From Chrysemys picta bellii (Eukaryota): a stretch of 64,000 nucleotides of DNA. The notes under the pieces were generated by a model. The model saw nothing but the letters and a program-made list of their open reading frames with translations, searched no databases and was not told the origin of the DNA. Of this stretch, positions 1 through 64,000 are shown piece after piece; position 1 is the first letter of the stretch; the number at the start of each line of letters is the position of its first letter. The stretch is from the NCBI RefSeq assembly GCF_011386835.1, contig NC_088803.1, positions 5,642,001 through 5,706,000 of the forward strand. The letters are read 5' to 3'. The translations under genes were made by a program, and so were the position numbers.

Positions 1-11950: not shown

Positions 11951-12327
11951 GCCATCTCCTCTGCTGTGTCCCATCACGAGCCCCTTGGGGCTGCTACACA
12001 ACTCAACGCGCACAGAATGGCAACACGGCAACAACTCCTTTGGGCCCCAGCCAGAGAGAACAAGTGATTCAAATACCCCACGCTGCCCAGAGGGGGAAGT
12101 CCCATAAAACCAGGGAGAGAACCCAGGAGTCCTGGCTCCTAGCCCACCCGCTGTAACCCGCCCCCCTCCCGCGCTGTGGGTTCTATGCTGGGGGGGGGGA
12201 AAGGGGGAGCGAGGGAACGAAGAAGCAGGTGACGGAGGAAGAAGGATTGTAAAATCGATGGGCTGAGCCAGCCAGGGCACGGAGCTGTCACCCACATGGA
12301 TATATGAGCTTCCTTGATACACTCCGA

Positions 12328-15300
12328 CTTCCACCCCTCCGCTGGCCCGGCTCCTTCCTTCCCTCCATCCCCGTCTGCTTCCCTCCATCCCTCCACTGGC
12401 CTGGCTCCTTCCTTCCCTCCATCCCCGTCTGCTTCCCTCCACCCCTCCGCTGGCCCGGCTCCTTCCTTCCCTCCATCCCTCCGCTGGCCCGGCTCCTTCC
12501 TTCCCTCCATCCCCGTCTGCTTCCCTCCATCCCTCCGCTGGCCCGGCTCCTTCCTTCCCTCCATCCCCGTCTGCTTCCCTCCATCCCTCCGCTGGCCCGG
12601 CTCCTTCCTTCCCTCCATCCCCATCTGCTTCCCTCCATCCCTCCGCTGGCCCGGCTCCTTCCTTCCCTCCATCCCCGTCTGCTTCCCTCCATCCCTCTGC
12701 TGGCCTGGCTCCTTCCTTCCCTCCATCCCCGTCTGCTTCCCTCCATCCCTCCGTCGTCCTGGCTCCTTCCTTCCCTCAATCCCTGTCTGCTTCCCTCCAT
12801 CCCTCTGTCGTCCCGGCTCCTTCCTTCCCTCCATCCCTGTCTGCTTCCCTCTATCCCTCCACCGGCCTGGCTCCTTCCTTCCCTCCATCCCTCCGCCGGC
12901 CCGGCTCCTTCCTTCCCTCAATCCCTGTCTGCTTACCTCCATCCCTCCGTCGTCCCGGCTCCTTCCTTCCCTCAATCCCTGTCTGCTTCCCTCCATCCCT
13001 CCGCCGGCCCGGTTCCCTCCTTCCCTCCATCCCTCCACCGGCCCGGCTCCTTCCTTCCCTCCATCCCTGTCTGCTTCCCTCCATCCCTCCGCTGGCCCGG
13101 CTCCTTCCTTCCCTCCATCCCTGTCTGCTTCCCTCCATCCCTCCGCTGGCCCAGCTCCTTCCTTCCCTCCATCCCTGTCTGCTTCCCTCCATCCCTCCAC
13201 CGGCCCGGTTCCCTCCTTCCCTCCATCCCTCCGCTGGCCCGGCTCCTTCCTTCCCTCCATCCCCATCTGCTTCCCTCCATCCCTCCGCTGGCCCGGCTCC
13301 TTCCTTCCCTCCATCCCTGTCTGCTTCCCTCCATCCCTCCGCTGGCCCGGCTCCTTCCTTCCCTCCATCCCTGTCTGCTTCCCTCCATCCCTCCACCGGC
13401 CCGGTTCCCTCCTTCCCTCCATCCCTCCGCTGGCCCGGCTCCTTCCTTCCCTCCATCCCTCCGCTGGCCCGGCTCCTTCCTTCCCTCCATCCCCGTCTGC
13501 TTCCCTCCATCCCTCCGCTGGCCTGGCTCCTTCCTTCCCTCCATCCCCGTCTGCTTCCCTCCATCCCTCCGTTGTCCCGGCTCCTTCCTTCCCTCAATCC
13601 CTGTCTGCTTCCCTCCATCCCTCTGTCGTCCCGGCTCCTTCCTTCCCTCCATCCCTGTCTGCTTCCCTCTATCCCTCCACCGGCCTGGCTCCTTCCTTCC
13701 CTCCATCCCTCCGCCGGCCCGGCTCCTTCCTTCTCTCCATCCCTGTCTGCTTCCCTCCATCCCTCCACTGGCCCGGCTCCTTCCTTCCCTCCATCCCCGT
13801 CTGCTTCCCTCCATCCCTCCGCTGGCCCGGCTCCTTCCTTCCCTCCATCCCCGTCTGCTTCCCTCCATCCCTCCGCTGGCCCGGCTCCTTCCTTCCCTCC
13901 ATCCCTGTCTGCTTCCCTCCATCCCTCCGCCGGCCCGGCTCCTTCCTTCCCTCCATCCCTGTCTGCTTCCCTCCATCCCTCCGCCGGCCCGGCTCCTTCC
14001 TTCCCTCCATCCCTGTCTGCTTCCCTCCATCCCTCCGCCGGCCCGGCTCCTTCCTTCCCTCCATCCCTGTCTGCTTCCCTCTATCCCTCCGCTGGCCCGG
14101 CTCCTTCTTTCCCTCCATCCCTCCACCGGCCCGGCTCCTTCCTTCCCTCCATCCCTCCGTCGTCCCGGCTCCTTCCTTCTCTCCATCCCTGTTTGCTTCC
14201 CTCCATCCCTCCACCAGCCCGGCTCCTTCCTTCCCTCCATCCCTGTCTGCTTCCTTCCACCTCCCCACATTGCTACCCACCCCCATCCCCCACCTCTGGC
14301 AGGAGTGGGTGTCTGGAGCCAAACAAGGGGGCCCTGCTGGGGGAGGACCCAATACCGGGACCCCCAGCAGAACACACACCCCTTGTCTGGGCCTGGCCCT
14401 CACCCCCCCACACACACTCCTTCTCCCATCCCTCCTTCCACCCATCCCTCCACGCTCCATCCGCCTCTCCCTCCCTCCATCCTCCCATCCCTCCTTTCAT
14501 CCATCCTCCCACCACCCACCCCTCCATCTCCACACCCCTCCTCCCATCCCTCCATCTCCACATCCCCTCCATCCCTCCTTCCATCCACCCATCCTTCCAT
14601 CCTCCCATTCACCATCCCTCCTTCCATCCATCCCTCCATCTCCACATGTCATCCATCCATCCTTACATCCCTCCATCCACCCATCCTTCCATCCTCCCAT
14701 TCCCCATCCCTCCTCCATCTCCACATCCCATCCTCCCACCCCCCATCCCTCCATCTCCACATCCCCTCCATCCCTCCATCCCCTCCATCCATCCTCCCAC
14801 CCCCATCCCTCCATCTCCACATCCCCTCCATCCATCCTTCCATCCATCCCTCTATCTCCACATCCCCTCCATCCCTCCTTCCATCCACCCATCCTTCCAT
14901 CCATCCCTCCATCTCCACATCCCCTCCATCCATCCTCCCACCCCCATCCCTCCATCTCCACATCCCCTCCATCCCTACTTCCATCCACCCCTTCATCCAT
15001 CCTCCCCCCCATCCCTCCATCTCCACACCCCTCCTCCCATCCCTCCATCCCCCATCCTTCCATCTCCACATCCCCTCCATCCATCCTCACATCCCCATCC
15101 CTTCATCCACCCCTCCACCCCTCCTTCCATCCACCCCATCCCTCCCCATATCCCCTCCTTCCATCCACCCCCATCCCTCCTCCCATCTCCTCCAGCTCTC
15201 CATGCCCCGTCCACCCCCCTCCATCCCTCCTCCCATCCCACCTTCCATCCATCCTCCCATCCCCCATCACTACACCCCCTCCATCCTCCTCTCCATCCAT

Positions 15301-16640
15301 CCTTGACTTCATCCCCCACACCCCTCCATCTTCCTGTCTCAAGTCCTCTCTCCTCCTCTTCCTCCATCCCCCCTTTATCACTCTCCTCTCCTTCCCCTCC
15401 CTCCATTTTCTCTGTCCCATTCCCTCTCTCCTTCCTCCCTGTCCTCGGTCTCCTTCCCCTCCCCTCCATTCTCCCTATCCCATTCCCCCTCTCCTTCCTC
15501 CCTGTCCTCGGACTCCTTCCCCTCCCCTCCATTCTCCCTGTCCCATTCCCCCTCTCCTTCCTCCCTGTCCTCAGTCTCCTTCCCCTCCCTCCATTCTCCC
15601 TATCCCATTCCCCCTCTCCTTCCTCTCTGTCCTGCTCTGTCTCCTTCCCTCTCTCCATCCCCCTCCTTCCCCCTCTGTCTCCTTCCCCCTCCACCCACCT
15701 CCATCCCTCTCTGTCTCCTTCCCCCTCCACATCCCACCTCCATCCTCCTCTGTTTCCTCATCCCTCCATCCTCCTCTGTCTCCTTCCCCCCTCCTTCCCT
15801 CTGTCTCCTTCCCCCTCTCCATCCCTCTCTGTCTCCTTCCCTCTCTCCATCCTCCTCCCTCTCTCCTCTGTCTCCTTCCCCCTCTCCATACCCCTCCATC
15901 CCTGACACCTTCCCTTTCTCCAACCCCCCTCCATCCTCCTATCTCCTTCCCCCTGTCTCCTTCCCTCTCTCCATCCTCCTCTGTCTCCTTCCCCTTCTCC
16001 ATACCCCTCTGTCTCCTTCCTTCTCTCCATCCCCCTCCCTCTCTCCTCTGTCTCCTTCCCCCTCCATCCCTCTCTGTCTCCTTCCCCTTCTCCATCCCCC
16101 TCCATCTCCCTCTGTCTCCTTCCCCCTCCACATCCCACCTCCATCCTCCTCATCCCTCCATCCCCCTCTGTCTCCTTCCCCCTCTCCATCCCCCTCCATC
16201 CCTCTGTCTTCTTCCCCAACCTCCATCCCTCTCTGTCTCCTTCCCTCTCTCTATCCCCCTCTCCATGCCCCTCCATCCCTGTCATCTTCCCTTTCTCCAT
16301 CCCCCCTCCATCCTCCTGTCTCCTTCCCCCTCTGTCTCCTTCCCTCTCTCCATCCTCCTCTGTCTCCTTCCCTCTCTCCATCCCCCTCCCTCTTTCTTCT
16401 GTCTCCTTCCCCCTATCCATCCCCCCTCCATCCTCCTCTGTCTCCTTCCCCCTCTCCATCCCCCTCCCTCTCTCCTCTGTCTCCTTTGCCCTCTCCATCC
16501 CCCCTCCATCCTCCTCTGTCTCCTTCCCCCTCTCCATCCCCCCTCCATCCTCCTCTGTCTCCTTCCCTCTCTCCATCCCCCCTCCATCCTCCTGTCTCCT
16601 TCCCTCTCTCCATCCCTCTCCCTCTCCCTCTCCCCCCCCC
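12328..16640 (+). repeat. Polypyrimidine minisatellite (~43 bp unit) plus CCAT/CCT low complexity
   Basis: Units CCCTCCATCCCTCCGCTGGCCCGGCTCCTTCCTT... to ~14260, then TCCATCCC/CTGTCTCCTTCCC repeats. Counterpart at ~32945-37095. Confidence 0.9.
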
Positions 16641-16695
16641 GCCCGTTCACACGCTGCCAGCCGGAGTGAAGCGATGGGAAATCGATCCCACTTAC

Positions 16696-16930
16696 TCTGC
16701 TCGCTGGAAGAGGGGGCTCCGCCGGGGGTGGGGATGGGGGGGGAGCTGGGCTCCGGCCGCTCCCCTCCTCCAGCGCCTCCCCCTGGCTCAGGCCCGGCCC
16801 GCGGATCGATCGGGGCGCCGCCGGGGCTTCCCCATTGATTTACACTGGCCCGCGCCCGCCCTGCTCCGCTCCCTCGCTCCGGAGCTGCCGGCAGCCGCGC
16901 CACACAATGGAATAATCAATTTCCCTCCCC
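16696..16930 (-). other. ZFHX2: Probable non-coding first exon of ZFHX2 (5' end not determinable)
   Basis: CpG-rich unique island with a consensus minus-strand donor GCAGA|GTAAGT (GT at 16695-16694). Position head-to-head with THTPA fits the known ZFHX2/THTPA arrangement. Second copy has its donor boundary at 37151. Confidence 0.6.
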
Positions 16931-16984
16931 CCCCCCGCCCTCCAGCGCCCCGGCGGGGGGGCGGCAGGGAGCAGGTGCAGCTGA

Positions 16985-17003
16985 GCATGATGGGAAATGT
17001 AGT
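16985..17003 (-). promoter_or_regulatory. ZNF143/THAP11 (SBS) motif facing ZFHX2
   Basis: Minus strand reads ACTACATTTCCCATCATGC, matching ACTACAnnTCCCAnnATGC. Copy at 37439-37457. Confidence 0.65.
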
Positions 17004-17954
17004 CTCTCGCCCCCCCCCGCAGGCTCTGCCCCCCCCCGCCTCTGCACCCTGGGAAGGACAAAAGTGTGCGGGAGGGGGAGCCGGGGGGGTGGGCTGGGAG
17101 TGTCTGACCCCCCCAGAGCAGGTGCACTGTCTCCCCCACTGCCCCACAGCGGCCCCTAGAGGGGAAAGGCCTTGTGTCTCCACCCCAGCCAGCAAGTCCC
17201 CCCTGGGCCTGGCGGCAGCGCCCCTCTGAGCCAGCCAGGGCCCCCAACCCAGTCCCACCGTATCCCAGCCCCCCACAAGCTTTCCCCTCCCGACCCCCTT
17301 GCGAGGGAGAGCAGGGCTATTCTCTGCATGAGGAAACTGAGTCACGGAGCAGCTCAGGGGGTTCACCCCACCCCCGGCCCAGCCCGTGGCAGGGCCGGGA
17401 GCTTGGGGTCAGCCAGCCTGTCTGGACAGGGCACCCTTGAACTCCACCCTGCCTTGGGGGTGACAGCTGGGGAGATGGAGAAAGTGGCAGGGGTGTTTGT
17501 GCCCCTCCCCCAACCCTCCCCCCTTCCCCCATCCCATCTCCCTCACCTCACCCCACCCCAACCTGACCCTCCAGCCCTTCCCCAACCCCAATCCTCCAGC
17601 CCCTGCTAACCCCCGCTCCCATTGCTCCAATGCCCCCCACACCCATAGCCCTGAACCTCCCACACCCCACCTTCCATACACCCTAGATCCCTTCCCTTCC
17701 CCCTAAATCTGCCCCACACCACATCCCCTGACCCCCTCCCCACCCACCCTTGATCCCAGAGCCCTTCGCTCATGCCCCCTACAACCTCCCCATCTCCCCT
17801 CCGCCTCACAGCCTTTCCCTCATAATCACCCCCCACCGCTCCGCCCGCATCCCCCCCCCCCACGGCTGCCTCTGCACTCCCTTCCGTGGCCAGTGGTGCT
17901 GTCAGACTAAGAGAGAACACCAATAATCAGCTGTGTGCCTGCCAAATAGTCCAG

Positions 17955-18295
17955 CCCCCCGGCTCTAACCACTAGCCCCCACTCCCCTCCCAGAGCCAGG
18001 GAGAGAACCCAGGAGTCCTGGCTCCCAGCCCCCTGGCTCTAACCACTAGACCCCAGTCCCCTCCCAGAACCAGGGAGAGAACCCAGGAGTCCTGGCTCCC
18101 AGCCCCCCAGCTCTAACCACTAGCCCCCACTCCCCACCCAGAGCCAGGGAGAGAACCCAGGAGTCCTGGCTCCCAGCCCCCTGGCTCTAACCACTAGACC
18201 CCACTCCCCTCCCAGAGCCAGGGAGAGAACCCAGGAGTCCTGGCCCCCAGCCCCCCTTGCTCTAACCATTACTCCCCTCCCAGAGCTCAGAATAG
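17955..18295 (+). repeat. ~74 bp GC-rich repeat array (CTCTAACCACTAGCCCCCACTCCCCTCCCAGAGCCAGGGAGAGAACCCAGGAGTCCTGGCTCCC)
   Basis: About 4 units here versus about 10 at 38415-39200. The same unit is dispersed through NGDN introns and 47.7-51.6 kb. Confidence 0.88.
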
Positions 18296-18389
18296 AACTC
18301 AGTAGTCCCTGCCTCCTGGTCCACAAGGGGTTAACCCCATCTCCACATTAAGGACCCCCCATCCTGCTGCTCTTAATTTCAGCTTTCCG

Positions 18390-18760
18390 GTCACCATAGC
18401 AACTGGGAGCAAAGAAGCGAGACAGACGCTGTTGGCGGGGCGGGGGAGTGAGACAGAGATAGAGGCCAAAGACACCGGTTTTCCCAATCCCTTAGTCGTC
18501 TGGAACTACAGCTCCCAGAATGCCCTGGTCTCCTGGAACTACAGCTCCCAGAATGCCCTGCTCCCTCTGACACTACAGCTCCCAAAATGCCCTGCTCCCT
18601 CTGGCACTACAGCTCCCAGAATGCCCTGCTCTCCTGGAACTACTATGCCCAAAATGCCCCACTCCCTTTAGTACTACAGCTCCCTGCATGCCCTGCTCCC
18701 CTGGAACTGCAACTCCCAGAATGCCCTGCCCCACTGGAACTACAGCTCCCAGCATGCCCC
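18390..18760 (+). promoter_or_regulatory. THTPA promoter: RFX X-box, GC box and 8 tandem ZNF143/THAP11 motifs
   Basis: GTCACCATAGCAAC (18390-18403), GGCGGGGCGGGG, then eight ~33-34 bp units with core ACTACAGCTCCCAGAATGC (18502-18760). Copy at 39298-39668. Confidence 0.7.
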
Positions 18761-18769
18761 GCTCCCCAC

Positions 18770-18859
18770 CACTTTGCGACGAAGCACATTAATTCTCCAA
18801 AGAGAAAACTCCAGCCCCCCCCCCACGCCGCTGGCCGCGCGACAGCTGGGACCGGCCAG
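18770..18859 (+). other. THTPA: Probable non-coding first exon of THTPA (start approximate)
   Basis: Donor CAG|GTCAGT (GT at 18860-18861) downstream of the motif array. A matching acceptor CCTCTCCTGTCCCCAG ends at 20136, 10 nt before the ATG. Second-copy exon end at 39767. Confidence 0.5.
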
Positions 18860-18949
18860 GTCAGTGCTGGCCCCGGGACCCCCTCGGGCAGGGAGTGGGG
18901 CGGGGGTGAGCGAGGTGCACGTGGTGTCGGGAGTGGGGCACCCTGGGGC

Positions 18950-20050
18950 AGGGAACTGGGCTGGGCTGGGCTGGAGTGCCGTGGGGCAGGGGGCAGGGGG
19001 CTGGGTGGGGGGGTGCCGTGGGGCTGGGTGGGGGGGTGGATGGGAGGTGCCGTGGGGCAAGGAGCTGGGCTGGGCTGGAGTGCCGTGGGGCAGGGGGCAG
19101 GACTGGATTGGAGGTGCTGTGGGGCAAGGAGCTGGGCTGGGGCACCGTGGGGCTGGGTGGTGGGTATCGTGGGGCAGGGAGCTGGCCTAGGGTGCTGTGG
19201 GGCAGGGAGTGGGGCTGGGGGGGGGGGTGCTGTGGGTCAAGGAGCTGGGCTGGGGTGCTGTGGGACAGGGAGTGGGACTGGGTGTGGGGAGGTGCTGTGG
19301 GTCAAGGAGCTGGGCTGGGGTGCTGTGGGGCAGGGAGTGGGGCTGGGTGGGGGGGTGCTGTGGGTCAAGGAGCTGGGCTGGGGTGCTGTGGGACAGGGAG
19401 TGGGACTGGATGGGAGGTGCCGTGGGGCAGGGAGCTGTGGGACAGGGAGTGGGACTGGATGGGAGGTGCTGTGGGGCAGGGAGCTGGGCTGGGGTACCGT
19501 GGCGGGTATCGTGGGGCAGGGAGCTGGCCTAGGGTGCTGTGGGGCAGGGAGTGGGACTGGATGGGAGGTGCCGTGGGGCAGAGAGCTGGGCTGGGGTACC
19601 GTGGCGGGTATCGTGGGGCAGGGAGCTGGGCTGGGGTGCTGTGGGACAGGGAGTGGGACTGGATGGGAGGTGCCGTGGGGCAGGGAGCTGTGGGACAGGG
19701 AGTGGGACTGGATGGGAGGTGCTGTGGGGCAGGGAGCTGGGCTGGGGTACCGTGGCGGGTATCGTGGGGCAGGGAGCTGGCCTAGGGTGCTGTGGGGCAG
19801 GGAGTGGGACTGGATGGGAGGTGCCGTGGGGCAGAGAGCTGGGCTGGGGTACCGTGGCGGGTATCGTGGGGCAGGGAGCTGGGCTGGGGTGCTGTGGGAC
19901 AGGGAGTGGGACTGGATGGGAGGTGCCGTGGGGCAGGGAGCTGTGGGGCAGGGAGTGGAGCTGGATGGGAGGTGCTGTGGGGCAGGGAGCTGGGCTGGGG
20001 CACTGTGGGGCTGGGTGGGGGGTGTAATGTGGGGCAGGGAGCTGAGCTGG
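18950..20050 (+). repeat. G-rich minisatellite in THTPA 5'UTR intron
   Basis: Units GGTGCCGTGGGGCAGGGAGCTGGGCTGGG.../GGGACAGGGAGTGGGACTGGATGGGA. A differently arranged counterpart lies at ~39850-41070. Confidence 0.88.
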
Positions 20051-20146
20051 GATGCTCTGGGGAAAAAGCAGGGAAGGAGCGGGGGGCCGGGACCAGGGGG
20101 TCGCTCCGTGGCTCACTCCCCCTCTCCTGTCCCCAGAGGGGCCGCA

Positions 20147-21225
20147 ATGCCGTCGGGCAGCATCGAGGTGGAGTCGAAGTTCGAGGCCGGGCCAGACACG
20201 GAGGCCAGGCTGGCGGCGCTGGGGGCAGCCCCGGCTGGGAGCTCGTCCTTCCGTGACCTTTACTACGACACCCCCGACCTGCGCCTCACGCGGGCTGACC
20301 ACTGGCTGCGGCTCCGCCAGGGGGCCGGCTGGGAGCTCAAGTGCCCCCCGGTGCCACGCGGAGGAGCCGAAGGGTCCAGCCATGACCTGGGTGCCGCGTC
20401 CCCGGAGCCACCAGAGGGCACCGGAGGGTCCAGCCTTGTCCCGGCTGCCCTGTCCCCGGAGCCGCCAGCAGGGGGCGCCAGAGACTCCAGCCATGTCCCA
20501 GATGCCCTGTCCCCGGAGCCTCCCGCCATGGCCACCACCTACCAGGAGCTGACGAGCCCCCGCGCCATCGTGGGCCGGTTATGCGGGGTGCTGGGCGTGG
20601 CCCCCGTGCCTGGCTGGGACCAGGTGCCTGGGGCCGTGGCTGGGCTGGGCCTGCAGGAGTTTGCCAGCTTCGTGACCCAGCGCCGCAGCTACCGGCTGGG
20701 GGGCCTGCGGGTGGACCTGGACCAGGCAGATTTCGGCTATGCTGTGGCCGAGGTGGAAGCCCTGGTGGGGGCCCAGGAGGACGTGCCGGCGGCGCTGGAG
20801 GAGGTGCTGCAGCTCCGGCGGGCACTGGGTGAGCAGCGCTGGGGGCACCAGAGCAGGGGCTGGGGGACAGGGACGCCCCCACTGACCAGGGTTTCTCTCC
20901 CCTCCTAGGGCGGGACGGTGCCACCCGTGTGCCGGGCAAGATGAGCGTCTACCTCCAGCGGCATCGCCCCCGGCACTACCAGGAGCTACTCCTGGCGGGG
21001 GTGCTGGCCGGGGACCCGCAGCTGCCCCCCCATGGCGACAACACTTCCGAGCCTGAGATGCTGGCCACACGGGGCCCCTCCAAAGTCATGGAACTGGCGG
21101 GGGGGCCGGAGGGTGAAAAAGGGCCCCCTAGTGCCGGGGGGGGATTGGGCACGGACCGGCCCCCTAGTGCCGGGGGGAGATTGGGCATGGACCAGCCCCC
21201 CCCTCCGCAGCACAGTGCCCCCTAG
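20147..21225 (+). CDS. THTPA: Thiamine triphosphatase (CYTH family), copy 1; exons 20147-20828 and 20909-21225, 332 aa
   Basis: MPSGSIEVESKF (ExExK), YYDTP, DHWLRLR, WELKC, TYQEL, FASFVTQR, LRVDLDQADFGYAVAEVEAL, then an 80-bp GT-AG intron and PGKMSVYLQRHRPRHYQELL. All match human THTPA motifs as recalled. Confidence 0.95.
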
Positions 21226-21730
21226 CGCTGGGGGGGGGATTGGGCATGGACCGGCCCCCTCCTCCCAGCTGCAGCCCATCTAAGGATCCCCCGGTCACAG
21301 AACAGGGCTCTAACACCAGAGCGCCATGGGGCCGGCCCACGGCCGAGCGGCTCCCTGCTCCGTTGGCCTCGGTGGCTCACTGCAGCGTGACCCCCAGTCA
21401 CACGCCAGCACGCGCCCGGCTTGGCCCCAGGCCCGAGGGCGGAAAGAGAGGAAAGCTGCAGCTGTGGGACCCGCCCCCGTTTGATCCCCTGGGGGAGAGC
21501 ATGGGACAGCTGCCCCCCCCCCCCAAATTCAACCCAGTTACGCTAGGATGAGGCAGCCAGACCGAGGGGGGGAGGGAAGTTCAGACATGGCAAAGAGCTG
21601 GGGGCTAGGGGAGGTGTTAAGGGTTATGCTGGGCTCCGGTTGCCGAGCAATGGGATAGGACGGGGACCCAGCGTCCGTCAGCTCCCTTGGGGGTACCCTT
21701 GGCCTAAGTTGCGCAGGCAATGCTGCAGTG

Positions 21731-22050
21731 CAGCGCCCCCTCGTGGCCGAGGGACGGGCCCCAGCAGCACAGCGCCCCCCTAGTGACCGGCCCCGGGGAC
21801 GGGTCCCAGGGCACAGCGTCCCCCTAGTGACCGGCCCGGGGACGGGTCCCAGGGCACAGCGCCCCCCTAGTGACCGGCCCGGGGACGGGCCCCAGTACCC
21901 CGTAGGGACAGACTAGGTGACAGGGCACAGCCCCCCCAGTGACCGGCCAGGCGACGGGCCCCAGGGCGCAGCGCCCCCTAGTGGACACTTGGACCAAGAG
22001 ACGGGCCCCAGGGCGCAGCACCCCCTAGTGGACACTTGGACCAAGAGACA
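21731..22050 (-). repeat. Minisatellite of CTCF-like motifs, copy 1 (~7 units)
   Basis: Units carry CAGCGCCCCCT(A/C)GTGG (reverse complement CCAC(T/G)AGGGGGCGCTG) or CAGCGCCCCCCTAGTGAC. Confidence 0.75.
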
Positions 22051-22066
22051 TGTTCAGGGGCTTGAT

Positions 22067-22072
22067 TTTATT
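22067..22072 (-). terminator. NGDN polyadenylation signal (copy 1)
   Basis: Plus-strand TTTATT = AATAAA on minus, ~100 nt after the NGDN stop. Copy at 43577-43582. Confidence 0.75.
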
Positions 22073-22172
22073 GTCTAAACATTCTGTCCACATGTGAGAG
22101 TTGCTGGGGGGTGATGTGGGGGGTGGGGTCATCGCTCCATGGGGGGGAGCGGGGGGGGGTAGCGTCGCTCCA

Positions 22173-25124
22173 CTATTGCCTCCGGAAACCTACAAAAGAA
22201 AGCGAATAAGGGAGTGCGGAAGGAGAGCAAGCAGACGAGTGACAGATCCCAGCCCCCACTCTCCTCCTAGAGCCAGGAGAGAACCCCGGCGTCCTGGCTT
22301 CCTGCCCCCCCCAGCTCTAACCCATTACAGCCCACTCGCCTTCCAGGGCCAGGCCCCTGGTGACCGGACTCCCAGCTGGTTCTAGCAGCTCCGCGGGCTG
22401 CTGTTCACCTGTGGAACCCCCGCCACTGGCTTTGGAGGGGCTGCCCTTCCACTCACCCTTCTTCCTTCCCCTCTTCGCACTCATCTTCCTCCTCCTCTTC
22501 CGCTGGGGGCTCAGAGCCTGGCAGGGGAACGGAGACAATTAGCTGAGGGAGGTTCAGCCCCAGCTTCCTCCCCCCCCCCCATTCCACGCTGCCTCACCTC
22601 TCCAGTGGGGGGCGCTGCCCCAGTCAGGGCGCTGATATCACCAAAGTGGGTCAGGGAGTGGAGCTGGGCCCCCAGCGCGGCCGCCCGGCGCCGCCGGGCC
22701 TTGTCCTGCCGGCTCACGTTCAGCCTCACCAGCATGGCCTCCTCGTAGCGCCTCCTGCAACGACCGGAACGGGGAGCCTGGGTCCCGCTCGAACCGTCAG
22801 TCCCACTCCCCTCTGCCCCCCAAGCCAGGAGAGAACCCAGGAGTCCTGGCTCCTAGCCCCCCCCTGCTCTAACCACTAGCCCCCACTCCCCTCCAGAGCC
22901 AGGACAGAACCCAGGAGTCCTGGCTCCCAGCCCCCCACTCCCCTCCCCGAGCCAGGACAGAACCCAGGAGTCCTGGCTCCCAGCCCTTCCCCCCCCCCCC
23001 CCGTGCTCTAACCACTAGCCCCCACTCACCTGTGCTCATCCTCCTGGCTCTGCCTGGTCGCGTGCAGGTAGCGCCCTTCGCGGATTTCCTCCGGTGCCTC
23101 CGAGAACTGTTCTTTCAGCTCCCGGATGACGGAGCTGCTCAGCGCTCGCTTCTTCGCCTGCTCCAGGACCTTCTTCTCCCGCTCGGCCACCGTCTCATCT
23201 GAGGAGGGGCAGAAGGGGGGACGGATGGCGATGCGGCCACCTCTGGGGTGGGACGCGGGGGCTGCGTACAGGGGGACCCCTCACCCAGCGCTGAGATGCG
23301 GCCACCTCTGGGGTGGGGCGTGGAGGCGGAGTATAGGGGGACCCCTCACCCGGCGCTGAGATGCAGCCACCTCTGGGGTGGGACGCGGGGGCTGCGTACA
23401 GGGGGACCCCTCACCCGGCGCTGAGATGCGGCCACCTCTGGGGTGGGGTGCGGAGGCGGAGTACAGGGGAACCCCATACCCAGCGCTGAGATGCGGCCAC
23501 CTCTGGGGTGGGGTGCGGAGGCGGAGTATAGGGGGACCCCTCACCCGGCGCTGAGATGCGGCCACCTCTGGGGTGGGGTGCGGAGGCGGAGTATAGGGGG
23601 AACCCCTCACCCGGCGCTGAGATGCGGCCACCTCTGGGTGGGGCGCGGGGCTGGGTGCGGAGGCTGGTTATACAAACCCCGCTCTCTTTCTGGCTAGAGC
23701 CCAGGTGGCCAGGCTCCCAGCACGTACCATAATGCACCGGGACCAGCCGGGGTGGGACGTATTTCCGGACCCCTCCTTTGGCCAGGGGCTTCTTCCCAGC
23801 AGCTTTGCCTTCAGTCCCGTTCGCCTCCTCCTCGTCACTCAGCTGCCCAAGAGAAAACAGCCTGTCAATCAAGGGCTGGTCCCGCCCTCCCCCACGGCAG
23901 GCCAATCCCAGGGGAATGTAGGGAACCCCATTCCTCCTTTCAGAGTCAAGACAGAGCCCAGGAGTCCTGGCTCCCGGGCCCTCCCCCGCCCCGCTCTAAC
24001 TACCAGCCCCCACTCCCCTCCTAGAGCCAGGGACAGAACCCAGGAGTCCTGCCTGCCCCTCCCCCTCACCTTGCTCATCATGTTCCCAGGGTCTGGTTTG
24101 AATCTCAGCGGATTGTCATCTCCTGCAACGAGAGCGCCCCCGGGGGGTGTGGTCAGCAGAGGGCCCAGTCACCCCGCACCCACCCCCCTAGGTGCCCCCA
24201 ACTCACCCACGGCGCCCGTCACAGCCACCTTCACCAGCTTGTCAACCTGGTACCGGAGTTTCTGCTCAATGGGGCGCATCTTCTCCAACACCTGGGGGGA
24301 GGAAGAATGTGGTGGTGGGGTCAGACGTGGGGAGACCCTGCCCCCTAAGAACCACCCACTGCACCCAGGAGTTCAGGCTCCCAGTACCCCCTCTGCTCTA
24401 ACCACTAGTCCCCCCTCCCCCTCCCAGAGCCAGGGATAGAACCCTGGAGTCCTGGCTCACAGCCCCTCCCCCCGCTCTAACCACTGGACCCCACTCCCCT
24501 CCTGGAGATACCTTCCAGAGCCAGAACCTGCCCTCCAGCAGTCCCCCCGCCCCCCCAAGACCTCTCCCTCTGGGCCCCCATAGGCTCCATCGCCCACCCA
24601 CCGTGCGCAGCTCGGCCAGGCGCAGGACAGCCGGCTGGGCAGCCAGGGACCGGCCTGAGGTCTTCTCCAGCACCAGCTGGGCCAGGTCCTGGAGATAGAA
24701 CAGCAGCAGCTGGGCCTTCAGCTCCAGGAAACTCAGCCCCTGCAGAAGGGGGAGAGGCATCACGGGGGGCAGAATGGGGGGGATGGGGACACCCGGGAGA
24801 GGGATGGGGGCACAGGGGCAGGATTGGGGAGGCACCCAGGAGAGGGACAGGGCAGGATGGGGGGGGGGGAACACCTGGGAGAAGGACAGGGCGACAGGGG
24901 CAAGATGGGGGGGGCACACCCAGGGTAGGGGAGAGCAGGGGTGGGGGCAGGATGGGGGAACACCTGGGGGGGGGTCTGGCGTCAGAGTCGGGGGCGGATC
25001 ACCATGAGGGGGGGAGAAGAGAACGCAGCAGGTCGTCCCCCCGCGCTCTCACCTTCTCCGTGGGGAAGGCGCCGGCTCGGACCCTCTGCAGCAGCCCCTG
25101 GACATGGGCGGTGACCCCGACAAC
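22173..25124 (-). CDS. NGDN: Neuroguidin, partial copy (exons 3-11; exons 1-2 would lie in or beyond the gap)
   Basis: Exons 25124-25053, 24739-24602, 24291-24207, 24122-24070, 23842-23728, 23198-23030, 22754-22598, 22517-22457, 22189-22173. All GT-AG and phase-consistent, ending GFRRQ-stop. Confidence 0.9.
23232..23650 (+). repeat. ~65 bp minisatellite in NGDN intron 7
   Basis: GCGCTGAGATGCGGCCACCTCTGGGGTGG units. About 7 here versus about 4 at 44730-44945. Confidence 0.85.
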
Positions 25125-25160
25125 CTGGGGAGGGGGGCAGAAAGGGGGGTGAGTAGGGGC

Positions 25161-25660
25161 NNNNNNNNNNNNNNNNNNNNNNNNNNNNNNNNNNNNNNNN
25201 NNNNNNNNNNNNNNNNNNNNNNNNNNNNNNNNNNNNNNNNNNNNNNNNNNNNNNNNNNNNNNNNNNNNNNNNNNNNNNNNNNNNNNNNNNNNNNNNNNNN
25301 NNNNNNNNNNNNNNNNNNNNNNNNNNNNNNNNNNNNNNNNNNNNNNNNNNNNNNNNNNNNNNNNNNNNNNNNNNNNNNNNNNNNNNNNNNNNNNNNNNNN
25401 NNNNNNNNNNNNNNNNNNNNNNNNNNNNNNNNNNNNNNNNNNNNNNNNNNNNNNNNNNNNNNNNNNNNNNNNNNNNNNNNNNNNNNNNNNNNNNNNNNNN
25501 NNNNNNNNNNNNNNNNNNNNNNNNNNNNNNNNNNNNNNNNNNNNNNNNNNNNNNNNNNNNNNNNNNNNNNNNNNNNNNNNNNNNNNNNNNNNNNNNNNNN
25601 NNNNNNNNNNNNNNNNNNNNNNNNNNNNNNNNNNNNNNNNNNNNNNNNNNNNNNNNNNNN
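25161..25660. other. Assembly gap (500 N)
   Basis: Run of N separating the two copies of the duplicated block. Confidence 0.99.
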
Positions 25661-28600
25661 GACACAAAGGGAGCAGTGTGGGGGAGGGGAGAGAGATGGA
25701 GGGAAGAAAACTGGGGCTGGTCGGAGGGAAAGGGAAGGATGGAGGGAGCGAGCTGGGGAGAGCGAGAGGCTGGAAAAGAGGGTTGGAGGCAGAAGCCAGA
25801 TGGACGGATGCAAGGAATGAGACAGAAAGGGACGGAGGGAGGGGATGCACCAGACAGGGAAGGAGAGAACGAAGGAAATGGAGAAGGAAGGAGGGAATGA
25901 GAAGAGGAGGATGGAGGGAACGAAGCAGGGAGAAGAGGAGGATGGAGGGAACGAAGCAGGGAGAAGAGGAGGAAGGTGGGAACGGGACAGAGAAGAGGAG
26001 GATGGGGGGAACGAAGCAGGGAGAAGAAGAGGATGGAGGGAATGGGACAGAGAAGAGGAGGATGGAGGGAACGAAGCAGGGAGAAAAGGAGGAAGGTGGG
26101 AATGGGACAGAGAAGAGGAGGATCGAGGGAACGGGACAGAGAAGAGGAGGATCGAGGGAACGAGACATAGAAGAGGAGGAAGGAGGGAACGAAGCAGGGA
26201 GAAGAGGAGGATGGAGGGAACGGGACAGAGAAGAGGAGGAAGGAGGGAACGAAGCAGGGAGAAGAGGAGGAAGGTGGGAACGGGACAGAGAAGAGGAGGA
26301 TGGAGGGAACGAAGCAGGGAGAAGAGGAAGAAGGTGGGAACGGGACAGAAAAGAGGAGGAAGGAGGAAACGGGACAGAGAAGAGTAGGATGGAGGGAATG
26401 AAGCAGGAAGAGGAGGAGGATGGAGGGAACGGGACAAAGAGGAGGAGGATGGAGGGAACGAAGCAGGGAGAAGAGGAGGAAGGAGGGAACGAGAGAGCAG
26501 AGGGGACAGAACAAGGCAGCGATAGGGGGGTGACACAGGGGTCCGTGCCGCGGGCGGTGGGGGAGGGGAGGGGAGGGGCGGGATCTGCGCAGGCCGATTC
26601 GGGAGATTCATTTCAGGGGGCAACAGGGCCAAGGAGAAACCAACCTGTGGGGAACGGGACATGCCCTGTCCCGCCCTAGCCCCACTGGTGCCCCTCACTC
26701 CCGACCCACAGCCCCTGCCCCCCCACCCCCGCCGGTGCCCCTCACTCCTGACCCACAGCCTGCCCCCCCTCAGCCCTGCCGGTGCCCCTCACTCCCAACC
26801 CGCAGCCCCTGCCCCACTGTTCTGCCGGTGCCCCTCACTCCTGACCCACAGCCCTGCCCCCCCACAGCCCTGCCAGTGCCCCTCACTCCCGACCCACAGC
26901 CCCGCCGGTGCCCCTCACTCCCGACCCACAGTCCCTGCCCCCCCAGCTCCGCCGGTGCCCCTCACTCCCAACCCGCAGCCCCTGCCCGCCTGTCCTGCCG
27001 GTGCCCCTCACTCCTGACCCACAGCCCCGCCAGTGCCCCTCACTCCCGACCCACAGTCCCTGCCCCCTCAGCCCTGCCGGTGCCCCTCACTCCCAACCCG
27101 CAGCCCCTGCCCCCCTGTCCTGCCGGTGCCCCTCACTCCTGACCCACAGCCCCGACGGTGCCCCTCACTTCCGACCCACAGTCCCTGCCCCCCCTCAGCC
27201 CTGCCGGTGCCCCTCACTCCCAACCCGCAGCCCCTGCCTCCCTGTCCTGCCGGTGCCCCTCACTCCTGACCCACAGCCCTGCTCCCCCACAGCCCCGCCA
27301 GTGCCCCTCACTCCCAACTCGCAGCCCCTGCCCCCCTCACCCTCGCCTGGGGAGCAGGGCTGGATTATGGCACAAATTGGCGGGAGATGAGAAACGCCCA
27401 GAGAGGGGAGCCCCCAGCTACTCCAGCTGGTTCCAGCAGGGGGCGCTGGGGGGGGCAGGGCCTGGCTGGAGCGGGGCAAGGCCTGCAGTGGTTGGCCTTT
27501 CTCCTATGCCTGGCATCCCACAATGCACAAGGCATCCCACAAGGGCACTCATTTGCCTCAAATTTGCATACAATAGTGAGCCTTGGGTATCTAAGCAGCT
27601 GCTCTGATCTTGTTCCATGTGCTGAAGGGAGGGGGAGTGGTGGATTGGAGGCTCCGCCCACTCATCTGCATATGCAAATATGTAACACCCATCAGAGGGC
27701 CCAGGGCAGAGCTACATTCTCTTGCTCTCTTGTGTGTATGGATCGGGCGTGTCGGCTGCGTGTCTGTGTGTGTGTGTGTGTGTGATGTATATCCATCGGG
27801 TGTGTCGGCTGTGCGTGTGTGTGTCCTGTATATCCATCGGGTGTGTCGGCTGTGCGTGTGTGTGTGTCCTGTATATCCATCGGGTGTGTCGGCTGTGCGT
27901 GTGTGTGTCCTGTATATCCATCGGGTGTGTCGGCTGTGCGTGTGTGTGTCCTGTATATCCATCGGGTGTGTCGGCTGTGCGTGTGTGTGTGTCCTGTATA
28001 TCCATCGGGTGTGTCGGCTGTGCGTGTGTGTGTGTCCTGTATATCCATCGGGTGTGTCGGCTGTGCGTGTGTGTGTCCTGTATATCCATCGGGTGTGTCG
28101 GCTGTGCGTTGTGTGTGTGTCCTGTATATCCATCAGGCGTCAGCTGTGCGTGTGTGTGTGTGTGTGTCCTGTATATCCATCAAGTGTGTCGGCTGTGCGT
28201 GTGTTCTGTATATCCATCGGGTGTGTCGGCTGTGCGTGTGTGTATGTCCTGTATATCCATCGGGTGTGTCGGCTGTGCGTGTGTGTGTCCTGTATATCCA
28301 TCGGGTGTGTCGGCCGTGCGTGGGTGTGTATGCTTGTGTGTATGATGTATATCCATTGGGTGTGTCGGCTGTGTGTGTGCGTGCGTGTGTGTGTATCTAT
28401 TGGGTGTGTGTCCTGTATATCCATCGGGTGTGTCGGCTGTGCGTGTGCGTGTCCTGTATATCCATCGGGTGTGTCAGCTGTGCGTGTGCGTGTGTCATGT
28501 ATATCCATCGGGTGTGTCGGCTGTGCATGTGTGTGTCCTGTATATCCATCGGGCGTCGGCTGTGTGTGTGTGTGTGTCCTGTATATCCATCGGGTGTGTC

Positions 28601-31600
28601 GGCTGTGTGTGTGCGTGCGTGTGTATCGATTGGGTGTGTGTCGTGTATATCCATTGGGTGTGTCAGCTGTGCATGTGCGTGTGTGTATCGATTGGGTGTG
28701 TGTCCTGTATATCCATCGGGCGTGTCGGCTCTGCATGTGTGTGTGTGTCCTGTATATCCATCGGGCATCGGCTGTGCGTGTGTGTGTCCTGTATATCCAT
28801 CGGGTGTGTCGGCAGTGCGTGTGCGTGTGTGTCATGTATATCCATTGGGTTTGTCGGCTGTGCATGTGCGTGTGTGTATCTATTGGGTGTGTGTCATGTA
28901 TATTCATCGGGTGTGTCGGCTGTGCATGTGCATGTGAGTGTGTGTGTCATGTATATCCATCGGGTGTGTCGGCTGTGTGTTGTGTGTACGGATCGGGTGT
29001 GTCGGCTGTGTGTGTGTGTGTGTGTGTCATGTGTATCCATCGAGTGTGTTGGCTGTGTGTTGTGTGTATGGATCGGATGTGTCGGCTGTGTGTGCATGTG
29101 TGTGCATCGATCGGGTGTGTGTCGTGTATATCCATCGGGTGTGTCGGCTGTGCGTGTGTGTGTGTCATGTGTATCCATCGAGTGTGTTGGCTGTGTGTTG
29201 TGTGTATGGATCGGATGTGTCGGCTGTGTGTGCATGTGTGTGCATCGATCGGGTGTGTGTCATGTATATCCATCGGGTGTGTCGGCTGTGATTGTGCGTG
29301 TCATGTGTATCCATCGAGTGTGTTGGCTGTGTGTTGTGTGTACGGATCGGGTGTGTCAGCTGTGTGTGCGTGTGTGTTCATCGATTGGGTGTGTGTCGTG
29401 TATATCCATCAGGTGTGTCGACTGTGAGTGTGTGTGTGCATCGAACGTGTGTGTTTCGTGTATATCCATCGGGTGTGTCAACTGTGTGTTGTGTGTACGG
29501 ATCGGGTGTGTGTCATGTATATCCATCGGGTGAGTCAACTGTGTGTTGTGTGTATCGATCGGGTGTGTGTCATGTATATCCATCGGGTGTGTTGGCTGTT
29601 CATGTGTGTGTTGTGTGTATCAATCAGGTGTGTGTTGTGTATATCGGTAGGGTGTGTCGACTGTGTGTTTGTGTGTGTGTGTGCATCAATCGGGTGTGTG
29701 TCATGTATATCCATCGGATGTGTCAACTGTGTGTTGTGTGTATCGATCAGGTGTGTGTTATGTATATCCATTGGGTGTGTCAACTCTGTGTGTGTATGTG
29801 TGTGTATTGATCGGGTGTCTGTTGTGTATATCGGTAGGGTGTGTAAACTGTGTGTGTTGTGTGTATCAATCGGATGTGTGTCATGTATATCCATCGGGTG
29901 TGCATTTTGTATACCAATTGGGTGTGTGTTGTGTATATCCATCAGATGCGTCAACTGTGCATGTGTGTGTTGTGTGTATCAATCAGATGTGTGTTGTGTA
30001 TATCCATCGGGTGTGTTGACTGCGTGTGCCTGGTGTATATCCATCAGGGGGCTGTTGTGTATATTAATCAGGTGTGTCAACTGTGCATATTTGTGTTGTG
30101 TATATCCATTGTGTGTGTGTGTTGTATATCGATCAGGTGTGTGTTATGTAGATCCATCAAGTGTGTTCCACTTTGTATGTGTGTGTTGTATGTATCAATC
30201 GGATGTGTGTATATTCATCGGGTGTGTTGACCGTGCGTGTGTGTGATGTATATCTATCGTGGGTGTGTTTTGTATATCAATCAGGTGTGTGCTGTGTAGA
30301 TCCATCAGGTGTGTCAACTGTGCATGTGTGTGTTGTGTGTATCAATTGGGTGTGTGTTGTGTATATCCATTGGGTGTGTGTTTTCTATACCAATCGGGTG
30401 TGTGTTATATAGATTCAACAGGTGTGTCGACTTTGCAGGTGTGTGTTGTGTGTATCAATCGGGTGTGTGTTGTGTATATCGGTAGGGTGTGTCGACTGTG
30501 TGTGCTTGTGTGTTGTGTGTATTGATTGTGTGTGTGTCATGTATATCCATCGGATGTGTCGACTGCATGTGCATGTTGTGTATATCCATCAAGTATGTGT
30601 TGTATATATCGATTGGGTGTGTGTTGTGTATATCCACCAGGTGCATCAACTCTGTGTGTGTGTTGTGTATATCGATTGGGTGTGGCAACTGTATGTGTGG
30701 TGTATATCAACAAGCTGTGTCGTTTGGATGTGTGTTATGTATATCGATGGGGTGTGTCAACTGTGCGTGTGTGTGTTGTGTATATTGATTGGGTGTGTCA
30801 CTTGGGTGTGTGTTGTGTTTATCAATTGAGTGTGTCAATTGTGTATGTGTATATTGTGTGTGTTGTGTATATCTATTGTGTGTGCTGTTTATGTTGTGTG
30901 TGTCAATTGTGTACCAGCTGTGCATTGGTGCACTTGCTGTGTGTGTCGACTGCACACATGTGCGACTGTCATGTTTGTGCCAAGTGTGTCATTGTGCTAC
31001 TCTGTGTGTAGCCTCTGTGTGGGGATGTTTGTTGGGTGTTACAGAATGGGGTTGTGCAGAGAGTGCTGTCTCCGTGTGTCCTGGGTTGTGTGGCTCAGTG
31101 TGTTGCGTTTGTGTAGTCGCAGTTGAGTGACCCATCTTTTTGGAGGCTGGAGGGTTGCATGTGTGTTGACGTGCATGTTGTGTGTATTCCTGTGTATTCC
31201 TGTGAGATGCTTGTGTATATGTTGTGGTGTTGTGTAGTGGTGTGACGGTGTTGTGTGTTTTGGTTTGTACCTATATGTATATGGCGTGTGTGATTGGGGG
31301 GTCATATAGAAGTGTCCACATGTGAGTTGTGTGCATCTGGGTGTCGGTGGTTGTGTGTACATTATTCAGTGTCGGGGTGTGTGTGTGGTTGACAGCAAGT
31401 GTTATGTTACTGGGGATTGTGTGGTTGTATCTGGCCGTGGGAGTGGATTGTGTGTGTGTGAGAGAGAGAAAAAGACGGTGGTGTGTTGGTGGGGTGGGTT
31501 GTATTACTGTGGCAAGGAATGGGAGGGGTATGTGGTGGTGGTTGTGTTGTTGCAGGGGGGTATGTGCTGTGATGTTGTTTCCATTTGGAGAGTGTGTCAG

Positions 31601-34600
31601 GTGGGTTTTGTGTTGTTGTATTTGTTCTCCGGTTGTGTGCTGTGGGTTTCTGTTGTGGTGTAGTGTGCAGTTAGGGTGTGTGGGTGTCTTTAGGGTTTGT
31701 GTTGAAGTCATATGTTTGTTGGGTTGTATTAGACAATGTTTCTACTTTGTTTGTTGTGACTGGTTTTCTGGATGTCTGTTGTGTACTTTTTGTGAAGGTT
31801 GGGTTTGTGTGTGTTGTTGGTTGTGGTCTGTGTTTCTTGTGGGTTTTGCATTTTGCATATTGTTGGCTGGTTGTCCTTTGTGGTTGTTGAGGGTTTTGTA
31901 TAGTGTGTGTTATTGGTTGGATTTTGTGTTGGTTGGTTGTGTTTTTGGCGGGGGGTGTTGTGGGTTTTGTATTTTGTGTCTTGGCGGTGGAGTTTTTGTG
32001 GGGTTGGGTTTGGGGCTTTGTGCATTGTTTTGTGGGTTTGCGTTGTGAGGGTTTTGTATGTTTCTGGTTGTATTGTGGGTTCTCTGAGGTTGTGTGATTT
32101 GTATTTTGTGTGTTGTTGCTTGGTTGTGCTTTTTGGTGTTTGATTTCTGGGGGGTTGTGTCATCATTTGGAGGGGGTGTTTTGTGAAACCTTGGTGGGGT
32201 TTGTATGATTCTGTGTTACATTTGTCATGATGTGTTTGGCTTCATTTTGGGAGATGTGTTTGTCCTGGGCTGTTGTGGTGTTGTCATTTGTTGCTTCATT
32301 TGCCTCTTGTGTGGCCTGTTTGTGTGTTTGTGGTGCGGCATCCCTCTGGCAGGTTGTGTTTTGCGAGGGTGTGTTTTTGTGTGGCATGTCGGTTGGTTGT
32401 GTTTTATCTTTGCGTTGTGTGGGACTTCGGAGGTAAGGGGTTAGCTGTTGTGTTGTGGGTCTGGATTGTGATTCTCTCCTGTGCGATTGTGCCCTGGATA
32501 CCCCTGCCTGGTTGTGTTTTGCATGTGTTGTGTCCTGCTGTTGGCTTGTGTTTGGTGTGTTTGTGTTGCCATCTCCTCTGCTGTGTCCCATCATGAGCCC
32601 CTTGGGGCTGCTACACAACTCAACGCGCACAGAATGGCAACACGGCAACAACTCCTTTGGGCCCCAGCCAGAGAGAACAAGTGATTCAAATACCCCACGC
32701 TTCCCAGAGGGGGAAGTCCCATAAAACCAGGGAGAGAACCCAGGAGTCCTGGCTCCTAGCCCACCCGCTGTAACCCGCCCCCCTCCCGCGCTGTGGGTTC
32801 TATGCTGGGGGGGGGGAAGGGGGAGCGAGGGAACGAAGAAGCAGGTGACGGAGGAAGAAGGATTGTAAAATCGATGGGCTGAGCCAGCCAGGGCACGGAG
32901 CTGTCACCCACATGGATATATGAGCTTCCTTGATACACTCCGACTTCCACCCCTCCGCTGGCCCGGCTCCTTCCTTCCCTCCATCCCCGTCTGCTTCCCT
33001 CCATCCCTCCACTGGCCTGGCTCCTTCCTTCCCTCCATCCCCGTCTGCTTCCCTCCACCCCTCCGCTGGCCCGGCTCCTTCCTTCCCTCCATCCCCGTCT
33101 GCTTCCCTCCATCCCTCCGCTGTCCCGGGTCCTTCCTTCCCTCCATCCCCGTCTGCTTCCCTCCACCCCTCCGCTGGCCCGGCTCCTTCCTTCCCTCCAT
33201 CCCCATCTGCTTCCCTCCATCCCTCCGCTGGCCTGGCTCCTTCCTTCCCTCCATCCCCATCTGCTTCCCTCCATCCCTCCGCTGGCCCGGCTCCTTCCTT
33301 CCCTCCATCCCCATCTGCTTCCCTCCATCCCTCTGCTGGCCCGGCTCCTTCCTTCCCTCCATCCCTGTCTGCTTCCCTCCATCCCTCCGCTGGCCCGGCT
33401 CCTTCCTTCCCTCCATCCCTGTCTGCTTCCCTCCATCCCTCCGCTGGCCCGGCTCCTTCCTTCCCTCCATCCCCGTCTGCTTCCCTCCATCCCTCCGCTG
33501 GCCCGGCTCCTTCCTTCCCTCAATCCCTGTCTGCTTCCCTCCATCCCTCCGTCGTCCCGGCTCCTTCCTTCCCTCAATCCCTGTCTGCTTCCCTCCATCC
33601 CTCCGCCGGCCCGGTTCCCTCCTTCCCTCCATCCCTCCACCGGCCCGGCTCCTTCCTTCCCTCCATCCCTGTCTGCTTCCCTCCATCCCTCCGCTGGCCC
33701 AGCTCCTTCCTTCCTTCCATCCCTGTCTGCTTCCCTCCATCCCTCCACCGGCCCGGTTCCCTCCTTCCCTCCATCCCTCCGCTGGCCCGGCTCCTTCCTT
33801 CCCTCCATCCCCATCTGCTTCCCTCCATCCCTCCGCTGGCCCGGCTCCTTCCTTCCCTCCATCCCTGTCTGCTTCCCTCCATCCCTCCGCTGGCCCGGCT
33901 CCTTCCTTCCCTCCAACCCTGTCTGCTTCCCTCCATCCCTCCACCGGCCCGGTTCCCTCCTTCCCTCCATCCCTCCGCTGGCCCGGCTCCTTCCTTCCCT
34001 CCATCCCTCCGCTGGCCCGGCTCCTTCCTTCCCTCCATCCCCGTCTGCTTCCCTCCATCCCTCCGCTGGCCAGGCTCCTTCCTTCCCTCCATCCCCGTCT
34101 GCTTCCCTCCATCCCTCCGTCGTCCCGGCTCCTTCCTTCCCTCAATCCCTGTCTGCTTCCCTCCATCCCTCTGTCGTCCCGGCTCCTTCCTTCCCTCCAT
34201 CCTTGTCTGCTTCCCTCTATCCCTCCACCGGCCTGGCTCCTTCCTTCCCTCCATCCCTCCGCCGGCCCGGCTCCTTCCTTCTCTCCATCCCCGTCTGCTT
34301 CCCTCCATCCCTCCACTGGCCCGGCTCCTTCCTTCCCTCCATCCCCGTCTGCTTCCCTCCATCCCTCCGCTGGCCCGGCTCCTTCCTTCCCTCCATCCCC
34401 GTCTGCTTCCCTCCATCCCTCCGCTGGCCCGGCTCCTTCCTTCCCTCCATCCCCGTCTGCTTCCCTCCATCCCTCCGCTGGCCCGGCTCCTTCCTTCCCT
34501 CCATCCCTGTCTGCTTCCCTCCATCCCTCCGCCGGCCCGGCTCCTTCCTTCCCTCCATCCCTGTCTGCTTCCCTCCATCCCTCCGCCGGCCCGGCTCCTT

Positions 34601-37600
34601 CCTTCCCTCCATCCCTGTCTGCTTCCCTCTATCCCTCCGCTGGCCCGGCTCCTTCTTTCCCTCCATCCCTCCACCGGCCCGGCTCCTTCCTTCCCTCCAT
34701 CCCTCCGCCGGCCCGGCTCCTTCCTTCCCTCCATCCCTGTCTGCTTCCCTCTATCCCTCCGCTGGCCCGGCTCCTTCTTTCCCTCCATCCCTCCACCAGC
34801 CCGGCTCCTTCCTTCCCTCCATCCCTGTCTGCTTCCTTCCACCTCCCCACATTGCTACCCACCCCCATCCCCCACCTCTGGCAGGAGTGGGTGTCTGGAG
34901 CCAAACAAGGGGGCCCTGCTGGGGGAGGACCCAATACCGGGACCCCCAGCAGAACACACACCCCTTGTCTGGGCCTGGCCCTCACCCCCCCACACACACT
35001 CCTTCTCCCATCCCTCCTTCCACCCATCCCTCCACGCTCCATCTGCCTCTCCCTCCCTCCATCCTCCCATCCCTCCTTTCATCCATCCTCCCACCACCCA
35101 CCCCTCCATCTCCACACCCCTCCTCCCATCCCTCCATCTCCACATCCCCTCCATCCCTCCTTCCATCCACCCATCCTTCCATCCTCCCATTCACCATCCC
35201 TCCTTCCATCCATCCCTCCATCTCCACATGTCATCCATCCATCCTTACATCCCTCCATCCACCCATCCTTCCATCCTCCCATTCCCCATCCCTCCTCCAT
35301 CTCCACATCCCATCCTCCCACCCCCCATCCCTCCATCTCCACATCCCCTCCATCCCTCCTTCCATCCACCCATCCTTCCATCCATCCCTCCATCTCCACA
35401 TCCCCTCCATCCATCCTCCCACCCCCATCCCTCCATCTCCACATCCCCTCCATCCCTACTTCCATCCACCCCTTCATCCATCCTCCCCCCCATCCCTCCA
35501 TCTCCACACCCCTCCTCCCATCCCTCCATCCCCCATCCTTCCATCTCCACATCCCCTCCATCCATCCTCACATCCCCATCCCTTCATCCACCCCTCCACC
35601 CCTCCTTCCATCCACCCCATCCCTCCCCACATCCCCTCCTTCCATCCACCCCCATCCCTCCTCCCATCTCCTCCAGCTCTCCATGCCCCGTCCACCCCCC
35701 TCCATCCCTCCTCCCATCCCCCATCACTACACCCCCTCCATCCTCCTCTCCATCCATCCTTGACTTCATCCCCCACACCCCTCCATCTTCCTGTCTCAAG
35801 TCCTCTCTCCTCCTCTTCCTCCATCCCCCCTTTATCACTCTCCTCTCCTTCCCCTCCCTCCATTTTCTCTGTCCCGTTCCCTCTCTCCTTCCTCCCTGTC
35901 CTCGGTCTCCTTCCCCTCCCCTCCATTCTCCCTATCCCATTCCCCCTCTCCTTCCTCCCTGTCCTCGGACTCCTTCCCCTCCCCTCCATTCTCCCTGTCC
36001 CATTCCCCCTCTCCTTCCTCCCTGTCCTCAGTCTCCTTCCCCTCCCTCCATTCTCCCTATCCCATTCCCCCTCTCCTTCCTCTCTGTCCTGCTCTGTCTC
36101 CTTCCCTCTCTCCATCCCCCTCCTTCCCTCTCTGTCTCCTTCCCCCTCCACCCGCCTCCATCCCTCTCTGTCTCCTTCCCCCTCCACATCCCACCTCCAT
36201 CCTCCTCTGTTTCCTCATCCCTCCATCCTCCTCTGTCTCCTTCCCCCCTCCTTCCCTCTGTCTCCTTCCCCCTCTCCATCCCTCTCTGTCTCCTTCCCTC
36301 TCTCCATCCTCCTCCCTCTCTCCTCTGTCTCCTTCCCCCTCTCCATACCCCTCCATCCCTGACACCTTCCCTTTCTCCAACCCCCCTCCATCCTCCTATC
36401 TCCTTCCCCCTGTCTCCTTCCCTCTCTCCATCCTCCTCTGTCTCCTTCCCCTTCTCCATACCCCTCTGTCTCCTTCCTTCTCTCCATCCCCCTCCCTCTC
36501 TCCTCTGTCTCCTTCCCCCTCCATCCCTCTCTGTCTCCTTCCCCTTCTCCATCCCCCTCCATCTCCCTCTGTCTCCTTCCCCCTCCACATCCCACCTCCA
36601 TCCTCCTCATCCCTCCATCCCCCTCTGTCTCCTTCCCCCTCTCCATCCCCCTCCATCCCTCTGTCTTCTTCCCCAACCTCCATCCCTCTCTGTCTCCTTC
36701 CCTCTCTCTATCCCCCTCTCCATGCCCCTCCATCCCTGTCATCTTCCCTTTCTCCATCCCCCCTCCATCCTCCTGTCTCCTTCCCCCTCTGTCTCCTTCC
36801 CTCTCTCCATCCTCCTCTGTCTCCTTCCCTCTCTCCATCCCCCTCCCTCTTTCTTCTGTCTCCTTCCCCCTCTCCATCCCCCCTCCATCCTCCTCTGTCT
36901 CCTTCCCCCTCTCCATCCCCCTCCCTCTCTCCTCTGTCTCCTTTGCCCTCTCCATCCCCCCTCCATCCTCCTCTGTCTCCTTCCCCCTCTCCATCCCCCC
37001 TCCATCCTCCTCTGTCTCCTTCCCTCTCTCCATCCCCCCTCCATCCTCCTGTCTCCTTCCCTCTCTCCATCCCCCTCCCTCTCCCCCCCCCCCCCGCCCG
37101 TTCACACGCTGCCAGCCGGAGTGAAGCGATGGGAAATCGATCCCACTTACTCTGCTCGCTGGAAGAGGGGGCTCCGCCGGGGGTGGGGATGGGGGGGGAG
37201 CTGGGCTCCGGCCGCTCCCCTCCTCCAGCGCCTCCCCCTGGCTCAGGCCCGGCCCGCGGATCGATCGGGGCGCCGCCGGGGCTTCCCCATTGATTTACAC
37301 TGGCCCGCGCCCGCCCTGCTCCGCTCCCTCGCTCCGGAGCTGCCGGCAGCCGCGCCACACAATGGAATAATCAATTTCCCTCCCCCCCCCGCCCTCCAGC
37401 GCCCCGGCGGGGGGGCGGCAGGGAGCAGGTGCAGCTGAGCATGATGGGAAATGTAGTCTCTCGCCCCCCCCCCCCGCAGGCTCTGCCCCCCCCGCCTCTG
37501 CACCCTGGGAAGGACAAAAGTGTGCGGGAGGGGGAGCCGGGGGGGTGGGCTGGGAGTGTCTGACCCCCCCAGAGCAGGTGCACTGTCTCCCCCACTGCCC

Positions 37601-40600
37601 CACAGCGGCCCCTAGAGGGGAAAGGCCTTGTGTCTCCACCCCAGCCAGCAAGTCCCCCCTGGGCCTGGCGGCAGCGCCCCTCTGAGCCAGCCAGGGCCCC
37701 CAACCCAGTCCCACCGTATCCCAGCCCCCCACAAGCTTTCCCCTCCCGACCCCCTTGCGAGGGAGAGCAGGGCTATTCTCTGCATGGGGAAACTGAGTCA
37801 CGGAGCAGCTCAGGGGGTTCACCCCACCCCCGGCCCAGCCCGTGGCAGGGCCGGGAGCTTGGGGTCAGCCAGCCTGTCTGGACAGGGCACCCTTGAACTC
37901 CACCCTGCCTTGGGGGTGACAGCTGGGGGGATGGGGAAAGTGGCAGGGGTGTTTGTGCCCCTCCCCCAACCCTCCCCCCTTCCCCCATCCCATCTCCCTC
38001 ACCTCACCCCACCCCAACCTGACCCTCCAGCCCTTCCCCAACCCCAATCCTCCAGCCCCTGCTAACCCCCGCTCCCATTGCTCCAATGCCCCCCACACCC
38101 ATAGCCCTGAACCTCCCACACCCCACCTTCCATACACCCCAGATCCCTTCCCTTCCCCCTAAATCTGCCCCACACCACATCCCCTGACCCCCTCCCCACC
38201 CACCCTTGATCCCAGAGCACTTCGCTCATGCCCCCTACAACCTCCCCATCTCCCCTCCGCCTCACAGCCTTTCCCTCATAATCACCCCCCACCGCTCCGC
38301 CCGCATCCCCCCCCCCCCCCCCCCCGGCTGCCTCTGCACTCCCTTCCGTGGCCAGTGGTGCTGTCAGACTAAGAGAGAACACCAATAATCAGCTGTGTGC
38401 CTGCCAAATAGTCCAGCCCCCCCGGCTCTAACCACTAGACCCCAGTCCCCTCCCAGAGCCAGGGAGAGAACCCAGGAGTCCTGGCTCCCAGCCCCCTGGC
38501 TCTAACCACTAGCCCCCACTCCCCTCCCAGAGCCAGGGAGAGAACCCAGGAGTCCTGGCTCCCAGCCCCCTGGCTCTAACCACTAGCCCCCACTCCCCTC
38601 CCAGAGCCAGGGAGAGAACCCAGGAGTCCTGGCTCCCAGCCCCCCGGCTCTAACCACTAGACCCCACTCCCCTCCCAGAGCCAGGGAGAGAACCCAGGAG
38701 TCCTGGCTCCCAGCCCCCCGGCTCTAACCACTAGCCCCCACTCCCCTCCCAGAGCCAGGGAGAGAACCCAGGAGTCCTGGCTCCCAGCCCCCTGGCTCTA
38801 ACCACTAGCCCCCACTCCGCTCCCAGAGCCAGGGAGAGAACCCAGGAGTCCTGGCTCCCAGCCCCCCGGCTCTAACCACTAGACCCCAGTCCCCTCCCAG
38901 AGCCAGGGAGAGAACCCAGGAGTCCTGGCTCCCAGCCCCCTGGCTCTAACCACTAGCCCCCACTCCCCTCCCAGAGCCAGGGAGAGAACCCAGGAGTCCT
39001 GGCCCCCAGCCCCCCCTGCTCTAACCACTAGACCCCACTCCCCTCCCAGAGCTGGGGAGAGAACCCAGGAGTCCTGGCTCCCTGCCCCCCCTTTCTAACC
39101 ACTAGCCCCCACTCCCCTCCCAGAGCCAGGGAGAGAACCCAGGAGTCCTGGCCCCCAGCCCCCCCTGCTCTAACCATTACTCCCCTCCCAGAGCCCAGAA
39201 TAGAACTCAGTAGTCCCTGCCTCCTGGTCCACAAGGGGTTAACCCCATCTCCACATTAAGGACCCCCCATCCTGCTGCTCTTAATTTCAGCTTTCCGGTC
39301 ACCATAGCAACTGGGAGCAAAGAAGCGAGACAGACGCTGTTGGCGGGGCGGGGGAGTGAGACAGAGATAGAGGCCAAAGACACCGGTTTTCCCAATCCCT
39401 TAGTCGTCTGGAACTACAGCTCCCAGAATGCCCTGGTCTCCTGGAACTACAGCTCCCAGAATGCCCTGCTCCCTCTGACACTACAGCTCCCAAAATGCCC
39501 TGCTCCCTCTGGCACTACAGCTCCCAGAATGCCCTGCTCTCCTGGAACTACTATGCCCAAAATGCCCCACTCCCTTTAGCACTACAGCTCCCTGCATGCC
39601 CTGCTCCCCTGGAACTGCAACTCCCAGAATGCCCTGCTCCACTGGAACTACAGCTCCCAGCATGCCCCGCTCCCCACCACTTTGCGACGAAGCACATTAA
39701 TTCTCCAAAGAGAAAACTCCAGCCCCGCCCCCACGCCGCTGGCCGCGCGACAGCTGGGACCGGCCAGGTCAGTGCTGGCCCCGGGACCCCCTCGGGCAGG
39801 GAGTGGGGCGGGGGTGAGCGAGGTGCACGTGGTGTCGGGAGTGGGGCACCCTGGGGCAGGGAACTGGGCTGGGCTGGAGTGCCGTGGGGCAGGGGGCAGG
39901 ACTGGATTGGAGGTGCTGTGGGGCAAGGAGCTGGGCTGGGGCACCGTGGGGCTGGGTGGTGGGTATCGTGGGGCAGGGAGCTGGCCTAGGGTGCTGTGGG
40001 GCTGGGTGGGGGGGGTGCTGTGGGTCAAGGAGCTGGGCTGGGGTGCTGTGGGACAGGGAGTGGGACTGGATGGGAGGTGCCGTGGGGCAGGGAGCTGTGG
40101 GACAGGGAGTGGGACTGGATGGGAGGTGCTGTGGGGCAGGGAGCTGGGCTGGGGTACCGTGGCGGGTATCGTGGGGCAGGGAGCTGGCCTAGGGTGCTGT
40201 GGGGCTGGGTGGGGGGGGTGCTGTGGGTCAAGGAGCTGGGCTGGGGTGCTGTGGGACAGGGAGTGGGACTGGATGGGAGGTGCCGTGGGGCAGGGAGCTG
40301 TGGGACTGGATGGGAGGTGCTGTGGGGCAGGGAGCTGGGCTGGGGTACCGTGGCGGGTATCGTGGGGCAGGGAGCTGGCCTAGGGTGCTGTGGGGCTGGG
40401 TGGGGGGGGGTGCTGTGGGACAGGGAGTGGGGCTGGGTGGGGGGGGTGCTGTGGGACAGGGAGTGGGGCTGGGTGGGAGGTGCCGTGGGGCAGAGAGCTG
40501 GGCTGGGGTACCGTGGCGGGTATCGTGGGGCAGGGAGCTGGGCTGGGGTGCTGTGGGACAGGGAGTGGGACTGGATGGGAGGTGCCGTGGGGCAGGGAGC

Positions 40601-41217
40601 TGTGGGACAGGGAGTGGGACTGGATGGGAGGTGCCGTGGGGCAGGGAGCTGGCCTAGGGTGCTGTGGGGCAGGGAGTGGGGCTGGGTGGGGGGGGTGCTG
40701 TGGGTCAAGGAGCTGGGCTGGGGTGCTGTGGGACAGGGAGTGGGACTGGATGGGAGGTGCCGTGGGGCAGGGAGCTGTGGGACAGGGAGTGGGACTGGAT
40801 GGGAGGTGCCCTGGGGCAGGGAGCTGGGCTGGGGTACCGTGGCGGGTATCGTGGGGCAGGGAGCTGGCCTAGGGTGCTGTGGGGCAGGGAGTGGGGCTGG
40901 GTGCAGGGGGTGCTGTGGGACAGGGAGTGGGACTGGATGGGAGGTGCCGTGGGGCAGGGAGCTGGGCTGGGGTACCGTGGCGGGTATCGTGGGGCAGGGA
41001 GCTGGCCTAGGGTGCTGTGGGGCAGGGAGTGGAGCTGGATGGGAGGTGCCGTGGGGCAGGGAGCTGGGCTGGGGTGCTCTGGGGAAAAAGCAGGGAAGGA
41101 GCAGGGGGCCGGGACCAGGGGGTCGCTCTGGGGAAAAAGCAGGGAAGGAGCGGGGGGCCGGGACCAGGGGGTCGCTCCGTGGCTCACTCCCCCTCTCCTG
41201 TCCCCAGAGGGGCCGCA

Positions 41218-42239
41218 ATGCCGTCGGGCAGCATCGAGGTGGAGTCGAAGTTCGAGGCCGGGCCAGACACGGAGGCCAGGCTGGCGGCGCTGGGGGCAGC
41301 CCCGGCCGGGAGCTCGTCCTTCCGTGACCTTTACTACGACACCCCCGACCTGCGCCTCACGCGGGCTGACCACTGGCTGCGGCTCCGCCAGGGGGCCGGC
41401 TGGGAGCTCAAGTGCCCCCCGGTGCCACGCGGAGGAGCCGAAGGGTCCAGCCATGACCTGGGTGCCGCGTCCCCGGAGCCGCCAGAGGGCACCGGAGGGT
41501 CCAGCCTTGTCCCGGCTGCCCTGTCCCCGGAGCCGCCAGCAGGGGGCGCCAGAGACTCCAGCCATGTCCCAGATGCCCTGTCCCCGGAGCCTCCCGCCAT
41601 GGCCACCACCTACCAGGAGCTGACGAGCCCCCGCGCCATCGTGGGCCGGTTATGCGGGGTGCTGGGCGTGGCCCCCGTGCCTGGCTGGGCCCAGGTGCCT
41701 GGGGCCGTGGCTGGGCTGGGCCTGCAGGAGTTTGCCAGCTTCGTGACCCAGCGCCGCAGCTACCGGCTGGGGGGCCTGCGGGTGGACCTGGACCAGGCAG
41801 ATTTCGGCTACGCTGTGGCTGAGGTGGAAGCCCTGGTGGGGGCCCAGGAGGACGTGCCGGCGGCGCTGGAGGAGGTGCTGCAGCTCCGGCGGGCACTGGG
41901 TGAGCAGCGCTGGGGGCACCAGAGTAGGGGCTGGGGGACAGGGACGCCCCCACTGACCAGGGTTTCTCTCCCCTCCTAGGGCGGGACGGTGCCACCCGTG
42001 TGCCGGGCAAGATGAGCGTCTACCTCCAGCGGCATCGCCCCCGGCACTACCAGGAGCTACTCCTGGCGGGGGTGCTGGCCGGGGACCCGCAGCTGCCCCC
42101 CCATGGCAACAACACTTCTGAGCCTGAGATGCTGGCCACACGGGGCCCCTCCAAAGTCATGGAACTGGCGGGGGGGCCGGAGGGTGAAACGGGGCCCCCT
42201 AGTGCCGGGGGGGGGATTGGGCACGGACCGGCCCCCTAG
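41218..42239 (+). CDS. THTPA: Thiamine triphosphatase, copy 2; exons 41218-41899 and 41980-42239, 313 aa
   Basis: Near-identical to copy 1 (GWDQ>GWAQ, GDN>GNN, EKG>ETG). A 9-G versus 8-G run shifts the last residues and the stop. Confidence 0.93.
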
Positions 42240-42783
42240 TGCCGGGGGGAGATTGGGCATGGACCAGCCCCCCCCTCCGCAGCACAGCGCCCCCTAGCGC
42301 CGGGAGCGATTGGGCACGGACCGGCCCCCTCCTCCCAGCTGCAGCCCATCTAAGGATCCCCCGGTCACAGAACAGGGCTCTAACACCAGAGCGCCATGGG
42401 GCCGGCCCACGGCCGAGCGGCTCCCTGCTCCCTTGGCCTTGGTGGCTCACTGCAGCGTGACCCCCAGTCACACGCCAGCACGCGCCCGGCTTGGCCCCAG
42501 GCCCGAGGGCGGAAACAGAGGAAAGCTGCAGCTGTGGCACCCGCCCCCGTTTGATCCCCTGGGGGAGAGCATGGACAGCTGCCCCCCCCCCCCCCCAATT
42601 CAACCCAGTTAGGCTAGGATGAGGCAGCCAGACCGAGGGGGGGGAGGGAAGTTCAGACATGGCAAAGAGCTGGGGGCTAGGGGAGGTGTTAAGGGTTATG
42701 CTGGGCTCCGGTTGCCGAGCAATGGGGTCCGTCAGCTCCCTTGGGGGGACCCTTGGCCTAAGTTGCGCAGGCAATGCTGCAGC

Positions 42784-43560
42784 GCAGCGCCCCCTCGTGG
42801 CCGAGGGACGGGCCCCAGCAGCACAGCGCCCCCCTAGTGACCGGCCGAGGGACGGGCCCCAGCAGCACAGCGCCCCCCTAGTGACTGGCCCGGGGACGGG
42901 CCCCAGGGCACAGCGCCCCCCTAGTGACTGGCCCGGAGACGAGCCCCAGGGCACAGCGCCCGCCTAGTGACCGGCCCGGGGACGGGTCCCAGGGCACAGC
43001 CCCCCCCAGTGACCGGCCAGGCGACGGGCCCCAGGGCGCAGCGCCCCCTAGTGGACACGTGGACCAAGAGACGGGCCCCAGGGCGCAGCGCCCCCTAGTG
43101 GACACTTGGACCAAGAGACGGGCCCCAGGGCGCAGCGCCCCCCTAGTGACCGGCCCGGGGACGGGCCCCAGGGCACAGCGCCCCCCTAGTGACCGGCCCG
43201 GAGACGGGCCCCAGGGCACAGCGCCCCCCTAGTGACCGGCCCGGAGACGGGCCCCAGGGCACAGCGCCCGCCTAGTGACCGGCCCGGGGACGGGCCCCAG
43301 GGCACAGCGCCCCCCTAGTGACCGGCCCGGAGACGGGCCCCAGGGCACAGCGCCCGCCTAGTGACCGGCCCGGGGACGGGTCCCAGGGCACAGCCCCCCC
43401 AGTGACCGGCCAGGCGACGGGCCCCAGGGCGCAGCGCCCCCTAGTGGACACTTGGACCAAGAGACGGGCCCCAGGGCGCAGCGCCCCCTAGTGGACACTT
43501 GGACCAAGAGACGGGCCCCAGGGCGCAGCGCCCCCTAGTGGACACTTGGACCAAGAGACA
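42784..43560 (-). repeat. Minisatellite of CTCF-like motifs, copy 2 (~18 units)
   Basis: Five exact GCAGCGCCCCCTAGTGGAC units plus one CAGCGCCCCCTCGTGGCC, and about 12 weaker variants, all co-oriented. Confidence 0.78.
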
Positions 43561-43678
43561 TGTTCAGGGGCTTGATTTTATTGTCTAAACATTCTGTCCA
43601 CATGTGAGAGTTGCTGGGGGGTGATGTGGGGGTGGGGTCATCGCTCCATGGGGGGGGCGGGGGGCGAGCGTCGCTCCA

Positions 43679-46600
43679 CTATTGCCTCCGGAAACCTACA
43701 AAAGAAAGCGAATAAGGGAGTGCGGAAGGAGAGCAAGCAGACGAGTGACAGATCCCAGCCCCCACTCTCCTCCTAGAGCCAGGAGAGAACCCCGGCGTCC
43801 TGGCTTCCTGCCCCCCCAGCTCTAACCCATTACAGCCCACTCGCCTTCCAGGGCCAGGCCCCTGGTGACCGGACTCCCAGCTGGTTCTAGCAGCTCCGCG
43901 GGCTGCTGTTCACCTGTGGAACCCCCCGCCACTGGCTTTGGAGGGGCTGCCCTTCCACTCACCCTTCTTCCTTCCCCTCTTCGCACTCATCTTCCTCCTC
44001 CTCTTCCGCTGGGGGCTCAGAGCCTGGCAGGGGAACGGAGATAATTAGCTGAGGGAGGTTCAGCCCCAGCTTCCTCCCCTCCCCCCCCATTCCACGCTAC
44101 CTCACCTCTCCAGTGGGGGGCGCTGCCCCGGTCAGGGCGCTGATATCACCGAAGTGGGTCAGGGAGTGGAGCTGGGCCCCCAGCGCGGCCGCCCGGCGCC
44201 GCCGGGCCTTGTCCTGCCGGCTCACGTTCAGCCTCACCAGCATGGCCTCCTCGTAGCGCCTCCTGCAACGACCGGAACGGGGAGCCTGGGTCCCGCTCGA
44301 ACCGTCAGTCCCACTCCCCTCTGCCCCCCAAGCCAGGAGAGAACCCAGGAGTCCTGGCTCCTAGCCCCTCCCCCGCTCTAACCACTAGCCCCCACTCCCC
44401 TCCAGAGCCAGGACAGAACCCAGGAGTCCTGGCTCCCAGCCCCCCACTCCCCTCCCCGAGCCAGGACAGAACCCAGGAGTCCTGGCTCCCAGCCCCCCAG
44501 TGCTCTAACCACTAGCCCACACTCACCTGTGCTCATCCTCCTGGCTCTGCCTGGTCGCGTGCAGGTAGCGCCCTTCGCGGATTTCCTCCGGTGCCTCCGA
44601 GAACTGTTCTTTCAGCTCCCGGATGACGGAGCTGCTCAGCGCTCGCTTCTTCGCCTGCTCCAGGACCTTCTTCTCCCGCTCAGCCACCGTCTCATCTGAG
44701 GAGGGGCAGAAGGGGGGACGGATGGCGATGCAGCCACCTCTGGGGTGGGGCGCGGGGGCTGCGTACAGGGGAACCCCTCACCCAGCGCTGAGATGCGGCC
44801 ACCTCTGGGGTGGGGCGCGGAGGCGGAGTATAGGGGGACCCCTCACCCAGCGCTGAGATGCGGCCACCTCTGGGGTGGGGCGCGGAGGCGGAGTATAGGG
44901 GAACCCCTCACCCGGTGCTGAGATGCGGCCACCTCTGGGTGGGGCGCGGGGCTGGGTGCGGAGGCTGGTTATACAAATCCCGCTCTCTTTCTGGCTAGAG
45001 CCCAGGTGGCCAGGCTCCCAGCACGTACCATAATGCACCGGGACCAGCCGGGGTGGGACGTATTTCCGGACCCCTCCTTTGGCCAGGGGCTTCTTCCCAG
45101 CAGCTTTGCCTTCAGTCCCGTCCGCCTCCTCCTCGTCACTCAGCTGCCCAAGAGAAAACAGCCTGTCAATCAAGGGCTGGTCCCGCCCTCCCCCACGGCA
45201 GGCCAATCCCAGGGGAACCCCATTCCTCCTTCCAGAGTCAAGACAGAGCCCAGGAGTCCTGGCTCCCGGGCCCTCCCCCGCCCCGCTCTAACTACCAGCC
45301 CCCACTCCCCTCCTAGAGCCAGGGACAGAACCCAGGAGTCCTGCCTGCCCCTCCCCCTCACCTTGCTCATCATGTTCCCAGGGTCTGGTTTGAATCTCAG
45401 CGGATTGTCATCTCCTGCAACGAGAGCGCCCCCGGGGGGGTGTGGTCAGCAGAGGGCCCAGTCACCCCGCACCCCACCCCCCTCGGTGCCCCCAACTCAC
45501 CCACGGCGCCCGTCACAGCCACCTTCACCAGCTTGTCAACCTGGTACCGGAGTTTCTGCTCAATGGGGCGCATCTTCTCCAACACCTGGGGGGGAGGAAG
45601 AATGTGGTGGTGGGGTCAGACGTGGGGAGATCCTGCCCCCTAAGAACCACCCACCGCACCCAGGAGTTCAGGCTCCCAGTACCCCCTCTGCTCTAACCAC
45701 TAGTCCCCCTCCCCTCCCAGAGCCAGGGATAGAACCCTGGAGTCCTGGCTCACAGCCCCTCCCCCCGCTCTAACCACTGGACCCCACTCCCCTCCTGGAG
45801 ATACCCTCCAGAGCCAGAACCTGCCCTCCAGCAGTCCCCCCGCCCCCCCAAGACCTCTCCCTCTGGGCCCCCCATAGGCTCCATCGCCCACCCACCGTGC
45901 GCAGCTCGGCCAGGCGCAGGACAGCCGGCTGGGCAGCCAGGGACCGGCCTGAGGTCTTCTCCAGCACCAGCTGGGCCAGGTCCTGGAGATAGAACAGCAG
46001 CAGCTGGGCCTTCAGCTCCAGGAAACTCAGCCCCTGCAGAAGGGGGAGAGGCATCACGGGGGGGGGCAGAATGGGGGGATGGGGACACCCGGGAGAGGGA
46101 TGGGGGCACAGGGGCAGGATTGGGGGGGGGGTGGGGACACCCGGGAGAGGGATGGGGGCACAGGGGCAGGATTGGGGAGGCACCCGGGAGAGGGACAGGG
46201 CAGGATGGGGGGGGGACACCTGGGAGAAGGACAGGGCGACAGGGGCAAGATGGGGGGGGCACACCCAGGGTAGGGGAGAGCAGGGGTGGGGGCAGGATGG
46301 GGGAACACCTGGGGGGGGTCTGGCATCAGAGTCGGGGGCGGATCACCATGAGTGGGGGAGAAGAGAACGCAGCAGGTCGTCCCCCCGCGCTCTCACCTTC
46401 TCTGTGGGGAAGGCGCCGGCTCGGACCCTCTGCAGCAGCCCCTGGACATGGGCCGTGACCCCGACAACCTGGGGGGGGGGGCAGAAAGGGGGTGAGTAGG
46501 GACCTTTCCCCTGGGGGGCGGCAACGATCCAGGATCTGGGGGGTCGGGGTCTCTCTCACCTGCTCCTGGAGTGATCCCAGCAGGGCCAGCGCGGGGGGCA

Positions 46601-47090
46601 GGTCGGACACCAACTGTTCCTGCAGGGTGGGGAGACTTTAAACCGAGCCACCCCTGCCACTCCCCCTCCCACCAGTACACCCCCAGCCTCCCCATGTGCC
46701 CCACACCCGGATCCCCTTCCCAGCCCAGCCCCGTGTGCCCCCCGGACCCCCTCCAGAGCTCCCCCATGTACCCCACACCCGGACCCCCTCTCTCAGCCCC
46801 CCCGTGTACCCCACACCCGGATCCCCTTCCCAGCCCCGCCCCGTGTGCCCCCCGGACCACCTTCAGAGCTCCCCCATGTACCCAACACCCGGACCCCCTC
46901 TCTCAGCCCCCCCCGTGTACCCCACACCCGGATCCTAGCCCCACCTCGTGCGCCCCCTCCAGAGCTCCCCCATGTGCCCCCACCCAGATCCCCTTCCCCA
47001 ACCCCCATCGTGAGCCCCACAGACCCCGTTCCCCAGCCCCACACCCGGATCCCTCACCCGCAGCCCGGGCCACGCCGCCGCCGCCTCCAT
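43679..47090 (-). CDS. NGDN: Neuroguidin (EIF4E-binding / SSU processome Sas10-Utp3-C1D family), complete, 11 exons, 319 aa
   Basis: Exons 47090-47058, 46619-46560, 46468-46397, 46033-45896, 45585-45501, 45414-45362, 45143-45029, 44695-44527, 44262-44106, 44023-43963, 43695-43679 total 960 nt. Protein includes SDLPPAL, GAFPTEKGLSFLE, LRFKPDPGNMMSK, KYVPPRLVPVHY, RALSSSVIRELKEQ, QLHSLTHFGDISALTG. Confidence 0.96.
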
Positions 47091-47136
47091 CCCGGCCTCC
47101 CCGCACAGTGGGACACGCGGCGCCGGGCGCTCTCGC

Positions 47137-47633
47137 CACTTCCGCCTCGGTGCCCGCCTCAGCCAATCGGCGCCCCGGGTCCCGCCTCCTGACGGCTGCT
47201 CGAGCCAATCAGAGCCTCTCTTCCGTCTCCTTAGAGCGGACCCGACCAATCGCGGCGTGGCACCTAATAAGCTTAACCCCGCCTCAAAAACAAGAGGCCG
47301 GTGGCCCCGTAACGACGAACACATGGAGTTGGGCCGAAGCTTTCGTGGGTAAAACCCGCTTCCTCGGCTGCACCCACGGAAGCTTCGGCCCAAATCCTGG
47401 GGCCACCGGCCCCCGGCTGTTTCGGCAGATACAGACTCACACGCCCCCCCCCCCTTAACCCCGCCTCCGGCGCGGAGTGCAATCAACCAATCAGAGCCCC
47501 GTGTCCGCCTCAGCGCACAAAGTTTAAGCCAATCAGCCCCCGCGCTCCTCCCACATGGCCCTAAGGGGCCAATCATAAACTGGGATCGGGTCGGGGGGCG
47601 GGCTGAGAGTGACTGGCAGTGACTGAGACCAAT
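47137..47633 (-). promoter_or_regulatory. NGDN CpG-rich promoter: ETS site and seven CCAAT boxes
   Basis: CGGAAGTG on minus (47137-47144). CCAAT on plus at 47163, 47205, 47246, 47487, 47529, 47569, 47629. Confidence 0.75.
47285..47422. mobile_element. Inverted (tail-to-tail) Penelope-like pLTR remnant forming a hairpin
   Basis: The left part aligns to the reverse complement of the in-window Penelope 3' end (59750-59840), e.g. CAAAAACAA..GTGGC..AACACAT..CTTTCGTGGG. The right part is its inverted partial copy. Confidence 0.6.
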
Positions 47634-47744
47634 GAGAGGGAGCGATGCCCTAGCAGCCTAAAGGATGGAGCCTGAGGGGAAAACAGGCAGGGGGAGGCGG
47701 GTCTTGTTTGATTTCCCCTCCCCCGCCCTGCAGGGAAGCTAAGA

Positions 47745-48276
47745 GTCCTGACTCCCAGCCCCCCCCCCCCCCCGAGAACCCAGGAGTCCTGGCTCCCAGC
47801 CCCCCCCGAACCCAGGAGTCCTGGTTCCCAGCCCCCCCCCTCCCCCGAGAACCCAGGAGTCCTGGCTCCCAGCCCCTCCCCCCCCCAGAACCCAGGAGTC
47901 CTGGCTCCCAGCCCCTCCCCCCCCCCCGAGAACCCAGGAGTCCTGGCTCCCAGCCCCCCCCCCCCGAACCCAGGAGTCCTGGTTCCCAGCCCCCCCCCTC
48001 CCCCCGAGAACCCAGGAGTCCTGGCTCCCAGCCCCTCCCCCCCCCAGAACCCAGGAGTCCTGGCTCCCAGCCCCTCCCCCCCCCCCGAGAACCCAGGAGT
48101 CCTGGCTCCCAGCCCCTCCCCCCCCCCCCGAGAACCCAGGAGTCCTGGCTCCCAGCCCCCCCCCCCCCCCCCGAGAACCCAGGAGTCCTGGCTCCCAGCC
48201 CCCCACCCCCCGAGAACCCAGGAGTCCTGGCTCCCAGCCCCCCCGAGAACCCAGGAGTCCTGGCTCCCAGCCCCCC
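47745..48276 (+). repeat. GAGAACCCAGGAGTCCTGGCTCCCAGCCCC tandem array
   Basis: Short-unit tandem array. Related arrays at 49140-49264, 49765-50611 and 51410-51640. Confidence 0.9.
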
Positions 48277-49129
48277 TGTCACGGACTCACAGATCGTGCC
48301 CACTCTTGGCCCTGTGTGGTCCATGGGGGGTGCCCCTTCCAGGGCGACAGCCCTTCTCGGGGTCCACTCTCTCCCGGGGTCAGGCCCCTCCACCTCCTGG
48401 AGCCGCACCTCTCTGAGCCTTAGCACGTCTGTCTCCGCCATGGGCCCCCTCAGGGAGTCCCCTCGCTCTGGACCCCCGGGGCCTCCATCACCAAAGGGGA
48501 CGATGCCCCCCCCCACCCCTGCCCTGTTCTCTAGACCTGAGCGACTCTCAGCCAGCGTCACACAGGAGGGTTTATTGAGTGTTGAACCCAGCACAGGAAA
48601 CTCTCCGGCCTCAGGCCTGGCCTCCCTCAGCCCGGCACATCCCAGTCTCCCTGCATCCAGGTGGGCTCTGCCTGCTCCCCCTCTCCAGCCCAGAGCCCCC
48701 CTGCTTCCCAGCTGGGCATCTGATACCCCCGGCCCCAAGCCCGGCCTCTGTCCATTGTCTTCTCTCCGGGGAAACAGGGTCTCCTGGGCCTCCTCTCCCC
48801 TCTTCTGTCCTCTGGCCCCCTCTGGCTGGAACTGGCTGGTCAGGTCGCTGGGTCCTCTCTCCGCAGCCCTTTGTCCTCCCACTATCCAGACCCGGCTGCG
48901 ACTCCTGAGCTGGGTCTCCGGGTTGTCAGGTCACCAATCGCTGGGGTGTCCATCCCCCAGGCCATCAGATGGGGTCCCAAGTTCCCTCTCTGGTCCTCTG
49001 TAACCACAAACTCCCTTTCCCCTCACCTCGTTAAACCAGTAACACCCAGGGACACTGAGTCCCACCCTCTCTGCATGCAAACCATTGGAAAAACAAGGAA
49101 AAAACAAGACAATTCCCCCACTTCGTCAC
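48277..49129 (-). mobile_element. Solo LTR (copy A)
   Basis: Begins TGTCAC, ends GTCAC(C), C-run flanks on both sides, TTTATT (minus-strand AATAAA) near 48571. No coding capacity. Confidence 0.6.
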
Positions 49130-49264
49130 CCCCCCAACCACTAGCCCCCCCCCAGAAAACCCAGGAGTCCTGGCTCCCATCCCCCCCAACCACTAACCCC
49201 CCCCCCAGAATGCAGGAGTCCTGGCTCCCAGCCCCCCCACTCTAACCACTAGCCCCCCCCCTGA

Positions 49265-49764
49265 NNNNNNNNNNNNNNNNNNNNNNNNNNNNNNNNNNNN
49301 NNNNNNNNNNNNNNNNNNNNNNNNNNNNNNNNNNNNNNNNNNNNNNNNNNNNNNNNNNNNNNNNNNNNNNNNNNNNNNNNNNNNNNNNNNNNNNNNNNNN
49401 NNNNNNNNNNNNNNNNNNNNNNNNNNNNNNNNNNNNNNNNNNNNNNNNNNNNNNNNNNNNNNNNNNNNNNNNNNNNNNNNNNNNNNNNNNNNNNNNNNNN
49501 NNNNNNNNNNNNNNNNNNNNNNNNNNNNNNNNNNNNNNNNNNNNNNNNNNNNNNNNNNNNNNNNNNNNNNNNNNNNNNNNNNNNNNNNNNNNNNNNNNNN
49601 NNNNNNNNNNNNNNNNNNNNNNNNNNNNNNNNNNNNNNNNNNNNNNNNNNNNNNNNNNNNNNNNNNNNNNNNNNNNNNNNNNNNNNNNNNNNNNNNNNNN
49701 NNNNNNNNNNNNNNNNNNNNNNNNNNNNNNNNNNNNNNNNNNNNNNNNNNNNNNNNNNNNNNNN
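49265..49764. other. Assembly gap (500 N)
   Basis: Run of N flanked by overlapping array+LTR sequence. Confidence 0.99.
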
Positions 49765-50611
49765 CCCAGGAGTCCTGGCTCCCAGCCCCTCCCCTCTCCC
49801 CCCTCCCAACCCAGGAGTCCTGGCTCCCAGCCCCTCCCCCCCCCCCCCCCCCCCCCCCCGAACCCAGGAGTCCTGGCTCCCAGTCTCTCCCCTCTCCCCC
49901 CTCCCAACCCAGGAGTCCTGGCTCCCAGCCCCTCCCCTCTCCCCCCTCCCAACCCAGGAGTCCTGGCTCCCAGCCCCTCCCCCCCCCCCCCCCCCCCCCC
50001 CGAGAACCCAGGAGTCCTGGCTCCCAGCCCCTCCCCCCCCCCCCCCCCGAGAACCCAGGAGTCCTGACTCCCAGCCCCCCCCCCCCCGAGAACCCAGGAG
50101 TCCTGGCTCCCAGCCCCTCTCCCTCCCCCCCCCCCCGAGAACCCAGGAGTCCTGGCTCCCCCCCCCCCCCCCCGAACCCAGGAGTCCTGGCTCCCAGTCT
50201 CTCCCCTCTCCCCCCCTCCCAACCCAGGAGTCCTGGCTCCCAGCCCCTCCCCTCTCCCCCCCTCCCAACCCAGGAGTCCTGGCTCCCAGCCCCTCCCCCC
50301 CCCCCAGAACCCAGGAGTCCTGGCTCCCAGCCCCTCCCCCCCCCCCCCCCCCCCCCCCGAGAACCCAGGAGTCCTGGCTCCCAGCCCCTCCCCCCCCCCC
50401 CCAGAACCCAGGAGTCCTGGCTCCCAGCCCCTCCCCTCTCCCCCCCCCAGAACCCAGGAGTCCTGGCTCCCAGCCCCTCCCCTCTCCCCCCCCCAACCCA
50501 GGAGTCCTGGCTCCCAGCCCCTCCCCTCTCCCCCCCCCCCCCAGAACCCAGGAGTCCTGGCTCCCCTCCCCCCCCCCCCCAGAACCCAGGAGTCCTGGCT
50601 CCCAGCCCCCC

Positions 50612-51406
50612 TGTCAGGGACTCACAGATCGTGCCCACTCACGCCTTCCAGGGCGACAGCCCTTCTCGGGGTCCACTCTCTCCCGGGGTCAGGCCCCTCC
50701 ACCTCCTGGATCCGCACCTCTCTGAGCCTTAGCACGTCTGTCTCCGCCATGGGCCCCCTCAGGGAGTCCCCTCGCTCTGGACCCCCGGAGCCTCCACCCC
50801 CGAAGGGGACGATGCAACCCTGTTCTCTAGACCGGAGCGACTCTCAGCCAGAGTCACACAGGAGGGTTTACTGAAACTCTCCGGGCCTCAGGCCTGGCCT
50901 CCCCAGCCCGGCACATCCCAGTCTCCCTGCATCCAGGCGGGCTCTGCCTGCTCCCCCTCTCCAGCCCAGAGCCCCCCTGCTTCCCAGCTGGGCATCTGAT
51001 ACCCCCGGCCCCAAGCCCGGCCTCTGTCCATTGTCTTCTCTCCAGGGAAACAGGGTCTCGTGGGCCTCCTCTCCCCTCTTCTGTCCTCTGGCCCCCTCTG
51101 GCTGGACCCGGCTGGTCAGGTCACTGGGGTCCTCTCTCCGCAGCCCTTTGTCCTCCCACTGGCCAGACCCAGCTGCGACTCCTGAGCTGGGTCTCCGGGT
51201 TGTCAGGTCACCAATCGCTGGGGTGTCCATCCTCCAGGCCATCAGATGGGGTCCCAAGTTCCCTCTCTGGTCCTCTGTAACCACAAACTCCCTCTCCCCT
51301 CCCCTCGTTAAACCAGTAACACCCAGGGAAACTGAGTCCCACCCCCTCTGCATGCAAACCATTGGAAAAACAAGGAAAAAACAAGACAATTCCCCCACTT
51401 CGTCAC
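50612..51406 (-). mobile_element. Solo LTR (copy B, same flanks as copy A)
   Basis: Colinear with 48277-49129 but with three deletions and numerous substitutions. Confidence 0.6.
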
Positions 51407-52360
51407 CCCCCCAACCTCTACCCCCCCCCCAGAAAACCCAGGAGTCCTGGCTCCCATCCCCCCCAACCACTAACCCCCCCCCACAGAATGCAGGAGTCCT
51501 GGCTCCCAGCCCCCCCACTCCAACCACTAGCCCCCCCCTGAGATCCCAGGAGTCCTGGCTCCCAGCCCCCCCACTCTAACCACTAGCCCCCCCCCCTGAG
51601 ATCCCAGGAGTCCTGGCTCCCCCCCCCCACCACTAGCCCCACAAAGTCTGCCCCTGTGACAAAGCAGGACTGTTCTTAATGTTTCCTCTGAATACTGTGT
51701 GGGTGCCTCAGTTTCCCCTATGCAGTTCTTAAGTCTCTAGGTGGTGGGATAAGGGGGTGTAATTGTTGCAGAGCAAAGGGCCAGTGTGCATAAATGGCCG
51801 ACACTCTGTCTCCTGGCAACTGATGGTCTGGGCCCTTCCCCCCTGCAAGGTGATAGCTAAAGGTGTTGTAGAACAAAGGAATCAGGTGACCTTCTGGCCC
51901 GGGAAAGGGACAAAGTCCAGAGGAGGAGGGACTGGAGGGTGAGTCACTTTGGGCTGGCTGGGGGTGTGGAGTGAGTGCAGACATGGGTGTCTGGTTCCCT
52001 GCCCCCCAAAATGGACCCAGCTGAGGGGTCCTGTTTCCTGTACCTACAAGCTCTGTTCTACGCTGTGGTCCTGTCGTCTAATAAACCTCTGTGTCACGCT
52101 GGCTGAGGGTCACGTCTGACTGCGGAGTCGGGGGGCAGGGCCCTCTGGCCCCCCCCAGGACCCCGCCCGGGCGGACTCACTGCGGGAAGCGCACGGTGGG
52201 GCAGGGGATGCTGGATGCTCCGGGGTCAGACCCAGGGAGGTGGAAGCCGTGTGAGCTTTTTGCCCTGGAGACCGTCGGCACAGAGAGGAGGCTCCCCCCG
52301 AGTACTGCCTGGCTTCGTAGGGAGCAGTTCCAGAGCATCGCCCGGGGACTCCGTGACAAC

Positions 52361-52378
52361 TGGTGGCAGCGGTGGGAT
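52361..52378 (+). other. Primer binding site complementary to tRNA-Leu 3' end
   Basis: TGGTGGCAGCGGTGGGAT is the reverse complement of ATCCCACCGCTGCCACCA, the 3' end of vertebrate tRNA-Leu(AAG/TAG) as recalled. Confidence 0.85.
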
Positions 52379-53831
52379 GTACTGCACCCCCATGGACAGC
52401 GCTTCCTGGAGTAAGTGACTGGGGAGCAGTAAAACGAACGGGGGATACTGAGGACCCGGCATGCTGAAGGCTCAGGGAGGGACAGTTTCAGGGGACGATT
52501 AACCCCTGGGAGTGTGTGACCAGTGAGAAGGACTTTTGCAGTGACAAGGTTCTCCTGGGGATTGCAGCGAGCAGTCCCAGGAGTGGAGGAGTCTGCAGCT
52601 CGACCCTGGCAAAGAGATGGTGACCTGGAGAAGGGCTGGCACACTAGGGGTTCTTCCTGGAAACCATGGGGGAGCTGAGAGCACACAGGCCTGTGAGTCC
52701 ACAGCAACTTGGGAACAGTGAAGTGGTGGCCTATCACCATCTCCTCAAGAAGGACATTGTGATCCTGTGTAAAAAGAGAGGGTTACGCATTGGGAAGTTC
52801 ACCAAGGCCCAGTTAATCCTGCAGCTGGAGGACGAGGACTGCTCTAAGGAGCAGATTCCTGACCCAGATGGGGCTCAAGAGGATCTGGAAGCAGCTGGAG
52901 CAGTAGCCAGGCATCCCCGAGACTCCTGTCCCCAATCAGATGGGGGTCTTCACGATCGGGTTCCCCATTGGGGGATCAGAGACGGATGGGACTGGAGCTG
53001 AGTCCGAGAGAGCGAGAGGACCGTGAGAGACAGCGAGAGCCCGAGGAAAAGCTGCAGGAGAAGCAGCGGCAGCATGGACTGGCGCTGGTGGAGCGGAGAG
53101 GCATAGGGGGCTCCCCAGGGGTGAGTGGGGATAGACCCCTGGCTGCCAGTTCCACAGGGACCCTCGACACTAAATTGCTGCCCCTGGTTAAGGGGGGGGG
53201 GGAGGTGGATGCCCACCACACGGCCTTCACGCAGGCGGGTGATTTGAACCAGGGGGACCCTGCGGAAAAGCCCCGGTATCTAGCCCCTTTGCTGGGTCCC
53301 AAGGCCATAGATGCCATCAGCCAGATGGGTGGGGTGGTGGACAGGCTCCCACTCCTGGCCCCGGCCTATATGTCTGTGTGGAGTCTCCTGGACTCAGGCC
53401 CCTCCGACCCCCAGTGGGAGCGGAAGGTGGGGGTCAATGGGGAGACCTGCCTGGGGTGGCGAGACCCTGGGACGGAGAGAACTGTTGTCGGGCCCCAGGT
53501 GGTGCAGCCGCAGATGCTGAGGGGCTGTGTGACCTGGGTGAAGGTCCCCGGGATGAAGCCCCTCACCCTGCCTATGGCCTGGATCCCTGCGCAGACCCAG
53601 GAGGGGTCAGGCTGGCTGGCCATTGGGGTTCTCCAGGATATCGGCTGTGAGGTCCTGGTGGGGGGTGACTGTGTCTCTTTGGGACAGGATCCAGGCCCTG
53701 CTCCTCTGACGGCCAAGGGTTTGAATTTGAATCCAGGGAACCAATCGGCTGAGACTAAGCGGCCAGTGAAAATGCAAATGACCTGGCTGGCAGGAGGGAG
53801 GGGCTGCTGGGCTCAGGATACCTGCCTGTCT

Positions 53832-54420
53832 TAGGGTTACCATATCTAATAAATAAAAAAAGAGGACCCTCCACGGGCCCTGGCCCCGCCCATTTCCCCA
53901 CCCCTAGCCCCGCCCCAACTCCGCCCCTTCCCCGCCCTAACTCCGCCCCCTCATCCCTCCCACTCCCAGCCATGCGAAAAGGGCTGCCTGAGCGCTACCG
54001 GCTTCACGGTTTGCCGGGCAGCCCCCAGACCCTGCGCCCCCGGCCGGCGCTTCCGCAGCATAGCTGGAGCCTGGGAGGGGAAGCGCCCAGCCGGGGGCGC
54101 AGGGTCTTGAGGCTGCCCGGCAAACCGTGAAGCCGGTAGCGCTTGGGCTTCGGGCAGCCCCTATGCCTCCGGACCCTGCGCCCCCAGCCGGGCTCTTCCC
54201 CTCCCGGGCTCCGGCGGCGCAGGGTCCGGAGGCACGGGGGCTGCCTGAAGCCCATAGCGCTCGGGCAGCTCGGCTCTTAAACAGAGCCGAAGAGTCAGGG
54301 GAGGAGCAGAGCCGCCATTTTCCCGGACATGTTCGGCTTTTTGGCAGTTCCCCCCGGACGGGGGTTTGACTGCCGAAAAGCCGGACATGTCCGGGAGAAA
54401 GAGGACGTATGGTAACCCTA
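53832..54420. mobile_element. Non-autonomous hAT-type DNA transposon nested in the LTR element
   Basis: 13-bp TIRs TAGGGTTACCATA/TATGGTAACCCTA and an exact 8-bp TSD GCCTGTCT (53824-53831; 54421-54428). Confidence 0.9.
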
Positions 54421-57199
54421 GCCTGTCTGTAACCAGAGCCCTGGGGCTGAGTGGGAGGGAGAGATGCTCCCTGCCCCCCTGCACACCGGAGAGGGGGCTC
54501 ACGCTGGCTCTGATGCTGTGACCAGAGCAGAGAGCTCGCTGCCTGCCCCCACTGGGACAATGACAGCGCTGAGCACGGTGGGAGCTGAGACCCCAGCTGA
54601 GTGGGGGGACACCCAGGCAGGGCAGGTCGGCTGCCAACCAGGTTTGCCTGGTCCAGACGTGCTGCTGGGAATTGATTCCATGGCAGGGAGGGGGCTCTGG
54701 ATATAGTGGGGCCCCCCAGCAAGGCAATCCGGTTGGGGAAGAAACGCATCCTGGTGGTGATGGATTTCGCCAACCGCTACCCAGGGGTGGGGATCTGCCC
54801 TCCGCGAGGCAGACGTGCTGCTGACCGCCTTCAGCAAAGTGAGGGTCCCCAGCAAGGTCCTTACAGACCAGGGGTCAAATTTCATGTCAGCCCGGCTCCG
54901 AGGCTTGTGGGAGAAATGTGGGGTCTGGCCCTGGACCTCTGCATATCACCCTCAGTCCAACGGGCTGGTGAAGAGGATCAGAGATTGGCCTGTTCTCCAG
55001 ACCAAGAAACAGGTCCAGGCCTTTATCGGGATGGCGGGGTACTGCTGGGGGTTTGTACCCCACTTCAGCTCCCTAGCTACTCCCATCACCGAGCTATGTA
55101 AGAAGGGGAAGCCAGACGTGGTGGTCTGGACCGAGCAGTGCCAGAGGGTTCTCTGTGCGTTGAAGGAAGCTCTAATTCAGGGCCTGGTAAATCTGGTAAA
55201 CCCGGACAGTGCCAAGCCCTTTGCAGTGTTCACCGACGCCTCAGACAGGGCTGGGCGCGGTGCTGATGCAGGCCGATGCTGAGGGGGGGAGACACCCCAT
55301 TGGGTGCCCAAGCAAGAAGCTGCTGCCCCGGGAGCAGAACTACGTGGCCATGAAGAAGAAATGGCTGGCCATGGGGCAGGCCCTTAAAAAGCTGCAGCCG
55401 TATGTATTTGGGCGGCGCTTTGCTCTGTACACTGACCCCTCTGCCCTGACGTGGCTGCATCCAATGAAAGGGGCTGATGCCGAGCGGCGGTGACAGAGAC
55501 ACCTGGTCAGAGGGTGGCCAAGGTCAAGATGGGGGCTCTTAACCAAGGGAGCCCAAATCACACCCCTCCAAACTGGAGCGCTGGGAGAAGACCCGATCTC
55601 AGTTTGAACCACAGGGGTATTGGGGTGGAAATAGGGCACGGGTATCAAGCACACCCAGCCCAAGGAAGGGCGTAAAACTGGAAGGGCCTGGTGTAACTCC
55701 CACCAAGGAACGGGAGAGATGCTGGGGCATCCATGGGAATGTTGGTGGGTTCAAACTTCCCCAGGTCACCGGCTAAAGTGGCCCCACTCAGTTTGGTCTC
55801 GAAGGGGGGAGAGATGTGACGAAGTGGGAATGTTCTTAACGTTTTCTCTGAATACTGTGTGGGTGCCTCAGTTTCCCCTATGCAGTTCTTAAGTCTCTAG
55901 GTGGTGGGATAAGGGGGTGTAATTGTTGCAGAGCAAAGGGCCAGTGTACATAAATGGCCGACACTCTGTCTCCTGGCAACTGATGGTCTGGGCCCTTCCC
56001 CCCTGCAAGGTGATAGCTAAAGGTGTTGTAGAACAAAGGAATCAGGTGACCTCCTGGCCCGGGAAAGGGACAAAGCCCAGAGGAGGAGGGGCTGGAGGGT
56101 GAGTCAGTTTGGGGCTGGCTGGGGATGTGGAATGAGTGCAGACATGGGTGTCTGGTTCCCTGCCCCCCAAAATGGACCCGGCTGAGGGGTCCTGTTCTCT
56201 GTACCTACAAGCTCTGTTTTAGACTGTGTTCCTGTCATCTAATAAACCTCTGTTTTACCGGCTGGCTGAGAGTCACGTCTGACTGCGGAGTCGGGGGGCA
56301 GGGCCCTCTTGCCCCCCCAGGACCCCGCCCGGGCGGACGCGCTGCGGGAAGCGCACAGTGGGGCAGGGGATGCTGGATGCTCCGGGGTCAGACCCAGGAA
56401 GGTGAAGCCGTGTGAGCGTCTGGCCCTGGAGCCAGTCTGCTCCGAGAGAGGAGGCTCCCCCCGAGTCCTGCCTGGCTCCGTGGGGAGCAGTTCCAGAGCA
56501 TCGCCCGGAGACTCCGGGACAGCCCCGTTGCTGGAAATGGCCTTGCCGGCCGAGCGCGCGTGGAAGTTGTTGGCAGCTGCTCGTCCACTTTAAGCTCCCT
56601 CCCTTCCAGCCTTGGCGGATCCCACGGGTCCCGCAGCGATGGGGGCGGGCGGAAGTGACCCACGACAGACGCTACTGGGAGTCGTCGTCATGGCATGCGT
56701 GCGGGTCGAGGCTTCGGCCACTTGTGCGTTGACTTGGCGGGGATGGGGGGTGGGGCTGTAGCTTGGCCACTTCTTCGCCGCCCCGGCTGCTCTATTCAGC
56801 GAGCGCCCAGCCCGCCTCCAACTGACGGGGGTGCTCGAAAACACACTCGAAAAATTGTTCCTCCCGGACAACCTTGGCCAGCTGCCGTCAACACATAAGC
56901 CTTGAAAAGCTTCCGTGTTACGACATGGGATGTCCGAATGCTTCTTCATCATCCAAATCCAACTGACCCCTGCACTCTGGCTGCTCGGATACTCAGCCCC
57001 GGCACCATTGCAGTGCTGAACGAGATGTGATGAGATGTTTCTTGTGGAAGGGACGGCCACGAAACCCGCCGGGTGACTTGGGCATCAGTGTCACAATGAG
57101 AAAGAATCTCGTTTGGAGAGCCTGCCCATCGGGATAAATCATAGACTCGTAGGACTGGAAGGGATCTCAAGCGATCGTCTAGTCTAGGTGTCTGTCCTC

Positions 57200-57870
57200 A
57201 TAGCAGGACTCTCAATCTTTCCAGACGACTGTCCCTCTTTCGGGAGTCTGATTTGTCTTGCGTACCCCAAGTTTCACCTCACTTAAAAACGACTTGCTTA
57301 CAAAATCAGGTGTAAAAATTCAGAATTGTCCCAGCGCACTGGTACTGACAAATTGCCGACTTTCTCATCGTTACCATCTAGTTATAAAATAAATCGATGG
57401 GAATATAAATATGGTCCTTCCATTTCCGTGTGATACATGACCCCGTTTTCCACTTGTGAGCCTTGGCATTCTGGGAGGCGGTGAAACGACAGCAACAATG
57501 ACGTTTTTCTCCACATTGAGTCTATTCCGACTCTCAAGGCCGGAGTTGGGGGCGTGGCAAGCGGGGTGAAGCTAAGTTGCTTGGGCTTCGACTTTCTGCG
57601 CTGGGCCCCAGTGAGTCTAACGCCAGCCCATAAAAATAAACTTGCAACTCACTTTGGGGTTGCAACTCACAGTTTGAGAACCACTGATGTCGTAGATAGA
57701 GCAGCATAAACAAGTCAGTGTCTGTGTGAAATCTTCGTGTGTCCTGACTTCGCTCCTGCTTTTCATGTAGCCGGTTGTACAACTAGGCAAATCTCTAGAT
57801 GAGTTGAGGTCCCCCCTGGAAGACCTGTGCGTACCCCCTGGGGTACATGTACCCGTGGTTGAGAACCCCT
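57200..57870. mobile_element. hAT-like DNA transposon remnants
   Basis: TIR-like ends GTTTGAGAACCACTG (~57671-57686) and GGTTGAGAACCCCT (~57857-57870), resembling CAGTGGTTCTCAA hAT termini. Boundaries uncertain. Confidence 0.4.
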
Positions 57871-58404
57871 AGAATAAATGACAGATCCAGGAAGCGCCGA
57901 CTGAACAGTGCCTGTGCCCTGACAATGACTAACCCTAACGAGGGGAAGGAGCCATTTTGCTCCAAACTAAAGGATCGTGTTTCGTTGACTCCCCAGGAAA
58001 ATGAGTGGATTCGTTTTGGTGACTTTAACCATTCTCCGTGGCGTGGCCTCCGTGGCAAACATGGCAAGATGAACAGTAACGGCGTACTTCTGCTGGTGGC
58101 GTGCGTCGGGCACCAGTTACTTATCACAAACGCTGGCTTTCGGCTCCCCGAGAAATACAAGCCGACCTGGACATGCCCTCGCTTGCATCGTTGGTTTGAC
58201 AGCGGGACCTACGGGCTGAGAGGGTCAAGCTGACCTGCAGTGAGAACCGACCTCAGGGCAGACTCTCAGGAAGCGGGGCACAAGCCCCCAGTTGCTGTGA
58301 GTGCTACAGAGCAGAACCCCGTTTATCCCATCTCATTGAGACCCGGCTAGATTGGATAGTCAAAAGGATGGTTAAGCCGGAGAATGGGAAAGTGCAGTGC
58401 TGCA

Positions 58405-58420
58405 TCGCCATCTAGTGGCC
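58405..58420 (-). promoter_or_regulatory. CTCF consensus site inside a small inverted-repeat element (58307-58503)
   Basis: Minus strand GGCCACTAGATGGCGA matches CCASYAGRKGGCR. Flanking arms AACCCCGTTTATCC / GGATAAATGGGGTTTT suggest a MITE. Confidence 0.45.
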
Positions 58421-58589
58421 GCAGGAGAGATCGCCTGCTTCCAGGTGGTTTGTTTAATGCAGAGAACCGGATAATGGAGGGTCGGATAAATGGGGTTTTA
58501 CTGGACTTAGATGTCACCAGCTAAACATGGAGTTACAGTCAGTCCCCTTGGGCACTCCGGTCTCTCTTGTCAAGATCGATGGTCCCGTA

Positions 58590-59875
58590 TACCAAACATC
58601 ACAACACTATTCAATATTCCGTCCACACAAGAGATCCACTTCCTGGACACTACAGTGCAAATAAGTGATAGTCACATAAACACCACCCTATACCGGAAAC
58701 CTACTGACCCCCTACACTTATCTACATGCCTCCAGCTTTCATCCAGACCACATCATACGATCCATTGTCTACAGCCAAGCCCTAAGATACTACTGCATTT
58801 GCTCCAATCCCTCAGACAAACACCTACAGGATCTCTATCAAGCGTTCTTAAAACTACAATACCCACCTGGGGAAGTGAAGAAACAGATTGACAGAGCCAG
58901 AAGGGTACCCAGAAGTCACTACTACAGGACAGGCCCAACAAAGAAAGTAACAGAACGCCACTAGCCGTCACCTACATCCCCCAACTAAAACCTCTCCAGC
59001 ACATCATCAAGGATCTACAACCTATCCTGAAGGACGATCCCTCATTCTCACAGACCTTGGGAGACAGGCTAGTCCTTGCTTACAGACAACCCCCCAACCT
59101 GAAGCAAATACTCACCAGCAACTACACAACACACAACAGAAACACTAACCCAGGAACCAAACCCTGCAACAAATGACGGTTGCCAACTCTGTCCACATAT
59201 CTGACATCATCATAGGACCTAACCACATCAGCCACTCCATCCGGGGCTCGTTCATCGGCACATCTACCAATGTGATATATGCCATCATGTGCCAGCAATG
59301 CCCCTCTGCCATGTACATTGGCCAAACCGGACAGTCTCAACGCAAAAGAATAAATGGACACAAATCAGACATCAAGAATTGTAACATACAAAAGCCAGTA
59401 GGAGAACACTTCAATCACCTTCAACACTCAATAACAGACTTAAAAGTGGCCATTCTTCAACAAAAACACTTCAAAAACAGACTTCAACGAGAAACTGCAG
59501 AACTGGAATTAATTTGCAAACTTGACACCATCAAATTAAGCCTGAATAAAGACGGGGAGTGGCCGGGTCACTACAAAAAGTAATTTTCCCTCTGTTGCTA
59601 CTCACACCTTCTTGTCAACTGCTGGGAATGGGCCACATCTACCCTGATTGAATTGACCTCGTTAGCACTGACCCCCCACTTGATACGGCAACTCCCGTCT
59701 TTTCATGTGCTGTATATTTATATCTGCCTGCTGTATTTTCCACTCCATGGATCTGATGAAATGGGTTCTAGCCCACGAAAGTTTATGTCCAGATAAATGT
59801 GTTAGTCTCTAAGGTGCCACAAGGACTCCTCGTTGTTTTTGCTGATACAGACTAACATGGCTACCCCTCTGAAAC
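58590..59875 (+). mobile_element. 5'-truncated Penelope-like element (RT C-terminus + GIY-YIG endonuclease + pLTR)
   Basis: IHFLDTTV..TTLYRKPTD, then ORF 59173-59583 NVIYAIMCQQCPSAMYIGQTGQS.RKRINGHKSDI..KPVGEHFN, typical of PLE GIY-YIG endonucleases. Confidence 0.88.
59748..59790 (+). ncRNA. Degenerate hammerhead-ribozyme motif of the Penelope pLTR
   Basis: CTGATGA (59753-59759), stem TGGGT/GCCCA, GAAA (59777-59780). Stem I/III positions look mutated. Confidence 0.55.
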
Positions 59876-59879
59876 AATA

Positions 59880-61165
59880 GTCAAGTTACTTCCAGTCCCA
59901 AAGGACCCGTCACTGACCCCAGGTCAATTGCCCCTTCAATCTCACACCAAAGACAAGGCTTGTAGCCAATCCTATAATAAACCGTTGAATGCTTTATTAC
60001 CTAGCAACGGGAAATCAGAGAGTTATTGACAAGATTAAAGCAGGTAAACACACATACAAATGAGTTACAGGCTTAAGTTTCAAAAGGTGAATAGAAGCTT
60101 CTATAATAAGGTCTGGTCTAGACTACAGACTAGGTCGACGCAAGGCAATTTACGGCAGCTTACCTATGGACGTGTCTACACTAAAATTGTGCTCCCACAA
60201 AATTGGCTGTTATTGGCTTTCAGAAGTCGTCCCGCAGCGCCCCGCCCCGACAGTACAATCGGGATAAGTGCTGTGAGGATGCACACCGCCGACACAAGGA
60301 GCAAAGTGTCGACGCCACAAGTGATGTCATTACTGCGGCAGCTGTATGCCAACGTAAGTTAGGTCGGCTTCATTTTGTAGCATAGACCTGCCTACACAAA
60401 TATGTCTTTTAGGGTTAATCCAGGGATCTTCTTCTTATGCTTAGTAATCCTCTCCCCTCAGACTCAAAGCAGCTCCTCCTTGTTAGGGCTTTTGATTCCT
60501 TTCCTGCTTCTGGTTCGAGTTGCAGATTTAGCTGTTGGGAGGAAGTCAGTTGCACGGCTCCTCTTCATAGGGTGAGGGGAGCAATCCACAAAATCGTTGG
60601 TCTTCTGATGTTCCACTATGGTTCATCTGGGGTTGACGGGCCGTTTTCCGTTGGGCAAGACATATCTCCTCCTGCTGGCAGCTAGTATTTCACGCTTGCT
60701 AATGCTTCTCTCCTGTCGGCTGATGTCCAAAGTTTCAACGCAAACCCATCAGTGTTACCTTATAACGTGGGTTACAGCAGTTGTTCTCAAACTTGGGCCG
60801 CCGCTTGTTCAGGGAAAGTGCCTGGCGGGCCGGGCCGGTTTGTTTACCTGCTGCGTCCGCGGGTTCGGCCGATCGCGGCTCCCACTGGCCGCGGTTTGCA
60901 GCTCCAGGCTAATGGGGGCTGCAGGAAGGGCGGCCAGCACGTCCCTCGGCCCGCGCCGCTTTGTGCAGCCCCCATTGGCCTGGAGCAGTGAACCGCGGCC
61001 AGTGGGAGCCGCGATCGGCCGAACCTGCGGATGCGGCAGGTAAACAAACCAGTCCGGCTCACCAGGGGTTTTCCCTGAACAAGCAGCGGCCCAAGTCTGA
61101 GAACCACTGGGCTACAGGGCTATAAGTGAGATTAGTGCAGGTGGCAACTCACGAGCATTTCACGA
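59880..61165 (-). mobile_element. LTR-like repeat fragment hosting two MITE insertions
   Basis: AT-richer non-coding sequence with minus-strand AATAAA near 59993, interrupted at ~60110-60392 (imperfect inverted ends, possibly Harbinger-like) and 60778-61109. Family not certain. Confidence 0.35.
60778..61109. mobile_element. Palindromic hAT-type MITE
   Basis: Ends CAGTTGTTCTCAAACTTGGGCCGC / GCGGCCCAAGTCTGAGAACCACTG, long internal inverted symmetry, near-identical 8-bp TSD GGTTACAG/GGCTACAG. Confidence 0.85.
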
Positions 61166-62670
61166 AGTCTAAACACTCAACGCGGTTTTAGAACTCTGAC
61201 ACCTATTTTAACAACTCTACCGTACAGGTTGAGCCAGACTGGTTCCAGCTACTTGTCAGCGTTCAGCTGAGACCGGTTTTGGCATGAGCCGGCACCTGGT
61301 TTGCCAGCATCATTGTGAGTATAACCCGAGTATTATACGGAGCTGATCGGTGGACTGCCCACCATCTTGTTCAGTTGGAGTTTTCCCTTTTTATTTGGCC
61401 AGAAATGCACAAAACCCAGTCCGCCAAGCGTCTGACTGTTGCCTGGTTGTAAGATCTGTTGACTGCCAAACAGCCAAATGTGTGCTACAATCTAAAATAC
61501 GGTTGTGGACTGTGCCAGATGTAAGAAACACCATCACGCAAACTGGTTTGCTGATCACGATCCCGAAATATCGAATCTTCTTGATGCCAAACAGCAAGGA
61601 TGTGATGTGCTCTTAGCTGACCCGTTCGCCGAGTCGAAAAAGGCCAGATAGATAGTAGCTTGTGGCACTCTTCAGCACAAACTCCACCAAATGCAAAATA
61701 TGTGGCTTGACCGCAGAGTGGATGAACGCCAGGTCCTTGCGGGAAAAAGTGACTCCAGAAGCTTCTATGATGTGGTACAGCCCCACCCGATTTGCCTTGA
61801 TGCCGCTAACAAGTGTGGATGGCAAACTTTTTATCGAGGATCGCACTGCCGTCCACCAACGGCGGCGTGAACACTTTTGGGAATTACTTAATTGTCTCTC
61901 TACTGTCTCTGAGTCACTGAATAATGCCCACAAACAGCCTGCATCTTACACACTTGCAGATCCACCCACGTGAGCTGCGGTGTTGAAGGCCATCCAGGCA
62001 ATGAAAAACAACAAATCTCTTGGTTGTTGTTGGTTGAAAAACAACAAATCTCTTGGTCACGATGCTATTTCAGCTGAAGTTTTGAAACACAGAGGAAACC
62101 TTCTCTTTGACGGGCTTTGTGCAGTCTTCTCACGTGTCTCTGGCTTCAAGAAGTCACACCACAATCATGGAAAGAGGCCAAAATTATCACGATCTATAAG
62201 CACAAAAGCTCAAATAGCAACTGTGGTAACTGCCGCGGCATCTGCTTCCTCTTCACGGCCGGTAAGATTCTTGCTTGGATCCAGCGTCTGAGCCAAATTA
62301 TCGACAAAGTCACAGTGCAGCTTTTGTGCTCCCCGGAGCACTGTTGAGGTGATTTGCATCCTTCAACAAATACAGGAAAAATATCGCGAACAGCATCAAC
62401 CTTTGTACATCATCGTTCCTGGTCTAAGCTTTCAACATGGTCAACCCCCACTGCCGTCTGGAAAGTCGTTGCTAAATCTGGACACCCAGACAAATTTATT
62501 AACAACAGTCGGCAATGCCACAAAGGCTTGGTTGGAAGAGTTTGTGTGCATGGTGATCTAACAGACCTGTTTCCAATCACGAGTGGGGTGAAGCAAGGAT
62601 GTATCCTTGCTCCTAGCCTTCTTGGTCTACAATGCTAGAGCAAGCCCTCCATGGCCCTCCAAATGGCATC

Positions 62671-63927
62671 TGTGATGTTGCACTCTATATGATTTTATGA
62701 AAAATATGCTAATGAGTGTGAATATAACGTAACTGGGATATGCTTCATGCAAAAGGTCTCTTGTAAGGTATCATTACAAATCTTATAATCTACTGAGTGT
62801 GATCATCCTATTTGTATAAATGTATCACTCTTGTATCTGAAACTAGAAATATGAAGTATAACTCTGAGGGCCTATTGTAATTATGCAAAGTGTGGGCCAT
62901 TCATGGTGGTTTGGAATCTTGATGACTCCCATCAACTAGAACAATTGACTGTAGATGGCTCTGTTTACTTGTAAGTCTTCCTGTATACCTGTGTGCTGGC
63001 AAGTGGGTAACGGAGTCTTACAGTGACATGTGATCATAGAATCATAGAATCATAGAATATCAGAGTTGGAAGGGACCTCAAGAGGTCATCTAGTCCAACC
63101 CCCTGCTCAAAGCAGGACCAATTCCCATGTCACCTCAACTGGAATCCATCTTTAACCTGGTGCTTTTCCATTGAGAAAGACGGGTGGGAACCAGAGAGGG
63201 ACAAAGCAACTGCCTTGTACAAAGCTTTATAAGTGGGTGGAACAGAACAAAGGGGGGCTGCAATCATGAGAAATCCCCTAGCTACCACCTGAGCTGGGGG
63301 TGTACAAGGGCTGTACCGGGGAAAGGACTGGGCCCAGACTAGGAAGGTGTCCAGTCTGTGTAAGAAGCTTATTGGAACATCTCTGAGGGTGAGATTTTAT
63401 CTGTCATCAGTTTATTTTTACTGTATTAGGCTTAGACTTGCGCGTTTTGTTTTATTTTGCTTGGAAATTCACTTTGTTCTGTCTGTTACTACTTGGAACC
63501 ACTTAAACCCTACTTTGTATACTTAATAAAATCACTTTTTACGTATCAATGAACCCAGAGTAAGTATTAATCCCGGGGGTGGGGGGGGCAAACGGCTGTG
63601 TATATCTCGCTATCAGTGGTATAGAGGGCGAACAATGTAAGCTTTATACAGGGTAAAATGGATTTATTTGGGGTTTTGGACCCCATTGGGAACTGGGTAT
63701 CTGAGTGCTGGAGACAGGAACACTTCTTAAGCTGTTGTCAGTTAAGCCTGCAGCTTTTTGGGGGACGTGATTCAGACCTGGGTCTGGGTTGTAGCCGGCT
63801 GGCGTGTCTGGCACAACCAGGCAGGGTCCTGAAGTCCCAAGCTGGCAGGGGAAAACGGGCTCAGAGATAGTCTCAGCACATCAGGGGGCAGTTCCCAAAG
63901 GGGAGTTCTGTGATCCAACCCGTCACA
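62671..63927 (+). mobile_element. Solo LTR inserted in the RTE RT region
   Basis: TGTGA...TCACA termini, exact 5-bp TSD GCATC (62666-62670; 63928-63932), AATAAA near 63525. Confidence 0.88.
63033..63126 (-). mobile_element. CR1 LINE 3' end fragment inside the solo LTR
   Basis: (ATCATAGA)3 octamer tail followed by GTTGGAAGGGACCTC..GGTCATCTAGTCCAACCCC, the reverse complement of a CR1 3' UTR. A fainter one lies at ~57138-57190. Confidence 0.8.
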
Positions 63928-64000
63928 GCATCTCTCTAGTGGCAAACTTTTTATTCTGTCTCGTCTACAGGCAAATATCAAGGAGATTGAAGCATTGATC

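Follow-up and report, generated by a model that had tools for sequence, protein, structure and literature searches.

The mammalian X macrosatellites DXZ4, ICCE and FIRRE are composed of tandem units with co-oriented CTCF motifs. The orientation of these motifs matters for long-range contacts, and the sequence of the units turns over fast while the CTCF motif is kept (PMC3491370, PMC6125249, 10.1101/165340). Two human repeats show a dependence on copy number. In the VNTR of HRNR exon 3, the count of predicted CTCF sites scales with allele length and has been proposed to alter local folding (PMC10234305), and a copy-number-variable tRNA VNTR at 1q23.3 has been proposed to serve as a boundary (PMC4041453). 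A connection with transcript 3' ends comes from another system, in which a CTCF/cohesin roadblock is proposed to favour the upstream poly(A) site (Nanavaty et al. 2020, as summarised in PMC12162027).

The repeat considered here is a minisatellite of Chrysemys picta bellii, located between the convergent genes THTPA and NGDN (Table 1). It lies within a stretch of 64,000 nt that was analysed as a whole (hereafter the window, to which all positions refer). Our preferred reading is that an ancient CTCF-binding site has expanded into a minisatellite in a lineage-specific manner; the site would act as a polar barrier or roadblock, and its copy number would be nearly neutral. We assign this reading a probability of about 60%.

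For gene identity, Pfam detects a CYTH domain in the plus-strand ORF 41017-41979 (THTPA) and a Sas10/Utp3 domain in the minus-strand ORF 45770-46264 (NGDN), and exons were searched separately by reference. Two annotated C. picta bellii thiamine-triphosphatases match the two copies of the gene in the window at 100%. RNA contigs support the splicing of both genes: 41898 is joined to 41979 in THTPA, and in NGDN 44526-44681 is joined to 44105-44261 and then to the last exon, over which the RNA contig reaches down to about 43650. No RNA contig from this run covers 42197-43564, a weak indication of absence. Contigs cannot show 3' ends or read-through. The NGDN introns contain SINE-like elements (44249-44590, 45275-45445 and 45617-45787) whose k-mer depth in the contigs is 1e4-1e5 in every sample, and many chimeric contig joints trace to them.

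Table 1. Features of the THTPA-NGDN interval and of its second assembled version (window coordinates)
Feature	Positions	Strand	Details
Short array version (copy 1)	21729..22050	-	F A A A a B B, 7 units; sites 21731 (21.7 bits), 21969 (23.3 bits), 22016 (19.9 bits)
Assembly gap	25161..25660		500 N
THTPA coding region	41218..42239	+	exon 1 41218-41898, exon 2 41979-42236 plus stop
Two CTCF motifs in THTPA exon 1 coding repeat	41476..41551	+	16.6 and 22.9 bits
THTPA-proximal sister minisatellite remnant	42190..42339	-	36/57-bp units; weak CTCF-like motifs 42190 (12.2), 42285 (14.2)
Ancestral THTPA poly(A) signal position	42580..42595	+	from alignment, ~42585-42590; ~190 bp upstream of array
Minisatellite between THTPA (+) and NGDN (-), long version (copy 2)	42783..43560	-	18 units head-to-tail
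CTCF motif, first unit F	42785..42803	-	core CCACGAGGGGGCGC; 21.7 bits
CTCF motif, B unit	43039..43057	-	23.3 bits
CTCF motif, B unit	43086..43104	-	23.3 bits
CTCF motif, B unit	43432..43450	-	23.3 bits
CTCF motif, B unit	43479..43497	-	23.3 bits
CTCF motif, terminal B unit	43526..43544	-	23.3 bits; orthologue of the single site kept in all turtles compared
NGDN 3'-end region	43545..43582	-	AATAAA 43582-43577; predicted CA cleavage 43562-43561; GU-rich downstream element
NGDN last exon	43561..43695	-	acceptor before 43695; last codons ..FRRQ; TAG 43681-43679; 3'UTR ~118 nt

The array and its CTCF motifs

Parsed one by one, the 18 units of the long array measure 37-47 bp, within the 10-100 bp range of minisatellites; TRF reports a 43-bp period with about 17 copies. 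The units follow each other as F A A A g a B B A A A g A g a B B B. F, the first unit (39 bp), carries a CTCF motif. Twelve units are of the A type (A, g or a; 41-44 bp), with a degenerate motif, and five are of the B type (47 bp, the last one truncated at 37 bp), with a consensus motif. Two higher-order blocks can be recognized within the string, identical to each other at 218 of 222 positions.

Consensus-grade CTCF motifs were found in six of the 18 units, all on the minus strand and with scores of 21.7-23.3 bits, by a scan with a matrix after JASPAR MA0139.1 (maximum 26 bits). The initial annotation, which had described an array of co-oriented CTCF consensus motifs between convergent genes, with about 18 units and six consensus-grade sites in the long version and about seven units and three sites in the short one, is borne out in these respects. 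Its further statement that the units are built on the CTCF consensus holds for the six F and B units and fails for the twelve A-type units, which score at most 8.3 bits and are not CTCF-grade. In these units TCAC replaces CCAC and the G-run has one extra G. This 1-bp insertion displaces the motif's 3' half from its register, leaving 12 of the 18 units without a motif.

An independent cross-check made use of the IUPAC CTCF consensus given in the initial annotation (CCASYAGRKGGCRS), together with 100 shuffles. The window contains 11 matches to this consensus against 0.23 expected, none of the 100 shuffles reaches 11, and five of the six sites of the long array match it exactly. Under the array's own composition (77% GC), the probability of a score of at least 21.7 bits is 3.5e-7 per position; for a 23-bit match it is about 1e-8. 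Scores so far above chance under the array composition, together with the shuffle control, indicate that the motif is no composition artefact. Co-orientation follows automatically from tandem arrangement and is no evidence by itself.

The position of the array relative to the NGDN 3' end is also close to what had been reported at first. Sixteen nucleotides separate the NGDN AATAAA from the array edge (about 15 bp in the initial annotation), and the CA at which cleavage is predicted falls at this edge, as had been proposed. Between 41900 and 44300, neither strand has a canonical hexamer other than this AATAAA. There is no second minus-strand AATAAA between the array and THTPA, nor, in Chrysemys, any canonical plus-strand hexamer between the THTPA stop codon and NGDN. 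At the ancestral position of the THTPA poly(A) signal, Emys, Pangshura and Platysternon have AATAAA and Caretta has AATACA; neither Chrysemys version retains the signal. Read along the NGDN-sense strand, the B unit opens with the GU-rich downstream element of NGDN, and the CTCF core comes next. The terminal B motif begins 32 nt past the AATAAA (35 nt for its core), about 20 nt beyond the predicted CA. A CTCF motif is thus located downstream of the poly(A) signal in the transcribed path of NGDN, the cleavage site itself being predicted.

A strong motif match does not necessarily imply binding. The array might be a neutral, GC-rich minisatellite that is methylated, packed into nucleosomes and devoid of CTCF, in a stretch that is probably recombination-prone. 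Indeed, the window is saturated with minisatellites (268 TRF rows), most units are degenerate and copy number is highly labile. The CpG observed/expected ratio in the array is 0.60, and variants in which the CpG at motif position C12 has become TpG or CpA occur in several Emys units as well as in copy 1, which suggests some germline methylation. However, the dominant inhibitor of CTCF binding is methylation of C2 on the motif strand (PMC10325916). In the B-unit core, C2 is followed by A and C12 alone lies in a CpG, so that methylation alone would not exclude binding. The low probability of a 23-bit match given above is also difficult to reconcile with an unbound repeat, as is the conservation of the single-copy orthologous site of Emydura and Caretta, which by far exceeds that of its flanks. 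We regard the absence of CTCF binding as unlikely.

Other candidate explanations were examined. No canonical G-quadruplex occurs at the array on either strand and the GC skew is only 0.07; a G-quadruplex or R-loop terminator was dropped on these grounds. An origin from a high-copy dispersed family or a transposable element is unlikely, the k-mer depth being 4-35 over the array against 1e4-1e5 over the neighbouring SINEs. A scan of the whole window at Rfam gathering thresholds gave no matches.

The two assembled versions

Some 20 kb of the window are directly duplicated (4942-25158 and 25661-46501), and the edges of the duplication coincide with both sides of the 500-N gap. The duplicated block comprises upstream repeats, THTPA and two thirds of NGDN, counted from its 3' end. 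The 20.5-kb contig lies almost wholly within the homologous start of the next contig. In unique sequence, copy 1 and copy 2 differ by 1.2-1.3% substitutions, while every repeat differs in length. Since the duplication is bounded by contig ends at the N gap, overlapping contig ends are indicated rather than a biological duplication. We consider it very probable that the duplication is false and that overlapping contig ends, probably representing two haplotypes, have been set in tandem. A real tandem segmental duplication is unlikely, both because its boundaries are contig ends and because Caretta (40 kb upstream seen) and Emys each have a single THTPA and a single NGDN. The copy 1 and copy 2 of the initial annotation are probably not two loci; this is almost certainly one locus assembled twice.

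If the duplication is false, the 7-unit and 18-unit arrays represent two alleles, the longer having one more higher-order block than the shorter. The difference of 7 against 18 units, and of 3 against 6 sites, is then probably allelic. NCBI lists a new 'thiamine-triphosphatase-like' protein alongside the long-standing accession; this extra gene, contained in the 20-kb THTPA/partial-NGDN block, is probably an artefact.

Three further samples yield contigs that are a mosaic of copy-1 and copy-2 states, with mostly one state per sample, a pattern made ambiguous by bubble popping during contig building. These short-read contigs break at the array edges, so that the array cannot be sized from them. 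Three linked differences in an NGDN exon (44099, 44130 and 44151) behave unlike the other ~40, in that both states are present in all three DNA samples, which bear three organism labels. They could represent a polymorphism that is old and shared, or a related third sequence located elsewhere. A second assembly gap (49265-49764) is flanked by stretches that are 93% identical (48335-49264 and 50644-51541) in a repeat-rich region, and may be another assembly problem.

The locus in other turtles

Loci were fetched by means of THTPA orthologues from Mauremys, Caretta, Emydura (a pleurodire), Pangshura, Platysternon and Emys, making seven turtles with Chrysemys; Dermochelys and Natator lay outside the comparison. 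THTPA converges on NGDN in all seven. In the alligator no NGDN is found within 10 kb of THTPA, and in the lizard Podarcis THTPA converges on AP1G2 instead. This difference in synteny places a rearrangement breakpoint of the turtle lineage at the THTPA/NGDN junction. The gene order in turtles is AP1G2 -> <- ZFHX2, THTPA -> <- NGDN. Podarcis has a minus-strand CTCF motif of its own (20.3 bits) close to the AP1G2 3' end.

In the other six turtles, the motif that adjoins the NGDN AATAAA scores 19.8-24.7 bits and is always on the NGDN-sense (minus) strand. Conservation was expressed as mean pairwise identity in the seven-turtle alignment (in parentheses, pleurodire versus cryptodires). The AATAAA hexamer is invariant. 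The 14-mer CTCF core has an identity of 0.94 (0.90), as compared with 0.75 (0.47) for the spacer/downstream element, 0.56 (0.37) for the 40 nt that follow the motif and 0.52 (0.32) for the NGDN 3'UTR. Among the segments compared, the hexamer alone equals the core in conservation. As judged from these alignments, the predicted poly(A)-proximal CTCF site is a conservation island that has stayed at a fixed distance from AATAAA during about 200 My of turtle evolution. It is plausible that this island reflects a function of the site, although, because turtles evolve slowly, conservation over 14 bp is only suggestive and does not amount to proof. The zinc-finger domain of CTCF and its motif are conserved across amniotes.

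Conservation next to a poly(A) signal could also be that of an NGDN 3'-end processing or pause element, with the block serving as a G-rich auxiliary sequence (hnRNP H/F) or a MAZ-type G-run pause rather than as a CTCF site. The G5 run is found 25-35 nt beyond the predicted NGDN cleavage site, in a zone in which auxiliary G-rich elements are known to act, and the block directly adjoins the AATAAA and the downstream element. However, CCACTAG, the core's non-G portion, is no less invariant than the G-run, and the 14-mer as a whole agrees with the CTCF consensus. Sister arrays bear the core far from any poly(A) site, and the lack of a canonical G-quadruplex and the low skew are again unfavourable. 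A processing or pause element of this kind seems very unlikely.

Turning to copy number, a second motif, of the A type, is common to cryptodires and lies 30-45 nt beyond the first. Emys, confamilial with Chrysemys, possesses some ten A-type units in which the five-G motif is intact (16.5-19.9 bits), and one B unit; eight of its ~12 units reach at least 17 bits. The presence of an intact A-type array in Emys indicates that the A-type expansion is older than the Emys/Chrysemys split, and its five-G A units and single B unit that the 1-bp insertion and the multiplication of B are specific to the Chrysemys lineage. Minus-strand motifs of at least 13 bits between THTPA and NGDN number 1 in Emydura, 3 in Caretta, 4 and 7 in the short and long versions of Chrysemys, 10 in Pangshura, 12 in Emys, 15 in Platysternon and 47 in Mauremys (41 of at least 17 bits in the latter). 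Plus-strand motifs in the same interval number 0-1 in every species. The comparison of repeat number across species, which had been suggested at the outset, thus reveals clear variation.

These counts bear on the proposal that the array is a copy-number-tunable insulator or roadblock, in which each added motif unit would strengthen the boundary or termination and selection would act on unit number. Clustered co-oriented CTCF sites are known to strengthen boundaries, and the two assembled versions do differ by one higher-order block, with 3 against 6 strong sites. It must be noted, however, that 12 of the 18 Chrysemys units are motif-less and have nevertheless not been purged. Moreover, turtles of equal gene arrangement have anywhere from 1 to 47 sites, the poly(A)-proximal one being the only constant. 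Finally, the 47-bp spacing of B units is about that of one CTCF footprint, which would make joint occupancy uncertain. Motif loss in two thirds of the Chrysemys units and the approximately fifty-fold variation around a constant site fit drift around a conserved anchor. On sequence grounds the evidence leans against tuning by copy number, which appears improbable.

The same motif core recurs in a sister minisatellite that begins at the THTPA stop codon. It exists in about 2 copies in Chrysemys, 8 in Pangshura, 14 in Platysternon and 41 in Mauremys. In Mauremys mutica (10906-13071 of the retrieved locus) it consists of a 53-bp unit repeated 41 times with 96% matches, each unit with a minus-strand motif of 17-18 bits; here THTPA and NGDN are 7 kb apart, as compared with 0.8-1.8 kb in the other turtles. 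The THTPA stop codon and C-terminal tail are located inside the 36/57-bp repeat (in copy 1, 21119-21269). The THTPA proteins of the two assembled versions have 313 and 332 aa, with different tails, and 37 bp of the stop-codon repeat (42214-42250) are missing from a contig of another sample.

A third repeat is found within the coding sequence. At 41440-41610 (20367-20520 in copy 1), THTPA exon 1 has an in-frame repeat of 57 bp (19 aa), each unit of which has a consensus-grade plus-strand CTCF motif. It is also present in other retrieved loci (L003:10205-10508 and L008:10253-10385), with 6 copies in Emydura, 3 in Emys, 2 in Caretta, 2 in Chrysemys and 1 in Platysternon. The plus-strand motifs of exon 1 face the minus-strand array in a '-> <-' layout, at a distance of 1.3-2 kb. 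This is not the divergent layout typical of domain boundaries and counts against the barrier reading.

Altogether, the motif is carried by two sister arrays and a coding repeat, all within the same 2 kb. It could be speculated that turtle genomes repeatedly convert single conserved CTCF sites into co-oriented minisatellites, with a unit (43-55 bp) of about one footprint, but we find this generalization doubtful. If true, it would imply a CTCF-dependent duplication mechanism, e.g. fork stalling or breakage at the occupied site, and heritable allele-specific differences in boundary or terminator strength.

Proposed origin and relation to known systems

An outline of how the locus may have evolved can be drawn from the comparison. 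The ancestral state would have been an AATAAA, a GU-rich downstream element and then a single strong minus-strand CTCF core. Cryptodires would have gained the second, A-type motif, and emydids would have amplified the A-type unit. In the Chrysemys lineage, the 1-bp insertion in the G-run would then have spread through the A-type units, destroying their motif, and the B unit, which combines the downstream element and the motif, would have multiplied to 2-5 copies. Unequal exchange would go on changing copy number, with effects that are most likely nearly neutral and redundant.

As for function, CTCF blocks cohesin with its N-terminal side, which lies at the 3' end of the motif. Given this polarity and the location of the motif on the NGDN-sense strand, the site would stop loop extrusion arriving from the THTPA/ZFHX2 side. 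CTCF bound to the B-type sites might thus form a polar cohesin barrier, the blocking side of which would be turned toward THTPA/ZFHX2. A roadblock role is possible as well, because the site is directly behind the only NGDN poly(A) signal: bound CTCF would slow RNA polymerase II, and NGDN transcripts would be cleaved before running antisense into THTPA. It appears most likely, as far as can be judged from motifs and alignments, that we are dealing with a conserved CTCF barrier or terminator site caught in neutral minisatellite turnover and not with a tuned device. A regulatory site could persist within such turnover, yet be partly erased by it. If CTCF does bind, otherwise syntenic turtles would offer a natural allelic and phylogenetic series, composed of the anchor plus 0 to ~46 extra co-oriented sites, in which the effects of site number and spacing on insulation and termination could be seen without engineering.

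Like DXZ4, ICCE and FIRRE, the turtle array consists of CTCF motifs that are tandem and co-oriented. The units of these macrosatellites, however, are kilobases long (43-47 bp in the turtle) and are bound specifically on the inactive X (Xi), whereas the turtle array spans less than 1 kb, is situated at the poly(A) site of a gene and has predicted binding sites. It also differs from a DXZ4-like repeat, in which all or most units bear the motif, in that only 6 of the 18 Chrysemys units have a usable motif. With the human HRNR and 1q23.3 VNTRs, it shares a number of predicted CTCF sites that varies with repeat copy number. The HRNR repeat is coding and the 1q23.3 unit measures 7.3 kb; in contrast, the turtle array occupies intergenic DNA between two poly(A) sites and goes back to a site that is conserved among turtles.

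The system of Nanavaty et al. (2020), to the extent that it is described in the summary cited above, resembles the turtle locus in that Pol II would meet a CTCF site after it has passed a poly(A) site. According to that summary, the site there lies between one gene's alternative poly(A) sites, and DNA methylation acts as its switch. The turtle motif follows the only NGDN poly(A) site, lies between convergent genes and has its C2 outside CpG. Tandem arrays of CTCF motifs are thus already known from DXZ4, ICCE, FIRRE, 1q23.3 and HRNR, and what the turtle locus adds to them is a series of 1 to 47 sites around a conserved anchor.
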